64,000 bases of DNA, taken from NCBI GenBank assembly GCA_041686005.1, contig JAWLER010000006.1, forward strand, positions 17,635 to 81,634, read 5' to 3'. Below the pieces are notes generated by a model that worked only from the letters and a program-made list of their open reading frames with translations, was not told where the DNA came from and did no database searches. The position numbers and the translations under genes are program-made. This document shows, one piece after another, positions 1 through 64,000 of the stretch. Position 1 is the stretch's first letter. Each line of letters opens with the position of its first letter. Source of the stretch: Anaerolineales bacterium. Lineage in GTDB: Bacteria > Chloroflexota > Anaerolineae > Anaerolineales > UBA11858.

Positions 1-734
1 GGCCGGATCATCCTTTACTGCAGCGCCTTTTGCGGGAGGTCCCGGGGACATACCAGCACACGCTTCAGGTGGCAAATCTGGCGGAACAGGCGGCCGAACA
101 AATTAATGCGGAAAGCTTCCTGACCCGCGTGGGCGCTCTTTATCATGATATTGGGAAGATGAAATCTCCCAAGTTCTTCGTTGAGAATCAGGCCGGAAAG
201 GATCTGGATACGCACGATGAGATGGATCCCGAACGGAGCGCTTCCCAAATCATCGAACATGTCACATATGGTCTGGAACTGGCGCGAAAATATAACCTAC
301 CGAAACGCATCCGGGATTTCATCCCCGAACATCATGGGACACTGGTTGCCAGTTATCAATACTCGCAAGCGGTCCAAGAGGCGGGCGGAGATGAATCGAA
401 GGTGGACATCTCTCAATTTCGTTATCCGGGCCCTAAACCACAATCCGCAGAGACTGCGTTGGTGATGTTAGCTGATGGCTGTGAGGCGTACGCCCGGTCG
501 AAGAACCCGGATGAGGAAGAGGAGCTCCGGGCGTTGGTCAAGGAGATGGTCGATAAGCGCGTCAAATCAGGCCAACTGGATGACACCCCGCTTACCCTTC
601 GCGATTTGAGCACCATCGTTGACTCATTTGTGGCTACCATGAAAGGGACCTATCACCCCCGCGTTGATTACCCGGAAGAGGAGGAAGAGCCGTCAGCAGA
701 GGAAGAATCCGCGGGCGTAAGGGAGGGGGAATAA
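1..734 (+). CDS. HD-domain phosphohydrolase, PgpH/YqfF-like C-terminal part (5' end lies outside the window)
   Basis: The frame is open from the window edge (..PDHPLLQRLLREVPGTYQH..). HD-superfamily motifs LYHDIGK and EHHGT are present. It lies directly upstream of ybeY-dgkA, as in the conserved pgpH-ybeY-dgkA cluster. Confidence 0.75.
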   Translation, partial: PDHPLLQRLLREVPGTYQHTLQVANLAEQAAEQINAESFLTRVGALYHDIGKMKSPKFFVENQAGKDLDTHDEMDPERSASQIIEHVTYGLELARKYNLPKRIRDFIPEHHGTLVASYQYSQAVQEAGGDESKVDISQFRYPGPKPQSAETALVMLADGCEAYARSKNPDEEEELRALVKEMVDKRVKSGQLDDTPLTLRDLSTIVDSFVATMKGTYHPRVDYPEEEEEPSAEEESAGVREGE

Positions 735-755
735 GATCGGCGCGGTTATGAAAAG

Positions 756-1214
756 GTGGTTATGATCATCATTGATCCCGCAGATGCATTTAAAGATAAA
801 ATTGAAGACGAGCTCCTCAGGAAAGCGGCTTCCAGGACCCTTGAAGAATGTCTGGACGAGGAAGTTTCGCTGACCATCGTCGTCACCGGGGATGAAGGGA
901 TCAAGTCTCTCAATAAACGGCACCGCGGGGTAGAGGAAGCGACGGATGTGCTCGCTTTCACTGCCGATTACATGGATCCTGATCTGGGGCACAGGTACCT
1001 GGGGGATGTTTTGATTTCCTTTCCCACAGCCGCGTCCCAGGCTCTGGAGCGCGGTCACAGCGTGGGGGAGGAATTGCAATTGCTGGCCGTCCACGGGGTA
1101 TTACACCTTCTGGGGTATGACCATCTTAAAAAGGGGGAACAAGAGGAAATGTGGTCCCTGCAAAAGCAAATTCTAAAAGACCTGGGACTCGATCTGGACG
1201 TGAGGGAGTGGTAG
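756..1214 (+). CDS. ybeY: rRNA maturation endoribonuclease YbeY
   Basis: 152 aa with the zinc-binding motif HGVLHLLGYDH near the C-terminus. Size and operon context are typical. Confidence 0.9.
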   Translation: MVMIIIDPADAFKDKIEDELLRKAASRTLEECLDEEVSLTIVVTGDEGIKSLNKRHRGVEEATDVLAFTADYMDPDLGHRYLGDVLISFPTAASQALERGHSVGEELQLLAVHGVLHLLGYDHLKKGEQEEMWSLQKQILKDLGLDLDVREW

Positions 1215-1221
1215 CGGAAGC

Positions 1222-1611
1222 ATGTTTTCATTTCTGAAGTCCCGCTGGGAATCGATCAAAATAGCCTTTGCAGGGCTGCTGTTTGTGATTCGCACCCAGA
1301 AAAATGCCTGGGTCCACCTCAGCATCACCGCGCTCGTCATCTTTGGGGGTGTGTTGGTGAGTTTGAGCCGCCTGGAATGGGTTGCGGTGGTGATCACGTT
1401 GGGGATGGTTTGGGCCGCGGAAACTTTCAATACGGCGATGGAGGTCCTGATCGATTATGTGAGCCCGGAGCAGCGCCCTGTAGCGAAAACCTGTAAAGAC
1501 ATCAGCGCTGCGGGGGTGCTGATCGCTGCCTTGATGTCCATCCTGGTCGGGGTGTTGGTTTTTGGACCCCGTCTATGGGGGTGGCTTTGGGCTTTGACAG
1601 GTTGGGAATGA
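1222..1611 (+). CDS. dgkA: diacylglycerol/undecaprenol kinase (prokaryotic DAGK family)
   Basis: 129 aa with three hydrophobic helices and an AAETFNTAMEVLID-type motif. It follows ybeY. Confidence 0.85.
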   Translation: MFSFLKSRWESIKIAFAGLLFVIRTQKNAWVHLSITALVIFGGVLVSLSRLEWVAVVITLGMVWAAETFNTAMEVLIDYVSPEQRPVAKTCKDISAAGVLIAALMSILVGVLVFGPRLWGWLWALTGWE

Positions 1612-1632
1612 TCCGTCGAGTCGTGAGGAGGT

Positions 1633-2499
1633 ATGGTGAGTACGAGTTCATTTCGATTTGGAACGGTTGGAACACCGCTCTCTAAACCCAAAAGCCCGGG
1701 GGGGACCGTTGGGGGGGTGATCCACATCCGGGAGTTAGGGTTGGATGCCATGGAGATTGGCTGGGTCCGGTCGGTCCGTGTGTCGGACAAGACATGTGCG
1801 GAAATCAAAGCCGCAGCTGAGGAGCATGATGTCCATCTAAGTGTGCACGCCCCGTATTACATCAATCTCAACGCCGATGAAGAGGAGTGGCCCAAATCAC
1901 GGGAGCGTTTGATGGACGCCGCCAGGGCCGGGTTTAAGTCAGGGGCGACGGACATCATCTTTCATCCCGGAACATATTTTGACCGACCCCCGGAAGAGGT
2001 TCTGAAGCTGGTCATCCCGCGATTGGAAGGCTGCCTTGAGGAGTTAGGCGAGGAGGGGGTTTCGGTCATCTTGCGGCCGGAGACCATGGGCAAAGGGGCC
2101 ATGTTGGGATCCCTGGAAGACACATTGGAGATGAGCCGACTGCCGGGCGTGGAACCTTGCCTTGACTTCGCTCATCTTCACGCTCGACCCGGTGATGGGA
2201 GCATGAATTCATATGATGAATGGATGGATGCGTTGGAACACTACGAGGGGGTGTTGGGTTCGGATGCTTTGGCCCGCATTCATTGTCATGTTTCGGGTAT
2301 TGACTATACCGAAAAAGGGGAGCAAAACCACCTCAACTTTGAGGAAGCGGATCTTGATTTGGAAGCGCTGCTGCGCGCTTTACAGGCTGCGGGAGCGAAA
2401 GGCCGGCTGTTGTGTGAAAGCCCCATCCTGGAGGAAGATGCCCTGGTGATGAGGGATCGCTGGTTTGAAATCAGCGGGGAAAACCGGGGGGAGGACTGA
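1633..2499 (+). CDS. AP endonuclease family 2 / xylose-isomerase-like TIM-barrel protein (endonuclease IV-like)
   Basis: 288 aa. The spacing of metal-ligand motifs (VHAPYYINL, IFHPG, LRPET, DFAHLHAR, HCHVSG) resembles Nfo-type TIM barrels. The exact activity is not assignable. Confidence 0.55.
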   Translation: MVSTSSFRFGTVGTPLSKPKSPGGTVGGVIHIRELGLDAMEIGWVRSVRVSDKTCAEIKAAAEEHDVHLSVHAPYYINLNADEEEWPKSRERLMDAARAGFKSGATDIIFHPGTYFDRPPEEVLKLVIPRLEGCLEELGEEGVSVILRPETMGKGAMLGSLEDTLEMSRLPGVEPCLDFAHLHARPGDGSMNSYDEWMDALEHYEGVLGSDALARIHCHVSGIDYTEKGEQNHLNFEEADLDLEALLRALQAAGAKGRLLCESPILEEDALVMRDRWFEISGENRGED

Positions 2500-2504
2500 G
2501 AGCG

Positions 2505-3137
2505 GTGTCTTTGGGGATAGACCGGATGAGTGAAAGAACCTATGGTTCCCTCGCTGAGGTTCATGAGGAGATGGACCGCTGCCGTTTGTGTCTGGAAGAG
2601 GGGTATGAAATCTATCCCCCTGCTGTGTATGCGGGGGTCCCGGACGCCGAGATGATGATCATCGGGCAGGCTCCAGGGGTCACGGAAAGGGAAGCGGGGC
2701 GACCTTTTAACGCAGGAAGCGGGACGAGGTTATTCCGCTGGTTAGAGGGAGCCGGCATTGAGGAAATATGGTTCCGGGCGACGCAGTACATGACCTCCGT
2801 CACCAAGTGTTACCCCGGCCGTCAGAACACGGGGAGCGGAGATCGGGTGCCAACGAAGGCGGAGCGGATCTTATGTCGCCCTTACCTGGCGCATGAGATC
2901 CAGTTCGTCGATCCCCGGGTGATCATCCCGGTGGGGCGGGTGGCGATCAACTTGTATTTCCCCACCACACGCAACCTGACTGAAATCGTGGGCAGAGAGA
3001 AGGAAGTGGATGGACGGTGGGTTATCCCCCTCCCGCATTCATCGGGCGCCAGCCGCTGGCATCAACAATCGTCCAACCGGGTCTTGATTGACCAGGCTGT
3101 GAAGTTGATTAAAAAACATAAGGATCGTCTTTTCTAA
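2505..3137 (+). CDS. uracil-DNA glycosylase superfamily protein (family 4/5-like)
   Basis: 210 aa with IIGQAPG motif A, an N-terminal CRLC and a C-terminal HSSGAS (HPS-like) motif B. The start is GTG. Confidence 0.7.
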   Translation: MSLGIDRMSERTYGSLAEVHEEMDRCRLCLEEGYEIYPPAVYAGVPDAEMMIIGQAPGVTEREAGRPFNAGSGTRLFRWLEGAGIEEIWFRATQYMTSVTKCYPGRQNTGSGDRVPTKAERILCRPYLAHEIQFVDPRVIIPVGRVAINLYFPTTRNLTEIVGREKEVDGRWVIPLPHSSGASRWHQQSSNRVLIDQAVKLIKKHKDRLF

Positions 3138-3157
3138 GGGAGCATGAGGTTGACAGT

Positions 3158-3192
3158 CAAAACCAGGTCCTGAGTGTAGGACCTGGTTTTTG
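3158..3192. terminator. bidirectional intrinsic terminator between convergent genes
   Basis: AAAACCAGGTCC-tgagtgt-AGGACCTGGTTTTT is a perfect GC-rich stem flanked by an A-run and a T-run. Confidence 0.6.
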
Positions 3193-3241
3193 TGTTCTCC
3201 GTGATGGTTTGTTGGCGCAGCAGGGGGATCGATCACTGTGA

Positions 3242-4009
3242 TTACGGGACAGGCTCCTGGACAAAGTTGATGATGATCAGGTTCCGGTCGCAGGAGTCGT
3301 AGGTGTCGAAATAAATTTTATCGGAGAGGGCTAAATCGTTGGTTTGTTCGAATAATTGGATGTACAGTGCCCCCTGCGAGGCGATAGGGGCATCAGCGAG
3401 CTCCACTTCGTATGCGCCTTCGCCATAATCTTCAACATACTCTTCCACCAAGCCGGTAAAGATGAAGCGGTTGATTTCTTCCCCGCCAAGGGTTCCTTTG
3501 ACGGATACCAGGATGTCGTCGAGGGGGTTCCCTTCCTCATCGAAAACTTGACCAGCGACCCCAAGCCATTGGCAGCCTGACTCTTCGTGGGCAAAGTTCT
3601 CCATGTATTTCGGCGAATCCACCTGAAGGACGAAGGACTTATCCGAAGACGCCTGGGCTGTGGGGGTAGGGGAGGGTTCAATCGTGGGGGGAAGGGGGGT
3701 GTCAGTAGGCCCAGGTGTTTCTGTAGGGGGGAGCGTTGGAGATAAAGTGGGCGTCCATGTGGGGGGCAGCACCTCTTTTGGGGTAGGGCTGGCGGTAAAG
3801 GTTGGGACCAGAGCGGGCATGGTGGTGGGGGGAAGCGGGTTCAAACCGCTTTGGGGGTTGAAAAAAATCATCAAGAAGACCAGTCCGACAACGACTGTCC
3901 CTACCAACAACAATCCGGTGAGGATATTCCATATCAGGGCTGATGATATTTTTAGGGATGGGGAGGTCTGTTCCTCTTCCTCAATAAAATCTTGGGAGTC
4001 TATGGTCAT
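3242..4009 (-). CDS. hypothetical membrane-anchored exoprotein with a Pro/Thr-rich linker
   Basis: 255 aa: an N-terminal TM helix (LIWNILTGLLLVGTVVVGLVFLMIFF), then a PT-rich linker, then a roughly 130-aa globular C-domain. No family recognised. Confidence 0.55.
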   Translation of the reverse strand: MTIDSQDFIEEEEQTSPSLKISSALIWNILTGLLLVGTVVVGLVFLMIFFNPQSGLNPLPPTTMPALVPTFTASPTPKEVLPPTWTPTLSPTLPPTETPGPTDTPLPPTIEPSPTPTAQASSDKSFVLQVDSPKYMENFAHEESGCQWLGVAGQVFDEEGNPLDDILVSVKGTLGGEEINRFIFTGLVEEYVEDYGEGAYEVELADAPIASQGALYIQLFEQTNDLALSDKIYFDTYDSCDRNLIIINFVQEPVP

Positions 4010-4026
4010 GTGATCGCTCCTGATGT

Positions 4027-4911
4027 CTATTCTTGAGGGATGTTAATGGATATTTTACTAAGGTTCCAGTGACGTTCAAGCCAGTCATGCAAGGCTTGTT
4101 TTTGCAAAACCCGCCGCACATCAGGGTCCAGCGGGCGGTCATCATCCCTGTCGATGATTTTGATGATATGGTACCCAATGTCTGTTTCTATGATATCACT
4201 GATTTGACCTGGTTCGAGGTTGAACAAAATCTCGTCCAAGGTTGGTATCGTCAAATACCCGCGGGGAAACCAGCCCAGATTCCCCAGGGTTTGGGGGTCA
4301 TACTGCTCTGCCAATCGTGCAAAGTCCGTGCCAGTTTCCAGCTCTTCCCGGACCATTTCCGCCTGATTTTTTTCGTATAGCAATATCTGCTGGGCGTGGA
4401 TCTGTTCCATTTCTTCCGGTACCTGCTGGATGATCCTGTCCCTCATCCAGGCTGCAGCGAGGGATCTTTCCAGGCTTTTTTGAAAGCTTTCTTCCGTGTA
4501 TCCATATTGCGCGAGCCATTCCTCCAGGGGTTGCTCCTCAGAATCCAGCTCCGCTATCCGTGCTTGCAGTGTTTCTTGGCTGATTTGGTATCCCTGGGAT
4601 TGTGCGCTTTGTTCAAGAAGCACGAGGTGGATCATGTCACGGATCACAAAGTTCCTGTCTGCTGACGTCAGCTCTCTTTCCACAGCAGCTTTGTAACGGG
4701 CCAGCTCGGATTGGTATTCAGCCATTGTGATCCATTCCCCATTCACTTCCGCTGCGATGGGTATGGGGGTGGGGGAAGGGGGAAAAGGGGTCCTGGTGGG
4801 AGGGATGGATGTGGGCGTCACCTCGGGGGTGACGGTTTCCCCGCTGACGCCGCAGGCGGAAAACAAAAGGGTGATGATCAGGATCAAGGTCAGATGGGTT
4901 AATTTCTTCAT
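4027..4911 (-). CDS. parvulin-type peptidyl-prolyl isomerase lipoprotein (PrsA/SurA-like)
   Basis: Lipobox LLFSAC-G, a PT linker, and a C-terminal rotamase motif (GNLGWFPRGYL ... GQISDIIETDIGYHIIKI). Confidence 0.8.
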   Translation of the reverse strand: MKKLTHLTLILIITLLFSACGVSGETVTPEVTPTSIPPTRTPFPPSPTPIPIAAEVNGEWITMAEYQSELARYKAAVERELTSADRNFVIRDMIHLVLLEQSAQSQGYQISQETLQARIAELDSEEQPLEEWLAQYGYTEESFQKSLERSLAAAWMRDRIIQQVPEEMEQIHAQQILLYEKNQAEMVREELETGTDFARLAEQYDPQTLGNLGWFPRGYLTIPTLDEILFNLEPGQISDIIETDIGYHIIKIIDRDDDRPLDPDVRRVLQKQALHDWLERHWNLSKISINIPQE

Positions 4912-5150
4912 ACTTTTCGGACTTCAATCAATGTTTCGTAAAAAACCGGTGCTTGACAAACCTTCCCCATTATAACCGATCTGATCCCTTCCAGCGGGAT
5001 CAGGGAGGGTACTTCCTGAGAGATGGATCGGCGTCTGGTGTGGGGGGCGATCTTTTTTCCGCCTTTTCCCTGTTCCCCAAAAAGCCCCTCAAAAGATCCT
5101 TGACCTCCCTTTGGCATACGAGCAGGGCTACGCCTGAGAAAAGAGGGACC

Positions 5151-5179
5151 TTGACAATACCCATATTTTGTCCATAATA
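5151..5179 (+). promoter_or_regulatory. sigma70-type promoter for the pheST leader
   Basis: TTGACA (5151-5156), a 16-17 nt spacer, then CATAAT/ATAATA (5173-5179). Confidence 0.5.
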
Positions 5180-5185
5180 GGGAGT

Positions 5186-5490
5186 AATAGATAAGAAGAA
5201 AGCGTAGAAGGAGAAAAGTAAGCTGGAAGGTCGCTGACAGGGAGGTTGGAGCAGGGACTGAGACTCCAACTCAGAAGGACAACCAGCCCAAGTTCCCTCC
5301 GGAGCGCTTGGCGGAACCGGATTTTGAACTGCATCCGAAGTAAGCTGAGCCGCAACCCCTGCGTTATCGGGGGGCGAATGGTCAGTGATATCCCCGATCC
5401 TTCGCATCAAGTGAGCCGTCCAATTGGCTAATTGGGGTGGTACCGCGGGTTTCTACCCGTCCCTGCATGGGACGGGTTTTTCGTTTTTGA
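5186..5490 (+). promoter_or_regulatory. T-box riboswitch leader (tRNA-Phe-responsive) with intrinsic terminator
   Basis: Canonical T-box sequence AATTGGGGTGGTACCGCG at 5430-5447. It is followed by the hairpin ACCCGTCCC-tgcat-GGGACGGGT (5455-5477) and TTTTCGTTTTT. A Stem-I-like helix spans 5201-5309 with AGTA at 5217-5220 and TTC (Phe) at 5293-5295 on the 3' side of the internal loop. It lies directly upstream of pheS. Confidence 0.8.
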
Positions 5491-5532
5491 GGGATGTGAG
5501 CGTCATACGTTGGCTGGGAAGAGGGAGGGAGC

Positions 5533-6594
5533 ATGAAGGAAGAGTTGCAACACATCAAAGAGGAAGCGCTCCAAGCTTTGGGAGAGGTCGAGGATCAGGC
5601 AAGTTTGGAAGCGTGGCAGGTCAGCTATTTGGGGCGGAATTCTCCCTTGATGAACGTGTTCAAGAATGTGGGTGATTTGCCGGAAGAGGAACGACCTCTG
5701 GTCGGCCGCCAGGCAAATGAGGTCAAAGTTGCCCTGGAAAAGGCGCTGGAGGAGAAGGAAGAAGCACTCCACCAAGCCCAAATCCAACGCTCACTCCGGG
5801 AAGAACACATCGATGTCACCTTGCCGGGGCGCCCTAAGATCGCCGGCAACCTCCATCCCACCACCCAAACCATGCGCGAGGTGTATCGCGTTTTTAGGGA
5901 TATGGGCTTCCAGATTTACCGTTCCCGCGAGGTGGAGACGGATGAATACAACTTCCAGATGCTGAATTTCCCGCCCCACCATCCTGCGCGGGAGATGCAG
6001 GACACATTCTTCATCACCAGCGAGGAGGACCGGGGAGAGAACCCGCTTCTCCTTCGCACCCAAACCTCTCCCGGTCAGATCCATGCCATGCGGGAGTACT
6101 CAAGCGCCAACCCCGAGAACCCACCTCCAATGCGGATCATCGTCCCCGGTATGTGTTACCGTTACGAGCAGATATCCGCCCGTTACGAAATCCAATTCAA
6201 CCAGGTGGAGGGGCTGGCGGTGGGGGAGAGGATCACGTTCGGGGATCTGAAGGGGACGCTGAATGATTTTGCCCTACGCTTATTTGGCCAGGAGGTCGGG
6301 ACCCGCTTCCGAGCTTCCCATTTCCCCTTCACGGAACCCAGCGCGGAATTGGACATCGAATGCTTCCTTTGTGACGGGGAAGGCTGCTCGGTCTGCAAAG
6401 GCACAGGATGGTTGGAGATCCTGGGCTGCGGCATGGTGCACCCCACAGTGCTTGAAAATGGGGGCTATGATCCGGAAAAGTACACCGGTTTCGCGTTCGG
6501 CATGGGACCGGAGCGAATCACCATGCTCCGCCACCGCATTGAGGACATCCGCTACTTTTGGGCCAACGATCTCCGCTTTTTGGAGCAATTTTAG
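5533..6594 (+). CDS. pheS: phenylalanine--tRNA ligase alpha subunit
   Basis: 353 aa with an N-terminal coiled coil and class II core motifs (HPAREMQDTFF, RTQTSPGQIH, FRASHFPFTEPS, GCGMVHP, AFGMGPERI). Confidence 0.97.
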   Translation: MKEELQHIKEEALQALGEVEDQASLEAWQVSYLGRNSPLMNVFKNVGDLPEEERPLVGRQANEVKVALEKALEEKEEALHQAQIQRSLREEHIDVTLPGRPKIAGNLHPTTQTMREVYRVFRDMGFQIYRSREVETDEYNFQMLNFPPHHPAREMQDTFFITSEEDRGENPLLLRTQTSPGQIHAMREYSSANPENPPPMRIIVPGMCYRYEQISARYEIQFNQVEGLAVGERITFGDLKGTLNDFALRLFGQEVGTRFRASHFPFTEPSAELDIECFLCDGEGCSVCKGTGWLEILGCGMVHPTVLENGGYDPEKYTGFAFGMGPERITMLRHRIEDIRYFWANDLRFLEQF

Positions 6595-6674
6595 GGGTGG
6601 GTGCCGCGGATGCCGATCTCGATGAGCGGCGGATGGCAGGTCCATGATCATTATACATAGACTAGGAAATCGAC

Positions 6675-9224
6675 ATGAAAGTCCCAATAACTTGGCTTGA
6701 AGAATACGTGGATATCGACATGGCGATCCCTGAATTAGCGCATCGCCTGACCTTGGCCGGCTTGGAAGTGGAGGAGATCCGCTATGTGGGGTTGCCCATG
6801 CCGGAAGATGGGGGTGACAAGAGGCTGGATACGAAGATCAGTGGCTTTTCCTGGGATCCCGAGAAGATCGTCGTCGGGGCGGTCAAGGAAGTCATGCCCC
6901 ATCCCAATGCAGACCGCCTGGTGTTGTGCAGCCTGGATGATGGCGAGCAGGAGCACACCGTCCTCACCGGCGCGCCGAACCTTTTCCCTTACCTGGAGGA
7001 GGGCGAGTTGGACCCTCCCCTCAAAGTGGCCTATGCCCGGGAGGGTGCGACCATCGTCGATGCTTACAGCGAGAGCAAAGAGACGGAATACACCACCATT
7101 CAACGGAAGAAAATCCGGGGCGTGGAATCCTATTCCATGGCGTGCTCTGAGCGAGAATTGGGGATTTCGGACGAGCACGAAGGGGTGATCATCCTCGATG
7201 AGGACGCCCCTACGGGTATGCCTCTGGTGGAGTATATGGGGGATGCGGTGCTGGATATCGCCATCACCCCCAACATAGCCCGGGCAGCCAGCATCCTGGG
7301 TGTGGCCCGGGAGGTGGCAGCCATCACCGATGCGGAGTTGAAGCCGCCTTCCCTGGATGTCAAAGCGGAGGGCTCACCGATCGAGGGGCAGGTGAGGATC
7401 GAGATCACAGATCCCGAGCTCAATCCACGCTTCGTGTTGGGTTTGATCGAAAACGTAGATCAAGTCCCCAGCCCATATTGGGTGCAGCGGCGATTGCGAT
7501 TGGCGGGTATTCGGCCCATCGACAGCGTGGTGGACGCCACCAATTACACTATGCTGGAGATCGGTGAACCCTTACACGCTTTCGACTTTGACGTGCTCAA
7601 AGAACGAGCAGAAGGGGGGACGCCCACCATCATCACCCGCACCGCAAAGCCAGGGGAAACGCTGACCACCTTGGACGATGTGGAGCGCGAGTTGGATGAA
7701 TTTACAGAGTTGGTGACAGACACTGCAGGTGCCCTCTCCATCGCCGGGGTGATGGGGGGAGCGGAATCCGAGGTGGGGGAGGGGACGAAGCATGTCCTTC
7801 TGGAGGGGGCAGCCTGGAACTTCATCAACATCCATAAGACGGTCAATTCCCAGAATCTGTCCTCTGAAGCCTCGTACCGATTCGAACGGGGCGTTCACCC
7901 TGACTTGGCTTCGCAGGGCGTGCTGCGCTGTTTGGAGTGGATGCGGAAGTGGGCCGGAGGTACGGTAGCGGAGGGATTAGTGGACGAGTACCCCCTTCCC
8001 CCTCAAGATCCCGTCGTGGACCTGCTCCCCGAAGAGGTGGAGCGCTGGCTGGGGGTGGAACTCAGCCTGGCGGAAATCCAGGACCTCTTGGAGCGTTTGG
8101 CGTTCGAAGTGGAGGTTGAAGAGGGGGAGATCAGGGCGAAGACGCCGCCGCACCGCTTGGATATCGGGGAAGGGATCGTGGGCAGGGCGGACCTTTTAGA
8201 AGAAATCGCCCGGGTCTATGGATATGACAGGATTCCGGAGACCCGTTTGGCCGATGCCTTGCCCCCTCAACGAGGGAATGTGGAGCTTGATGTGGAAGAG
8301 CGGATCCGCGATATCTTGGCCGGGTTGGGCTTGCGGGAAGTGGTGACCTACCGGATTACCTCCCCGGCAGCGGAAGCGCGACGTTATCCTCCGGGTGCCC
8401 AACCTGAGGATGACCCTTATGTAACTTTAGAAAATCCCATCACCACTGATCGAACGGTGATGCGCAAAAGCCTGCTGGCAAGCGTCCTGGAAATCATGGA
8501 AAATAATTACCGGGTCCGGAAACGGATGGCCCTCTTTGAAATCGGCCCTGAATTTTACCCATCCGGAGATGAGGATGCGCTGCCAGAGGAGGTCAACCGT
8601 TTGGTGATCACCCTCACCGGGCCGCGGACGCCCCAAGCCTGGCAGGGGTCTGATACGGGGGAGATGGATTTTTATGATCTGAAAGGGATCATCGAAGCCC
8701 TGTTCCGGCGTTTGCACATTGAGGGAGTGAGAGTAGAAGAAGGAGCAGGCGTATCCTATCACCCGGGGAAATGCGCCCGCGTGCTCATTAGGGAGGAGGA
8801 AGTGGGCCTATTCGGTGAAATCCATCCTCAGGTGCGCGATCACTATGAATTTCCGGAAACGCCCGTGGTGGCCGCGGAATTTTCCGTGGAGAAGATCATT
8901 GATCAGGTCTCCAAACTGTATGATGTGGCATCCATCCCCGAACAGCCCCCCGTTTTGGAGGACCTCGCCGTTGTCGTCGAGGAAAGCGTCCCTGCCATAG
9001 CGGTTGCCGATCTCATCCGCCACACAGCCGGGGATATCCTGGCTGACGTGCGCTTGTTCGATGTCTACCGCGGGGATCAAATTGAGGAGGGTAAGAAAAG
9101 CTTGGCATACAACCTGGTCTATCAGCACCCGGAGCGCACCCTGACCGATGAAGAGGTCAGGAAAGTGCGGGAGAGCATTCTCTACCGCTTAGAAAGGGAG
9201 CTGGACGCACACCTGCGGGCTTAA
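6675..9224 (+). CDS. pheT: phenylalanine--tRNA ligase beta subunit
   Basis: 849 aa. It begins MKVPITWLEEYVD (typical PheT N-terminus) and has tRNA-binding, B3/4, B5 and C-terminal FDX-ACB-like regions. It follows pheS. Confidence 0.97.
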   Translation: MKVPITWLEEYVDIDMAIPELAHRLTLAGLEVEEIRYVGLPMPEDGGDKRLDTKISGFSWDPEKIVVGAVKEVMPHPNADRLVLCSLDDGEQEHTVLTGAPNLFPYLEEGELDPPLKVAYAREGATIVDAYSESKETEYTTIQRKKIRGVESYSMACSERELGISDEHEGVIILDEDAPTGMPLVEYMGDAVLDIAITPNIARAASILGVAREVAAITDAELKPPSLDVKAEGSPIEGQVRIEITDPELNPRFVLGLIENVDQVPSPYWVQRRLRLAGIRPIDSVVDATNYTMLEIGEPLHAFDFDVLKERAEGGTPTIITRTAKPGETLTTLDDVERELDEFTELVTDTAGALSIAGVMGGAESEVGEGTKHVLLEGAAWNFINIHKTVNSQNLSSEASYRFERGVHPDLASQGVLRCLEWMRKWAGGTVAEGLVDEYPLPPQDPVVDLLPEEVERWLGVELSLAEIQDLLERLAFEVEVEEGEIRAKTPPHRLDIGEGIVGRADLLEEIARVYGYDRIPETRLADALPPQRGNVELDVEERIRDILAGLGLREVVTYRITSPAAEARRYPPGAQPEDDPYVTLENPITTDRTVMRKSLLASVLEIMENNYRVRKRMALFEIGPEFYPSGDEDALPEEVNRLVITLTGPRTPQAWQGSDTGEMDFYDLKGIIEALFRRLHIEGVRVEEGAGVSYHPGKCARVLIREEEVGLFGEIHPQVRDHYEFPETPVVAAEFSVEKIIDQVSKLYDVASIPEQPPVLEDLAVVVEESVPAIAVADLIRHTAGDILADVRLFDVYRGDQIEEGKKSLAYNLVYQHPERTLTDEEVRKVRESILYRLERELDAHLRA

Positions 9225-9246
9225 GTGGATTCGATGATGAAGACAC

Positions 9247-9284
9247 AAGTGGCACTCGCTATGATGCGAGTGCCACTTTTTTTC
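9247..9284 (+). terminator. intrinsic terminator after pheT
   Basis: AAGTGGCACTCGC-tatgat-GCGAGTGCCACTT followed by TTTTTT. Confidence 0.7.
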
Positions 9285-9303
9285 TGAGGCTCAGGGTCAG
9301 AGG

Positions 9304-10197
9304 TTAGCTTTCCCTGAAATCATAAATGCCGTCCCGGATGGGCCAATCCTGATCGCAGTGTAAGCAATGCAGATGATCTCCCTTTTTTGTCAGGGAAGAA
9401 CTCTCACATTTCGGACATTGGAAGAAACGGTCTCCACTCTCCAGGGAGGCGCGATCTCCCACCGCCGTATTGCGCACGAAGACGCTGGGGGAGAACTGAA
9501 ACAAATAGCCGGTATATTGGGCGATGGAATCCAGGGCGACCAGGATGGGGATGGGAACGTTGCGTTTTAAATAATCGATCCGAAAATAGGACACGGTCAG
9601 CTGATCGTCAATCCGGAAATCCAGGTCTCGAAGCCATTTCCGGATCGTGCGGGGGTGAAAATCAAAGTGCAATTCAGCGAACTCAACGGGTTGGGGGGAA
9701 AAAGGGTTCCAATCCTGCCAGCCAAGGAGGTAGCGCACGATGGCTTTGAGGTTCCTTTTATTGGCATATTCCAGGATGAAGACACCTTTGTTTTGCATCA
9801 CGCGCCGGATCTGTTCCAACGCGGCGGGAGCGTCCGCCATGTGATGTAAGGTGCGGATCATGGTCGCGCAGTCAAATAAACCGGATACAAACGGCAGTTG
9901 ATATACATCCCCGGCTACATAGACATATCCCTTCGACTTTCCCAGGCGTTCCTGTGCTTTTTGGAGTTGGGTGAGGGAGTAATCGAGGAGGACGACAGTA
10001 TCGAAACCTGTGTAGCGGGGCGTGTTTCGCCCCGCACCGGCTCCCACTTCTAAGAGCAGATGACCCATGGGAGGCAGCAGGCGCCGCAGGGCGACCTGTT
10101 CCACTCGATCTTCGTATTCCCGACCCCCTTCTTCCCAAAACTCGGTTTGATATTCTGATCCTTCGTAATCGCAGATGGGTGGTCTATCTTCTGCCAT
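9304..10197 (-). CDS. class I SAM-dependent methyltransferase with a C-terminal Trm112-like zinc ribbon
   Basis: SAM motif I LLEVGAGAGRN. The C-terminus has CPKC...CLHC followed by IRDGIYDF. Confidence 0.8.
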   Translation of the reverse strand: MAEDRPPICDYEGSEYQTEFWEEGGREYEDRVEQVALRRLLPPMGHLLLEVGAGAGRNTPRYTGFDTVVLLDYSLTQLQKAQERLGKSKGYVYVAGDVYQLPFVSGLFDCATMIRTLHHMADAPAALEQIRRVMQNKGVFILEYANKRNLKAIVRYLLGWQDWNPFSPQPVEFAELHFDFHPRTIRKWLRDLDFRIDDQLTVSYFRIDYLKRNVPIPILVALDSIAQYTGYLFQFSPSVFVRNTAVGDRASLESGDRFFQCPKCESSSLTKKGDHLHCLHCDQDWPIRDGIYDFRES

Positions 10198-10273
10198 GGG
10201 TGATCCTCAAAAAGGAAGGACGGCAGGGAGGTCCGCCATCCTTCCGTTCGTGCGAAAGTTTGCCTCAGCGATG

Positions 10274-11608
10274 TTAAGCGGATTCCTCTGTTATCTTTCT
10301 GCCATTGTACCCGCGGCCGACGCCCCGGTACTTGAATCCCATTTCGGTCAATTGGTTGGGGTCGTAGATGTTGCGGCCATCAAAAATCAGGGGTTGGTTC
10401 ATGACCTGGCGGATGCGTTCCAAATCCAATTGTTGGAATTCATTCCACTCCGTATTGACCATTAAGGCGTCACATCCTTCAGCCATTTTGTAAGGGCTTT
10501 CGACCATCTTTACGCTGGGCAGGATTTTGGCAGCTTCCTCCATGGCAATGGGGTCATAGGCAAGCACCTTCGCACCTTCTTTGAGCAGCAGGTTGGCGAT
10601 GGTGATGGACGGCGCATCCCGCATGTCATCCGTGTTGGGTTTGAAGGAGAGGCCCAGCAGGCCGATCTTTTTCCCCGTTAGGGAGTTGTCATCGAACATC
10701 ATGGTCAGTTTTTCGACCGCCATTTTGCGGCGGTCCGTGTTGATGTCCATCACAGAGTGCAGTAATTGGGGATGGCGCCCTTTTTCCTCCGCCATGTAGG
10801 CCAGGGCTTTGACATCTTTCGGGAAACAGGATCCGCCGTACCCGATCCCGGCGCGCAAAAAATGTGGACCGATGCGCTTGTCAAAACCCATACCGTTGGC
10901 GACTTCGGTGACATCCGCGCCCAGGTCTTCGCAAATGTTGGCGATCTCATTGATGAACGAAATCTTGGTCGCCAGAAAGGCATTGGAGGCATATTTGATC
11001 ATTTCCGCGGTGCGCAGGTCGGTGACCACGATGGGGGCCCGTAAAGGGAGATGTAATTGGGCGACTTTATCCGCAGCCTCTTCATCCAAAGAACCCACCA
11101 CAATACGGTGCGGGTTCATGAAATCCTGGATGGCAGACCCTTCCCGCAAGAATTCAGGGCAGGAGACCACGGAAAAGTGGGGTGCGTCCGGGTTGTGCTC
11201 CCTGATAATGTCCGCCACCCAGTCCCCCGTGCCGACAGGGACGGTGGATTTGTTGATGATGATCGAGTCCTCTTTCATCTCTTCCGAGATGGAACGCGCT
11301 GCGGATGCGACATACTGCAGGTCAGCTTCCCCGTCCACACCGGACGGTGTGCCGACGGCGATGAAAATGAATTCCGCCTTGTCCAGTCCTTGGGCATAAG
11401 AAGTGGTGAAGCTGATCCGGTCCGCCTCTATGTTGCGGTCTATAAGTTCTTTCAATCCTGGTTCGTATATGGGCATCTTCCCCTTTTTAAGGCCTTCGAT
11501 CTTCTGTTCGTCGACATCCAGGGCAACGACTGAGTTTCCCAGATCTGCGAAACAGGCTGCGGTGACAACGCCCACGTAACCCACGCCTACCACACAAATG
11601 TTTTTCAT
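10274..11608 (-). CDS. ugd: UDP-glucose 6-dehydrogenase
   Basis: Rossmann motif [21 protein letters not shown], a catalytic GGSCFPKD motif, and a C-terminal UDP-binding domain. The start is placed at ATG 11608 (AAGGA 8 nt upstream) rather than at the 28-codon-longer ORF start. Confidence 0.9.
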
Positions 11609-11841
11609 ACAGGGTATCCTTGTTTTGAGACGTTTGCTTGGTACAGCCAAAATCTTACCATAAGGTGTGATTTTTTGGAGGGGGAAAGGCATCTTTTAAC
11701 TATATTGATAGGCCGAAGGTGTGGTGAGTCCACTTCGATCTTCCGTTACAGTAAACGGTGCCCTCCAGCTTGTTTTCATTTCCCATGTCTGGATTATAAT
11801 AGGTATGCTGTTTTCAAAGACCACAGGCAGAGGAGGTAACC

Positions 11842-13494
11842 ATGTCTGGACCGAGAGAAGTGCGGGCACCCCGAGGGACGACAAGGGTGTGTAAATCTTG
11901 GCAGATCGAAGCCGCCTATCGCATGATCCAAAACAACCTGGACCCCGAGGTAGCGGGTGATCCTGAACATTTGATCGTCTACGGGGGCAGCGGGAAAGCT
12001 GCGCGAAGTTGGGAGGCTTTTGACGCGATTTTAGAGACGCTGCGGTCCATGGATGTGGACGATACCCTACTCGTACAATCCGGAAAGCCGGTGGGGGTGT
12101 TCAAGACTCATGAGGATGCACCGCGGGTGCTGATCGCCAATTCAAACCTCGTCCCCCACTGGGCGACCCAGGAACACTTTGACGAGTTGGCTGCCAAGGG
12201 TTTGATCATGTATGGTCAGATGACCGCCGGTTCCTGGATTTATATTGGCACGCAGGGTATATTGCAGGGGACGTACGAGACCCTGGGCTCTTTGGCAAGG
12301 CAACGAGGCTGGACCTCCTTGGCGGGTAAATTCGTCCTCACCGCGGGACTGGGGGAGATGGGGGGTGCCCAACCCATGGCGATCACCATGAATAAGGGCG
12401 TAGGGTTGATTGTGGAAGTCGATCCCGCCCGAGCGGAGCGCCGCTTGCATATGGGCTACGTGGACGAGGTCGTGGAAGACCTGGACCAGGCGTTGGGGTT
12501 GGTGGATACATACCTCAAGAACGGTCAAGCCCGATCTATTGGATTGATTGGCAATGCCGCTCAGGTATACCCGGAGCTGGTGAAACGGGACCGGATCCCG
12601 GATGTGGTCACCGACCAGACCCCAGCACATAATTCCCTCGATTATGTGCCCCTTGATCTATCCGTAGAAGAAGCGCATGGACTTCGAGCAACCGATCCCA
12701 AAGCGTACCGGAAGCGGGCGATGGAGTCCATGGCGGTTCACGTCCAGGCCATGCTCGATTTTCAAAAGAGGGGAGCGGAAGTTTTTGACTATGGAAATAA
12801 CATCCGGCAACAGGCTTTCAATCAGGGTGTGGAGGACGCATTTGATTTTCCGGGGTTTGTCCCCGCCTACATCCGGCCCCAGTTTTGTGAGGGGAAAGGC
12901 CCTTTCCGCTGGGTAGCGCTGTCGGGGGACCCGGAGGATCTGTACCGCACCGACGAGGTGATCCTGGAATTGTTCCCTGATGATGAACATCTCACCCGAT
13001 GGATCAATATGGCCCAGGAGAAAGTCCCCTTCCAGGGGCTGCCCTCCCGCATTTGCTGGCTGGGATACGGGGAGAGGGCCCAGGCAGGGTTGGCGTTCAA
13101 TGACCTGGTCGCGGATGGCACAGTGAAGGCGCCGATCGTCATCGGGCGGGACCACCTCGATTCCGGGTCTGTGGCTTCGCCGAACCGAGAGACGGAAAGC
13201 ATGAAAGACGGTTCAGATGCGATCAGCGATTGGCCTGTATTAAACGCGCTGCTCAACGCGGTGGGAGGGGCCACCTGGGTGTCTTTCCACCATGGGGGAG
13301 GTGTGGGCATCGGTTACAGCCAGCATGCCGGGCAGGTGATCGTCGCTGACGGCACCCAGGACGCTGCTCGAAGGCTGGAACGGGTGCTGACCACCGATCC
13401 GGGCATCGGGATCGTCCGTCACGCCGATGCCGGGTATCAGCAAGCGACTGCAGCGGCCAAACGACACGCCATCCGTATGCCTATGTTGAAGTGA
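11842..13494 (+). CDS. hutU: urocanate hydratase
   Basis: 550 aa. Urocanase signatures run throughout ([52 protein letters not shown]). Confidence 0.95.
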
Positions 13495-13588
13495 GATATT
13501 ATCGGTAGGATCGGCCATCTTCTGGTTGATGGATTACGATCAGGGAGTCGGGTTCGGTGGATTTTCCAAAAAGCAGGAGAGATAACAA

Positions 13589-15829
13589 ATGAAACGAATC
13601 GGAATTCTGACCAGTGGTGGAGATGCGCCAGGTATGAACGCTGCCATCCGATCAGCCGTTCGTACCGCGTTGGATCGGGGGTTGGAGATCTACGCCATCC
13701 GGGATGGGTATCAAGGACTGGTGAACGGCGGAGATCGAATCCAAAAGATGGAATGGGATGCGGTCGGGGGCATTCTGCATCAAGGGGGAACGGTGATCGG
13801 CACAGCGCGATGTGATGAATTCGAGACCAAAGAAGGAAGGCGGAAAGCGGCCAAAACCCTGGTAGAACATGGCATCACAGGGTTGATCGTCATCGGGGGG
13901 GATGGGAGTCTGCTGGGCGCCTCCATTTTTCACAGTGAATGGCCGGATCTGCTTGAGTCCCTTGTGGAAGAGGGTGAGCTCTCGGCTGAAGATGTCTCAT
14001 CGCATCCGGAGATAAGCATCGTGGGCTTGCCGGGATCCATTGACAACGATATCTACGGTACCGATATGACCATCGGTGCGGATACCGCCCTGCATCGTAT
14101 TACAGAAGCCGTTGATGCCATCACCAGCACGGCCGCCAGCCACCAGCGGAGTTTCGTGGTCGAGGTCATGGGCAGGAATTGTGGATATCTGGCGATGATG
14201 GGCGCATTGGCCGCCGGGGCGGACTGGGTTTTCGTCCCCGAAAAACCTCCCCATCCGGAAGAATGGAAAGAGGAAATGTGCCGGTCCCTGAAAGCGGGCC
14301 GCAAGGCAGGACGGCGGGACAGCATCGTCGTCTTGGCGGAAGGGGCGATAGACAGTGAAGGGAACCCCATCACCAGTCAGGATGTCAAGGAAACGTTGGA
14401 GAAGAGGATCGGGGAAGAGACGAGGATCACTATTCTGGGTCATGTCCAGCGTGGAGGGTCTCCCAGCGCCTACGACCGCAATTTGGGTACGATCCTGGGT
14501 CATGCCGCGGTTCACAAGTTGTTGGAGATCGAGCCAGATGACGAACCGGTCTTGATCGGTATGCGAGGAAACCGGGTGGTGGACACGACGCTTCCTGAAT
14601 GCGTGGAGAAGACCAGGCAGGCCACCAAGCTCGTCAAGGAAAAGGAATTCCAACAGGTGACGGAACTCCGCGGGGAGAGTTTTAATTCCGCGTATAACAT
14701 CATGCAGACCTTGTCTCAATCCCATCCAGAGCCAGTGGAGGTCCCTCCCAAACCTTTGCGGATTGGGGTCATGCACTCCGGAGGACCGGCGCCAGGTATG
14801 AACACGGCTGTTCGGGCGGCTGTGCGGTGGGGGAAGAACCAGGGCCATGTCATGCTCGGGGTCTATAACGGTTTTCAGGGTCTGATCAAGGGAGAATTGG
14901 AGGAGTTAAGCTGGATGGATGTAGGGGGGTTGGTGAATCAGGGCGGGGCGGAATTGGGGACCAATCGGACCCTGCCGTCCAGTGGTGATTACTATGCCAT
15001 TGCCCGTAATTTAGAGAAAGAGGGTTTGGATGGCTTGCTGGTCATCGGCGGGGAGGCGGCTTATGACGGAGCCTATGAGATGTTCAGGCGGCGCCGTGAA
15101 TTTCCGAATTTTAATATCCCCATCGTCTGCCTCCCGGCTACTATTGACAACGATCGACCCGGCTCAGAATTGAGCATCGGCGCAGACACGGCGCTGAACA
15201 GCATCATCGAGGCGGTGGATAAAATCAAGCAGTCCGCTGTGGCCTCGCGGCGCTGTTTTGTGGTCGAGACCATGGGCGGATATTGTGGGTACCTGACATT
15301 GATGGGCGGCATGGCGACCGGAGCGGAGCGGGTCTACCTCCATGAGGAAGGGACCAATCTGAAAGATTTGCAGGATGATGTCGATCACCTGGTGACCGGC
15401 TTCAAGCAGGGAAAACGCTTGGGATTGATGATCCGCAACGAGTATGCTCATAACGTCTATACTACGGATTTCATGGTCCGTCTCTTCGAAGCCGAGGGGA
15501 AAGAATTATTTGATGTCCGCCAGGCAATCCTGGGGCACCTCCAGCAAGGTGGCAACCCCACCCCCTTTGACCGCATTCAGGCCGCTCTCCTGGCTGTCCG
15601 ATGTGTGGATTTCATCATCGATGAGGCGATGTCCGACGAACCCAGGAGCGTTTTCATGGGCAGGGAGGGAGGCAAGATCCACTTTACGGGGATGGAGGAT
15701 TACCCCCGCTCGGAGGACCGAGATTTTGGGCGGCCGAAAAACCAGTGGTGGATGGATTTGCGGCCCATCGCCCACGTCTTAGCTCAACCGGGTCCTAGCC
15801 AAGGGGAGAAGAAGGAGCCTACGGCTTAG
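13589..15829 (+). CDS. pfk: ATP-dependent 6-phosphofructokinase, tandem two-domain (eukaryote-type) form
   Basis: 746 aa. The N-half has catalytic motifs GGDAPGMNAAIR, GGDGS, PGSIDND, MGRNCGYLA and GHVQRGG. The C-half has GGPAPGMNTAVR, GGEAAY, PATIDND, MGGYCGYL and GHLQQGG. Confidence 0.9.
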   Translation: MKRIGILTSGGDAPGMNAAIRSAVRTALDRGLEIYAIRDGYQGLVNGGDRIQKMEWDAVGGILHQGGTVIGTARCDEFETKEGRRKAAKTLVEHGITGLIVIGGDGSLLGASIFHSEWPDLLESLVEEGELSAEDVSSHPEISIVGLPGSIDNDIYGTDMTIGADTALHRITEAVDAITSTAASHQRSFVVEVMGRNCGYLAMMGALAAGADWVFVPEKPPHPEEWKEEMCRSLKAGRKAGRRDSIVVLAEGAIDSEGNPITSQDVKETLEKRIGEETRITILGHVQRGGSPSAYDRNLGTILGHAAVHKLLEIEPDDEPVLIGMRGNRVVDTTLPECVEKTRQATKLVKEKEFQQVTELRGESFNSAYNIMQTLSQSHPEPVEVPPKPLRIGVMHSGGPAPGMNTAVRAAVRWGKNQGHVMLGVYNGFQGLIKGELEELSWMDVGGLVNQGGAELGTNRTLPSSGDYYAIARNLEKEGLDGLLVIGGEAAYDGAYEMFRRRREFPNFNIPIVCLPATIDNDRPGSELSIGADTALNSIIEAVDKIKQSAVASRRCFVVETMGGYCGYLTLMGGMATGAERVYLHEEGTNLKDLQDDVDHLVTGFKQGKRLGLMIRNEYAHNVYTTDFMVRLFEAEGKELFDVRQAILGHLQQGGNPTPFDRIQAALLAVRCVDFIIDEAMSDEPRSVFMGREGGKIHFTGMEDYPRSEDRDFGRPKNQWWMDLRPIAHVLAQPGPSQGEKKEPTA

Positions 15830-15850
15830 GTCCCGCTTACCCGATATGCA

Positions 15851-15882
15851 AACACCCCGGCAAGGTGCCCGCCGGGGTGTTG
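15851..15882. terminator. hairpin between convergent pfk and dnaE (probable terminator)
   Basis: AACACCCCGGC-aaggtgcc-CGCCGGGGTGTT is a GC-rich stem. The flanking T-run is weak. Confidence 0.45.
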
Positions 15883-15905
15883 ATTATATAAAAACGGTCG
15901 CCATC

Positions 15906-18900
15906 TTAGCTGTAAGGCAATTTCTCCACCTGGACGTTTTCTTCTCCGATCATCTCTTGTAGATCGTTGATCAGGGCCGGGGACAGTTTCGTGGTGGCAT
16001 TGGGAAATTCCAGCAAATGGCTGCGATCATCCTCTATGATCTGGAACGCAAATTGATCTTCACCGGCGTAGCTGATCAAGGTGCCGTAAATTTGCCGCAG
16101 GCGCAGCTTGTCTCTCAATTTATCGCCGTCTTGTTTTAAGATGATGGTCACCATGTAGTCGGCATCTTCCTCAAATTCCCAGGTAGGCTGGGATGGTTGA
16201 GGTTCGGCTGCCTCTTCCTGTGGACGCTCTTGGAGCGGCTCCGGTCGGTCTTCCCCAGGTGGTGGCTCCTGGCTGGTTTGATCTGAAGGGGATGTCTCCG
16301 ATGTTTGGGGACTGGCCTCCTCAAGCGTTGTTGGTGGGAGGTCCTCCATATCCTCCCCTTGCACGGGATCCGATTTGAGCGGTTCTTCGCCCTCATCCCA
16401 ATCCTGGGGGAATGGGTCGGGTGGGGGAGGTGAGGAGGCCTCCAAAGCAGCCCCCTCTTCTGGAGGGGGGTCTATCTTCTGAGGGGTTTGCTCGAGGTCG
16501 GGTCGGTCCTCTTCGTGTTGAGACCCCCTTTCCCTTCCCTCTTCCTCTCTTCCCGGTTGATTTTTTTGGGGATCCGCAGGTTGCAATTTCGTGGTCACCC
16601 GGTTGACAAGCACTTTTGGCTCGCCGCGTTGTGTGTCGACTTTTCCAGTGACCTTAATGATTTCGTCAAATTGGATTAATTCCGCGTTCTTTTTCCATAC
16701 GGAGGGGAAGATGACCAGGTCAATGGTCCCCTGGATATCTTCAATGGTCACGAATGCCATTGGGTTGCCATTTTTCGTCTGGTGGTGACGGATGTGGGTC
16801 ACAATTCCGGCCACTGTGACCTGCTCATGGTGGTTTGCTTCCCCTAACTCCTGGGAAAAATAAGTCACATTCTGCTTCAAAGCATCGATCACAGTGCTCA
16901 AGGGGTGGTCGGAGACATACAGTCCAATCAGTTCCTTTTCCCAGTCCAGTTGAGCGCGGCGGCTGATCTTCGCCGGTGTGTCTGGAAGCTCGATGCGTTC
17001 CTCAAGGCCAGAGTCCCCTCCGAACATGGATATTTGCCCGGCATCCCGGGCCTGGAACGTGGCTGAGCTGATGGCGATGATGGAATCCATGGCTTCTAAG
17101 AGGGCAGGGCGCTCTCCAAAATCGTCTAGGGCGCCGACCTGGATTAAGCATTCCAGAGCCCTTTTCCCCACCCGGCGGAGATCCACCCGTTTCAAGAAGT
17201 CATTGATGTCCCTGAAGGGTTTTTCGCCCCGCCCTTCCTTAATGGCGTTCACCGGACCCTCACCTACGTTCTTCACCGCACCCAGTCCAAAGCGAATGGC
17301 GGATTCCCCCTGGGGTCCGTCCTCAATGGTGAATCCCCAATCGCTGTAATTGACATTGGGGGGCAGGATTTCTATGCCCATTTGCCTGCATTCCGAGGCG
17401 TAGAGGGTGACTTTATCGGTGTTGTTCTGATAAACGGTCAGCAGGGCGGTCATGTATTCCACGGGGTAGTGGGTTTTCAGGTACGCGGTTTGCACGGAGA
17501 TCAGCCCGTAGTCCGCTGCATGGGCCTTATTAAATCCGTAGCGGGCGAATTTTTCCCAATCAGTGAATATCTGCCTGGCTGTGTCCCTGTCAATCCCCTT
17601 TTCCACAGCGCCTTGGATGAATTTTTTACGGTGTTTGATGAGCTGTTTTTTCTTCTTTTTAGCCACCGCTTTTCGCAAGCTGTCCGCTTCCGAGGGCTCA
17701 TATCCTGCCAGCTCCACGGCGCTGTGCATGATCTGTTCCTGGTAAACGGGGAGGCCGTACGTCTCTTCATAAATAGAGGCCAAGTCCGGATGGCGGTAAC
17801 TGATCTTTTCTTTCCCGTGCATGCGGCTGATGTAATCAGGGATGAAATCCATCGGTCCCGGGCGGTATAAGGCGACCATAGCGATGACATGAGCCAGCTT
17901 TTGGGGTTTCATGACCTTCAGATAGCGGCGCATCCCGGAGCTCTCCACCTGGAAGAGGCCGATCGTTTCCCCCCGGCCAATCAGCTCATAGGTCTCCGGA
18001 TCGTCCGTGGGGATATTGTCCAGGGTGAGTTCTATCCCATGCCTTTCTTTGATCAGTTTGCTGGCCCTGGTCATGATGGTCAATGTCGACAAGCCCAGGA
18101 AATCGATTTTGAGCAATCCCAGACGATCGATCACTGACATCTCATATTGAGTGACAGTGTCGATAGGGGTGTCGCCGATGTTCCCAGTTGGGCGGTGTAA
18201 GGGGGCATATTCCACCACAGGTTTATCCGTGACCACCACGCCGGCCGCGTGGGTGCCCGCGTTGCGGACCGTGCCTTCCACTCCTTTGGCGGTTTCAATT
18301 AAGTCCTGCAGGTAAGGCGCATCCTCATAGAGCTGCTTGAATTCGGTGGATTTCTCTAAGGCCTCTTCAATGCTCATGGGGGGCAGGTTGGGTATGGTTT
18401 TTGCCACCCGGTCCACCTCTTGGAGGGGGATGTCCATCACCCGGCCCACATCCCGAATGGCGGCTCTGGCTTTCATGGTCCCGAAGGTGATGATTTGGGC
18501 TACCTTATCATGTCCGTATTTATCTGCACAGTATTGCATCAATTCTGCCCGCCGGTCATCCGGGAAATCAAGGTCGATATCCGGCATGTTGACCCGGCCG
18601 GGGTTCAGGAAGCGTTCAAAGATCAGCTTGTGTTTCAAGGGGTCAATGGGGGTGATTTCCAGGGCGTAGGCGACGATAGAGCCCGCGGCGGAACCGCGCG
18701 CGTTGTACCAGATGCCCCGCTTTTGCGCGTACTGGCAGATGTCCCAGACGATCAAGAAGTAGGCATCGAACTCCATATCGCTGATGATTTTCAGCTCATA
18801 ATTGAGGCGTTCCTGTACTTCTGGGGTGTCCGCCCTGCCCTGGTACCTCTTTTGGATCCCTTTTTCACATAATTCTCTTAAATAGGACTTCGGGGTTTTC

Positions 18901-19769
18901 CCATCAGGAACGGGGAAATGCGGCAAGTGGTATTCCTGGAAACTGAGGTCGACCTCGCAGCGCTCCGCAATATGGAGTGTGTTCTCTATGGCCCCCGGTA
19001 CTTCCGCGAAGAGCGTCTTCATCTCTTGGGGTGTCCTCAGGTAATAGGAGTCATCCGTCATCCGCATGCGGTCCGGGTCATTGAGTAATTTTCCTGTTTT
19101 GATGGCCAGGAGGACGTCCTGGAGCTTGGCGTCGGCGGGGTTCACATAGTGAACATCGTTGGTTGCGATATACCGGGCATCATAGCGCGGGCCCATATCC
19201 AAAAGGGTTTGATTGATCTTTTCCAGTTCTGGTATGTCGTGTTTTTGAAGTTCCAGGAAAAAACGATCCGGGCCAAAGACATCGAAATACCAATCCAACT
19301 TGTTGCGGGCTTCTTCAAGCTGACCTCTTTTAATGGCCCGGGGGATTTCCGCGGACATACAACCTGAGGTGGCGATCAAACCATTGGCATGGGCGGCAAG
19401 GTAGTCACGGTCAATGCGGGGGTAGTAATAGAAGCCTTCCAATTGGGCGGCAGAGGTGATCTTCAATAAATTTTTGTAGCCTTGTTGGTTTTCCGCCAGC
19501 AGCAACAAGTGGGAGGCTTGTTTGTCTTTCCGGGGATCGCGGTCCTTCATGCCCCGGGGAGCGAGGTAGGCTTCCACGCCGATGATCGGCTTGATGCCTA
19601 CCTCCTTCGCCACATGATAAAAATCGACCACGCCGTACATCGTGCCGTGGTCAGTGATGGCTATGGCGGGCATCTCTAGTTCTTTAGCTCGTTGGACCAG
19701 ATCGTCAATGTCGCTAAAACCATCTAATATGGAATATTCTGTGTGAACGTGGAGATGGGCAAATGACAT
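15906..19769 (-). CDS. dnaE: DNA polymerase III alpha subunit (DnaE) with an unusual C-terminal extension
   Basis: 1287 aa with an N-terminal PHP domain (FAHLHVHTEYSILDG), a Pol III alpha core, an HhH region and an OB fold. These are followed by a roughly 140-aa acidic/Pro-rich tract and a roughly 85-aa terminal module. Confidence 0.95.
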   Translation of the reverse strand: MSFAHLHVHTEYSILDGFSDIDDLVQRAKELEMPAIAITDHGTMYGVVDFYHVAKEVGIKPIIGVEAYLAPRGMKDRDPRKDKQASHLLLLAENQQGYKNLLKITSAAQLEGFYYYPRIDRDYLAAHANGLIATSGCMSAEIPRAIKRGQLEEARNKLDWYFDVFGPDRFFLELQKHDIPELEKINQTLLDMGPRYDARYIATNDVHYVNPADAKLQDVLLAIKTGKLLNDPDRMRMTDDSYYLRTPQEMKTLFAEVPGAIENTLHIAERCEVDLSFQEYHLPHFPVPDGKTPKSYLRELCEKGIQKRYQGRADTPEVQERLNYELKIISDMEFDAYFLIVWDICQYAQKRGIWYNARGSAAGSIVAYALEITPIDPLKHKLIFERFLNPGRVNMPDIDLDFPDDRRAELMQYCADKYGHDKVAQIITFGTMKARAAIRDVGRVMDIPLQEVDRVAKTIPNLPPMSIEEALEKSTEFKQLYEDAPYLQDLIETAKGVEGTVRNAGTHAAGVVVTDKPVVEYAPLHRPTGNIGDTPIDTVTQYEMSVIDRLGLLKIDFLGLSTLTIMTRASKLIKERHGIELTLDNIPTDDPETYELIGRGETIGLFQVESSGMRRYLKVMKPQKLAHVIAMVALYRPGPMDFIPDYISRMHGKEKISYRHPDLASIYEETYGLPVYQEQIMHSAVELAGYEPSEADSLRKAVAKKKKKQLIKHRKKFIQGAVEKGIDRDTARQIFTDWEKFARYGFNKAHAADYGLISVQTAYLKTHYPVEYMTALLTVYQNNTDKVTLYASECRQMGIEILPPNVNYSDWGFTIEDGPQGESAIRFGLGAVKNVGEGPVNAIKEGRGEKPFRDINDFLKRVDLRRVGKRALECLIQVGALDDFGERPALLEAMDSIIAISSATFQARDAGQISMFGGDSGLEERIELPDTPAKISRRAQLDWEKELIGLYVSDHPLSTVIDALKQNVTYFSQELGEANHHEQVTVAGIVTHIRHHQTKNGNPMAFVTIEDIQGTIDLVIFPSVWKKNAELIQFDEIIKVTGKVDTQRGEPKVLVNRVTTKLQPADPQKNQPGREEEGRERGSQHEEDRPDLEQTPQKIDPPPEEGAALEASSPPPPDPFPQDWDEGEEPLKSDPVQGEDMEDLPPTTLEEASPQTSETSPSDQTSQEPPPGEDRPEPLQERPQEEAAEPQPSQPTWEFEEDADYMVTIILKQDGDKLRDKLRLRQIYGTLISYAGEDQFAFQIIEDDRSHLLEFPNATTKLSPALINDLQEMIGEENVQVEKLPYS

Positions 19770-20085
19770 GGATTGAGGAGCGTTTAAAAGGTGATTGTGG
19801 AATGAGTATCTGTCTTGTTGTAATACCGCTTCGTGGGATTTCTGAGGTATTAACTTATAAAATATCTATCAACGTGATTATAGCATGGAAGGGGTGTGTT
19901 GGGTTTAAAAGGTGTAAAAATTTAAGCCAGAAATCATCTGGAAGCGTTGTCTGTATCCCCCGTGTTTCCCTTAATTGATGAGAGTCGGGCTCGCCAGTGC
20001 CCGACTCTCTCTAAGGAGGAGAAGAAGAGAAATTGCCTTTCGATATACAGTTTAACTGATATACGAAATGCTTGCTTGACGACAA

Positions 20086-20119
20086 TCTTACGCTTTTCCT
20101 ACGCTTAACCTACGCTTGC
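20086..20119 (+). repeat. three 11-bp-phased direct repeats (C)CTACGCTT upstream of ogt
   Basis: TACGCTT starts at 20089, 20100 and 20111, exactly 11 bp apart. The repeats lie between a TTGACG-like element (20075-20080) and CATAAT/TACAAT (20132-20144). Confidence 0.5.
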
Positions 20120-20183
20120 CGATCCTAAAGGCATAATTTACAATGGTAAAAGGAGTGTTGATCACCTTTTCAAAGAGTTTCTC

Positions 20184-20708
20184 ATGGAAAAGCTGTATAT
20201 TGGTACACTTCAAACCGATGTCTTGGGGTTAATTGGTGTCGCCCTCACAGAGAGGGGATTGGCCGGGGTGCGGATGTTTCAGGGAGGCGAGCGGAATTTT
20301 ATTGAGAATATCACCGCCGGCAAGGAGGTTAAAGTCATCCCCTCCTCAGAGAAAACGGCCCCCATTCTCGATCAAATCAAAGAGTATTTACAGGGGGAGC
20401 GGACGAGATTTGAGGTGGCAATCGATTGGTCGGGATTGACGGATTTCCAGCGTGCTGCCCTCCAGGCGACGCTTGATATCCCCTTTGGGGAGACGCGTTC
20501 TTATAGGGATATCGCGACCAGCATAGGACAGCCCCATGCAGCCCGAGCCGTGGGGCAGGCTGAAAGAAACAATCCCAACCCTTTGGTGATCCCCTGTCAT
20601 CGGGTGATCGGTTCGGATGGGAAATTACGTGGCTATGGGGGTTCGAAAGATGTGAATACGAAGGCCTGGCTGCTCGCTTTTGAAGAAAGGGTAGCGGGTA
20701 AAGGGTGA
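20184..20708 (+). CDS. ogt: methylated-DNA--protein-cysteine methyltransferase
   Basis: 174 aa with the active-site motif IPCHRVIGSDG and a preceding helix-turn-helix (RSYRDIA..G.PHAARAVG). Confidence 0.9.
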   Translation: MEKLYIGTLQTDVLGLIGVALTERGLAGVRMFQGGERNFIENITAGKEVKVIPSSEKTAPILDQIKEYLQGERTRFEVAIDWSGLTDFQRAALQATLDIPFGETRSYRDIATSIGQPHAARAVGQAERNNPNPLVIPCHRVIGSDGKLRGYGGSKDVNTKAWLLAFEERVAGKG

Positions 20709-20710
20709 GG

Positions 20711-21601
20711 TCATTTTTCCAGGATCACAGCCATTTTCCCTAACACTCTCCAAGATCGCAGGAAGACTTTGTTGTAACGGTAATACACCTGACCGCCGTC
20801 CAAGATATAAATTTTGTTCTTGGTGTAACCGGTGACGATCACCGTATGTTCAAATTTCGCTACGGTGGTTTTGTGTCCTGAGGAGGATGTGTAGGGGATG
20901 GGGGTTCCGTATTCCACGTGTCCGGTGACCCAAACGATCACCGGCCTGCCAGCAGCGATTTCAGCCTTTAATTCATCCAGAGTCATCCCCCGCACCGCTT
21001 TGGCGTTCAACCCGAAGGAGCGCAGACGCCTGGCGATCGGTTGGGCATGAACCCCGTACGGAGCGGGTGGGATCTGTCCCCAACTTCCATAGACGCTTCC
21101 CACAAACCCTTTATCGGGGTTATCGCTTTTCGGTAGGCCGTTAAAAAAGGTGTGTTCGCTGATGGATCTCCCGAAATAGCGGGCCCAGTCGACAGCGGAA
21201 CGGGATTCGCAGCTCAGGGGCATAGATTGGGCATAACCTGTGATACCGGAGATCGTACTCACGGGCGGTGGGACGGGGGTGTGGGTGGCTGTGGGTGTAG
21301 GTGAGAGGGTAGGGGAAGGGGTCATGGACGCTGTGGGCGTGCTGGTCAGCGGTAAAGCCTGGAAAGGCGTGGCGGTAGAAGTCGGTGTGATCGTGGGGGT
21401 GGAAGTGGGTTCGGAGGTCGGTGCCGGGATGGTCTCCGGAGGGGAAAAGTTGGAATGGAGGAAGATCAGGACCAGAAAGCTGCCTACAGTGACCGCGTTC
21501 GCGCTCAATATCGCTCCCAGCGATGAAAACCCGTACTCTTTTCGAGAGGGATTTGCCAACCGTTCGGTGCCTATTTGGGGCTGGGGTTTGAAGATAGACA
21601 T
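20711..21601 (-). CDS. membrane-anchored papain-like (peptidase C39-like) cysteine peptidase
   Basis: N-terminal TM helix, a PT-rich linker, then a roughly 170-aa domain with a candidate nucleophile Cys (MPLSCESRS) and His (EHTVIVTGY), in C39-like order and spacing. Confidence 0.5.
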   Translation of the reverse strand: MSIFKPQPQIGTERLANPSRKEYGFSSLGAILSANAVTVGSFLVLIFLHSNFSPPETIPAPTSEPTSTPTITPTSTATPFQALPLTSTPTASMTPSPTLSPTPTATHTPVPPPVSTISGITGYAQSMPLSCESRSAVDWARYFGRSISEHTFFNGLPKSDNPDKGFVGSVYGSWGQIPPAPYGVHAQPIARRLRSFGLNAKAVRGMTLDELKAEIAAGRPVIVWVTGHVEYGTPIPYTSSSGHKTTVAKFEHTVIVTGYTKNKIYILDGGQVYYRYNKVFLRSWRVLGKMAVILEK

Positions 21602-21836
21602 CGTAACTGGCCCACTATGATACGTAAACTTAAAGCATTAAACTTGAATGGCTTGGGGATTGATAAACATGTTTTTGTATTATACTCACTATGGAGTGGA
21701 AAATGTTTTCACTTTTGTTGGTTTCATCTTCCCCTCAGGTCATTTTTTGGCCCCGCTTTTCGAAACTTTGAACATGAACGATGGGGAGGGTTGCGGAAGG
21801 GTTAAAATGGCGGTCCGGGATGGTTCGGGGTCGTGA

Positions 21837-22865
21837 ATGGGGGAGGGGTTCCTGCCAAAAGCAAAGGATAGGAAAGCCGTGAGACAGTGGTGGGCTTGTG
21901 TTTTCTCGAAACATATCCTTGAGCATCTTGGGATCGGACTTAATGTCCTTTTTTCTCTCTTCTTGGTATTCCATCTTGTCAGTTGTCATACCTTACCCCG
22001 CCTGAATAAGGAATACGGCAAGGAAATACCGACGGAAACCCGTTCACCAGTGTTGACTGCGACCCCCCAACCTACGGTTTGGTCCTCCCCAACCCCCACG
22101 GTTGAAGCGACGGAAGAGGCAACCCCCCAACCTACGAAGACCCCTGCTGCAAAGGTCTTTACAATCACCATCGTGTATGATAACTACTTGTACAAGAAAG
22201 GGTTGGAAACGGATTGGGGGTTTTCAGCCCTGGTTGAATATGGGGAGGAAAAGATCCTTTTTGACACAGGTGCCTCCGGGTCGATATTGCTTTCCAATAT
22301 GCGGAAGCTGGATATCGATCCCAAAAGGATTAACAAAGTCGTTTTATCCCACATTCATGGGGACCATATTGGGGGGTTACAGGCTTTATTGAACAGCGGG
22401 GCGCGTCCCACCGTGTATCTTCTCCCTTCCTTTTCCGCGTCGTATAAAGCTGAATTGCGAAAGACGGTCAAAGTAGTGGAGGTAAAAGCGGGGCAAAAAC
22501 TATCGGAGCGGGTCTACACCACGGGAGCATTGCCCGGCCCTCCACCGGAACAGGCGCTGGTTCTGGATACAACACATGGTTTGGTGGTCATTACCGGATG
22601 TGCCCATCCGGGGGTTGTGACCATGGTGGAGACGGCGAAGAGACATTTCCACGAAAGCCCCTATCTTGTCTTGGGAGGGTTCCACCTCTTCAACAAGAGC
22701 GAGGCGTATATCCAAGGCGTCATCAACGAATTCCACCGCCTGGGCGTGACATACGCTGCCCCCTGTCATTGTTCGGGGATGAAAACGCGGGCGATGTTTG
22801 CTAAGGATTACGGGAACAAATATGTGGAAGTTGGCGTGGGGAAAGTGATAGAGATAAAGCCGTGA
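21837..22865 (+). CDS. MBL-fold metallo-hydrolase with an N-terminal anchor and PT linker
   Basis: HxHxDH motif SHIHGDHIGG plus later His/Asp ligands (GCAHPG, GGFHL). The start is uncertain; a GTG at 21879 is an alternative. Confidence 0.7.
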   Translation: MGEGFLPKAKDRKAVRQWWACVFSKHILEHLGIGLNVLFSLFLVFHLVSCHTLPRLNKEYGKEIPTETRSPVLTATPQPTVWSSPTPTVEATEEATPQPTKTPAAKVFTITIVYDNYLYKKGLETDWGFSALVEYGEEKILFDTGASGSILLSNMRKLDIDPKRINKVVLSHIHGDHIGGLQALLNSGARPTVYLLPSFSASYKAELRKTVKVVEVKAGQKLSERVYTTGALPGPPPEQALVLDTTHGLVVITGCAHPGVVTMVETAKRHFHESPYLVLGGFHLFNKSEAYIQGVINEFHRLGVTYAAPCHCSGMKTRAMFAKDYGNKYVEVGVGKVIEIKP

Positions 22866-23010
22866 GGGGATTTTTCTCCTCTGCCGCCTTTCTTCTCCCA
22901 AGGTGGGTTGCATTTCAGAGGGTGGGATGTATGATCCACGGTCCCCATATCTTATGAATAATGTGTCAAAGTGAGTGCAAAGGGAACTTTTGGTGAAGGA
23001 GTGGAGGACA

Positions 23011-23421
23011 ATGATCAAAGACGATCCAGCGAAACGGGCTGGGAATCTTCTCCAGCGCGGTTACCATTGATCGGAAGGGATGATGATCGCCGTTGGCGAG
23101 CATGTTTTAGGTGAACTGGATGAGCGGATGATCCGGATGGCGACCGGTTTGGGGGGCGGCGTGGGTATGGATTATCAAGATCTGTGCGGGGCTTTCCTTT
23201 CGGGCGTTTTGATCATTGGGGCGTGTCATGGTCGAACGACCCCCGAGGTGGACGATGGCCCCTGTCAGGAAAAAGTCCGCGCCTTTCGACAGCGATTTGA
23301 GGCTGAAATGGGCTCATTGATTTGTGGTGAATTACGGGAGGAGAAATACGGCTCGGGTGGCGAAGAGCCCTGTTCGGTGCTTGTTGAGCGGGCCGCTGCT
23401 ATCTTACTTGAGATTGTATAA
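23011..23421 (+). CDS. C_GCAxxG_C_C family putative redox protein with an in-frame TGA (Sec candidate) at 23068-23070
   Basis: ATG 23011 has AAGGAG/GGAGG upstream and is in the same frame as track ORF 23080..23421. Family motifs are GYH-[TGA]-SEGMM, GLGGGVG, LCGAFLSG, LICGE and PCS. If the TGA is a true stop, the CDS is only 23080..23421. Confidence 0.55.
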
Positions 23422-23455
23422 CCGATAAATTTGTGAGGAGAGAAGGGAATCAGGG

Positions 23456-24922
23456 ATGGGTGATCGGTTGGAACATACAGCTTCGCAATTAAACCGGTTG
23501 GGAGATTTGGTGGCGGATTTCGTGGCCCAATACCTGTCCGATCTGGAAGAGCTGGACGTCAGTCCAGCATCTATCACCCCGGAAGAGGTCCAAAAATCGC
23601 TCTCTGAGCCCCTGCCCCTGGAAGCGCAGGAGTTGGACGAGGTGTGGTCCGATTTTCAGGATAGCGTGGTGGATCAATCCGTCCGGGTTGGGCATCCGCA
23701 ATTCTTGGCTTGGATCAGGACCTCACCCTTGGGTGGAGCGGTGTTTGCAGAAGCATTGGCGGCCGCCCTCAATCAATCGGTAGCTGTGTGGGATGGGGCG
23801 CCAGCTGCCACAGAAGTGGAAAAGATGGTCATCCAGTGGTTGATTGAGATCAGCGGCTATGATCCTCAAGGCGGGGGCATCCTCACCTCAGGAGGGTCGA
23901 TGGCCAATTTCACCGGGCTGCTCGCAGCACTCTCATCCGTTTTCCCCCGGGTTCGAGAACAGGGGGTGAGGGACGGACCCCCTTTGGCAGTCTACCTCAC
24001 CTCTCAAACCCATTACAGCGTCCACAAGGCGGTGGAGATGATGGGAGTGGGGCGGAAGGCGATCCGCACAGTGCCCGTGGACGATGATCTGCGCATGGAT
24101 GCTGAAGCCCTTGCCGCTCGCATTCGCGGGGACCGCCAGAAAGGAACCCAGCCGTTAGCTGTGGTGGCGACTTTGGGCACGACCAGCACGGGATCCTGCG
24201 ATGACCTCCTTTCTCTGGGACGGGTCTGCCGGGAGGAGAAGGTGTGGCTGCATGTGGACGGTGCATATGGAGGGGTGGCAGGACTCATCCCCGGGAAGAG
24301 ACATCTCGTCCGGGGCCTCTCTGAGGCGGATTCCTTTGTCCTCGATCCCCATAAAAACCTCTTTATGCCTTTTGAAGCGGGTTGTCTGCTGGTTCGGGAT
24401 CTCGACCACCTGCGGTCTGCCTTTGCGGTGAGAACTGATTATCTTCCCAACACGGAGGGTGGCCTGATCAGGGAACAAAGCCTGCGGCACCATTTCCGGG
24501 ACTATGGTCCCCAACTTTCCAGGGGATTTCGCGCGCTCAAAATCTACCTGACGTTGAAACTGTATGGGTTAAACGACATCGCAAAAGAGATCGCCCGGGA
24601 GTATGATCTGGCAGAGAAATTTGCGGGGATGATCCACAGAGCGGAGGACTTCGAAACCCTGGCGGATGTGGCATTGGGGGTGGTTGCCTTCCGTTACCTG
24701 CCGCGCGACACAATGGATCGAGAACGTGTGAACGCATTTAATGCAGAAATGGTGGAGGAACTCCAGCGCAGGGGGAAAGTCTTTCTCTCCAAAATCGTTG
24801 TCCAAGGGCAGGTCGGTTTTCGGGCTTGTTTTGTTTCCCACCGCACACGCTCCTCACACCTCCAAGGGGTGTTGGATGAAGTCCGGGAGGTGGCTCGGGT
24901 TGTCCAGGGAATGGGGGAGTAG
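23456..24922 (+). CDS. pyridoxal-phosphate-dependent (group II) amino-acid decarboxylase
   Basis: 488 aa with SGGSMANF, HVDGAYGG and the PLP-lysine motif LDPHKNLFMP. Confidence 0.85.
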   Translation: MGDRLEHTASQLNRLGDLVADFVAQYLSDLEELDVSPASITPEEVQKSLSEPLPLEAQELDEVWSDFQDSVVDQSVRVGHPQFLAWIRTSPLGGAVFAEALAAALNQSVAVWDGAPAATEVEKMVIQWLIEISGYDPQGGGILTSGGSMANFTGLLAALSSVFPRVREQGVRDGPPLAVYLTSQTHYSVHKAVEMMGVGRKAIRTVPVDDDLRMDAEALAARIRGDRQKGTQPLAVVATLGTTSTGSCDDLLSLGRVCREEKVWLHVDGAYGGVAGLIPGKRHLVRGLSEADSFVLDPHKNLFMPFEAGCLLVRDLDHLRSAFAVRTDYLPNTEGGLIREQSLRHHFRDYGPQLSRGFRALKIYLTLKLYGLNDIAKEIAREYDLAEKFAGMIHRAEDFETLADVALGVVAFRYLPRDTMDRERVNAFNAEMVEELQRRGKVFLSKIVVQGQVGFRACFVSHRTRSSHLQGVLDEVREVARVVQGMGE

Positions 24923-24930
24923 CCCTGTTA

Positions 24931-25977
24931 CTATCCTTCTACCGCGTTTAGGAAATCGGCCAGGAAGCCGTAGGCAGTCGTCCTCGGGGTGGGGTTTTCT
25001 TCTAGGAGGGCGAACGAACCCAAGATGTCGCTTTCCACTTGGAGGATCGTGGAAGTGCCGCTGACATGGTAAAGCGCTGACGAGGGCCCAACCACTTGGG
25101 GCCTGACCTCAGCCGCGACCTTCTGGCTTCCCTCTCTGGGCCGCTGTGCAGAACAGACCAGCTTCCAGCGCTTTCCATCTTCTTTTGCCTTTTTTATGTC
25201 TCTGGGGTGGATGCCCCGGATCCCGGTCCGTTTTACCTTTTCCAGAGTGAGGGGGAGATCCATGATCACATTGACCAAGATGGCCAATTTGACCGCGGCA
25301 TCCCAGCCGTCCAGGTCCCCGCTGGGGTCTGTCTCAGCGATGCCCATTGACTGGGCGTGGGCGACCGCATCTTTCAGGCTTTCCCCCCTTTCCATGCGGG
25401 TCAGGATCAGGTTGGTGGTGGAGTTGAGGATCCCCTGGAAGCCGGTGATGTCCGCAGCGGGCAGTCCGCAGCGAGCCATGGAGAAGACGGGGGCTCCATC
25501 CAGCACGGTTGCTTCGAAAAGGAAGGACCGCTGGTGGGCGCGAGCTAGGCCGCTCAGTTCACGGTATCCATGGACCACAGGCCCTTTGTTGGCTGTGATC
25601 ACATGCATATCGTTTTCCAGGGCTGCATGAAGGTAGTCCAAAGCAGGCTGCCCGTTCTGATAATTAACCGGCGTGGATTCAAATAGAACGTCCGCAGGCA
25701 CGTCCCTGATGAACGCCAGGCTGTCTTCCACCCTGGACTTGCTCAACGGCTCCAATGATCCCCCAGCCTGATGGATGGAGAGGGCTTCTGTGAGGTCGAT
25801 CCCCCCAGGGTGAACGGCCCTGCCGTGGCTGCCGGTGGCGATGCCTACCACCTGGAATGCGATGCCTTTTTCCTCCTGGAGGGTTTTTTCTTTCTCCAGC
25901 AACAGCCGGGCAAAGGCCTGGCCCACGTTTCCGAATCCCAAGAGCGCCAAACGATATTCTTTTCCTGAGCTGTTCAT
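24931..25977 (-). CDS. hom: homoserine dehydrogenase (no ACT domain)
   Basis: LLGFGNVGQ Rossmann motif, ITANKGP, FEATVLDGAPV, and GILNSTTN..GIAETDPSGDLDGWDAAVKLAIL. Confidence 0.85.
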   Translation of the reverse strand: MNSSGKEYRLALLGFGNVGQAFARLLLEKEKTLQEEKGIAFQVVGIATGSHGRAVHPGGIDLTEALSIHQAGGSLEPLSKSRVEDSLAFIRDVPADVLFESTPVNYQNGQPALDYLHAALENDMHVITANKGPVVHGYRELSGLARAHQRSFLFEATVLDGAPVFSMARCGLPAADITGFQGILNSTTNLILTRMERGESLKDAVAHAQSMGIAETDPSGDLDGWDAAVKLAILVNVIMDLPLTLEKVKRTGIRGIHPRDIKKAKEDGKRWKLVCSAQRPREGSQKVAAEVRPQVVGPSSALYHVSGTSTILQVESDILGSFALLEENPTPRTTAYGFLADFLNAVEG

Positions 25978-26037
25978 TTGGGCATCCTCCCCGGACCGAA
26001 CGCCAACTACTGGGAACCCTTCTGATCCTGGATAAGG

Positions 26038-27453
26038 TCACTTCGTGCCTTTTTTGTGCCGCCCTTTGATGGATTTGATTTCTTCTTCGGAAAGATCGGG
26101 CACGTCCTCTGTTTCCTCGATACCCAGGGCTTCCCGCTGCGCTTCTCGCCAGCGTCGAAGCCGATCCTTGACTTCCTGCTCGTATCCCTGGGCCGAAGGC
26201 TGGTAGAAATAGGTCCCCAACAATTCTTCCGGCAGGTACTGCTGGGGAAGGAAGTGGTCCGGGTGGGCGTGGGGATACTCATACCCTTTCCCGTGCCCCA
26301 GGGCTTTCCGGTCCCGGCTGGGATCTTTAAGGTGAGAGGGGACATTGATGCGGCTGGACTTTTCGATCAGATCAAAGGCTTTAAAGTAAGCCCCCGTGGA
26401 ATTAGACTTCGGCGCGGTGGCCAAATAAAGGGTGGCTTCGACGATGGGGTAGACCCCCTCCGGCAGGCCTACGAACTCGAAGGCTTGGGCGGCGGCGTTG
26501 GCGACCACCAGCCCCATGGGATCCGCTAGGCCGATGTCCTCCCCGGCGGCGATCAGCAGGCGGCGGAGGATGAACCGGGGGTCCTCCCCGGCGTAAAGCA
26601 TCTTGGCCAGCCAGTACAGGGCGGCGTCCGGATCGGAACCGCGGATGGCTTTGATGTAGGCCGAAATGGTGTCGTAATGGGCATCCCCGTCCTTGTCATA
26701 CAGCACGGCTCGCCGCTGGATGGAATCCTGCGCCACCTCGAGGGTGATATGGATCCCGCCTTTCTCCTTCTTCGGGGTGGATTCCACGGCCAGCTCCAGG
26801 GCGTTGAGGGCGTTGCGGGCATCCCCGCCCGCCACGCGGATCAAGTGATCCTCGGCCTCTTGATCAAGGATCACATCCAGTTTGCCATACCCGCGTTCCT
26901 CATCCGCCAGAGCCCGGTGCAGCAGGGTCCGGATGTCCTCGTCGCTGAGGGATTTCAATTGAAAGATCCGCGAGCGGGAAACCAGGGCGCTGATGACCTC
27001 GAAATAGGGGTTTTCGGTCGTGGCGCCAATCAGGGTGATGGTCCCGTTTTCGACGTGGGGCAGCAGGGCATCCTGCTGGGCTTTGTTCCAGCGGTGGACC
27101 TCGTCCACGAAGAGGATGGTCCGTTTCTGGACCATCTTGCGCCGCTCCCGGGCGCCCTCGATCACCTGCCGCAGGTCCGCCTTGCCGGCCATCACCGCGG
27201 AGAGGGTCACGAAATGGGACTCCGTCTTGTTGGCGATGATCATGGCCAGGGTGGTTTTCCCTGTCCCAGGGGGACCCCAAAAGATCAAGGATGAGAAGAT
27301 ACGGTCCGCCTGGATGGCGCGGTACAGCAGCCGTCCCTCTCCGACGATGTGCTCCTGACCTACGAACGCGTCCAGGGTCTCCGGGCGCATGCGAGCTGCC
27401 AGGGGGGCCTTCTTTTTCATCCGTTCTTTCATAGCGTGGTCGAATAAATCCAT
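26038..27453 (-). CDS. rarA: replication-associated recombination protein A (AAA+ ATPase)
   Basis: Walker A GPPGTGKTT, Walker B LFVDEVHRWNK, and the MgsA C-terminal region (HYD.ISA..K..RGSDPDAALYWLA, YEYPH). It has a short basic C-terminal tail. Confidence 0.92.
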   Translation of the reverse strand: MDLFDHAMKERMKKKAPLAARMRPETLDAFVGQEHIVGEGRLLYRAIQADRIFSSLIFWGPPGTGKTTLAMIIANKTESHFVTLSAVMAGKADLRQVIEGARERRKMVQKRTILFVDEVHRWNKAQQDALLPHVENGTITLIGATTENPYFEVISALVSRSRIFQLKSLSDEDIRTLLHRALADEERGYGKLDVILDQEAEDHLIRVAGGDARNALNALELAVESTPKKEKGGIHITLEVAQDSIQRRAVLYDKDGDAHYDTISAYIKAIRGSDPDAALYWLAKMLYAGEDPRFILRRLLIAAGEDIGLADPMGLVVANAAAQAFEFVGLPEGVYPIVEATLYLATAPKSNSTGAYFKAFDLIEKSSRINVPSHLKDPSRDRKALGHGKGYEYPHAHPDHFLPQQYLPEELLGTYFYQPSAQGYEQEVKDRLRRWREAQREALGIEETEDVPDLSEEEIKSIKGRHKKGTK

Positions 27454-27772
27454 GGGGATATTTTATCATGGGAGCGAGGGCCGCTCCCAAGGGGCGAAAA
27501 GCTTAGATGGCAACACGAAAAAAGTGAAAAAAGTCACAATCCATCCCCATTTTCCCAAAATTTGGGTAAAATGTGGCTTTGGAAGGGTGCCTTTCTGATC
27601 CGGAAAGCGGTGCGGCTGGTGGCCGATCCGGAAGGTTAAGGCGGCTTTCGATCCTATTGTTTTCAAGGTCAATATCAATCCACGGGCTGGATCCTCCCGC
27701 CGACAGCGTGGGAGGTTAGTTCGTTTTAGTGCGGGGGCTGGTCGGAAATAGAAACAAAAAGGAGTTCCAGCG

Positions 27773-28384
27773 ATGGCAAAGGTTGAACAAGTTTCAGGGA
27801 ACAGAAAAGGAAAACGGATCTGGATCCCGCTGGGGATCGTTTGCGGTGGGATCCTGGTAGTGTTGGGGGGGATTTTCCTCTGGGCGGGCTGGCAGGGGTA
27901 TCAGGAGGCCCCTAAATTGATTGAGGGGTCGGTGCCGCAGGGCTCATCGGGTGTGGGGTACCTCTTGACCCCGGATCAGGCGGGGATTCAGACAGAGCTC
28001 GGTCCCCCGGAGGCTTTTACATTGCTTTTTTATGAAGAGGAAACCGTAGATGGTTCGCTGCGGGATGTCCGTTTGGAGAGCTGGGATTACTACTCCCAGG
28101 GCGTTGGTTACACTTTCATCAACGGTGAGCTGACCGGAGAGGATGAGTTGGATATAAGCGAAATCGGGCAGCTGGCGCCGATGCCCTATGATCCGGAGCA
28201 GTTCGAGGCTTATATGAGCCTGAATGAAGTCCTGGCTGCTGCCAGCTTGGAAACGTATGTTGAGATTCCCCTCGAAAAAGCATTTCTGGAAGGTGGGGAT
28301 CTCTATTACGGGGAATCGTTGACCTTTGGGTTGGTGGACGGTGAGCTGCGCTACCTGGAAGCCCTGGCGCTGATCGAGGAGTGA
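27773..28384 (+). CDS. hypothetical membrane-anchored protein
   Basis: 203 aa with an N-terminal TM helix (IWIPLGIVCGGILVVLGGIFLWAGW) and an acidic ectodomain. No family recognised. Confidence 0.5.
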   Translation: MAKVEQVSGNRKGKRIWIPLGIVCGGILVVLGGIFLWAGWQGYQEAPKLIEGSVPQGSSGVGYLLTPDQAGIQTELGPPEAFTLLFYEEETVDGSLRDVRLESWDYYSQGVGYTFINGELTGEDELDISEIGQLAPMPYDPEQFEAYMSLNEVLAAASLETYVEIPLEKAFLEGGDLYYGESLTFGLVDGELRYLEALALIEE

Positions 28385-29102
28385 GAATAAGATGAAAAAC
28401 AAAATCAAATCATGGATCCTGCTGCTGGTTTTTTGTTTCAGCCTGGTGCCGTTCGGGGCCGGCCAGGCGGGGGGTCCGGGCCGGACCTTTGCGGAAGCCC
28501 GCTCCCTGCTCTACCTCGGGGGAGTTTTCCTGGAGGATGAAGCCAGCTTGGACACGGCAGTCCGATTCCCGGGGCTGATGGCCCCGGCTCCGGTTGTACG
28601 CCAGGCGGAAGGGGCAGAAGAAATCCTGAATCGGATGATCCACGCCACCAAGCAGGAGCGCAACGATCATGATGCAAACTGCCGCCAGCTGAAGATACAG
28701 TACCAGTCGGCGGGAGATCAAGCAGCGGTTCAGAAGCTGACATCCTATTGTGAAGGTGAACGCCAGCGTTTATCAAACAGGATCAGTTTTTTACGCAGAT
28801 TGCGGGGAGGGGACCGGCGCAAGTTGCTCACGCACTGGTGGCATTCGGTCAAGCGGGGTTCGGCCAACTTCTGGCGCCGGATTGGACCGCTGGGGAGAAA
28901 TATCCTCCGGAAGGTAGGCGATGAAGCTTTTAACACGGTTGCCAGCGGGGGCAGCTTGAGCGGTGAGGTGGTCCGCCGCTTGGCGAAGCAGGTGGTGAAG
29001 AGCCAGGCCCGGGAGGAGCTCAAGAAGGTGGTCTACCGCGGGGTGGAGCGCCTGCTGCGGGGCCAGGTGGAGATCGCCCGGGCGGCCGGGGTGCTGGAGG
29101 AT
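28380..29102 (+). repeat. direct repeat copy 1 (about 0.72 kb; 5' half of paralog A plus 12 nt of leader)
   Basis: Near-identical DNA to 29881-30603, at an offset of 1501 bp. It starts at AGTGAGAATAAGATG and ends after ..GGGGTGCTGGA(G/A)GATGA. Confidence 0.85.
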
Positions 29103-29810
29103 GACGGCGAGGGAGATGATCCGCAGTTCCTGGAAGGGGATGTGGACCAGTTCGATGATGGTGTGCTCAGCGAGGATGAAGTTCAGGAATCTGCCGCCAA
29201 CCAAGCCGAGGAGGAAGAGGACTGTCCGGGGGACAGCAGCTGGGTCGCACCGTACTGGGATGAGGTCATCCAACCGCAGCTGGTCGCGGAAGGTCGGATT
29301 TGCCAGCAAACGGCGATTGCCATTTATAAATCCTGTCTGCAGGATCAGGGCATCCAGGGAGTGTGCCCGGAGGACGCTTTGGCGCACTGTGACCCTTTAT
29401 ATCGAGCTATCCCGCGTACTGAAAGCAGCGGAACGGTGACTCAAAAATTGACCGTGATGCACAGTGAAGCACAAAACATCGCTGCCAGCCTGGTTTATAA
29501 CGGCAGCGGCGGCAGCGGGGTCCGCGGAAAGATCAGCTACATTCTACAGGACCGCCACCTGTGCACCATCAGGGTCACCAGCACACTCAGCGGCACCTTC
29601 GATCTGGACACCTGCACTTTGAGCGGCACAGCCCAGGTCACCGAAGTCTACGAAGGGACGGCCTGCGCCAGCGTGTGCAGCGGGGGTTCCTGTCCGGTGA
29701 CCCGCTCGGCTTCGGTCCCGTGGCAGGCCATCCTGGAGGACGGAGAGATTTCTGGAGGTGTGAATGGAAATGGGAGCAGTGTTAGTGGTTTTGGGTTTGG
29801 GACACCCTGA
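28392..29810 (+). CDS. secreted Cys-rich hypothetical protein, paralog A
   Basis: 472 aa with a signal peptide (MKNKIKSWILLLVFCFSLVPFGAG), a basic helical N-half and a Cys-rich C-half. It is a tandem paralog of 29893..31209. Confidence 0.65.
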   Translation: MKNKIKSWILLLVFCFSLVPFGAGQAGGPGRTFAEARSLLYLGGVFLEDEASLDTAVRFPGLMAPAPVVRQAEGAEEILNRMIHATKQERNDHDANCRQLKIQYQSAGDQAAVQKLTSYCEGERQRLSNRISFLRRLRGGDRRKLLTHWWHSVKRGSANFWRRIGPLGRNILRKVGDEAFNTVASGGSLSGEVVRRLAKQVVKSQAREELKKVVYRGVERLLRGQVEIARAAGVLEDDGEGDDPQFLEGDVDQFDDGVLSEDEVQESAANQAEEEEDCPGDSSWVAPYWDEVIQPQLVAEGRICQQTAIAIYKSCLQDQGIQGVCPEDALAHCDPLYRAIPRTESSGTVTQKLTVMHSEAQNIAASLVYNGSGGSGVRGKISYILQDRHLCTIRVTSTLSGTFDLDTCTLSGTAQVTEVYEGTACASVCSGGSCPVTRSASVPWQAILEDGEISGGVNGNGSSVSGFGFGTP

Positions 29811-29880
29811 CGCCTTGCTCTCCTCAGAAAAACGAGGGCGGGGCGCATACGGATCAGGATTATCGTGGTTTTAATGGAGC

Positions 29881-30603
29881 AGTGAGAATAAGATGAAAAA
29901 TAAAATCAAATCATGGACCCTGCTGCTGGTTTTTTGTTTCAGCCTGGTGCCTTTTGGTAGGGGGCAGACGGGGGGGCCGGACCGGACCTTTGCGGAAGCC
30001 CGCTCCCTGCTCTACCTTGGGGGAGTTTTCCTGGAGGATGAAGCCAGCTTGGACACGGCAGTCCGATTCCCGGGGCTGATGGCCCCGGCTCCGGTTGTAC
30101 GCCAGGCGGAAGGGGCGGAAGAAATCCTGAATCGGATGATCCACGCCACCAAGCAGGAGCGCAACGATCATGATGCAAACTGCCGCCAGCTGAAGATGCG
30201 CTACCAGTCGGCAGGAGATCAAGCAGCGGTTCAGAAGCTGACATCCTATTGTGAAGGTGAACGCCAGCGTTTATCAAACAGGATCAGTTTTTTACGCAGA
30301 TTGCGGGGAGGGGACCGGCGCAAGCTGCTCACGCGCTGGTGGCATTCGGTCAAGCGGGGCTCGGCCAACTTGTGGCAGCAGATAGGACCGCTGGGAAGAA
30401 ATATCCTCCGGAAGGTAGGGGATGAGGCTTTTAACACGGTTGCCAGCGGGGGTAGCTTGAGCGGTGGGATGGTCCGGCGGCTGGTGAAGCAGGCGGTCAA
30501 GAGCCAGGCCCGGGAGGAGCTCAAGAAGGTGGTCTGCCGCGGGGTGGAGCGCCTGCTGCAGGGCCAGGTGGAGATCGCAAGGGCCGCCGGGGTGCTGGAA
30601 GAT
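29881..30603 (+). repeat. direct repeat copy 2 (about 0.72 kb; 5' half of paralog B plus leader)
   Basis: See copy 1. Long runs are identical base for base, for example from TTTGCGGAAGCCCGCTCCCTGCTCTACCT through CCAGGCGGAAGGGGC. Confidence 0.85.
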
Positions 30604-31209
30604 GAGGAAGTGGACCAGGACGCTCAAGACGCAGACGAGAGTAGTTGCCAGACGGATTGGTGGTCCATTTCATTCTGGGAGGATGAAGTTCTGCCTGAAT
30701 TGTTGAACTCCGACAAACGCTGCGGGAACTTCCACCCGTACCAGACCTGCCTGGAAGAACGCGCCAGAGCGGGGGACTGCCTGGAGGATGCCTTTGCCAC
30801 TTGTGAAACTGCGTACCAGGACATCCTTTCTACCGGCTCTGGAAAGGTGGTCAAGATTGTCGATGATCAGCTCTACCACCGGGATGATGACAACTATTTT
30901 GATTTTAGTTTTTCGTTGAGCGGAGGACCCGTCACCGGAACGCTGTTGATTGACTATCAGACCGATTATGAGGGTGGGGACTACTGCCGGGTGACCCTTG
31001 AAAAGATTTACCAGGGAACCTTTGATCCGGCCACCTGTGTCCTGTCCGGGACCGTAGCTGTAACGCAGAGGCATGAAGAGAGCCGGAATGATATCTGCTG
31101 GGGAGAACCCTATGAGCGGGTGGAAAACTGGTCCATGACCATCAAGGATGGAGTTATCAGGGGTACGCCTGGAACCAAGGTTTATCCGCTTTCCGTGTAT
31201 CTCGAGTGA
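29893..31209 (+). CDS. secreted Cys-rich hypothetical protein, paralog B
   Basis: 438 aa. The first 237 residues differ from paralog A at 16 positions by hand alignment. The C-half is diverged but keeps the Cys pattern and the GTFD..TC.LSGT motif. Confidence 0.65.
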   Translation: MKNKIKSWTLLLVFCFSLVPFGRGQTGGPDRTFAEARSLLYLGGVFLEDEASLDTAVRFPGLMAPAPVVRQAEGAEEILNRMIHATKQERNDHDANCRQLKMRYQSAGDQAAVQKLTSYCEGERQRLSNRISFLRRLRGGDRRKLLTRWWHSVKRGSANLWQQIGPLGRNILRKVGDEAFNTVASGGSLSGGMVRRLVKQAVKSQAREELKKVVCRGVERLLQGQVEIARAAGVLEDEEVDQDAQDADESSCQTDWWSISFWEDEVLPELLNSDKRCGNFHPYQTCLEERARAGDCLEDAFATCETAYQDILSTGSGKVVKIVDDQLYHRDDDNYFDFSFSLSGGPVTGTLLIDYQTDYEGGDYCRVTLEKIYQGTFDPATCVLSGTVAVTQRHEESRNDICWGEPYERVENWSMTIKDGVIRGTPGTKVYPLSVYLE

Positions 31210-31282
31210 TTTCCCATCTGCAAGGCGAGGGTTTCGTGAGGAGGTCAGGGGGTTTTTGGAAGAAAGGCACCGGGCATGTGTT

Positions 31283-33988
31283 TTAAGTCCTGCCCCAGCC
31301 CAAGGCTTTCCCGATCTGGCCCAGCAGGAGCGGGATCAGGCTCATGGCGATGACCAGCGTCCAGCCTTGGAGTCCCAGGGGGACAGTATCCAGGAGATTG
31401 GAAAGCAAAGGCAGATAGGTGGCGAGCAAGAGCAGCCCGATGCAAAGGGCCAAGGCGCCCCAAACCGTGAGATTTCCGGTGACTTCGTTACGCAATATCC
31501 CCGTCCCTAAACTCCGCATATTGAATACATGCCAAAGTTGGCTGAAGGCCAAGGTGAGGAAACCGACACTGACCGCCTTTTCTAATCCCATGTCATACCG
31601 GTAAAGGGCCAGCGTAAACGCTCCCAACACAGCAATACTGATCAAGAAGGCGTAGGTGCTGATCCCCCACCAATGTTCCCGGGTCAGGACCGGTTCTTCC
31701 GGGTCCCGGGGCGGTCGTTTCATGATCTGAGGGTCCCCTTCTCCCACGCCTAAGGCCAGGGCTGGAAAGACGTCTGTGACCAAATTGAGGTACAGGATTT
31801 GCAGCGGGCGGATGGGAAGGGGGAGATTGGTAAGGGAGGCGAAAGAGACCACGAAGATCTCGCTGGCATTGCAGGATAAAAGATAAATGGCGAACTTACG
31901 AATGTTGTTGAAGATATTCCGGCCCTGTTCGATGGCGGCCACAATGGTGGAGAAGGCGTCGTCCTTCAAGACCATGGCCGCTGCCTCCTTGGCGACCTGG
32001 GTACCACGCCGGCCCATGGCGATGCCGATATCCGCTTTCTTCAAAGCGGGGGCATCGTTGACCCCATCTCCGGTCATGGCTACGATCTCTCCCGCTTCTT
32101 GAAAGGAGGAAACCAGGGAGAGTTTTTGGCCCGGGCTGACCCGGGCGAAGATATCTGCCTCAGTGGCCTCCTCTTGTACGGTTTCCTGCTCGGAAAGCTC
32201 CTTCCCGTGCTTAACGTCCGGATCGTGGACTAGATCTACTTGCTGGGCAATGGTCTCCGCGGTTTGGGATTTATCGCCGGTCACCATTACCACCCGGACA
32301 CCGGCGTCCTGGCAGGCCTGAATGGCGTCCTCGACCTCGTCGCGGGCGGGGTCGATCAATCCGGCGATGCCGATGAGGGTGAGGTCCTGGTAGGGATCTG
32401 TGGAGGGGTCGTCCACTTTACGTTGAGCCAGACCCAGGACCCGGTAGCCCTCCGCTGCCATGGCAGCAGAGCGTTCTTTCCAGCGCTGGTGTGCGTCTTT
32501 ATCCAAAGCTTCCTTGCCCTGCGGGGTTAAGACGGAGGTGCTCACTTTGAGGACGGATTCCGGAGCCCCTTTGACAGCCACCAGATACGTCTCCTCCTCC
32601 TTCTGGCTCTGTGCGTGTACGGTAGCCATCAGCTTGATTTGGGGATCAAAGGCGACCTCCCGCTCTTCGGGGTACTCTGCCAGCAGTTCCTTTCGGGTCA
32701 GCCCGGCCTGGAATGCGCCCTGCAGGAGGGCCACCTCCATAGGGTCACCGACATCATCATTTTCATCGTCTTGGTTGTGGATTTCGGCGTTATTGCACAA
32801 CACGCTGACCCGCAGCGCCTGGCGCAGGGCAGTATTATCATCGGGTTCAATTTCTTCCCCGTGAAGTTGGAAGACCTCCTGGGCGGGTTCCTTTTCTATG
32901 AGGTGGACATCCCCTTCAGTCAGGGCGATGGTTTGCAAGGCCATCTCGTTTTCGGTCAATGTCCCCGTTTTATCGGTGAGGATGATGGTCGTAGAACCCA
33001 GAGTTTCCACCGCGGACAGCTGGCGCAGGAGCGCGTTGCGTTCCGCCATGCGCCGCATGCCCCGGGCCAGGGCGATGGTCGCCACAATAGGCAGGCCTTC
33101 CGGGACGGCTGCCACGGCCAGGGCGAGGGCTGTTTCTAAGATTAAATACACATCCCGACCAAGGATGATACCCAGGACGGCGATCAAGGCGGCGATCCCC
33201 AGAGTGACCCAAACCAGACGTCCCCCCAATCGATCCAGGCGTTTTTCCAGGGGCGTGCGCTCTTCTTCCGCTTCTTCGACCATGGATGAAATCTCGCCCA
33301 ATTGGGTTTCCATACCCGTGGCCACCACCACCGCGTGGCCGGCTCCCCGGGTAACGGCGGTCCCCTTATAGACCATGTTTTCTCGTTCCGCAAGTGGGCG
33401 TTCTTCCTCTAAAGGCTCGGTGCGTTTCCCAACCGGCACGGATTCCCCCGTCAAAGAGGATTCGTCCACCTGCAGGCGGGAGGCTTCCATTAACCGGGCG
33501 TCTGCGGTGATGATGTCGCCGCTTTCGATGACCAGGATATCCCCCGGCACCACACTCTCGGCGGGGATGCTGAGGATGCTTCCCTCGCGGCGCACTTTGG
33601 TCTCCATCCGCCCCAGTTCGCGAAGGGCTTCCATGGAACGCACGGCTCGCAATTCCGTGAAGAAACCCAGCAGGGCGTTCAACAAGATCACCGCGAGAAT
33701 GGAGATCCCCTCCACCGTCTCCCCGAAAAGGAAGGAGATCAGGGTTGCTGCGCTTAACAGCAGGACGATGATATTCTTGAACTGCTCGATGAATATGGAG
33801 ATGGCGCTCCTGCGTTCCGTTTCCCCCAACCGGTTTGGTCCGTATTGCTGAAGCCTCCGTTCTACCTCTTCCTCGGATAGTCCTCGTTCCAGATCCACGT
33901 CCCAATCACGAGCGGTTTCTTGCCAGGGTTGTGACCATGGGGACCGCCTTTCTTGATCTTGTGCTGGGTTACTTGATTCTGCACTCAT
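31283..33988 (-). CDS. P-type cation-transporting ATPase (P2, Ca2+/Mg2+-type)
   Basis: 901 aa with TGES, the phosphorylation motif DKTGTLT, MVTGD, TGDGVNDAPALK and 10 predicted TM segments. Confidence 0.92.
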   Translation of the reverse strand: MSAESSNPAQDQERRSPWSQPWQETARDWDVDLERGLSEEEVERRLQQYGPNRLGETERRSAISIFIEQFKNIIVLLLSAATLISFLFGETVEGISILAVILLNALLGFFTELRAVRSMEALRELGRMETKVRREGSILSIPAESVVPGDILVIESGDIITADARLMEASRLQVDESSLTGESVPVGKRTEPLEEERPLAERENMVYKGTAVTRGAGHAVVVATGMETQLGEISSMVEEAEEERTPLEKRLDRLGGRLVWVTLGIAALIAVLGIILGRDVYLILETALALAVAAVPEGLPIVATIALARGMRRMAERNALLRQLSAVETLGSTTIILTDKTGTLTENEMALQTIALTEGDVHLIEKEPAQEVFQLHGEEIEPDDNTALRQALRVSVLCNNAEIHNQDDENDDVGDPMEVALLQGAFQAGLTRKELLAEYPEEREVAFDPQIKLMATVHAQSQKEEETYLVAVKGAPESVLKVSTSVLTPQGKEALDKDAHQRWKERSAAMAAEGYRVLGLAQRKVDDPSTDPYQDLTLIGIAGLIDPARDEVEDAIQACQDAGVRVVMVTGDKSQTAETIAQQVDLVHDPDVKHGKELSEQETVQEEATEADIFARVSPGQKLSLVSSFQEAGEIVAMTGDGVNDAPALKKADIGIAMGRRGTQVAKEAAAMVLKDDAFSTIVAAIEQGRNIFNNIRKFAIYLLSCNASEIFVVSFASLTNLPLPIRPLQILYLNLVTDVFPALALGVGEGDPQIMKRPPRDPEEPVLTREHWWGISTYAFLISIAVLGAFTLALYRYDMGLEKAVSVGFLTLAFSQLWHVFNMRSLGTGILRNEVTGNLTVWGALALCIGLLLLATYLPLLSNLLDTVPLGLQGWTLVIAMSLIPLLLGQIGKALGWGRT

Positions 33989-34200
33989 CTCGCTCCTTGC
34001 TGGTTGGATGTCTTTCTCCGTTCTTGAAAAACGGTCACCCCAAAATGCCCCAAGAGCTGGTCATATCCGGGGCGATCAATCCCTCCTATAGCACCTGTTC
34101 GCTGAAGCTACAGGTTCCACGATACAGAAAATGGAACCCACCTTGTATTCTATCATCTGGCGTGTTTCGAGGGGTGTTTGTGATCAGAAGAGCTTGGACA

Positions 34201-35355
34201 TCAGATCAACTCCCGCAGTTTCCCCTGGATGGCGGACAGCTCTGGAGCAGCTTGGTCGTCCAGTTCTTTTCGCAGGTTGTAGAGTTTATAAAAGGTGGGC
34301 ATCACCTCGAGTTCCTTAACCATTCCCAGGCGGAGGGCCGTTTCGATGACGTAAATGAGGTCTCTGAAGGCGGAGCTGGGGTTTCCAGGCAAGGGCTCCG
34401 TGATGATTTCTTTGATGTTGTCCTCCGCCAGCTGGTTGTACTTCTCCTCCTCTTCTTCTAGGAAGCGGGTCAGTTCATCCAGCTCTTGGGATGTAAAGCG
34501 CCAACCGCTGGCCTGGAGGTTTTCCTCCAGGTGGGGGATGGTGGAAGGCCCGGTCAGAGCGCAGATCACCCCCTTTTGGGCCAAAACCCAGGCGATCGCG
34601 GTTTGGGCAGGCGTTTTCCCGTAGCGCCTCCCGATCTCCGCTAGCTTCTCCATCACCTGGAGCCCATATTGGAAGCGCTCCCGTTGAAAGAAGATGTCCA
34701 GTTTACGGATGTCTCCCTCTTCAAAGGTGGGGACCTCCTGGAATTTCCCGGTCAGCAGCCCCCGCCCTGTGACGCTGAAGGCGATCATGCCCACATCATG
34801 TTTCTGGCAGAGGGAGAGCAGATCGCGGTGACTGTCCCGGGCTACGGCGTTCAACTCCAGCAATACAGAGAACACGTTTCCCTTCTCCAGATACGCCGTC
34901 ACCCGGGGAGGGGATAAGTGTCCCAGGCCGTAGCGTCTTATTTTCCCTTGCGCTTTGAGTTCCTCCATCACAGCGATGGTTTCCTCGACGGGCGTTTCCG
35001 GATCGTCGAAGTGGATCTGGTAGAGGTCGATGTATTCCGTCCCCAGCCGGCGCAGGCTTTCCTCGCAGGATGATTGGAGGTACTCCGCTGAGAGATTAGG
35101 CTTGGTGCTCTCCTTCACCCCCACTTTGGTGGCGATGAGGACCTCCTCGCGAAAGGGCTTGACCACCTCGCCCAGGATGGCCTCCGCGTCCCCATAGGCA
35201 TCCGCGGTGTCGAAGAAATTGACCCCCAACTCATAGGCTCTGTGAAGCATGGCTTTGAACGCCGCAGGGTCTTTCTGGCCGTAGGCGCCGCTCAATGCAT
35301 AACAGCCGATGCCGATTTCTGAGATGTCGAGTCCATCATGTGTCCTGTAGAGCAT
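34201..35355 (-). CDS. aldo/keto reductase with a roughly 70-aa C-terminal helical extension
   Basis: AKR motifs FFDTADAYG, LYQIHFDDP, GLGHLS and an IPHLEENL-type tail, followed by an extra acidic/helical segment. Confidence 0.88.
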   Translation of the reverse strand: MLYRTHDGLDISEIGIGCYALSGAYGQKDPAAFKAMLHRAYELGVNFFDTADAYGDAEAILGEVVKPFREEVLIATKVGVKESTKPNLSAEYLQSSCEESLRRLGTEYIDLYQIHFDDPETPVEETIAVMEELKAQGKIRRYGLGHLSPPRVTAYLEKGNVFSVLLELNAVARDSHRDLLSLCQKHDVGMIAFSVTGRGLLTGKFQEVPTFEEGDIRKLDIFFQRERFQYGLQVMEKLAEIGRRYGKTPAQTAIAWVLAQKGVICALTGPSTIPHLEENLQASGWRFTSQELDELTRFLEEEEEKYNQLAEDNIKEIITEPLPGNPSSAFRDLIYVIETALRLGMVKELEVMPTFYKLYNLRKELDDQAAPELSAIQGKLRELI

Positions 35356-35364
35356 GATGCCCTC

Positions 35365-35928
35365 CTAGGATGCTTCCGAATTCGCTTTGAACTCCTCGCG
35401 CAGGATGGCGTAGATGTGAGCGTCCTCGAAGGAATCGAAGCGGTGCAGGGACTGCCGCAGGGTGCCCTCGCGCTGCATGCCGATACTCTCCATCACCCGC
35501 CCGGAAGCGGGGTTTTTGGTCATATGCCGGGCCTGGATGCGGTTTAAATCTAATTCCTCGAACCCGTAGCGGACCACTTCCCGGGCGGCTTCGGTGCAGT
35601 AACCCTGATTCCGGTAGGGTTCCCCGATCCAGTACCCTAGTTCCCCAAGTTGGTGCTGTTTTTTGATGAAAATCCCGATCGCACCCACTAAAATGCCCTT
35701 CTTCTTGAGGGTGATGGCGAAATGTACCCCCGTTCCTTGTTCGAAGGTTTCTGCATGGGTAGAGATCCATTCCTCCGCCGCGCCATCCGGGTAGGGATGG
35801 GGGATGTTGGTTGTATGAGCGGCGATGGAATATGCCCCGGCCAGTTCCTGCACAGCGGGGGCGTCATCCATTCGGAAGGGTCTCAAGCGTAATCGTTTGG
35901 TGGTCAGCGTGGGTATTTTAGATGTCAT
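35365..35928 (-). CDS. GNAT family N-acetyltransferase (RimJ/RimL-like)
   Basis: 187 aa with TKRLRLRPF..DA N-terminal motif, the acetyl-CoA motif YRNQGYCTEAAREVVRYGF, and a LNRIQARH..N..S..VMES.GM tail. Confidence 0.85.
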   Translation of the reverse strand: MTSKIPTLTTKRLRLRPFRMDDAPAVQELAGAYSIAAHTTNIPHPYPDGAAEEWISTHAETFEQGTGVHFAITLKKKGILVGAIGIFIKKQHQLGELGYWIGEPYRNQGYCTEAAREVVRYGFEELDLNRIQARHMTKNPASGRVMESIGMQREGTLRQSLHRFDSFEDAHIYAILREEFKANSEAS

Positions 35929-36189
35929 CTCTACATTGTCCTCATGGTCAAGGTTGCTTATCTATCCCCCTTTCATTGTAGCGGAAATTGTGCGGATTTT
36001 GGCGATCATAGAGAGGGGATGTCAACCCTGCCGTATGGAAATGAAAATGTTTTAGGTGAGGTCTTCCCAAGCAGCGTTTGAAGATCCGGTCGCGGGGCTT
36101 ATCAGGCAAGGGGAGAATATCAAAATTCAGGGATGCTCACCATGCGTAACACCCCTCGTCGATATGGTGTCCCATCCTCACCTTTTTGG

Positions 36190-36897
36190 TTATGTGTTCG
36201 CTTTGAACAAGCGCTCTAGATTCAGGTTGACATGTTCCCTTAGCGGCAGTCCATGACCCGGGCACAGGATCCGCACGTCCAGGTTGGCGATCTGCTGTGC
36301 GGATGCCAGGGACGCCCGGTCATCGAAGGAAACCAGGGGGAGTGGAAGACGCAGGCCCTTCACGCGGGTCATGGGGTGCTGGTTGAAGAGTGCGTCCCCG
36401 CACAGCAAGACCCCCTGCTGGGGTTGGTAGAAAGAGATGCTCCCGGGGGTGTGACCCGGCGTGTGAATAACCTCCCACTTGCTGTCCATTTGGATCTCAT
36501 CCCCTTCCTGAAGGAAGGCATCCAGCGGTGTGGGCGGTTGTCGAAAGAGGGTCCGGTCCATTAATCGCAGCATGATGCGCTGCAGGGGGGACTTTGCAGG
36601 GGGTTTAGGGGTTTTCTGGAAGAAAGCCAGGTCGGCCTCGTGGCCCAGGACCGGAGTCCCGCTTCTTTCCACCAGAGCGGCGGTGTTGCCGATGTGATCA
36701 CCGTGACCATGGGTGTGGAGGATCCCTTTCAGGTTGGAGAGCGGGTATCCTGCCCCCTCCAGCTCCTCCATGATGGCTTTGGCATACCCGAACAAGCCGC
36801 TGTCCACCAGGTAATATCCAACCCCGGCATCCACCAGGTAGACATTGCACATGGGGACGCGTTCCAGTTGATAAAGGTGATCGGAAATATGCAGCAT
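36190..36897 (-). CDS. MBL-fold metallo-hydrolase
   Basis: 235 aa with HTHGHGDHIG, HTPGHTPGS, CGD and PGHG ligand motifs. Confidence 0.85.
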   Translation of the reverse strand: MLHISDHLYQLERVPMCNVYLVDAGVGYYLVDSGLFGYAKAIMEELEGAGYPLSNLKGILHTHGHGDHIGNTAALVERSGTPVLGHEADLAFFQKTPKPPAKSPLQRIMLRLMDRTLFRQPPTPLDAFLQEGDEIQMDSKWEVIHTPGHTPGSISFYQPQQGVLLCGDALFNQHPMTRVKGLRLPLPLVSFDDRASLASAQQIANLDVRILCPGHGLPLREHVNLNLERLFKANT

Positions 36898-37094
36898 GGG
36901 TTGTTTCCTCTACTTTTACGGTGACCTCATCCTTTCTTGGATAAATCATTTCAGATACCGCAATAAGCTCTTAATAGCGCTCATCTGTTTTGTAAAGGTT
37001 ATGCCAAGAATGACTTCATAGTAGCTTGTCTTGGAAGAGATAGCAAGAGGTAGTGAAACGAATATCCGGCCATCCTTAAATTTTTACTACCTGG

Positions 37095-37123
37095 TTGACT
37101 TTCAGAAATGGCTTGGGTACACT
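37095..37123 (+). promoter_or_regulatory. candidate sigma70 promoter upstream of the peptidase gene pair
   Basis: TTGACT (37095-37100), a 17-nt spacer, then TACACT (37118-37123), within an AT-rich intergenic region. Confidence 0.4.
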
Positions 37124-37400
37124 CCAAGAAATATACAAGGTGGCCCTGCTGTGCTTTGATCAATGAGGGAAAATGCACCCCCATTCTAGGTTCATATAGG
37201 GATGGGGACCCTTTTTGGAAAGTATGCTTCGCGGGGGGAATCTCTGATGATGTTTGAGCACTGCCGGGCCCGAGTCATCGATGACCGTTAATTAAATTGA
37301 AGGTGGGTTTAGGTGTGAAATTGCAGCGATGTGCATGTTGGATTAATGAGGCTCTTGGTCAGCGGTTTATGTTTTGACAATCTATGTTTGGGGAGGATCC

Positions 37401-38144
37401 ATGAAACGCCAATTCCTGGTCTCACTTTACATTTTGATTCTTTTTTCCCTATCCTCCTGCAAAGTCGTGCCAATCGAACAACCTTCTTTAACCCCGCCGG
37501 TAACGCCCCTTTCCACGCAAACACATACCCCTTTCGTGACTGGGACTGTTACTGTGCAAACCACCCTAACTCCGATGCCCTCTTCCATTGCAACCCAGCT
37601 GCCCACCTGCACCCCAATTCCCCCAGATGTCATTTATATTATCGACGAGGCTGTCTATAACAACAGCCATCCAGGTTTGGAGTGCGGGACTGCGATGGAG
37701 GCCATTGATAAGCTGCAGCAAGCTCTTGAAGAACATCATCCGGCGTGGACAGCCTATACATGGGAAGATTTTCAAAGCAAGGATCGGAACATCGCCTATT
37801 ACATATGGAACGTCAGCACCACCCAGCTGGTCCGGGTCAATCCCCGCGTCCTCCTGGTGACAGCGGGGATCGCTCTGGACTGGCAGGTTCCCGCAGAGGA
37901 AGAGCTGACGGATGCTGTCTCCGAAGTGGGAGCGGCTCTCACAAAGCATTACAGAGAATATCAATTTGATGAAGACCTGCGGGAACGCTATCCCCAGGCT
38001 GTCAATGCCTCTACTTATGCCCTGTACGCTTTCTTTGGTCACGATCTTGAAAAATTAAATCGCTGGGCGAATGAATACGACCGCATGTTTGGCGCGCTGC
38101 AGCCGCGCATCCTTACCGAGAACTGTCAACCCAATGTACCCTAA
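37401..38144 (+). CDS. hypothetical lipoprotein sharing a roughly 190-aa module with the N-terminus of the downstream M23 protein
   Basis: ATG 37401 has GGGGAGG upstream. It has a lipobox (ILILFSLSSC), a PT linker and then a domain (IIDEAVYNN..HHPAW..YYIWNVS..LVRVNPRVLLV..) paralogous to residues about 30-230 of the next gene. Confidence 0.6.
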   Translation: MKRQFLVSLYILILFSLSSCKVVPIEQPSLTPPVTPLSTQTHTPFVTGTVTVQTTLTPMPSSIATQLPTCTPIPPDVIYIIDEAVYNNSHPGLECGTAMEAIDKLQQALEEHHPAWTAYTWEDFQSKDRNIAYYIWNVSTTQLVRVNPRVLLVTAGIALDWQVPAEEELTDAVSEVGAALTKHYREYQFDEDLRERYPQAVNASTYALYAFFGHDLEKLNRWANEYDRMFGALQPRILTENCQPNVP

Positions 38145-38154
38145 GGAGTTAGCC

Positions 38155-41100
38155 ATGTATAAAAATGTTCGCTTATGTATCTTGCTCCTTGTTTTGGTCT
38201 TTCCGCTTGCTGGCTTCAAAACCCTGCCTGAAAATCAAGAAGAAATCCATATTATTGATGATGCTGTTTTTCATAATGTTAACGCAGGGCTGGATCTGGG
38301 CAGTGCCGGAGAAGCTGTGGATGTGCTTCAGGAGGCGCTTGAAGCACATCACCCAGCATGGGCGAAGCAAACTTGGGAAGATTACCACGGGAAGGAGCGG
38401 ACGCTCGCTTACTACCTGTGGAACGTCAGCCATGCGCAGCTGATCAGGGTTAATCCCCGCGTGCTCCTGGTCGTGGTGGGCGTATCCTTGGATTGGCAGA
38501 TTCCCGTCGAGGGGGAATTGTCGGATGCCATCTCTGACGCAGGGGTGGCGCTTTCAAACCACTATTGGGAGTTCAAGTTCAGGCAGGATGTGCGGGATCG
38601 CCATCCCCGCATCGCCAATCCATCCACCTACGCGCTGTATGCCGTTTTGGATTACGACTCGAAAAAGCTGGATGCCTGGCAGCAGGCCTACCAAGGGATG
38701 TTCCCCAAGGAAACGTCCATCCTCAGTGTGAGAGACCTCGGGACCGCGTTTCCCCGACCGTTTATGAGCAAACCCTTTGAACAACTGGACGCTCCAACCC
38801 CTTTTTATACCATCTTCTCTTATCTGGATCATGATGCGCCTTATGATTATGATCAGGGTACGCTTTCCCGATTCGATGGGTTTGAATTTCCGGGCACGCT
38901 CGATGAATGTGATGCTGGGAAAAGCTGTTACAGCGGACATGAAGGGTATGATTTTGACACGGGTCGGGATTTCCCCAGCACAAAACCGGCCATCTATCCC
39001 GTCGCTGATGGCACAGTTACAGAGGTTTTTGGCCCTTGTGGGCAGGTGGAAATTAAACACGGGGGCAAAGGTGTGGTCACTGTTTATATGCATATGGAGG
39101 ATATCCAGGTCTCCGTAGATGACCCTGTGTCGACGGATACGGTCCTTGGGTATACCGGCAATGTTGCTGATGGGAAGAATTGTAAAAGCACGGGCGCGCA
39201 CCTTCACTTCCATGCCTATGCGGAAGGGAACTCGATTGCCTTTATTGACCCTTATGGCTGGTGGGATGTAGAGGGGGATTCTGATCCACTGGAAACGTAC
39301 ACGGGCGATGAGAAAAGTGGGAGTGCGTGGCTGTGGAAGGGAGACGAGGCGGGAGATGGGTATCTGATTGTGGACAACAGCGAATCGCAGGCTCAACTTT
39401 TCCACCTCCCCAATGATCGCGAGGACGGTCAAACGTGGTGGTATGATGCCAACGGATACCGGGATGGATCCTGGTGGACATATAGTGTTAAAAATGAAAA
39501 GAAAGCCACCAATTGGGCGATCTGGGGTACCGATATCGGGCAGTCAGGTACCTATTGTGTCTCTGCTTACTGGCCGCGTTATGATGAAAACACAACCTCA
39601 GCCCGCTATCGGATCTTCGGTGCCGGTCAGGGGCTGATAGACACTGTCGTGGTGGATCAAAATGTGGAAGGGTCTGGCTGGGTCCCCCTAAGGGAGGTCG
39701 ATTTAGAAACAGGGCCCGCCGTGGTCATCTTGACTGATTTCGTTGGTTCCAATGGAGCTGCCGGTAGGAAGGTGTATTTTGATGCCGTGAAATGGGAAGA
39801 GGGACCATGCGTTTCACCCAGTCCAACCACGCCTCCCGGACCTACAACAACGCCCACCCCGCCGCCCGGGTCTTCGACCATCAAAGTTCAAGTCAACCAA
39901 GGCACGGAGGACGCAGGGGTCGAACCCGGTGGGTGTGTTTACAGTACGACTTACAATGAAATTTACATCGGTGAATGCGACAACGGCACGTTGATCACCA
40001 GCGGGTTCCGATTTGGTGACGTTCCCATCCCGCAGGGGGCGAAAATCCTGGAGGCGTACCTTGAGTTCACCGTGGATGGATTCTATGATGTCCCCCTTTT
40101 GGTCCGCATCAGCGGGCAGGACAGCGGGGATGCCCAGCCGTTCAGCGGCACAGACCAGCCCTCGGACAGGCCACAGACGGCTGCCTCAGCGGCCTGGGAT
40201 ATCCCGTCCTCTGAGGTATGGAATCTGGGAGATATCCATCAATCGCCTGAATTGAAAGATGTCGTTCAGGAGATCGTTTCCAGGCCGGATTGGGATGCTT
40301 ATCAGGGAATGGCATTCATCCTGGATACCCTGAGTTCTGCTCCCAGACGTCACCGACGGGTGATCGGCTATGAGCGGCCCGACTGGTATCCCGGGACCGA
40401 ACACGCTGCCCGGCTGGTGGTGACCTTCAGGGGCACCATCCCACCCACACCGCCACCATCCCCGACGTCGCCTCCGCCCACCCCCACGCCATCCCCGACG
40501 CCGACACCGACCCCGAAACCGATCTGCCCCATCGAGGGATTGTTGGACTTTCTGAGCTCGAGCTCCGTTTCTTTGTCTGGGGCGGAAGCTCCCCGAGCCA
40601 CCGGCACGCCGCAGGTTTCATCGCTTTCGGTTGCCAAACGTCTGACCCAAGCGGTTGACATGATCGAATTTGCGCCGCTGCTGCACCAATTGCGAGATGA
40701 GATCTTGGCGCAGACCGAAGAGGGACAGCGCTATATCGCCCTCTTTGAAGAGCACATGACGGACATTTCGCTCATCCTCTTCCCGGACCAGGTGCTCTAC
40801 CAGCAGGGGTACGATGTCCTGAAATCTTGGGAATCCAACCTGCAGGCCTTTGTGGATGGAAAAGGAGCCCAAGTCACCATATCCGAGGATCAGGTCTCCC
40901 AGGTGCTGGATTTCCTGGATGCGCTGTCAGAAGAGGCCAACCCGGAACTCCAGGAAGTGATCCGTAACGAGAGGGAACGTCGACCCTTGGAAGGGCTGAT
41001 TGGCTTATCCATGGACGAGGCCTGGAATTTCGTCAACGGATATGAGTTGACCTGGCTGTCACCTGTGGTGAAAAAGGATCCTTATCACACTGTTCCCGGC

Positions 41101-41382
41101 AGCACGATCCCAGTTCAATTCAGCATAGAAACGCAGGAAGGTGAATTCGTCGAAGATGACTCGGTCTCCCTTCAGGTGGTCAATCAAGCCGGTGAGGTGG
41201 TCTCTGGTCCCCATCATGTTGGGAGAAATCCAGCAAAGGGGATCACGATTCAGGGTAAAAAGTATCATCTGAATGTACAGACCAGAGGCTTGGAACCGGG
41301 ATTGTACAGGGTGGAGGTGTACTATAACGCCGTGGATCCCGAGGAACCGGCAGCTTGGAACCTTTTGTTGAAGGAAAAATAA
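38155..41382 (+). CDS. large secreted multidomain M23 (LytM-type) metallopeptidase
   Basis: The start at ATG 38155 has AAGGAG upstream. It has a signal peptide, M23 motifs HEGYDFD and GAHLHFH, further beta-rich modules and two PT linkers. Length is about 1075 aa. Confidence 0.8.
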   Translation: MYKNVRLCILLLVLVFPLAGFKTLPENQEEIHIIDDAVFHNVNAGLDLGSAGEAVDVLQEALEAHHPAWAKQTWEDYHGKERTLAYYLWNVSHAQLIRVNPRVLLVVVGVSLDWQIPVEGELSDAISDAGVALSNHYWEFKFRQDVRDRHPRIANPSTYALYAVLDYDSKKLDAWQQAYQGMFPKETSILSVRDLGTAFPRPFMSKPFEQLDAPTPFYTIFSYLDHDAPYDYDQGTLSRFDGFEFPGTLDECDAGKSCYSGHEGYDFDTGRDFPSTKPAIYPVADGTVTEVFGPCGQVEIKHGGKGVVTVYMHMEDIQVSVDDPVSTDTVLGYTGNVADGKNCKSTGAHLHFHAYAEGNSIAFIDPYGWWDVEGDSDPLETYTGDEKSGSAWLWKGDEAGDGYLIVDNSESQAQLFHLPNDREDGQTWWYDANGYRDGSWWTYSVKNEKKATNWAIWGTDIGQSGTYCVSAYWPRYDENTTSARYRIFGAGQGLIDTVVVDQNVEGSGWVPLREVDLETGPAVVILTDFVGSNGAAGRKVYFDAVKWEEGPCVSPSPTTPPGPTTTPTPPPGSSTIKVQVNQGTEDAGVEPGGCVYSTTYNEIYIGECDNGTLITSGFRFGDVPIPQGAKILEAYLEFTVDGFYDVPLLVRISGQDSGDAQPFSGTDQPSDRPQTAASAAWDIPSSEVWNLGDIHQSPELKDVVQEIVSRPDWDAYQGMAFILDTLSSAPRRHRRVIGYERPDWYPGTEHAARLVVTFRGTIPPTPPPSPTSPPPTPTPSPTPTPTPKPICPIEGLLDFLSSSSVSLSGAEAPRATGTPQVSSLSVAKRLTQAVDMIEFAPLLHQLRDEILAQTEEGQRYIALFEEHMTDISLILFPDQVLYQQGYDVLKSWESNLQAFVDGKGAQVTISEDQVSQVLDFLDALSEEANPELQEVIRNERERRPLEGLIGLSMDEAWNFVNGYELTWLSPVVKKDPYHTVPGSTIPVQFSIETQEGEFVEDDSVSLQVVNQAGEVVSGPHHVGRNPAKGITIQGKKYHLNVQTRGLEPGLYRVEVYYNAVDPEEPAAWNLLLKEK

Positions 41383-41774
41383 ATGTAGTCAGTTCGTGAT
41401 CTGAGTCCAACCGCATGAAAGGGGGATGCTCACCAAGGTCTCCCTTTCCGGGTGGTAGGCTCTGAGATGTTTCGCTGTGAAGACATATAAGGGGGTATCA
41501 TTCAGGCAACTGGGGAAGGTCCATGGATGGAATCCAGGGACGAGGGAAAATCACGTCCAAATCCATTCATCATTTCAAAACTGGTCTTTGGGTAAATCCG
41601 GGGGACAGGGATGTTGCATGGACTGTGCCGCAGCAGTGGACTTTCTATATTTAAGCCATGAAGGGTGAAGATATGAATCTGGCAGCGACGGTCCCCATGA
41701 TGACCAGCACCGAACGCCCATCGACAATCAAAGTGGGCTCGGAAGCAAGTAGAACCCTTACTGAATCAGATTAC

Positions 41775-42755
41775 CTATCCCTGTTTTTTCTTTTTGGTCA
41801 GGAAGAACACGAACCCGGCGAAAATGAGGGCCACGACGATTGCGCCGCCCGCCAGGGCTAATAGGGCCAGGACCAAATTGCGTGTGATAAATGGAGACGG
41901 GCCTTCTGCGGTTATTTCTTGTATTGCCTCTTCTTCCTCCATTGGGGCGTTTAATAAAGGGGCGACATGTTGAGCGAGGACGTTTCCTGAGAGATCTGTC
42001 AGGATAACCTCCACATAAAGCGTTTCCGGTTCATCAGCAATTCCGCTCCAGTCCATGGAGAAGGATCCCTCCCCTGAAAAATCTGAGAGGTGCCGAATAG
42101 GTAAACCGTCGACAAGGGCATTCGAGCCGTAGCACTTTATAACTGCATCTATGAAGAGATCTTGCGGATGTCCATCATTTTGAATCCACCCTTCAACGGT
42201 TACCTCACCACCGTCATCGACCTCTGCTTGGAGATGTTGTATTTTGACCTCAGATTGGACATAATCAATCGCAAACTGGTATGTTTTGAAAAACAAGGCA
42301 TCCTTACTTTCCGGTTTGTAACGAAAGGGATAGAGGTTGATCTGGAGGGTTGCGCTCTCATCATAATTCTGCCATACCTGCCAAGTGAAGTCATCTTCGG
42401 GATACCAACCTGGGAGCATTTCGATGGGTAACTCGGGTTGATCTTCCAGAATGATAACAGGCAGATTCAAGCCTGGGTGTTTCTCGGGTTCGGACCTTTC
42501 GAGCAATCTAACATTTTGAACCCGGTAACCCGGCGGATAATCTTGGGAAACACTATAATATGGAATCTGGGGACGGCCCTGTTCAATCAGAAGCTGGTCA
42601 CCCCCTGGGATCTCAACGATGTCCGCATCTCCCTTTTGGGATATGACGATGTCCGGCACCGTAACATCAAGTCTGGCTGGTGGCTCATCTACCGCTGTGG
42701 CGCCCACCAACATGAGCGCGAATAGGATTATAGAATATACATGTGCGCGCTTCAT
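41775..42755 (-). CDS. type I membrane protein, possibly with a C25-propeptide-like ectodomain
   Basis: 326 aa with a signal peptide and a C-terminal TM helix plus KKKKQG tail. The segment VEIPGGDQLLIEQGRPQIPYYSV..PPGYRVQNVRLL resembles the G-x-P-x-[IL]-P...P-x-G module of C25 propeptides (recalled from memory). It starts 6 nt after the upstream gene. Confidence 0.5.
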   Translation of the reverse strand: MKRAHVYSIILFALMLVGATAVDEPPARLDVTVPDIVISQKGDADIVEIPGGDQLLIEQGRPQIPYYSVSQDYPPGYRVQNVRLLERSEPEKHPGLNLPVIILEDQPELPIEMLPGWYPEDDFTWQVWQNYDESATLQINLYPFRYKPESKDALFFKTYQFAIDYVQSEVKIQHLQAEVDDGGEVTVEGWIQNDGHPQDLFIDAVIKCYGSNALVDGLPIRHLSDFSGEGSFSMDWSGIADEPETLYVEVILTDLSGNVLAQHVAPLLNAPMEEEEAIQEITAEGPSPFITRNLVLALLALAGGAIVVALIFAGFVFFLTKKKKQG

Positions 42756-42761
42756 CTTCGT

Positions 42762-45700
42762 TCACCTCCCTCCAAATGTGGGGTCGCCATATAAGTTATA
42801 TTCATAACAGACAAAACGCCAAGTTTCTGTAGTTCGTACAAGTTCGCGTTTGACAAGTGTCAACGCTTCTCCAACCGTTGGCGAACCATCCAAGAATTTT
42901 TCGAAGAACTCCTTGCCAATGAGATGGCCGCTGGGTGACTTCTCTGTTGCACCGATGTAAACAGCCGCCTGGCGTGTCAGCATTGCGCGAGAAATCGCGT
43001 TATCCCCGCGATAATTGCCTGTTAAACATGAGGATGCAAAAATCACCGGTGAACTCCTTCTAAAATTGAGAGGCGTGATCCCAGGTTCATCCGGACCGCC
43101 AAGGTACATCTCTGTTGCTGAGCCGCATTCACCGGAAACGAAATTGTCAAGCGCCCAGCCCCAACTGCTTGGATTTCCGTGCCCACCCCAATAAATTAAA
43201 TCTACATCCACGGCGCCTGCTTTGATCAAGGAGCTTGACGCGTTTGCAGCCTCGCATTCACTGCTGTACGAGGTGTGGTAGACTCCAGGGATACCCCTGC
43301 GATCTTCCTCGACCTGCTCCGCCTCGGATTTGCTGATCAATGCTTCTAGATCAGAAAGAGCGGTGGGGGGGTGTGTCTTCGGGCACGGTGTGCCATCTAT
43401 TTCATGACCAGGTATGCCGGTGCATTCGTAATCACCGCGAATTACTAATGCTTCCCGCAGCAATTGCGTCAAGGTCGTATAGTATTCTGTATGAACGAAA
43501 TCCACTTCTATTCCATGGCTTTCCATGTTAGCAGCGATCATGTTGGCGCGGTCGATAAACCCTTCCCATGTATCTTCATGTCCGCTGACGAGAAGAGCGT
43601 GAGACCGGTCGAATGATTTTCTACCCAATTCAACCCCTACTGAGGCGTGTAATGCTTCTATTAGTTCTCTAGGGTTTCTTCCCAGGATCCTTCCCACCCT
43701 TAATTCCGGCCAACCGTCTTCGTTCCAAATATCTGTGTAGGGGTAATCTGTGTCGCGTACCGAGGTATAGACCGTGTCCCCCATTTTCACATGGAAGCCG
43801 GAAATATCGAAGGAGGGGAGGATGTTGGTTTCGCCCACCAACAGTACATAACCTCCATGGAAGAACGATTCATCCATCCTGTTTGCCCAATCCCCGCTGT
43901 AGCCCATGCCGGTATATCCGATGTTATCTTTTAAAGTCCTCCCACTATTCCATTCCTCGCCCGGTCGTCGGTACCCCAAAACGGCATGCTTATTGATGGC
44001 GAACGAAGCTAACGTGCTGAGTAATGCATTTGCGTCATCATCGTAGTAGTGAAAAAGACGTTCTGGATCAGTGATTGTGATGAACTTGACCGATTTGAAG
44101 GCTTCTCCGATCTCTTCCGGGAGTAAAGGCAGTGGATAAGAAGTATAGTCTCCAGGGATATAAGGGTCAGTGAATTCCAAACTGTTTTCGTGGTCCTCTG
44201 CATCCCTGAATGTGATCCGGGTTGTCCTGCCAATGGTGTAATCATTATCCATTGGATCTAGAAGAACTGGCACCAAGTCGTAAGAAATTGTCACCGAATC
44301 TCCTGCCGGGATCACCTCGTAAAACTGCGAAACCGTGACCGCGCTGTATTCATACGAGTAGGAGCTTTGGATCATACCTCTTGCAGACTGGTAATCCTTA
44401 CTGATGTCTTCAATGAGTACGTTATGAGCGTCCTGCATTTCGCTGGATCCTATGTTGCGGACCGTTAAATCGACATGGAAGTAGTGCCCTTCATTTGTGA
44501 CATTCCGTTCGATCCCGAAAGTCGGTTGTGGTACTTCACCTTTCGTTACTTGAATTCCGGCATGACCGGCATTATCGAATCTGTCCCAAGCTTGGACTTC
44601 CAATACAATCGTTTCGCCTTCGTCATATTCTCGCGTATCCCACAGGTAACGCAAGGTCATATCACCGTCTGATTCAGGTGGAATGTCGGGCGGAGTATCT
44701 TCGGAGAAAGGATTAAAGTACCTCAAATGCCGAACTTCTTCCTCGTTGATTTTGAGGATAGCTTTGTTGATCTGAAGATTGTTCTCGTGAGTGATGTGGG
44801 CTCGAATTTCCACTACACCTGATACCTCTTCTCTTGAAGAGGGATTCTGAATCGTCACTTGTACAGGGGAGAGTTCTACAGCGAGACGGTTTTCAATAGG
44901 GATCAGCCGTTTTAGTTCACGAACATTTCCTGAGTTGTCGATGACTTGAACGGTGATGTCGTGGTCGCCCTCATCCAGCAGTGTGGTGTCTAGATGCCAT
45001 TCGAAAGGGGATGAGAAGTCGGTCCAATGTGGAGTGTCATCTATCAAAAAGATCACCCTGTCCACGCCGATGTTGTCCACCGCGTCGACTTTGAGCTGGG
45101 CTTTTCCGGACAGCGTATCCGGTGCAAGCAGCTCCATGCTGGGGCTTTCATCATCCCCCAGGGGTGCGGTCAGAAAATGGAGTTGTCGGCTTGTGACGCT
45201 ATTGCCCGCAGGGTCTAGAGCCTGAACCACATATTGGTAGGGTGTTGCAGAGCGCAGGTTGGTGAGGGTAAGACAGTGCTCCTTCACCAGGGCTTCATCC
45301 TCGAGGGAAAAGCCGGGTGTCCCTGCTTGGAAATCGTAGCGTACCCTGCCTGTCGTGGGTTCGTCCGTCGTCCAGCAGATGCGGGTAGAATCCTGGGTCT
45401 GTTGATCTGCAGCAGGGCCTGAGATAAAAGTTGGAGGGGTCTCGTCAAGAGGGGTGGGTTCAGTGGTCGGAGGGGGTGGAGGCGTTACCGTTTCGGTAGG
45501 GCTGGGGATGGGAGTCTGGGTAGGGGTTTTGGTAGGCGGAGGTTGGGTCGGCGTTGGCTCCGGGGTGGCCGTGGGCTGGCGTTCGATGTGGGGGTCGACC
45601 CACACCGCCCAATCCTGTCCTGAACTGCCATGCGCATCGGCGTACAAGTAAAGGATGCCGTCATACCCGGCGTATTTGCTCAGGTCTACATTGATGGTTC

Positions 45701-46217
45701 TCAACTTTCCATCGTGCCGATCTACCACCTCAGCCAGTTTCGTTTTTATCTCACTCTTTCCGGGATACACATCGTAGAGTAATGAAAATCTCACCTCTCC
45801 AGCGGCTGCGCCTTTCAAGAATCCCACTTTGGCGACGAAACGATCCCCCTTCTGGATGTCGATCCCAAAATCAGCTAAGCGGAACGCGCCGTAGATGTAA
45901 CCATCGGTCATCCAGCGGGGATGGGTCTCGAAGCTTTTTTGGGCGGGTTGATCGTTCTCCAGCGTATAGTTGGGTCCCAGCGGGATCACGAAACCGCGGT
46001 TGTCGGCCTTATCGCCCGGGCAGGGAAGCTCCTCTTCCTGCTGCTGCGGACCGCCGCTGTACCAGGTGGCCTGGCAGCAGTGATCGTAGAAGCTGAAGAC
46101 ATTCGTATTGGCAGGAGCAGGTGCTTTTTGCATCCCCCATTCGTTGATGGGGGGCGAGACGATCAGCGACGTCAGGATGAAGAGCGCCAATGGGAAGGAT
46201 CTCATGAACCGGTACAT
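42762..46217 (-). CDS. large secreted multidomain protein with a C-terminal clan-CD (gingipain/C25-like) cysteine peptidase domain
   Basis: The start at ATG 46217 has AGGAGG 7 nt upstream. It has a signal peptide, a PT linker, FN3/Ig-like modules, and a His-Cys dyad in caspase-fold order (IYWGGHGNPSSWG ... VIFASSCLTGNY). Confidence 0.7.
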   Translation of the reverse strand: MYRFMRSFPLALFILTSLIVSPPINEWGMQKAPAPANTNVFSFYDHCCQATWYSGGPQQQEEELPCPGDKADNRGFVIPLGPNYTLENDQPAQKSFETHPRWMTDGYIYGAFRLADFGIDIQKGDRFVAKVGFLKGAAAGEVRFSLLYDVYPGKSEIKTKLAEVVDRHDGKLRTINVDLSKYAGYDGILYLYADAHGSSGQDWAVWVDPHIERQPTATPEPTPTQPPPTKTPTQTPIPSPTETVTPPPPPTTEPTPLDETPPTFISGPAADQQTQDSTRICWTTDEPTTGRVRYDFQAGTPGFSLEDEALVKEHCLTLTNLRSATPYQYVVQALDPAGNSVTSRQLHFLTAPLGDDESPSMELLAPDTLSGKAQLKVDAVDNIGVDRVIFLIDDTPHWTDFSSPFEWHLDTTLLDEGDHDITVQVIDNSGNVRELKRLIPIENRLAVELSPVQVTIQNPSSREEVSGVVEIRAHITHENNLQINKAILKINEEEVRHLRYFNPFSEDTPPDIPPESDGDMTLRYLWDTREYDEGETIVLEVQAWDRFDNAGHAGIQVTKGEVPQPTFGIERNVTNEGHYFHVDLTVRNIGSSEMQDAHNVLIEDISKDYQSARGMIQSSYSYEYSAVTVSQFYEVIPAGDSVTISYDLVPVLLDPMDNDYTIGRTTRITFRDAEDHENSLEFTDPYIPGDYTSYPLPLLPEEIGEAFKSVKFITITDPERLFHYYDDDANALLSTLASFAINKHAVLGYRRPGEEWNSGRTLKDNIGYTGMGYSGDWANRMDESFFHGGYVLLVGETNILPSFDISGFHVKMGDTVYTSVRDTDYPYTDIWNEDGWPELRVGRILGRNPRELIEALHASVGVELGRKSFDRSHALLVSGHEDTWEGFIDRANMIAANMESHGIEVDFVHTEYYTTLTQLLREALVIRGDYECTGIPGHEIDGTPCPKTHPPTALSDLEALISKSEAEQVEEDRRGIPGVYHTSYSSECEAANASSSLIKAGAVDVDLIYWGGHGNPSSWGWALDNFVSGECGSATEMYLGGPDEPGITPLNFRRSSPVIFASSCLTGNYRGDNAISRAMLTRQAAVYIGATEKSPSGHLIGKEFFEKFLDGSPTVGEALTLVKRELVRTTETWRFVCYEYNLYGDPTFGGR

Positions 46218-46653
46218 GGTAAGTCCTCCTTCCAAGCGATGCCATTGGCTACAGAAGGTCGGGTGGTGTCATTTGGTTTTGGAGCGTTATGGTAAAAGCG
46301 ATGTGCGATGTGGGGGTGGACTCTCTGCAGTCCGGAACGCGTTGAGATGGGTGTTTCTTATTTCCATGTTTGATTATAACGCTGGATTAAATGGGTGTCA
46401 ATTAAATTACGTTTTCATGCACGGGCTGGGATTTGGCTGGTAAGTCGTTAGAATCCCCATCAGAACGAAGTGAGCATCAAGGGTTTTCTTGTGGAATGCG
46501 CCTCACGATCCAGAGGATCGCCAAGCTGTTAATGAAGGAGCCCTCTCTTATGTGGAACCGTAAAAGGTGGTTTTTGATGGGGAGAAAGATCCTGGAAATC
46601 CGTCGTTTTTTCATTTGGTTTGATAGCATATATTTAACGGAGCTGCTTAACTA

Positions 46654-46682
46654 TTGACATGGAAGGGGGGGTTTTGTACACT
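46654..46682 (+). promoter_or_regulatory. candidate sigma70 promoter of the tad operon
   Basis: TTGACA (46654-46659), a 17-nt spacer, then TACACT (46677-46682), about 50-60 nt upstream of the cpaB start candidates. Confidence 0.5.
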
Positions 46683-46702
46683 GGGAGTAGACGAGGGGTG
46701 AT

Positions 46703-47434
46703 TTGGAGAGAGGGGGGAGGGGGAATGGGAGGATGGGGGAGATGGTCACGAAGCGGGGAAAGCAGCAACGATCTGTGGGAAAAGCGCCCACCACCACACC
46801 TGACTGGCAGGCAGCGGTTCGCAGGCGCACCCGTTTTTATGCCTTGGTCGCGGTCCTGCTGGCAGTCCTTTTTGGGATCCTTGTCTACCAATTCTTTTCC
46901 CGCCAGCAGCGCTATGCGCCCGGCGATTTGACCCCGGCGGTCTTTACCCTTCAAGATGTGGAGATCGGGACCGCACTGACCCCAGAGATGCTTGACATCC
47001 GGGAGGTGAGTGCCCAGGCAATCCCCGAGTCACACTTCAGGTATGTTGAGCAAGCGATCGGTCAGGTCACACTGTACCCCTTGGTCAAAGGGGAAGTCGT
47101 TATACCGGAGAAGCTGTCGGGGAAGAAAGGAGGGGCAGTTGCCCAGCGCTGTCCATCCGGCACTTGGTGTGTGAGTGTGCCGGTGGCGTGGTTTATCGCT
47201 GCTCCCCCTGATTTGTCAGAAGGGGACCGGCTGGAGATCGCTTCCGTTTTACCCGGGGAGAGCATTGAAAAGGCTGGGTTTATCGCCACTGAGGTCCAGG
47301 TGGTGGCATTACCTGGCGATGAGGAACCGCCCGCCTATGTCTTAGCCGTCGATGATCAAGAAGCGTTGTCCTTGCTCTATGCCCGGGCCAACAAGTTCCA
47401 GATGTTTGTGTTGCTTCGACCTGGAGGAGGATAG
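46703..47434 (+). CDS. cpaB: Flp pilus assembly protein CpaB/RcpC-like (SAF domain)
   Basis: N-terminal TM helix and a SAF-like segment (VFTLQDVEIGTALTPEMLDIREV...PLVKGEVVIPEKL). It is the first gene of the tad cluster. The true start is probably ATG 46733 or 46742. Confidence 0.8.
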   Translation: MERGGRGNGRMGEMVTKRGKQQRSVGKAPTTTPDWQAAVRRRTRFYALVAVLLAVLFGILVYQFFSRQQRYAPGDLTPAVFTLQDVEIGTALTPEMLDIREVSAQAIPESHFRYVEQAIGQVTLYPLVKGEVVIPEKLSGKKGGAVAQRCPSGTWCVSVPVAWFIAAPPDLSEGDRLEIASVLPGESIEKAGFIATEVQVVALPGDEEPPAYVLAVDDQEALSLLYARANKFQMFVLLRPGGG

Positions 47435-47437
47435 GCG

Positions 47438-48163
47438 ATGGGGCGCGTGATCGGTGTCTTTTCCGCCAAAGGTGGCGTGGGAAAAAGTTTACTCGCTACC
47501 AACTTGGGGGTGTCCGTGGGTGTGGGTCATAAATGACGTACGGTTGTGATTGATCTCAATCCCGGATTGGGGACCGCGGATTTACTCCTTGACCTTGAAC
47601 CGGAACGTTCCTGGGCTGATCTTTTGCCCGTTGTGGACGAGTTGACAGCCCAACATCTCCGGCTGGCGGTGACAGGATATGGACAAAGCTTGGATTTTCT
47701 CGCCTGTCCCTCGTCATTGGGGGAAGGTTGGATGATAGAAAAGGAAGATGTCAAGTCAATCCTGGCCGCCTTTCGGGAAGAATATGAGGTGGTTCTCCTG
47801 GATACTTTCCCCGGTGGTGGAGAAATGAACAGGGCAGCTTACGTCCTCTCCAATATACGCTTGGTTGTCCTCACCCCGGATGCCCCTGCGCTGCAGGCGA
47901 CAAGGCGTTTTTTGGCGGCTATGCCCAAAAACGAGAAGATGACTGCTTTGGTGATCAACCAACACAGCCCTGGAGCGGCGCTTCGGCCGCGAGAAATCGC
48001 GGATCATCTGCAGGAGAGGCTGCTTGGTACACTGCCTGTGGATCCCAGCGGAATCTGGTCTAATGTCAGTTACGGGCAGCCTTGTGTATCACAAAAGAAC
48101 AGCACCTGGGGGAAATCCGTACGGCAGTTGTCCATTATTTTAATGAGCTATATGGACCAATGA
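47438..48163 (+). pseudogene. tadZ: TadZ/CpaE-like ParA/MinD-family ATPase interrupted by an in-frame TGA at 47534-47536
   Basis: ATG 47438 has GGAGGAGG upstream. The deviant Walker A (GVFSAKGGVGKS) lies before the TGA. The same frame continues as RTVVIDLNPGLGTADLLLDL... (track ORF 47546..48163). Confidence 0.7.
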
Positions 48164-48205
48164 TCGACGGACCATAACGTTTCAGGGAGGGATGAGGGGG
48201 CGGAT

Positions 48206-49491
48206 GTGATTGAAAGCCATCAGGCAGGCCTTGAAGACCGGTTGCATCGTTTAGCCAGCGAATTCATCCGATCGCGCTCGGAAAGTGATCAGGAACGTCT
48301 CGCGTTGGTGCAGGACCGAGAATCCCTCTCAGAGATCGTCGCAAAGCTGCTCCAGGGAGAGGAAGAGATCCTTCCCCGGGAGGTGGAGAAGCAGTTGGTG
48401 GAGGCGGTCGTCAACCGCATTGTCGGCTTTGGACCCATCGAACCCTATTTGCATGACCCGCAGGTGACGGAGATCATGGTCAACGCGCCGGACGAGATAT
48501 TTATCGAGAAAAACGGGCAGTTAGAACCTGTTCAGGCTTCCTTCCGGGATGAAGAACATATCCTTAACGTCATCGACCGCATTGTGGCTCCCTTGGGGCG
48601 GCGTGTGGATGAGTCTGTGCCCTTTGTGGACGCCAGGCTGCCGGATGGGTCGCGGGTCAACGCCATTATCCCCCCACTGGCTTTAAACTCACCGGCCTTG
48701 ACCATCCGCCGTTTTTCCGCTGCGCCGTTCACTTTGGCCCGTTTGGTCGATCTGGATACCCTGACGGTTCGCATGGCTCAATTCCTCCAGGCCTGTGTCT
48801 GGGCCCGGATTAATATCATCATCTCGGGCGGGACAGGATCCGGAAAGACATCCACGTTGAAGCCCTCGCTCGCTGTATCCCGGAAGGTGAGCGTCTTGTC
48901 ACCATCGAAGACACTGCTGAACTGCAGTTGATGGCGGATCATTTGGTCTCCCTGGAATCTCGACCTCCCAATATTGAAGGCAAAGGGGAGGTCACCATTC
49001 GCACCCTGGTCCGGAATGCCTTGCGCATGCGCCCCGACCGGATCATCGTGGGAGAGGTCCGGGGTCCGGAGGCGTTTGACATGCTGCAAGCCATGAATAC
49101 CGGGCATCCCGGTTCTCTGACTACGGTTCACGCCAACTCACCTGCCGATGCGATCCGGCGGATCGAATCCATGGTCTTGATGGCAGGATTGGAACTGCCA
49201 CAGCCCGCTATACGGGAGCAAATCGCCAGTGCGGTGGATTTGATCCTCCAACAGGAGCGGCTTCCCGGCGGAAAACGAAAAGTGGTCTCCGTCGCTGAGG
49301 TTCTCTCCTCCCAGGAGGAGGGATGGGAGAGCCTTCAGGTCAACACAGAAGAGATCTTCACTTTTGAACGGCAGGGCCTGGACGATCAAGGTCGCATGAC
49401 AGGGAGGTTTCTCAATACCGGATATCAACCTCAATGCCTGGAGAGGATCGAGCGCAGCGGTTACGTTCTGGGGTATCCATTGGAGATGTGA
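48206..49491 (+). pseudogene. cpaF: CpaF/TadA secretion ATPase with a frame break near 48860-48863
   Basis: Frame 1 carries Walker [13 protein letters not shown] and then runs into nonsense sequence. The -1 frame continues [23 protein letters not shown]...[14 protein letters not shown] (Walker B, Asp and His boxes). A single missing G in AAG(G)CCC would restore one ORF. Confidence 0.8.
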
Positions 49492-50541
49492 ATGCCTTTT
49501 CACGGTTTCGGGGTCCTTGGCTACGGATTGGTTTTGATCGCCGCTTGGCTGGGCAGGAGGTCGCTCTATGCCTTTGTACCGGCCCATCTGACGGTGCTGA
49601 TCGGGATCAGTGGCGGTTTTCTCCTTTTCATGCTGGCTCTGCCGGTCATTGAGATCGCTCGAAGACATGAGTTACGTCAATCCTGGCGAAGACGATTGGA
49701 GAAACGGGAGGGCCTTCCTCGCCCACCCTCTTGGACGCGTTCCTTACTGAAGATCACTCAGCCTGTGAACCGTTTTCTTACCCCCTTTTTTGGAAGGGGA
49801 CTTGGTTTGATGCTGCTTGGTTTGTGGAAAGACGCCGGGTTTGGATCACAGCCTTTCTCTTTGATCCTTTCTATAGGGAGCGTTATAGGAGGGGGTGGTT
49901 TGATTGGCTACCTCTTTACCCGACGCGTATTATTAAGCGGGTTCGCCGGATTTCTGCTTTTGATCGGATTAATCGTTCTGACTTATACGAGAGCCAGAAT
50001 GCAGCGCCGCCAATTCCAGGATCAATTCCCAGGTGTTTTGGATCGGCTGGCTGATTCCCTCCAGGCTGGATTTTCCCTTCCTCAGGCCATATCATTCGTC
50101 ATCCCCAATCTCCCCCCTCCTAGTTCTACTGAAATGGAGCTGATCTCCAATCAAATCCAGATGGGATTTACAGCGGACCAGGCCCTGCGTGACTTGTACC
50201 AGCGGCGCACAAATGAAGATGTCAGGTTGTTGGTGGAGGGCTTGACCTTGCAGCGGCAAGTAGGTGGGAATATGGCAGCTATGATGCGCGACATGGCGGA
50301 GGTGGTCCGGAAGCGGGTTGAACTGGAAAACGAGGTCCGGACCATGACGGCTCAGGGTCGCCTTTCCGCAGTGGTCATCGCCCTTTTGGTGCCGGTTTCT
50401 TTGGGATTGTTGTCAATGTTTCCGGGCTATGTGGATGTCTTGTTCAAAACCACGATAGGCAACCTGATCTTGATCGCTGCCGGAATTTTGGAATCAATCG
50501 GTGCGGTTATCGTCGCCCGTCTGATCCGAATTGAGGTGTGA
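49492..50541 (+). CDS. tadB: type II secretion system F-family protein (TadB-like)
   Basis: 349 aa with N-terminal TM helices and a T2SSF domain (QFPGVLDRLADSLQAGFSLPQA...). Its ATG abuts the cpaF stop. Confidence 0.8.
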   Translation: MPFHGFGVLGYGLVLIAAWLGRRSLYAFVPAHLTVLIGISGGFLLFMLALPVIEIARRHELRQSWRRRLEKREGLPRPPSWTRSLLKITQPVNRFLTPFFGRGLGLMLLGLWKDAGFGSQPFSLILSIGSVIGGGGLIGYLFTRRVLLSGFAGFLLLIGLIVLTYTRARMQRRQFQDQFPGVLDRLADSLQAGFSLPQAISFVIPNLPPPSSTEMELISNQIQMGFTADQALRDLYQRRTNEDVRLLVEGLTLQRQVGGNMAAMMRDMAEVVRKRVELENEVRTMTAQGRLSAVVIALLVPVSLGLLSMFPGYVDVLFKTTIGNLILIAAGILESIGAVIVARLIRIEV

Positions 50542-51413
50542 TGATGGTCATCCTTTATTTGATCGCCATCGTTTTTAGCGCTTTGATATGTATCGTGCTC
50601 CTTTTTTTGAATACCTTGTTCGATCACCGGGCGAAAATCAGGGTCCGAAAGCGTTTTCATTTCGAAACAAAGCCAGATCGGTTCTCTTGGGAAGAAAAAA
50701 TTGTCTCCCTTTTAGAAGCGGTCAAGGCCCCGGATTTTTTCGATCGTCTGGTGAATAAGGAGATGGTAGTTCATTCGGGGATCCGTTTAAACGTGGAGCA
50801 GTATAAATCTTTGTGGTGGATCCTGATTTTAATGGGTACTTTGCTGGGGATGATGAGTGTTTTTTGGGGAGGGAGGGGCATTGGTCGGGGGATTTTGGGA
50901 TTGGTTTTGATCCTTTTCCCTTCGCTGGGTCCTTATCTGGTTCTGAAATGGCGCATACGAGAACGTGAGCGGGAAGTGACCCGGACGTTGCCGGATTTTT
51001 TGGATATGCTTACCTTTACCGTAGAAGCGGGTTTGGGTTTTATACCCGCTTTAAAGAGGGTCAGTAGGGGATACTCGGGCGTATTAGGAGAAGAGCTGCA
51101 GCATGTCTTGGTGCAGATCGAGCTGGGTTTTCCGCGGCGTGAGGCCTTGGAGGCGTTGGTGCGCAGGCTCCCTTCATCCGATGTGGAACATTTTGTGGAA
51201 GCGATTAATTTATCGGAGCAGTTGGGGACATCGCTGGCGAGGACGCTCCGGATCCAGGCGAATCTAATGCGCACCCGCAGGCGCCAGCGCGCAGAGGTCA
51301 AAGCCCAGACAGCGCCCATTCGCATCGTCCCGGCTTTGGTCTTCTTCTTTTTACCGAGTTTGCTGCTGGTTTACCTGGCTCCTCCAATCATTAATTTCCT
51401 TTTCCGGCGTTGA
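50538..51413 (+). CDS. tadC: type II secretion system F-family protein (TadC-like)
   Basis: 291 aa with a T2SSF domain (LPDFLDMLTFTVEAGLGFIPAL...). It has a 4-nt ATGA overlap with tadB. Confidence 0.8.
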   Translation: MMMVILYLIAIVFSALICIVLLFLNTLFDHRAKIRVRKRFHFETKPDRFSWEEKIVSLLEAVKAPDFFDRLVNKEMVVHSGIRLNVEQYKSLWWILILMGTLLGMMSVFWGGRGIGRGILGLVLILFPSLGPYLVLKWRIREREREVTRTLPDFLDMLTFTVEAGLGFIPALKRVSRGYSGVLGEELQHVLVQIELGFPRREALEALVRRLPSSDVEHFVEAINLSEQLGTSLARTLRIQANLMRTRRRQRAEVKAQTAPIRIVPALVFFFLPSLLLVYLAPPIINFLFRR

Positions 51414-51429
51414 GGGATGTAATGTTGAG

Positions 51430-51873
51430 ATGAAGAGAAAGAATGAGAGACCCAATCGATGCCTTTCTGGACAAACGTTGGTGGAGTTTGCTTTCGTGCT
51501 GCCCATTCTATTGTTGCTGATGGTGGCGTTGATTGATTTTGGCATCCTTTTCTATACCCAAATGTCGGTCGTCAACGCGGCTTGGGAGGGAGCGCGGGCT
51601 GGGGCGACGATCGTCGATCCCAGCCGTGGTGATCAAGAGATCATCGGGGCAATTCATGATGCCGCATATGGATTGGATCCGGACCAGTTGGTGATTGACA
51701 TTGACCCGGAGCAGGACGAACCTCCCCGCAATCAGCCTTTTCCAGCACCTCGAGGGCAGCCACTTACTGTGACGGTGCAGTATCACGCAAAGCTCTCCTT
51801 TCCCAATATGGTTGTCCCTCTTACAGGAAGAGCTGTGACCAGGATGGAATATCAGAATGAGGATGGGAAATGA
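51430..51873 (+). CDS. tadE: TadE-like pseudopilin
   Basis: 147 aa with the TadE N-terminal motif GQTLVEFAFVLPILLLLMVALIDFG. Confidence 0.75.
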   Translation: MKRKNERPNRCLSGQTLVEFAFVLPILLLLMVALIDFGILFYTQMSVVNAAWEGARAGATIVDPSRGDQEIIGAIHDAAYGLDPDQLVIDIDPEQDEPPRNQPFPAPRGQPLTVTVQYHAKLSFPNMVVPLTGRAVTRMEYQNEDGK

Positions 51874-52438
51874 AAGAGCGCAGATTGTGATCATCGTGGC
51901 TGTGGTTCTGATGATCACGCTCCTTTTTTTAGCTGTGATCATCGATGGAGCCCGGCTAATGATGGAAAAGCAGGAGTTGAACAGGGTTGCGGATGCGGCG
52001 GGAAAGGCTGGATTGATTGTTGTGGGTGATCAGATGGTGACCCAGGTCGTCCAGGTCCAAACGGCGACAGCAAAGGTATCCTGTACGCCGACGCCAACGA
52101 ACAGCACACCGGGACCAACGTGTACCCCCACCGAGCCCGGGGATGGATTTTACAGGTGGCTGGATGATGATCACAGAGCGACGTTGGTAGCGCCACCCAT
52201 GCAAACCTTGGTAACCACCCATTCTATCGGCTGCGCTGAAGAGAATGGGCGAAGCCTTTCCCACCCAGCGGTGATTGCCATTGATGTGGACTATCCTTAC
52301 CAATATCATCCTGAGGATCAACACTTGCAGATTTATGTGCGGATTAAACGGAAGGTCACCGTGATGTTTGGGTCCATCTTGGGGATCCCAGAAGGAGAAC
52401 TGTCTGGAGACGCAAAACAAAGCATTCCCCAGAGATAA
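51857..52438 (+). CDS. TadG/TadE-family putative pilus assembly protein
   Basis: 193 aa with an N-terminal hydrophobic segment (ERAQIVIIVAVVLMITLLFLAVIIDGARL), as in Tad pseudopilins. It overlaps the end of tadE. Confidence 0.6.
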   Translation: MRMGNERAQIVIIVAVVLMITLLFLAVIIDGARLMMEKQELNRVADAAGKAGLIVVGDQMVTQVVQVQTATAKVSCTPTPTNSTPGPTCTPTEPGDGFYRWLDDDHRATLVAPPMQTLVTTHSIGCAEENGRSLSHPAVIAIDVDYPYQYHPEDQHLQIYVRIKRKVTVMFGSILGIPEGELSGDAKQSIPQR

Positions 52439-52445
52439 AGTCCGT

Positions 52446-53033
52446 TTGTTGGCTTTTCTGATCCGTATTGCTCCACACCTGGGGATGGCCGGGGTGACCT
52501 CCGGTCTGGGTTATTATTTGGGCCGTTGGGTTCCTGGTGCAGGAAGGGTATATCTAATGGGTGTGACCTGGGGGTTGTTGATTGGTCTTTACATATTGGA
52601 AGAGGAACCAGGGTGGAATGTGGCTTTATTGCTGGGATTCGCGTTGGCAGCAGGGGCGCTGTTAGAGGGGGTGAATGTCGAAGTCGTTCATGGGAAGGTT
52701 TGGCGTACGCTGGTTTTCTGCTTGGGCCTGTCTTTTGTTGGAGGTGCATTTTCGGGTCCAATCGCCCGCCGAGCGGGGATCTACCTTTTTCCTTTGGCGA
52801 TCCTCTATCTTTTGGGGTGGGTGTTGTTGACGATCTTCCCCCTCCCTGGGCCATGGATGTCTTGGTGGGCGCTTCTGGGACTGCTCCTTTTTCTCCTTAT
52901 TGGGGTCTCAACCATCAGCGGGGGGAAAATTGCGGGCGGTGAGGGCAGCCCTATATCGCCAGCCAGCGATCTCTTCGTGGTCGGGTTCAACCTCTTTTGG
53001 CTGGCGGCGGTGTTTTGGGGAACATTGGCTTGA
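52446..53033 (+). CDS. polytopic membrane protein (weak BI-1/YccA-like C-terminus)
   Basis: About 6 hydrophobic helices. The C-terminal ..ASDLFVVGFNLFWL.. weakly resembles the BI-1/YccA tail. The start is uncertain (TTG 52446/52449 or ATG 52485; the track ORF starts at 52368 and overlaps the previous gene). Confidence 0.45.
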   Translation: MLAFLIRIAPHLGMAGVTSGLGYYLGRWVPGAGRVYLMGVTWGLLIGLYILEEEPGWNVALLLGFALAAGALLEGVNVEVVHGKVWRTLVFCLGLSFVGGAFSGPIARRAGIYLFPLAILYLLGWVLLTIFPLPGPWMSWWALLGLLLFLLIGVSTISGGKIAGGEGSPISPASDLFVVGFNLFWLAAVFWGTLA

Positions 53034-53098
53034 ACATCTTAAGTACGACTCCTAGATCGTGTCCACGATCTTGAGATTCAGATGGGCTCCGGGGTAAA

Positions 53099-53710
53099 AT
53101 GGGGGTTGTAATCCCTGGCGGTCTTATGAAGAAAACGCTGAAGCTGATCGGGAGGATTCTTTTAGGCGGCCTGATCCTGTTGGTAGCCTTCGTGTTCTTC
53201 CTGGAAATTGGGACCCGGCGCTATGTCAAGAACAGGGTCCCCCTGGGGACCATCGAGTTCGTGGTCTGTGATGAGTCCAAATATCCGATAGACGAAGAGA
53301 AAATCCGAGTCCTGGACGGGCTGGTCCAGGCCAGAAAAGAGGGGCATGAGATCACCCGGGAGGACCTGGATGCGGCCATGATCGTGGTCCGGGAAGAGGA
53401 TATGACCCGGATCAACGGGGTGTACTGCAACGGGCTGATCTACGTCAGCGAGGCGCTTCCGGAGAGGGCCATGTACTACGTGGCCCGCCACGAGCTGGAG
53501 CACGTCTTCCAGCACAAGGGGGTCACCAGAGTATGCGAGAATGACGAGTACTGCGCGAATTGGATCGCCGGGTCAGAGTACCCATTGGGATTGCTGCAAA
53601 CCATCGTTTCCTCCCTGGTCCGGGCCTACCGCCTTTACCCCTCGGTGTGGGCTTTCCTGTACGGCTCATGGCGGATTTTCAAAGTTTACTTCCTCGGGGT
53701 AGGTGGATAA
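53099..53710 (+). CDS. membrane-anchored protein with an HExxH motif (putative zinc metallopeptidase)
   Basis: N-terminal TM helix and HELEH within ARHELEHVFQH. No further family assignment. The start may be ATG 53126. Confidence 0.5.
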   Translation: MGVVIPGGLMKKTLKLIGRILLGGLILLVAFVFFLEIGTRRYVKNRVPLGTIEFVVCDESKYPIDEEKIRVLDGLVQARKEGHEITREDLDAAMIVVREEDMTRINGVYCNGLIYVSEALPERAMYYVARHELEHVFQHKGVTRVCENDEYCANWIAGSEYPLGLLQTIVSSLVRAYRLYPSVWAFLYGSWRIFKVYFLGVGG

Positions 53711-53946
53711 TGGGATACCTCAACCTTAGCATTCCTCTCAGCCCATAGGTAGTTAGAAAGCTTTGATCGAACTCCCTCCGGTTTCTATGGGAAACCTTAT
53801 CCTGAATCCAGTTTAAAATTTTAAGGATAATTTGCGATAGATTCTGTGTCTTTTTCCTTGTCAAAGGGCATAGGCTCTGTACAAAGCGCATGAAGCTGTG
53901 TTATAAAAAGGGTATCCGGATTGAATGAAGCATTGAGGAACGGAGG

Positions 53947-54465
53947 ATGGCAGGGATCAGGCAGGGCGGCATCAAATTCTGGCATGTGATGGTCGTCACC
54001 GGGCTGGTGCTGATCGTCACCGGACTGGTGCTCATCCTCGTCCCGGATGGGCCTGGGGAATCGGGGACGATCACCATCGAGATTTTCGGCGCCAGTTTTG
54101 AAGGCAGCGAAATGGGCCTCGCCCTGATGGTCCTGGCCATCGCCTGTTTCCTGATCGGGCAAAAAGATCGCGCTGACACCCAGAAATATCAATCCATGCG
54201 CAAGGACCTCCAGAAAACGAGTAAAATCACCGCCAAACTGGTGGCCGACAATGTGGAGCAGTCACTCCGGCAGGTGCCCGGGGATGCCCAGGAGTGGTTG
54301 AAAGAACGAGCGCTGGATTGGGACGACTATCAGGAAGAGCTGCAGACGATCCGGAATTGGGAGGAGGAGACGTTCGAGGAGGAGCATGCCATCCGGCATG
54401 CCGAGCGGGGAATAGAGTTGTTGGAGGCCCTGGAGCGCGAGGGGTATTCCTTCAAGCAGAAGTAA
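53947..54465 (+). CDS. hypothetical membrane protein
   Basis: 172 aa with two TM helices followed by a charged helical C-terminal half. Confidence 0.45.
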   Translation: MAGIRQGGIKFWHVMVVTGLVLIVTGLVLILVPDGPGESGTITIEIFGASFEGSEMGLALMVLAIACFLIGQKDRADTQKYQSMRKDLQKTSKITAKLVADNVEQSLRQVPGDAQEWLKERALDWDDYQEELQTIRNWEEETFEEEHAIRHAERGIELLEALEREGYSFKQK

Positions 54466-54586
54466 ATACCGGCACGAATAAAGACCTGGAAAGGTGATCG
54501 CCAGCAAGACCGGGAGGAGGATACGGGTCCCGGTTTAAGGGTGTACTGCCTTGTCTTGAGAAGGTAGGAGCCTTAAAAGACACAGG

Positions 54587-54658
54587 TGAGCGTGGAGGGA
54601 ATCGAACCCCCAACCAATGGCTTAAAAGGCCACTGCTCTGCCATTGAGCTACACGCCC
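54587..54658 (-). tRNA. tRNA-Lys (anticodon UUU)
   Basis: The reverse complement GGGCGTGTAGCTCAATGGCAGAGCAGTGGCCTTTTAAGCCATTGGTTGGGGGTTCGATTCCCTCCACGCTCA folds as a cloverleaf. It has a 7-bp acceptor stem, anticodon loop CTTTTAA and T-loop TTCGATT. CCA is not fully encoded. Confidence 0.92.
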
Positions 54659-55107
54659 ACTTGCTGGGAGATTTTATCATGCCCGATGGAGCGCGTCAAC
54701 TCGGTCCAGGGGAGTGGCAGCTGTGGGCTTGGAATCATTGGGGAAGGAGTCAGGGAAAGAATTCAGGATGGTCATCGCTTCTGAATTCCCCTGGAGTCTT
54801 TCAAAATCTCCCAAGGCTGAGGAGGATGCGGAGGGGCGAAGATGACACACATAGACAGGGGTGCGCAGGTGAAAAACACCCATATATAGGGGTGTTTATG
54901 GAATATTGGCATAAATCTTGCACCGGATGGAGTAGCGGCACGCCCGTCAGGGAAGGATTGGAAAGGAAGAGGATCGAGGACGGATGTAGTAGGATATTGT
55001 CTTTCTTATAAAGCGACTGCTGTAGCATGGATCTACCCTGGATGGTCATGACGGCTTCCGGCAATGAGGCATAAGGTGTTTTTCAAGTGGAACAGGGAAG
55101 GGGTCAG

Positions 55108-55302
55108 ATGAACAGAAAAACGAAGTTTTTGTGGTGTCCTGTGTGCATGGTTCACACCTATCACGCCAAGGGGGAACGGGGTTGGTGTTGTCTCAATGAA
55201 GATCACGAAAAGTTCCTGCAAATGAGAAGCGACCCTTGGATCGAAAAGTACCGGACTGAGCACGGGGTCCTGACCCCGACCCTTGAGAAGGGGGAGCGCT
55301 AA
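55108..55302 (+). CDS. small zinc-ribbon-like hypothetical protein
   Basis: 64 aa starting at ATG 55108 (GAAGGGG upstream), with CPVC...CC..DH cysteine/histidine spacing. Support is weak. Confidence 0.35.
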   Translation: MNRKTKFLWCPVCMVHTYHAKGERGWCCLNEDHEKFLQMRSDPWIEKYRTEHGVLTPTLEKGER

Positions 55303-55533
55303 GGGGGGAAACGTCCTTTCACGCTGATGCAGGGGAGGGGGTATCCTATTCGGGGAAAGGAGTGGTCAACCGGCTTTATCTTACTTATATTTATTTACTG
55401 ATCGGGAGAAAGGGACCCCTTTCTCCTGTTGTATTTGCAGGGGGAGAGGCCTAAATTCGATCCTGCCGGCCCTAAGACAGCGCGGGGGTACCCCTCCCCT
55501 GAGTCAATCCAGGTAGCTATCCCGGGGGTATAC

Positions 55534-57129
55534 TCAATCCCAAATGTTTGGTTTGCAATATTCTTTTTCCCCCTCGAGGAGAACATACCAGACATCGTTT
55601 TCCCGGAAGGTGGTGTAGTTGCGCCACAGGTTTCGATTCTGGTTTAATAGTTTTTTCGCCCGGTACCGAGACCAAAGAAAACCCTGCCATGAGGCAGGTC
55701 GGTCCCGCAGCAGGGCTGCCCGGCAGGCGAGGGAAGCTCCCAGTTCATTCTGTTGTGATGGCGTCAGCCGGGGGCTGTCTGCAAGGCGTATCAGCTGGGG
55801 GACAGAGTCATTGGATAAGCCTGTCAGGTAATCGATATCGATGGGCTGTTCATCCGCAGCCCGGCTGACGTTTCGCCGGGTGATGAAGGCATCGACGTTG
55901 ATCGCGTTCAGCGTGATCACGAAGCCGAGCACGGCGATGAGTCCGGCGGTGGTGAAGTACCGCCATTGATGGAGGATCTCCAGGACCAGGATGCTCAGGA
56001 AAAGGACCCCGATCCACAGGATGCAAACGTGGGCGTAGGTCCGCAGGCGAGTAAAACCGTAGGCCATTTCGTAGAGGCGCAGTCGTTGGAAGGAAGAGGC
56101 CAGGATGACGCCGACAAAGACGGTCAGGGAGATGGTCAAGCCGGTGAAAATCCTTTTGGACCGGCGGGTCTCCCGGCGGGTGATGGAACTCAGAAGCATG
56201 AAAAGCAGGAGGGAGATAAAGGCCGCTGCCAAGAGTTCGCCAAAACCGCGCCGGGCGTATTCCGCGTAGGTATAGCCCTGCAGGGAGATGTTTTTTTTCC
56301 CTCCGAAGAAGTATCGCAGCTGGATGGTGACGAAGGAGAAGAAGAGCAGGTTCACGCTGCCGAGGATGATCGTTGTCTCTGTGAAGCCGAGAAACCTGGG
56401 AGGCCATGTATCTCCTTTCCCGATCAGCGGTTCTTCTTCGCTTTTCAGCAGTGCATAGAGCATCAGTCCGGCGGTCAGGAAAGTCCAGATCATGATCAAC
56501 ACCAGACGGGCGATGTATTCGGGGAGCTTTTCGAGTTTCAGGTATTCGATCAGATCCTGAAGGCGGTCTGCAAAGATGGGATCTGCCGCAGCAAATAACG
56601 CAGCGAAGACAGCCAGAACGGGCAGGGCGAGCAGAACCCCTCTCAGGTAGGGGAGAGCGCGCTTCCAGAAAGAAGGTCTTGATTTTACCTCTCCCTCTTC
56701 TTCCTGTTCCTGCTTTTCCCCCTCGTTTTTTTCTGAAATGAGGTTGATGGGCAGGATCAATGCGTTGAGGAGGAGTTTAAACCCACCCACCAGGTAATCG
56801 ACCAGGCTGAACCGGAACCAACGTCCGCTCCGGAAGCTGAGCAACAAAACCGCGCCGATTCCCAGGGACGTAAGGTGGTTGAGGGCGTGTGTGAACGGTT
56901 CTTGGCGGATAAAGGAGAGCAGAGAGAAGAGCAAGACCCCGCCTATCAGACCAAAGCTTAGAGCCGCAGGGCGTTGTTTCTCCCTTTGCGCCAGAAAGAG
57001 GAGGGCTCCGACGGCGAGGAGGATATGGATGGCAAAGGACACCCCGAGCGGTTTTTGCCAGTAGAGTAAATCAAATCCCCAGCCCACAACGAGGGCGGTT
57101 AGCCAGAGAGCTTGTTTATCTTTAACCAT
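55534..57129 (-). CDS. large polytopic membrane protein (DUF4153/DUF4173-like)
   Basis: 531 aa with more than 10 hydrophobic segments and an acidic loop (EKNEGEKQEQEEEGE). The family call is from general resemblance only. Confidence 0.6.
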   Translation of the reverse strand: MVKDKQALWLTALVVGWGFDLLYWQKPLGVSFAIHILLAVGALLFLAQREKQRPAALSFGLIGGVLLFSLLSFIRQEPFTHALNHLTSLGIGAVLLLSFRSGRWFRFSLVDYLVGGFKLLLNALILPINLISEKNEGEKQEQEEEGEVKSRPSFWKRALPYLRGVLLALPVLAVFAALFAAADPIFADRLQDLIEYLKLEKLPEYIARLVLIMIWTFLTAGLMLYALLKSEEEPLIGKGDTWPPRFLGFTETTIILGSVNLLFFSFVTIQLRYFFGGKKNISLQGYTYAEYARRGFGELLAAAFISLLLFMLLSSITRRETRRSKRIFTGLTISLTVFVGVILASSFQRLRLYEMAYGFTRLRTYAHVCILWIGVLFLSILVLEILHQWRYFTTAGLIAVLGFVITLNAINVDAFITRRNVSRAADEQPIDIDYLTGLSNDSVPQLIRLADSPRLTPSQQNELGASLACRAALLRDRPASWQGFLWSRYRAKKLLNQNRNLWRNYTTFRENDVWYVLLEGEKEYCKPNIWD

Positions 57130-57284
57130 GGCGGAACTCCTTTGCTATCCTTTTTTGTGGGTGGACCAGGGCTCTTGTTGGAAATATGAAGGGGAGATGA
57201 ACTATGTGAGATAGGCAAGGCATGCCTTTGGTGATTGATATTTGTTATAAATGGACCCGGGCAGCGCGGTTTCAGTTCCCCTTC

Positions 57285-57293
57285 ATTCTAGCA
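57285..57293 (-). promoter_or_regulatory. extended -10 element (TGCTAGAAT) upstream of the 531-aa membrane protein gene
   Basis: The minus strand reads ..CCATGCTAGAATGAAGG.., about 155 nt upstream of ATG 57129. Confidence 0.35.
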
Positions 57294-57705
57294 TGGTCTG
57301 GAGGAAAAGCATTGTTGAAAAGAGAAGATGGAGAGGCTTTTGATCGCTCCTGATAGCAAATGAGAGCTTTCAGCGTCTTTTGGCATCCTGACTGTGGTGG
57401 GATGTTTGACGCGCTATGGCCATCCCGGGGAGTCCAGGCTTTGCATACTGGAGAGAGTAGACTTTGTCAGCGGATTTCCAGGCCCAGATCGCTATAATGG
57501 GGGTTATTAATGGTTTCTATCCCTTTCCGCTTGGTCCACAGCGGGTGGCTTGACCAGAGTAGCATTTAGGGGGACCGCAAAATGCAAGGGGGGAACCAGT
57601 CGCGCTCTTAACGGGCTGGCTTTGATCTTTAAAAGGGCCACGGTTCGGGCTGAGTTGAAAGGGGGGCACCCTTCTCATGACACTGCAACGAGAAAGGCGC
57701 GGGGA

Positions 57706-57807
57706 TCAGAATCTGGCGACCAGAGAGATGATCATGGACAGCACGATTAAAATCCCGATCACTGCCATGATGATTTGCTGTATGTTCGGTCGTCTTTTGC
57801 GTGACAT
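57706..57807 (-). CDS. small (33 aa) single-pass membrane protein
   Basis: ATG 57807 has AAGGAG 6 nt upstream. The product is MSRKRRPNIQQIIMAVIGILIVLSMIISLVARF, a basic N-terminus followed by one TM helix. It lies 73 nt downstream of uvrC. Confidence 0.45.
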   Translation of the reverse strand: MSRKRRPNIQQIIMAVIGILIVLSMIISLVARF

Positions 57808-57880
57808 GGTGCTCCTTCTGTTTGCATTCGATATGCTTGTTTGTTGGCGATCACGGACACATTTTAGCATGAGAGGGCTT

Positions 57881-59743
57881 TTAGCCCAAGTGTTCTTTAA
57901 TGGTTTGGGCCAGTTTGGCGTGGATCTTGGGAGTGGAGGCGATCTCCTCCAGGGAGGCCTGGCGGATGTTCTGGATGGTGTGAAACTTATTGAGCAGCGC
58001 CCGCCGGCGGGCGGGCCCCACCCCGGGGATTTTTTCCAGGCTGGACTGCAGACCCTGGCGGCTGCGGCGTTTGCGGTGGGAGGTGATGGCGAATCGGTGG
58101 GCCTCATCCCGCACTCTCTGCAATAGATGCAGCCCATCGGAATCCCGGTCAAAACGCACTGGGCGGGATTGGCCGGGCAGATAGACTTCTTCATATTGTT
58201 TTGCCAATCCGGCTACGGCGAAGGCGTCCTGGAGGTCAAAGGTTTCGATGACCGCCAAAGCCCGGTTGAGCTGGCCTTTCCCGCCGTCCACCAGCAGCAG
58301 ATCGGGCAGGGCAGAGAAGGAGGGATCCGGGTTATATCCGGGCTGTCCCTTGCCTTCCTGCAGGGCCTGCCAGCGTCGAAAACGGCGGTTCAGGATCTCT
58401 TCCATACTGGCATAATCATCGGGACCGCTCACCGTGCGGATGTTGAATTTACGGTAATGCCTTTTTTGAGGATTCCCGTCCTCAAAGACGACCATGCTGC
58501 CCACCTGGGCGGCCCCTTGCGTGTTGGAAATGTCGTAACACTCGATCCGCGCCGGGGGCGCTTGAAGGTCGAAATAGGTCTGCAGATCATCCAAAGCCTG
58601 CTCGCTTCGCTCCCGGACCGCTTTCTCCTGGTTGGTGTGGGCGGCCAGCATCTCAGCGGCGTTCTCCGCTGCCATCTCGATCAGATCTTCTTCTTCCTTG
58701 CTGCGTGGGATGCGCAGCTTGACTTTTTCCCCCCCGCGCTGGCTGTGGAGCCATTTTTGGATGATGCGCGCTTCTTCCACCTCCCGGGGAAGGAGGATCT
58801 GGGGCGGAATAGAGGGAGCTTGATCGTAAAATTGTTTGATCACTTCGGCGAGCACATCTTTATCAGGGGTGTTTTTCGTGCCCTCGACCAGGAAGTATTC
58901 CCGGCCGGTCAATTTGCCACCGCGGATGAAAAAGACCTGGACGCAGGCTTCCCCCTTTTCGCTGTGGATGGCCAGGACATCGGAATCGGTGTATTCTGTG
59001 GAGATGACCCGCTGCTCTTCCACGATCCGTTCGATGGCGATTAATTGGTCGCGGATTTGTCCCGCTTCTTCAAAGCGGAGTTCATCGGAAGCCCGGTCCA
59101 TCTCCTCCTGGAGATGGTCGACGATCGGTTCCGTGCGCCCATCCAGGAAATCGGCCAGCTTTCCGATCATATCCCGGTAATCGTCCTGGCTGATCTCCCC
59201 GATGCAGGGCGCGGCGCAGAGGTCGATATCGTAGTACAGACAGGCCCGTTGATCTTCCCCGGTGATGGTCCGGTTGCAGGTCAGGTAAGGGAACACGCGC
59301 CGCAGGATATCCAGGGTTTGGTCGACGGCCCACACGCTGGTGTAGGGGCCGAAATAGCGGGAGCCGTCCTTCGTCACCTGCCTGGTCACGGATACTTTGG
59401 GGAAAGGGTCCTGCCAGTGGATTTTGATATATGGATAGCGCTTATCATCCTTAAGACGGACGTTGAAATGTGGCTGGTACTCCTTGATCAGGTTCATTTC
59501 CAGGATCAGGGCTTCCAACTCGGAGTTGACGATGATCCAGTCGATGTCCCGGATATCCATAACCAGCTGGGCTGTGCGGGGGTTGCTCTGGGCGCTGGCG
59601 TGGAAATAGGATCGCACACGGTTTCGGAGATCGACCGCTTTGCCGACGTAGATGACATCACCACCAGCGTCTTTCATCAGGTAGCAGCCGGTCTTATGAG
59701 GGATCGTATCCAGAATGTCCTGGATGTGTTTGGAAACGTCCAT
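57881..59743 (-). CDS. uvrC: excinuclease ABC subunit C
   Basis: 620 aa with a GIY-YIG domain (GCYLMKDAGGDVIYVGKAVDLRNRVRSYF), a UVR domain, an Endo V-like domain and a C-terminal (HhH)2. Confidence 0.96.
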   Translation of the reverse strand: MDVSKHIQDILDTIPHKTGCYLMKDAGGDVIYVGKAVDLRNRVRSYFHASAQSNPRTAQLVMDIRDIDWIIVNSELEALILEMNLIKEYQPHFNVRLKDDKRYPYIKIHWQDPFPKVSVTRQVTKDGSRYFGPYTSVWAVDQTLDILRRVFPYLTCNRTITGEDQRACLYYDIDLCAAPCIGEISQDDYRDMIGKLADFLDGRTEPIVDHLQEEMDRASDELRFEEAGQIRDQLIAIERIVEEQRVISTEYTDSDVLAIHSEKGEACVQVFFIRGGKLTGREYFLVEGTKNTPDKDVLAEVIKQFYDQAPSIPPQILLPREVEEARIIQKWLHSQRGGEKVKLRIPRSKEEEDLIEMAAENAAEMLAAHTNQEKAVRERSEQALDDLQTYFDLQAPPARIECYDISNTQGAAQVGSMVVFEDGNPQKRHYRKFNIRTVSGPDDYASMEEILNRRFRRWQALQEGKGQPGYNPDPSFSALPDLLLVDGGKGQLNRALAVIETFDLQDAFAVAGLAKQYEEVYLPGQSRPVRFDRDSDGLHLLQRVRDEAHRFAITSHRKRRSRQGLQSSLEKIPGVGPARRRALLNKFHTIQNIRQASLEEIASTPKIHAKLAQTIKEHLG

Positions 59744-59960
59744 GGTGTGGAAATTTTATCATACACAGGATAAAGGGTATTTTACAGGCAGCGCCCCAGA
59801 CCGGTTTGGGAAAAGGCCGGGAAAGCACGGTTCAAGCTTTTTCCTTCGCCCCTCGCCGAATGGTGGCTCCTCCCGCAGCGGGTAGGGATAGGAAGATATT
59901 CATATCTCAGGGTGCCTTCCGAACCTTGTCTGGGGCTGTTCTTCTTTGTATACTGATCAT

Positions 59961-61193
59961 ATGTCAACATCAGATGGATCTCAACCACCCTTATTTGGCT
60001 TCACCCGCACCTGGTCTGTCTCCGAAGTCAATGCCTATGTCCGGGACTTGATGGAAAGTGACGCCAATTTGGGAGATCTATGGGTGGAAGGGGAGGTTTC
60101 TAACCTGTCCCGGCCCAAATCGGGGCATGTGTATTTCACCCTAAAAGACGCGGAGAGCGCCCTGCGCTGCGTGATGTGGAAAAACGTGGCCGCACAACAG
60201 GAAACCCTATTGGAAGAAGGGGACGCAGTGGAGGCCCACGGTAACCTGAGCGTGTACGAGCGCCGGGGGCAGTACCAGCTGTATGTCGACTTCCTCCGCC
60301 CCCGGGGGGCAGGCCGGCTGTATCAGGAGTACCTGCGCTTGAAGAGCGCTCTGGAAGAGGAGGGGCTTTTCGCCACGGAGCACAAAGCCCCCCTTCCTCG
60401 CTGGCCGCGGAAGATCGGTGTGGTCACCTCACCGACGGGAGCCGCGTTTCAAGATATGCTCAACACTTTCCGGCGCCGGTACCCACTGGTGGAAGTGGTC
60501 CTCTCCCCGGCCTCCGTGCAGGGGGAGGACGCACCGTCTGAGATCGTGGCCGCCTTGGAAAAACTCAACCGCCAGGGGGAGGTGGATGTGATCATCGTCG
60601 GCAGGGGAGGGGGGTCCATTGAGGATCTGTGGGCCTTCAACGACGAGCGGGTAGCCCGGGCCATCTTCGGTTCCGAGATCCCGGTGATCAGCGGCGTCGG
60701 GCACGAAACGGATTTCACAATTGCGGACTTCGTGGCTGATGTCCGGGCCCCCACACCCACCGCGGCAGCGGAGCTGGCTGTGCCCGACCAAGCAGAATTG
60801 AAAGCCCTGGCTGAGGATCTGGCTGAACGGGTCCGGCGCAGCTATCTGAGCTACCTTTCCGACCAACGCTGGGTGGTGTCCGATTTACAAACCCAAATCA
60901 AACGCTTTTCACCGCGGTATGAGATCCGGAATGGGAAGCAGCGCGTGGATGAGTTGGGAAACCGATTGGAAACGGCCATGAGCAGGGTGCTCGGCAACAC
61001 CCGCAAGGAATTGGCCGCTGTTGCCGATCACCTAGAAGCTCTCAACCCCGAATCCATCCTCAAACGGGGATATGCTGTGCTCACCGAGGAGGACGGTACG
61101 GTGGTTTACAGAGTGGGGCAGGTGGAAGGGGGGGATGTCCTGGAAGCCCGCGTCTCGGATGGCAGGTTCAAAGTGGTGGTGAAGGAGAATTAA
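59961..61193 (+). CDS. xseA: exodeoxyribonuclease VII large subunit
   Basis: N-terminal OB fold (WVEGEVSNLSRPKSGHVYFTLKD), a catalytic region (GRGGGSIEDLWAFNDE, GHETD) and a coiled-coil tail. No xseB lies adjacent. Confidence 0.93.
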   Translation: MSTSDGSQPPLFGFTRTWSVSEVNAYVRDLMESDANLGDLWVEGEVSNLSRPKSGHVYFTLKDAESALRCVMWKNVAAQQETLLEEGDAVEAHGNLSVYERRGQYQLYVDFLRPRGAGRLYQEYLRLKSALEEEGLFATEHKAPLPRWPRKIGVVTSPTGAAFQDMLNTFRRRYPLVEVVLSPASVQGEDAPSEIVAALEKLNRQGEVDVIIVGRGGGSIEDLWAFNDERVARAIFGSEIPVISGVGHETDFTIADFVADVRAPTPTAAAELAVPDQAELKALAEDLAERVRRSYLSYLSDQRWVVSDLQTQIKRFSPRYEIRNGKQRVDELGNRLETAMSRVLGNTRKELAAVADHLEALNPESILKRGYAVLTEEDGTVVYRVGQVEGGDVLEARVSDGRFKVVVKEN

Positions 61194-61321
61194 GTCCGAT
61201 TTGGGGATCCCTGAAAGGGGTGTAGTTGCCCCTTGGTTCGTTCTTTATTCGGGGGAAAACAGGCCAGCCCGTTTAAACTTTTCTTTAACATTTCTTTTAT
61301 CTTTCTCATAGACTGCATTTC

Positions 61322-61327
61322 TATAAT
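61322..61327 (+). promoter_or_regulatory. -10 hexamer TATAAT upstream of clpB
   Basis: A perfect TATAAT lies 70 nt upstream of the clpB ATG, behind an AT-rich tract. The -35 element is weak. Confidence 0.35.
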
Positions 61328-61396
61328 GAAATCAGCATGGATGCGCAGTGGGGAGATCTCACTGCAGTTAATGTGTCTGTGTCTGGAGGATAAAAA

Positions 61397-64000
61397 ATGA
61401 ATTTAGAGAATTATACAAAGAAATCACAAGAAGCCGTCCTGCGTGCGCAAAGGATGGCTGAAGAAAACAACCATCAAGAAATTGACAGCGTGCATATCCT
61501 CGCCGCGCTCTTGGAGCAGACCGACGGCGTCGTCCCGGCCATCGTTAAGAAAGTCGCAGGGAGCGTCTCGGGGCTGAAGGAAGCGGTCCGGGATAAACTG
61601 AGCAAGCGGTCCAAAGTTTACGGAAGCAACCTGCAGGTGGGCCTGACGCGGAGGGCCAGGGATGTGCTGGCTACTGCGGAGCGGTATGCCAAGGGCATGC
61701 AAGACGAGTACATCTCCACCGAGCATATCTTGTTAGGTCTGACCGAGAGCCCTTTGGGGGATCTCCTGGAAGAGTACGGTTTGACGAAAGACGCCATTCT
61801 GGATGCCCTGCGCGATGTGCGGGGTACGCAGCGCGTGACTTCGCAAACCCCGGAATCCACCTATGAGGCCTTGAAGAAATATGGGCGGGACCTCACGGAT
61901 CAGGCCCGGCGCGGCAAGCTGGATCCCGTCATTGGGCGGGATGAGGAAACCCGGCGGCTGATCCAGATCTTATCCCGCCGCACCAAGAATAACCCCGCTT
62001 TGATCGGGGATCCGGGCGTCGGGAAAACGGCCATCGTGGAGGGACTGGCCCAGCGGATCGTCAATGGGGATGTCCCCAACGGCTTGAAGCGCAAGCGTTT
62101 GGTGCAGCTGGATATGGGATCGTTGGTGGCGGGCGCCAAATACAGGGGTGAGTTCGAAGATCGCCTTAAAGCGGTTTTGAAGGAGATCACCTCCTCAGCC
62201 GGTGAAATCTTGCTCTTCGTCGACGAGATGCACACGGTGGTGGGCGCCGGCGCAGCGGAGGGCGCTGTGGATGCCGGCAATATGCTTAAACCACTGCTTG
62301 CCCGTGGTGAGTTACACATGATCGGGGCGACCACGCTGGATGAGTACCGGGAGCACATCGAGAAAGACGCTGCCCTGGAGCGGCGCTTCCAGCCCTTACT
62401 GGTGGAAGAGCCCAGTGTGGAAGACACGATCAGCATCCTGCGGGGTCTCAAAGAACGCTACGAGATCCATCACGGGGTGCGGATCACCGACCCGGCCACG
62501 ATCGCGGCGGCGACCCTTTCCGACCGTTACATTTCAGACCGGCATCTGCCGGATAAGGCCATTGACTTGATCGATGAGGCGGCGGCCCGGCTGCGGACGG
62601 AGATCGACTCCAAACCGCGCGAGCTGGATATGGTGGACCGCCAGATCATGCAGCTGGAGATCGAGCGGGAGGCCTTGAAGAAGGAAGAGGACGAGGCGTC
62701 CCAAGAGCGTTTGGAGAAGCTGCAGAAAGAATTGGCGGATCTGAAAGAGGAACAGAAGCAGCTCCAAACCCAGTGGAACGTGGAAAAGGAGATCATCAGC
62801 GAAGTCAGGGCTATAAAAAAGGAAATCGATCAAACCCGTCTGGAGATCGAACGCGCAGAACGGGAAGCGGACCTGGAACGCACCGCTCGCTTGCAGTACG
62901 GCAAACTCCCGGAGCTGCAGGAGGAATTAAAGGAGAAAGAACAGCGCCTGGAGGAAATCCAAAAAGACGGCGCTTTGCTTAAAGAGGAAGTGGACGCCGA
63001 GGAGATCGCCGGCGTGGTGTCCCGCTGGACGGGCATCCCGGTTTCGCGGCTGATGGAAAGCGAGACCCAGAAATTGATCCACATGGAAGATCGCCTGCAC
63101 ACCCGCGTGGTGGGCCAGGACGAAGCCGTCCAGGCGGTCTCCAATGCCGTCCGTCGGTCCCGGGCCGGGCTGCAGGATCCCAACCGGCCCATCGGCTCCT
63201 TTATCTTTGTGGGGCCGACAGGCGTAGGGAAGACGGAGCTGGCGCGTGCGCTGGCAGCCTTCCTTTTCGATGATGAGGATGCCATGGTGCGCATCGATAT
63301 GAGTGAGTACCAGGAGAAGCACAATGTGGCTCGCTTGATCGGCTCCCCGCCCGGCTATGTAGGCTACGAGGAAGGCGGTCAACTGACGGAAGCGGTACGC
63401 CGCCGGCCTTACAGTGTGGTGCTCTTCGATGAGATCGAGAAAGCTCACACTGAAGTCTTCAATGCCCTGCTGCAGCTTCTGGATGACGGCAGGCTCACCG
63501 ACGGCCACGGGCGGACGGTCGACTTCCGCAACACGGTGGTGATCATGACCAGCAATGTGGGCACGGAAGCCTGGACCCAGATGGACGAAGACTGGGACCA
63601 GGAGAAAGCCCGCCAATACACCCAAGACGCGTTGCGAGCTACCTTCCGGCCGGAGTTCTTGAACCGGGTAGATGAAATCGTCACCTTCCATCCCTTGACC
63701 AAACGACATATCCTGGATATTGTCGATATCCAATTGGAACGCGTGAAAGGATTGGTTCAGGGGCAGGGTTACGCTTTGAAGGTGGCCCAGGACGCGAAAG
63801 AATATCTGGCGGATGTGGGATATGATCCCGATTACGGCGCCCGTCCCTTGAAACGGACCATCCAACGCGAACTGCAGGACCCGCTGGCGTTGGACCTGAT
63901 CTCGGGCGAATTCAACGTAGGAGACACGATCCTGGTGGACTCGGATGGGGATGGATTGGTGTTTGAGGTGGCGTCCAAGAAGCAGGCGGTCAACGCCTGA
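61397..64000 (+). CDS. clpB: ATP-dependent chaperone ClpB
   Basis: 867 aa with a Clp N-domain, two AAA+ modules ([18 protein letters not shown]) and a long middle coiled coil. The stop codon TGA is the last triplet of the window. Confidence 0.97.

Follow-up and report, generated by a model that had tools for sequence, protein, structure and literature searches.

Textbooks present the tandem duplication of 6-phosphofructokinase (PFK) as a eukaryotic innovation. The same view persists in a review of the superfamily from 2025 (PMC12203962). Among the closest described enzymes are the mammalian PFK-1s (human PFKM, 4omt; PFKP, 4u1r and 4xyj; PFKL, 8w2g and 7lw1; rabbit muscle, 3o8l), two-domain chains with a catalytic N-half and a C-half that lacks the GGDGS motif, R171 and R252 (H-x-Q-Q-GG), but keeps R162, R243 and H249 in its sugar site. 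These numbers follow E. coli PfkA as used in the literature, which omits Met1. Single-domain PfkA itself, from E. coli (1pfk) and G. stearothermophilus (3pfk and 6pfk), is a protein of about 320 aa that assembles as a homotetramer of single domains.

Fused PFKs have also been described in bacteria. Chloroflexus aggregans, a cultured member of the Chloroflexota, encodes the 747-aa '6PF1K_euk' PFK Cagg_2702, which Kawai et al. called "eukaryotic type… present in many Chloroflexota genomes" (2021, PMC8004040). This protein is known by its transcript levels, which are about 140-fold below those of the single-domain PFK (TPM 9 versus 1312; PMC8004040), so that its role may be that of a minor isozyme or of one used only under certain conditions. 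Carriers number in the hundreds of bacterial genomes, including the cultured pathogens Trueperella pyogenes and Arcanobacterium haemolyticum, and NCBI names such tandem proteins routinely; full-length examples from the Actinomycetaceae (Arcanobacterium urinimassiliense WP_073996619.1, T. pyogenes and Actinomyces slackii) are annotated as 6-phosphofructokinase in RefSeq. Our literature search found no enzymology on bacterial tandem PFKs. The description of the TIGR02478 profile reportedly makes an exception for a single bacterium, Propionibacterium acnes; a literature search on that species returned nothing relevant.

The gene studied here lies in a 64 kb stretch of Anaerolineales (Chloroflexota) DNA, which we call the window. 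A single ATG-initiated ORF on the forward strand (13589..15829) forms a complete coding sequence for a 746-aa protein, and a Shine-Dalgarno-like AGGAGAG, read directly from the sequence, sits 7-9 nt 5' of the start codon on the same strand (13575..13581), consistent with bacterial translation initiation. Pfam PF00365 matches the product twice in tandem (E 7.5e-203). The NCBIfam profile TIGR02478 "6PF1K_euk" (InterPro IPR009161) scores 987.2 bits against a trusted cutoff of 708.4, in a single stretch in which residues 2-733 cover positions 1-741 of the 744-position profile. Using phmmer, the same residues are colinear with positions 16-754 of human and rabbit muscle PFK (PDB 4omt; E 5e-230), and an end-to-end alignment with the human muscle enzyme gives 48% identity, within a range of 46-48% for the mammalian enzymes. 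An AF2 model (pLDDT 89.3) superposes in Foldseek on human PFKP, PFKL and PFKM monomers with a TM of 0.95 and an rmsd of 1.6-2.0 Å over about 735 columns. Thus, the proposal of the first-pass annotation that the product consists of two fused PFK halves with a genuine eukaryotic architecture is borne out. Other PFK types fit poorly. The single-domain profile TIGR02482 matches either half separately, but its fit to the whole protein is far inferior to that of TIGR02478; the protein is also much longer than 320 aa and is only half covered by PfkA structures (TMq ~0.4). The profile of the PPi-dependent enzymes, TIGR02477, reaches only 114 of the 588 bits that its cutoff requires, and in place of the Asp104/Lys124-type PPi donor signature the N-half has Gly at both positions, the ATP-type signature.

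This architecture is common in the lineage and beyond, an outcome that the annotation had itself named as counting against its proposal. More than 120 Chloroflexota clusters carry a tandem PFK, in addition to the cultured Arcanobacterium, Trueperella and Actinomyces, and the published account of C. aggregans precedes ours. Public sequence collections hold proteins 87-96% identical to the window PFK; the one at 87% is listed by NCBI under the name 6-phosphofructokinase. Two proteins from Chloroflexia metagenome-assembled genomes (MAGs), L007 and L008, are 61% identical to it; Cagg_2702, from the same class rather than from the Anaerolineae, is probably an ortholog, judging from its description and these Chloroflexia loci. 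The Actinomycetaceae proteins, which belong to a different phylum, are about 50% identical, and their C-half differs from that of the window protein in keeping MGR (R171) and in reading IDNN (D127, N129). Support for a clade of the Actinomycetaceae and Chloroflexota proteins is below 20%. The window gene is therefore a routine ortholog, an ordinary member of a bacterial branch that was already known. Taking all the evidence together, we put a probability of about 0.85 on the reading that it is a chromosomal, vertically inherited, ATP-dependent two-domain PFK, with a catalytic N-half and a C-half that serves as an allosteric module.

The N-half (aa 1-345; 13589..14623, forward strand) keeps all the catalytic residues of E. 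coli PfkA and is 46-51% identical to the single-domain enzymes, whose fold both halves share. The four motifs listed by the first-pass annotation, GGDGS (aa 103-107), PGSIDND (148-154), MGRNCGYLA (194-202) and GHVQRGG (284-290), are intact, and every motif that it quoted occurs exactly once in the protein. With E. coli numbers in parentheses, the retained positions are G11, Y41, R74 (R72), D105-G106-S107 (D103-G104-S105), D152 (D127), D154 (D129), R187 (R162), M194-G195-R196 (169-171), E251 (E222), R279 (R243), H285 (H249) and R288 (R252). The effector-site R54 of single-domain PfkA is replaced by Trp in both halves of the window protein.

The C-half (aa 389-733; 14753..15787, forward strand) is a degenerate PFK domain. 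Its Mg-ATP loop and R252 are lost, with GGEAAY (aa 487-492) in place of GGDGS and Q653 in an HLQQGG motif. In full, the substitutions are D103 to E489, G104 to A490, S105 to A491, R171 to G564, R252 to Q653, Y41 to F429 and R77 to S465, while T518, D520, D522, R555, M562, E618, R644 and H650 are kept. GGEAAY and MGGYCGYL (aa 562-569) had been read as degenerations shared with animals, and they do pair with GGFEAY and MGGYCGYL in the human enzyme. However, MGG is confined to the window's immediate sub-clade, and because sister Chloroflexota C-halves read MGR, MGN or MGE, this second match is not a shared degeneration. The annotation had also missed a PATIDND in this C-half (aa 516-522), which corresponds to PATVSNN in animals. 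Mammals have Ser530 and Asn where the window protein has Asp520 and Asp522, and Phe at position 103 where it has Glu. With Asp at 127 and 129 and Glu at 103, the window C-half is less degenerate than that of animals. Ser occupies position 127 in 38 of the 78 C-halves sampled and Asn occupies 129 in 55, sets that include every named opisthokont and amoebozoan. Only six of the 78 carry Glu at 103, and the window sub-clade accounts for five of these, its full set of sequences.

Strong purifying selection acts on each half: dN/dS is 0.03-0.05 across the two and 0.03-0.04 in the C-half, which is the better conserved of the pair in the relatives L001, L005 and L006 (92-95% identity, compared to 85-90% for the N-half). 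The inter-domain linker (aa 346-388; 14624..14752, forward strand) varies most of all segments, with amino acid identities of 72-88% to close relatives and 30-42% to more remote ones. It can be aligned with its human counterpart and is helical in the model, which has helices at 335-375. The likeness of the C-terminus to animals noted in the first pass also stands. The segment GRPKNQWWMDLRPIAHVLA (aa 714-732) belongs to the conserved PKxQWW helix, and here PKNQWWMDLRP pairs with human PKEQWWLKLRP. The likeness to human PFK in these paired motifs is far beyond chance. An N-terminal extension is absent from the window protein, and the chain ends just 13 residues after the PKNQWW...VLAQ helix. This tail (aa 734-746, with the stop codon; 15788..15829, forward strand) is predicted to be disordered (pLDDT below 50 at 736-746) and takes the place of the regulatory C-terminal strap of mammals. 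In human PFKL, about 26 residues extend past the helix, and residues 754-771 form the T-state 'strap' (PMC11345425).

The residue map is best read as one catalytic and one regulatory half. On this reading, the N-half would be the only catalytic domain, binding Mg-ATP via its GGDGS loop and holding fructose 6-phosphate with D152/D154, R196, E251, H285 and R288, together with R187 and R279 from across the subunit interface. The C-half, a paralog from the same ancient duplication as the eukaryotic regulatory domain, would have lost productive Mg-ATP binding. It keeps its sugar-phosphate cradle, together with the basic effector-site residues at the predicted N/C interface (R21/R25, R409/R413, K547, E580, K606 and R610), and this combination suggests an allosteric role. 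A single fused chain may mimic a dimer of bacterial PfkA, such that at least two chains would rebuild a tetramer-like assembly.

Reportedly, Kemp's laboratory linked Ser530 to fructose-2,6-bisphosphate binding, and the host of the window gene is a bacterium not known to make this compound. In sites of that type, Ser or another small neutral residue at C-half position 127 and Asn at 129 would make room for the 2-phosphate, and the window protein has D520 and D522. The C-half is therefore probably not a fructose-2,6-bisphosphate site; because these aspartates are kept where most sampled eukaryotes have Ser and Asn, its ligand is more likely a sugar monophosphate such as fructose 6-phosphate, or possibly fructose 1,6-bisphosphate. 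By analogy with the E. coli and human sites, the interface pockets probably bind PEP, ADP or citrate-type effectors. In human PFK-M the citrate-site residues are K557, D591 and K617 (PMC2990764), to which we mapped K547, E580 and K606 of the window protein by hand from the alignment and an effector-site table.

We weighed three other accounts of the gene against this reading. The C-half might be a second active site, or have another activity, rather than being purely regulatory. It keeps the catalytic-base position D127 (D520) and D129 (D522), a conservative Glu at the Mg-binding D103 (E489), and R72 (R460), T125, M169, E222, R162, R243 and H249; since the sub-clade that carries the rare E489 with D520 and D522 also conserves its C-half more strongly than its N-half, residual or altered catalysis is possible. 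Nevertheless, G104 to A and S105 to A break the phosphate loop, R171 to G and R252 to Q remove two substrate or transition-state arginines, and Y41 to F and R77 to S alter ATP contacts. Position 103 is Trp in sister Chloroflexota, so Glu103 is derived rather than a retained catalytic residue, and an intact GGDGS occurs in no sampled tandem C-half. The exception, GGDD-T in P0234, comes from an independent duplication of another PFK type. Catalysis by both halves is thus improbable. P0234, whose halves pair together (TIGR02483, 833 bits), does show that tandem PFKs can form independently, and a lineage-specific duplication and fusion of a PfkA gene, convergent on the eukaryotic form, would make the two window halves each other's closest relatives. 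They are not. Window and human C-halves are 46% identical and the N-halves 59%, compared to 37% between the halves of the window protein. In a neighbor-joining (NJ) tree of separated halves (200 bootstraps, after removing six divergent or independent proteins), the C-halves of bacteria and eukaryotes all fall into a single clade with 99% bootstrap support, and the window N-half groups with other N-halves. Along with the full-length TIGR02478 match and the colinearity of the linker and PKxQWW helix with the human enzyme, the tree indicates a duplication shared with eukaryotes, and we consider an independent bacterial event effectively refuted. The window PFK matches the human enzyme (48% identity) as closely as it does the nearest bacterial clusters outside the Chloroflexota (about 50%), as might be expected of eukaryotic contamination, a mis-binned contig or a very recent transfer from a eukaryote. 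Yet the gene is intronless, has a Shine-Dalgarno site and lies within 100 nt of hutU on one side and of dnaE on the other, among bacterial housekeeping neighbors that also include pheS, pheT and ogt. The eight-gene order pheT-MTase-UDPGdh-hutU-PFK-dnaE-ogt-C39 recurs in four independent MAGs with PFK identities of 73-91%, GC matches, and GC3 is 0.66, compared to 0.65-0.69 in the neighbors. The protein also falls inside a Chloroflexota clade with 99.5% support. The gene is thus native, and contamination or recent transfer was rejected as the least probable of these accounts. A tblastn search with the protein across the whole 64 kb window recovered only the gene itself, and a promoter and terminator scan gave nothing above background.

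The direction of the older exchange between bacteria and eukaryotes is a separate matter, which we approached with reciprocally rooted NJ bootstraps of the half-trees. The root looked bacterial, and it is possible, though we hold this tentatively, that the duplicated and fused PFK arose in bacteria and reached the ancestor of Amorphea (opisthokonts and amoebozoans) by horizontal transfer. Santana-Molina et al. (2025) place PFKA among the enzymes donated by 'other prokaryotic lineages'. A fusion in an early eukaryote (stem Amorphea), followed by ancient transfer to bacteria and spread in Chloroflexota, Actinomycetota and others, is likewise conceivable but short of probable. The window clade lies among eukaryotes, between Amoebozoa and Opisthokonta, in 83-99% of replicates, bacterial carriers are patchy across phyla, and D-N-D persists in the C-half of at least one sequence that looks eukaryotic (P0171). 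By contrast, most sampled eukaryotes fall outside the bacterial most recent common ancestor (MRCA) in only 0-1% of replicates (2-16% for the long-branch microsporidian P0249), and about 80% of replicates, in both half-trees, put the bacterial proteins P0162 and P0208 outside the eukaryote MRCA. Neither of these two basal proteins reaches the TIGR02478 cutoff, and their placement may thus be a long-branch artifact. Several bacterial C-halves keep the ancestral R171, R252, D127 and D129; P0137, whose score is above the cutoff, has R171, R252 and D127 in place but Asn at 129. Retention of Asp127/129 in bacteria only was abandoned as a polarity marker on account of P0171, which lies on a eukaryote-like contig. 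All deeper backbone groupings tested stayed below 20%, and every split that includes the window protein and goes beyond an 11-member bacterial clade fell short of 50%. Given this low support and the two sub-cutoff basal proteins, we claim no direction of transfer.

Bacterial tandem PFKs are easy to express, are free of eukaryotic tails and have C-halves that have lost their catalytic residues to differing degrees, which makes them a practical system for studying how an active site evolves into an allosteric one and for dating the origin of the fusion. If the fusion did arise in bacteria, its bacterial members would preserve intermediate stages of C-half degeneration, from R171, R252, Asp127 and Asp129 variously kept, through Q252 with Asp127/129 in the window clade, to Ser127/Asn129 in eukaryotes. 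The C-half pocket of the window protein would then be an ancestral allosteric site of the fructose 6-phosphate type, older than fructose-2,6-bisphosphate signaling.

The PFK gene is a single ATG-initiated ORF on the forward strand (13589-15829), with a ribosome-binding site, AGGAG, readable 9 nt upstream. Its 746-aa product matches PF00365 twice (Pfam, E 7.5e-203), and the NCBIfam equivalog TIGR02478 ('6PF1K_euk') matches residues 2-733 as a single stretch, with a score of 987 bits, above the curated cutoff of 708 bits. Muscle PFKs of human and rabbit lead the PDB matches (4omt and 3o8l, E about 1e-229). Their alignment is colinear over residues 2 to 733, with both linker and C-terminal PKxQWW helix included, and the full-length protein is 48% identical to human PFKM. 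An AlphaFold2 model (pLDDT 89.3, pTM 0.90) superposes along the whole chain on human PFKP, PFKL and PFKM (TM 0.95, rmsd 1.6-2.0 Å), and for single-domain bacterial PFKs the match extends over just half the model (TMq about 0.4). The tandem architecture proposed in the first-pass annotation is thus borne out, and each motif that it listed was found once, where it had been placed. We conclude that the gene encodes a real, functional and native two-domain 'eukaryotic-type' ATP-PFK, as first identified.

The genomic setting is that of ordinary bacterial housekeeping genes, with pheS, pheT, a methyltransferase, UDP-glucose dehydrogenase and hutU upstream and dnaE, ogt and a C39-like peptidase downstream. 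The order from pheT to the peptidase is kept in four independent MAG contigs, whose PFKs are 73-91% identical to ours, and the closest relatives (87-96% identity) come from MAGs and bear the label Anaerolineales or Chloroflexota. The GC content (0.568) and GC3 (0.664) of the gene are in line with its neighbors. These bacterial neighbors, conserved synteny and matching composition rule out contamination or recent acquisition, and the gene is thus native to its group, where it has been inherited vertically. There is no second PFK-like sequence elsewhere in the 64-kb window. The adjacent DnaE (15906-19769, reverse strand, 1287 aa) has, after its OB fold and ahead of a short C-terminal segment, a low-complexity insert of roughly 150 residues rich in Pro, Glu, Asp and Gln (aa ~1065-1215). 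DnaE at four syntenic loci (L001, L003, L005 and L006) seems to be about as long, judging from full-length matches of about 1290 residues.

Following the literature numbering of E. coli PfkA, the N-half retains all catalytic and substrate residues, namely G11, Y41, R72, D103-G104-S105, D127, D129, R162, M169-G170-R171, E222, R243, H249 and R252, and its glycines at 104 and 124 mark an ATP-type enzyme. The C-half is substituted at D103 (E489), G104 and S105 (both Ala), Y41 (Phe), R77 (Ser), R171 (G564) and R252 (Q653), and it retains T518, D520, D522, R555, M562, E618, R644 and H650. Both halves keep the effector-site residues R21 and R25 and have Trp at position 54, and the C-half contributes K547, E580, K606 and R610. 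By hand mapping from the PDB alignment and the effector-site table, the first three of these align to K557, D591 and K617 of human PFK-M, which are C-terminal citrate-site residues (PMC2990764). A dN/dS of 0.03-0.05 indicates strong purifying selection on both halves; among close relatives the C-half is 92-95% conserved versus 85-90% for the N-half. These residues are best read as those of a catalytic N-half followed by a C-half that would be regulatory rather than catalytic, as had been predicted, with the GGDGS loop, R171 and R252 lost. As in eukaryotic PFK-1, the C-half would bind a sugar phosphate in its former active site and help form two effector sites where the N- and C-halves meet, so that the single fused chain would stand in for a PfkA dimer.

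A residual catalytic role for the C-half in the window sub-clade can be argued from E489, D520 and D522. The first is a Glu at the Mg-binding Asp103 position (aa 487-492; 15047-15064, forward strand), and the others are the retained Asp127 and Asp129 (aa 516-522; 15134-15154, forward strand). We disfavor such a role, as G104, S105, R171 and R252 are lost and sister lineages have Trp at position 103. No explanation so far fits Glu103 and Asp127/Asp129 together with the conservation of the whole C-half above the catalytic N-half in close relatives. Ser/Ala is found at 127 and Asn at 129 in the named opisthokonts and amoebozoans. Control by fructose-2,6-bisphosphate is unlikely, because the acidic pair would oppose the 2-phosphate; a sugar monophosphate (F6P) is the more likely ligand, or possibly F1,6BP, which is seen in the human site as well (PMC11345425). 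Most of the inhibitory strap at the C-terminus of human PFKL (PMC11345425) is missing, with only 13 residues, predicted disordered, after the last helix. The C-half 'MGG', first taken for a degeneration shared with animals, is no such shared trait and is limited to the immediate sub-clade, the position being MGR, MGN or MGE in sister Chloroflexota and MGR in Actinomycetaceae.

About 80 full-length two-domain PFK representatives were collected by scanning 1.84 billion cluster representatives exhaustively with HMMER, and anchor taxa were assigned from cluster names and contig context. Bacterial anchors were Arcanobacterium urinimassiliense, Lewinellaceae, further Chloroflexota and several contigs with bacterial gene neighborhoods; eukaryotic anchors were Choanoeca, Caenorhabditis, microsporidia, Balamuthia, Cavenderia and Flabellula. 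All proteins were cut at window residues 345/389, and the halves were aligned with single-domain references (E. coli PfkA, G. stearothermophilus PFK and a PFK from L004, a Chloroflexota MAG locus) for trees built by distance methods only (NJ). One clade holds all C-halves save those of a few divergent proteins, with 99% support over 200 bootstraps once six divergent proteins were removed. Window and human proteins are 59% identical N to N and 46% C to C, and N-to-C identity is 37% within the window protein and 32% within the human one. The tree and the identities thus reject the independent recent bacterial duplication that the first-pass annotation had named as a refutation: the two halves are not each other's closest relatives, and eukaryotes share the duplication. 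Independent tandem PFKs do exist, as in P0234, a doubled PFK_mixed-type metagenomic protein (730 aa; TIGR02483, 833 bits) whose own halves pair together, and the window gene is not one of them. P0234 has reversed polarity, with a degenerate N-half (GGRNT) and GGDD-T, MGR and HLQRGG kept in the C-half. Two-domain PFKs of about 750 aa (P0225, on L012, P0258 and P0263) make up another divergent group, with only about 434 bits on TIGR02478; they have GGNGS in the N-half and PASIDHG and GYTQRGG in the C-half, and their N-halves are pulled toward the C-half clade.

Reciprocally rooted, bootstrapped half-trees, again by distance methods only, give a weak hint of a bacterial origin of the fused PFK. 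For both halves, the eukaryote MRCA excludes P0162 and the Lewinellaceae P0208 in about 80% of replicates; eukaryotes fall outside the bacterial MRCA in 0-1% for most sampled and 2-16% for the long-branch microsporidian P0249; and the ancestral R171, R252, D127 or D129 survives in some bacterial C-halves. The hint is weak because the window clade is placed among eukaryotic lineages, and because, beyond a bacterial clade of Chloroflexota and the P0122 group (94.5% support), all deeper groupings tested have <20% support. P0162 and P0208 are also under the TIGR02478 cutoff, so their basal place may be a long-branch artefact, and the eukaryote-like P0171 keeps D-N-D in its C-half, as does the bacterial clade. 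P0171 is an 842-aa tandem PFK (L017:5001-7529) on a sparse, eukaryote-like contig, with a protein kinase and ribosomal protein S11 among its neighbors, and clusters near microsporidian sequences.

The first-pass annotation had allowed that the architecture might be common and already described in this lineage, and it is both. Our first homology search returned >120 clusters (90% identity) of about 740 aa each, 65-96% identical to the window protein, and those with a named source were all labelled Chloroflexota or Anaerolineales. When the Arcanobacterium protein served as the query, the two-domain form proved to be what is annotated as '6-phosphofructokinase' in cultured Actinomycetaceae whose genomes are complete, including Arcanobacterium (haemolyticum, bovis, pinnipediorum), Trueperella (pyogenes, pecoris, bialowiezensis), Actinomyces (slackii, bowdenii, oricola), Flaviflexus, Actinobaculum and Ancrocorticia. 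Kawai et al. 2021 (PMC8004040) had described the form in Chloroflexus aggregans as 'eukaryotic type' and as occurring in many genomes of Chloroflexota; it is transcribed there far below the single-domain enzyme (TPM 9 versus 1312). Both kinds also occur in one apparent operon at L004:5968-9337 (MAG ELA160, JBAXBF010000029.1), since the tandem gene (5968-8235) overlaps by 17 nt that of a 372-aa single-domain PFK of different type (PKTIDND, MGRYAGW, GHLLRGG; top NCBIfam match PFK_mixed, 413 bits, under cutoff). In an uncultured Chloroflexia MAG (L007:1669-3875, CAVQOI010000008.1), the tandem match lies in two overlapping pieces (1669-3201 and 3168-3875), which suggests a frameshift or assembly error. 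Given the family model, routine NCBI naming, the published Chloroflexota remark and the many cultured actinomycete genomes, the two-domain PFK is not new as a discovery. A 2025 review of the PFK superfamily (PMC12203962) still presents tandem duplication for eukaryotes only, and our literature searches found no enzymology of any bacterial two-domain PFK. The residual interest lies in these biochemically uncharacterized bacterial members, which could settle the origin of the fusion and the evolution of the regulatory site.

Follow-up and report, generated by a model that had tools for sequence, protein, structure and literature searches.

The question raised by this locus is whether the TGA triplet at 23068-23070, which interrupts a short reading frame, ends translation or is decoded as selenocysteine (Sec). 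The frame lies in a stretch of 64,000 nucleotides of an Anaerolineales bacterium, which was analyzed at its full length and is called the window here. The window has a GC content of 55% and carries, among others, housekeeping genes for PheST, DnaE, UvrC, XseA, ClpB, phosphofructokinase and urocanase as well as a Tad pilus cluster; a second assembly of the same organism is available as GCA_051744205.1. Translation of the frame from ATG 23011-23013 meets a single in-frame TGA, joins the 113-aa ORF at 23080-23421 and ends with TAA 23419-23421. The start, the Shine-Dalgarno-like motifs ahead of it, the single TGA and the junction with the 113-aa ORF had been described in an initial annotation made from the sequence, and all of them were confirmed on rereading. 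The coordinates of all features are collected in Table 1. According to our analysis, this Anaerolineales bacterium very probably uses the TGA as a true Sec codon in the gene of a small redox protein, and the comparisons reported below demonstrate a conserved UGA, coding constraint on both sides of it, and a selected hairpin that is specific to the UGA forms.

Table 1. Features of the locus and of the adjoining genes (positions refer to the window)
Feature	Position	Strand	Description
C_GCAxxG_C_C-family gene, predicted selenoprotein	23011..23421	+	136 codons plus TAA, Sec at codon 20; from read-through translation and profiles
Shine-Dalgarno-like motifs	22996..23007	+	AAGGAG 22996-23001 and GGAGG 23003-23007, before ATG 23011
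N-terminal 19 codons, MIKDDPAKRAGNLLQRGYH	23011..23067	+	overlooked by gene callers; from codon-position entropy and alignment to Cys forms
UGA codon, predicted selenocysteine	23068..23070	+	stands at the first invariant Cys of the family
Spacer between UGA and supported stem	23071..23083	+	codons S-E-G-M plus first base of the next Met codon
Predicted SECIS hairpin	23084..23102	+	23084-23091 pairs with 23095-23102, mismatch A23086/G23100, loop GUU 23092-23094
MBL-fold metallo-hydrolase gene	21837..22865	+	Pfam Lactamase_B; no equivalog-level NCBIfam match
PLP-dependent decarboxylase gene	23456..24922	+	Pfam Pyridoxal_deC; local insertion

For the profile searches, U was written as C. The read-through protein of 136 aa matched PF09719 with 79.9 bits (cut-off 27) over the complete profile (positions 1-118 of 118) and TIGR01909 with 61 bits (cut-off 47.4), again over the complete profile (1-120 of 120). 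The form starting at ATG 23080 reached 70.7 bits with PF09719 and covered profile positions 11-118 only. Since the full-length match is obtained only with read-through, it counts in favor of a selenoprotein. All four conserved Cys positions of the family are present, i.e. U20 (the TGA), C59 in LCGAFLSG, C105, and C121, and each of them falls on an invariant or nearly invariant Cys column in a family alignment of 25 sequences. In this alignment the TGA column is an invariant Cys between an invariant His and an invariant Glu. Thereby, two statements of the initial annotation were borne out, namely that the TGA replaces the first of four invariant cysteines and that the motif G-[YF]-x-C-[AS]-[EQ] describes this part of the family.

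To follow the TGA through related genomes, a first set of 84 loci was assembled, consisting of the window, three contigs from a protein look-up and 80 metagenome contigs. In 83 of the 84 loci the column is TGA, and in one (L031) it is TGT. Syntenic orthologues at 88% and 60% identity have the same in-frame TGA and keep the upstream peptide LLQRGYH*SE. Matches in tblastn run through the stop and cover query residues 1-136 or 3-136, and the 73 full-length Sec orthologues that were compared are 49-87% identical to the window protein. Extra stops were seen in two orthologues (L026 and L036). A genome scan with one genome per species added nine further TGA forms and 44 more distant homologues with TGC or TGT at the column, none of the latter having a TGA at another position. 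The nine TGA forms all stem from MAGs of Anaerolineales, Anaerolineae or Chloroflexota, except for one contig labeled Nitrosomonadaceae with Anaerolineales synteny, while the 44 Cys forms are from other Anaerolineae, Dehalococcoidia, Desulfobacterota and others. The TGT-bearing L031 falls within the Sec clade (75% identical to L050), and this nested position indicates a Sec-to-Cys reversion. The alignment of orthologues that the initial annotation had proposed as a check thus gave TGA in the close relatives, Cys in L031 and in the 44 homologues, and a stem that covaries, as described further below.

This distribution also bears on the possibility that the TGA reflects a nonsense mutation in a pseudogene undergoing decay, or that 23068-23070 was sequenced or assembled incorrectly. 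A change from TGY to TGA needs one base only, and the window comes from a MAG with at least one probable frameshift elsewhere, which splits a T2SSE gene (48206-49491). However, the triplet recurs in 83 of 84 loci of the first set, which draws on independent assemblies as well as on metagenome and SRA-derived contigs, and in the nine genome loci, and TGA-bearing orthologues down to 49% protein identity have intact frames on both sides. A recent nonsense mutation, the alternative that the initial annotation had listed, is ruled out by this conservation, and the whole explanation can be regarded as effectively refuted.

The 19 codons upstream of the TGA were analyzed by codon position. Over the 15 codons before the TGA, the entropy at third positions is 1.7-2.0 bits in 66 unique orthologues, and first and second positions of the conserved codons have 0-0.4 bits (A-G at -10/-9 and G-[YF]-H at -3 to -1). 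The encoded peptide can be aligned to AG..F.NG[FY]HC[SA]EA, the first helix in Cys-form proteins. Judged from this substitution pattern, the 19 codons evolve as coding sequence under purifying selection at the protein level. According to these data the upstream part is translated and conserved, which rules out an assembly error, a leader ORF unrelated to the gene, and a nonsense mutation of recent date. Also, most of the full-length loci (n = 77) have an ATG with a Shine-Dalgarno-like, purine-rich motif about 19-22 codons 5′ of the TGA.

The public annotation of the gene is different. The GenBank call covers 23080-23421 only and gives a 113-aa 'C-GCAxxG-C-C family protein' (P0001). A protein search yielded 26 relatives, nearly all with 112-132 aa and a query coverage of about 82%, a value which shows that a Met downstream of the TGA column was taken as their start. 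In many orthologues a GAGG is located 5 nt before this internal ATG, and this is probably the reason for the wrong start calls. Among the protein-search matches listed (the best 120 of 8000), no U-containing record of the clade was present, which indicates that the clade is consistently mis-annotated.

These observations can be turned around and taken as support for the short form: the true product would then be the 113-aa protein from ATG 23080, the TGA would close an unrelated ORF or leader, and the hairpin described below would be incidental. Gene callers and GenBank chose a start of this type for nearly all relatives, the GAGG ahead of the internal ATG would suit it, and under limiting selenium termination at the UGA together with some internal initiation could occur. 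Against this, neither the invariant H-C-x-E nor profile positions 1-10 are contained in the short form, and the 19 codons ahead of the TGA, which have their homologous counterpart in the first helix of Cys-form proteins, show amino-acid constraint. Moreover, the intervening stop is TGA without exception (83/83); neither TAA nor TAG occurs, and the triplet invariably falls in frame on the Cys column. A shorter protein from 23080 had been kept as a second alternative in the initial annotation; it leaves the conserved upstream ORF unexplained, and we consider it improbable as the true product. The annotation of the gene should therefore be corrected to 23011-23421, with codon 20 read as Sec. The error spans the clade: from nearly all public records retrieved (about 112-132 aa), both the N-terminal helix and the residue predicted to act in catalysis or as a ligand are missing, so that structure predictions and inferences on function made from such records are wrong.

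Decoding of the UGA as Sec in bacteria depends on a SECIS hairpin, and a candidate follows the TGA directly. In the window, A23083-U23103 forms a ninth pair position, with which the hairpin AUGAUCGCC-GUU-GGCGAGCAU extends over 23083-23103. This extended form comprises 8 pairs plus an A/G mismatch; it begins 12 nt downstream of the TGA, with 21 nt between UGA and loop, exactly as had been read in the initial annotation. The distance from the TGA to the Val codon in the loop is always 8 codons (84/84 loci). The published bSECIS model has a loop of 3-9 nt, a stem of 4-16 bp, a UGA-to-loop distance of 16-37 nt, and a minimum free energy of at most -7.5 kcal/mol; in addition, one of the first two bases of the loop has to be a G, usually as part of GG or GU (PMC13188914). 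The window element, with its GUU loop, its stem of 5 bp, mismatch and 3 bp and its distance of 21 nt, fits this model, and the earlier statement that its geometry lies within the bacterial range holds for loop, stem, G, spacing and energy. The energy of -7.6 to -8.8 kcal/mol is only narrowly within the threshold. For comparison, L031 and L089, with a perfect 8-bp stem, have -11.8 to -14 kcal/mol and L003 has -7.1 kcal/mol. Taken alone, the window hairpin does not stand out from chance (z about -1.8 to -1.9; equaled by 7-13 of 200 shuffles; z -0.44 in a 45-nt context), and none of the Rfam families matches it. The significance of the hairpin comes entirely from the comparison of orthologues.

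For this comparison, 69 unique sequences were numbered with the T of the TGA as position 1, so that positions 17-24 pair with 28-35 and the loop comprises 25-27. G25 and U26 of the loop are invariant. Paired cells amount to 90.3%, vs 33-47% in controls with the 3′ arm displaced by 1-3 columns, and the covariation score was reached by none of 500 shuffles. Changes compensated on both sides occur at three pairs, for example GCC/GGC to UCC/GGA (with Ala to Ser), CUC/GAG to CUU/AAG (with Glu to Lys), and CUC/GAG to UUC/GAA. Altogether 23 stem variants were found, almost all of which keep 6-8 of the 8 pairs. An internal mismatch at 19-33 is present in 13 sequences, including the window, and the outer pair 16-36 is unsupported, being unpaired in 40 of the 69.

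The stem also codes for a conserved peptide, (I/L)AVGEH, to which the conservation of the hairpin is partly owed; controls at synonymous sites and with Cys forms were therefore needed. At the synonymous sites, the third base of the in-stem Ala codon (GCC) is invariant with 0 bits and that of Gly (GGC) has 0.55 bits; the flanking four-fold sites at positions 6, 15, 39, 45 and 48 are near saturation with 1.9-2.0 bits, and the third base of the loop Val is freer with 1.08 bits. In the second control, the 44 Cys forms have a mean of 3.0 of 8 pairs and -5.6 kcal/mol, the 9 genomic Sec forms 7.1 of 8 and -10.2 kcal/mol, and the 68 metagenomic Sec forms 7.7 of 8 and -11.7 kcal/mol. Also, the peptide AVGEH is conserved only in the Sec forms. 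The one Cys form within the Sec clade, L031, retains a perfect hairpin and thereby resembles published cases in which remnant SECIS elements were described in recent Sec-to-Cys converts (PMC1794560). On these comparative grounds, selection on the hairpin as RNA is demonstrated at the sequence level and is specific to the UGA forms. The clade is thus a clean natural data set, with 69 unique sequences, compensatory changes and one Sec-to-Cys revertant, and it shows a SECIS element constraining the protein it overlaps, AVGEH being kept only where the hairpin is needed.

A hairpin within a gene could also be an intrinsic terminator or attenuator with no SECIS function, and a consensus scan did score TCGCCGTTGGCGA followed by GCATGTTTTA as terminator-like. 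However, the U-rich tail is limited to the subclade of the window and most orthologues have CACGUCCUGGG after the stem, the same scan yields 9 such sites in 3.6 kb vs 4.3 expected, and a terminator at this place would abolish the 100 conserved codons downstream. We rejected the terminator reading, since the tail is confined to the subclade and terminator-like sites are common in the scan; its probability is negligible.

If the hairpin is needed for decoding, the genome should contain the machinery that uses it. In the window, selA, selB, selD and tRNA-Sec were not found by ARAGORN, Rfam, and Pfam searches (Pfam on 41 of the 49 ORFs, precomputed Pfam for the rest), and none of the Sec machinery was found in about 17 kb of further sequence of the 90-kb contig. 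Likewise, ARAGORN detected no tRNA-Sec in any of the fetched loci, and tblastn with E. coli queries detected no SelD or SelA in the approximately 1.3 Mb of these loci. The order as such is known to have the trait: SelB and formate dehydrogenases of the Sec type were reported from single-cell genomes of Anaerolineales, and a SelB is also encoded by Anaerolinea thermophila (PMC4959059), from which it follows that the Sec trait exists in Anaerolineales.

The missing machinery in the window and the further 17 kb of the contig would be in line with a UGA read-through that does not involve Sec, either by a near-cognate tRNA for Trp, Cys or Arg stimulated by the hairpin or by a lineage-wide reassignment of the codon. 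Downstream structures can stimulate read-through in some systems, which would suit this explanation too. Nevertheless, TGA closes 22 of the 49 window ORFs, so that it is an ordinary stop in this genome and has not been reassigned. The homologues without TGA all have Cys at the column, which is a specific Sec signature, and the hairpin geometry and the G-U loop match the model of SelB binding. Finally, Sec-containing members of the family have been published, and for the order there are reports of SelB. Read-through without Sec is accordingly very improbable, even more so than the short product from ATG 23080.

Taken together, we regard it as highly likely that UGA 23068-23070 encodes Sec. The selenoprotein reading of the initial annotation was strengthened by the pairing of Sec and Cys forms, by the purifying selection upstream, by the agreement with the SECIS model along with covariation, and by membership in a recognized family. 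Translation would start at ATG 23011, and the ribosome would be recoded at the UGA. The hairpin at 23084-23102, which lies in the 35 nt of coding sequence that follow the UGA and has G-U first in its 3-nt loop, would act as the SECIS element and, following the established bacterial mechanism, would recruit SelB with GTP and Sec-tRNA(Sec), so that Sec is inserted instead of termination. Sec would thereby take the position of the first of the four conserved Cys. The product is most likely a small redox or metal-centre protein of 136 residues in which Sec would be the reactive or ligand residue.

That members of this family can contain Sec has been described before. The NCBIfam name of TIGR01909 is 'C-GCAxxG-C-C family (seleno)protein', and a 2022 review counts the pfam09719 family among the prokaryotic selenoproteins (PMC9312934). 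A 2026 review distinguishes two subfamilies differing in Sec position, form 1 with MGD8741185.1 and form 2 with WP_012158890.1 as representatives (PMC13188914). Form 1 could be traced via a matching name to the 'Putative redox protein' in the 2007 paper on the Olavius symbionts (PMC1976440), and WP_012158890.1 is attributed to the 2008 GOS metagenome analysis in the 2022 review (PMC9312934). The selenoprotein status of the family has therefore been published since 2007/2008, and the gene analyzed here is an annotation fix and no discovery. The form 1 representative belongs to a deltaproteobacterial symbiont, whereas the gene here belongs to a large clade of Anaerolineales (Chloroflexota); the form 2 representative presumably comes from Alkaliphilus. 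With the published C-GCAxxG-C-C selenoproteins the protein shares the domain, Sec in place of a conserved Cys, a SECIS-like hairpin after the UGA and a presumed redox function. The Sec positions of forms 1 and 2 are not stated in the texts of the 2026 review and the Olavius paper (PMC13188914, PMC1976440), and the papers on BSepDB and deep-Sep mention neither the family nor Anaerolineae. The arrangement H-U-[SA]-E may correspond to form 1 or to form 2, and might even represent a third subfamily by Sec position.

With bacterial SECIS elements in general, as covered by the bSECISearch model and its archetype in E. coli fdhF, the element shares the location of the hairpin in the coding region right after the UGA and a small loop with G-U. 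Within the bacterial range its loop is minimal (3 nt), and its stem is a perfect 8 bp in most orthologues and mismatched in the window. The SECIS of E. coli fdhF has a bulged U, which is missing from the hairpin here. Two related NCBIfam models were compared as well, and both align with residues 5-135. The HUGP/GUXX-star fusion selenoprotein NF045501 scores 32.6 against a cut-off of 325 and the DVU_1555 family C-GCAxxG-C-C protein NF045669 scores 51.6 against a cut-off of 103, so that the protein is a member of neither. A fused second domain and a C-terminal GUXX are both missing here. Going by the name, 'HUGP' suggests a Sec right after His, comparable to H-U-S-E in the present protein. The finding adds a well-supported selenoprotein to Anaerolineales, where selenium use is little described, and leaves the understanding of selenoprotein biology unchanged.

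The neighboring genes were inspected for a partner of the protein. Of 40 unique Sec loci with sufficient flank, 29 have an adjoining MBL-fold gene in the same orientation, which precedes the Sec gene in 19 and follows it in 10; of 37 Cys loci, only 1 has such a neighbor. Its occurrence on either side shows that the adjacency survived changes in gene order. The MBL-fold hydrolase is the likeliest partner, probably as a functional or operon mate; in the papers on C-GCAxxG-C-C selenoproteins cited here, such a neighbor is not mentioned. The PLP-dependent decarboxylase was rejected as a partner, since it is located downstream in three loci only (the window, L003 and L089). Its best NCBIfam match, diaminobutyrate decarboxylase, is far under the cut-off, and a weak match to SepSecS was dismissed as reflecting merely the shared PLP fold.

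With respect to protein structure, a single-sequence search gave no related solved structure. The AlphaFold model of P0023, the closest full-length Cys homologue, is all-helical (pLDDT 82.9) and places the four conserved Cys at N-termini of helices, including C100, which is equivalent to Sec. With this model, Foldseek returned 1H21 as best PDB match (prob 0.82, TM 0.42, E 0.77), and 1H21 was independently the top PDB match of the family profiles (E 0.0077 and 0.0047), a remote similarity of borderline significance. 1H21 is the split-Soret cytochrome c of D. desulfuricans ATCC 27774, deposited as 'a novel iron centre'. Its N-terminal domain shares the core GG.(x)n.CGAL.G....GR, and the spacing between the last two Cys is 16 residues in both proteins; C44 in FGCGFGAFYS, the first Cys of 1H21, lies 4 residues away from the position of H-C-x-E. 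The 136-aa sequence, in contrast to 1H21, has neither CxxCH haem motifs nor a cytochrome domain, and the likeness claimed is at the level of the domain and concerns the N-terminal part of 1H21 only. Abreu et al. in 2003 are said to have identified the iron centre of 1H21 as a Cys-ligated [2Fe-2S] cluster. Based on these structural comparisons, it is conceivable, at rather low probability, that Sec is a metal or cluster ligand and not one half of a selenenylsulfide. More speculatively, and unlikely in its full extent, the C_GCAxxG_C_C domain may be homologous to the iron-centre domain of 1H21 and its four helix-capping Cys may bind an Fe-S or iron centre; with Sec as one of the ligands, the present protein would then have a Se-ligated cluster and be a small electron carrier reserved for the MBL-fold enzyme next to it. 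If confirmed, the link to 1H21 would give the first clue to the function of a domain that is widespread and functionally uncharacterized.

A search for a second selenoprotein gene in the window, in which ORF pairs joined by TGA were scanned, gave only adjacent genes in the same frame. A known selenoprotein family is represented in the window by MGMT, here a Cys form with the motif IPCHRV.

The genomic context of the selenoprotein gene was compared among the loci carrying orthologues or homologues (L001-L099). In 29 of 40 unique Sec loci, i.e., those with TGA at the column of the first invariant Cys, the selenoprotein gene has an MBL-fold hydrolase gene as its same-strand neighbor; among 37 Cys-form loci, this neighbor is present in only one. 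The hydrolase gene precedes the selenoprotein gene in one subclade and follows it in another; thus, gene order was altered while adjacency was retained. The features detected in the window, including this neighbor, are listed in the table.

Features in the surroundings of the selenoprotein gene and elsewhere in the window
Feature	Window coordinates	Strand	Remarks
MBL-fold hydrolase gene	21837-22865	same as selenoprotein gene	
PLP-dependent decarboxylase gene	23456-24922		between selenoprotein and homoserine dehydrogenase genes
Three successive ORFs	27773-31209	same strand	203, 472 and 438 aa
Peptidase_C25/Big_7 ORF and second ORF	41775-46235	-	1157 aa with TGA end; 326 aa
CpaF/TadA-type T2SSE ATPase gene	48206-49491		Tad pilus cluster; two ORFs in different frames

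Insertion of the PLP-dependent decarboxylase gene is limited to three loci, namely the window, L003 and L089. The top NCBIfam match of its product is L-2,4-diaminobutyrate decarboxylase, far under the cut-off, and a weak match to SepSecS was also obtained. The SepSecS match reflects the common PLP fold rather than Sec metabolism.

The spacer between UGA and hairpin, located at 23071-23082 of the window and aligned with the corresponding positions of its orthologues, often contains GAGG about 5 nt 5′ of an in-frame ATG. This motif, which falls in codons Glu-Ala/Gly, looks like a ribosome binding site and thereby probably accounts for the start at the internal ATG set by gene callers. Some initiation at this ATG might also take place in the cell, e.g., under selenium limitation. 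A consensus terminator scan flagged the SECIS stem together with GCAUGUUUUA (23087-23109) as terminator-like; the U-rich tail after the stem is present only in the subclade of the window.

Within the Sec clade, the sole Cys orthologue (TGT) was found at locus L031 (3058-3123, metagenome contig Ga0299912_10029460), which shows 75% identity to locus L050. Its hairpin is intact (perfect 8-bp stem, −11.8 kcal/mol) and looks like a remnant SECIS left by a recent Sec-to-Cys reversion. Two metagenomic Sec-form orthologues carry an extra premature stop 3′ of the hairpin (L026, ~1490; L036, ~1890) and are possibly pseudogenes or affected by sequencing errors. A Sec-form gene is also present on contig CAXMRF010000051.1, labeled 'uncultured Nitrosomonadaceae bacterium'; because it sits in full Anaerolineales synteny (MGMT, C39 peptidase, MBL, homoserine dehydrogenase, RarA), this contig was probably mis-binned.

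By fold and by profile, the best PDB match of the C_GCAxxG_C_C domain was the iron-centre domain of the split-Soret cytochrome c of D. desulfuricans ATCC 27774 (1H21). Comparison of residues 42-107 and 155-191 of 1H21 with the family profile revealed a common CGAL.G....GR core and, in both, a distance of 16 residues between the last two Cys. This likeness possibly offers a functional handle on C_GCAxxG_C_C, a domain of unknown function.

Elsewhere in the window, the two T2SSE ATPase ORFs correspond to positions 4-164 (48206-48931) and 191-275 (48928-49491) of the Pfam T2SSE profile, and the L003 orthologue is one undivided ORF of 425 aa. The split is probably a frameshift, meaning that the gene has decayed into a pseudogene or that the assembly is in error here. 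The three successive ORFs had no Pfam match at E ≤ 1e-5. The 326-aa ORF, likewise lacking a Pfam match, starts two codons after the Peptidase_C25/Big_7 TGA in the same frame. The two ORFs are probably neighboring separate genes; less likely, this TGA is read through or both belong to one larger protein.
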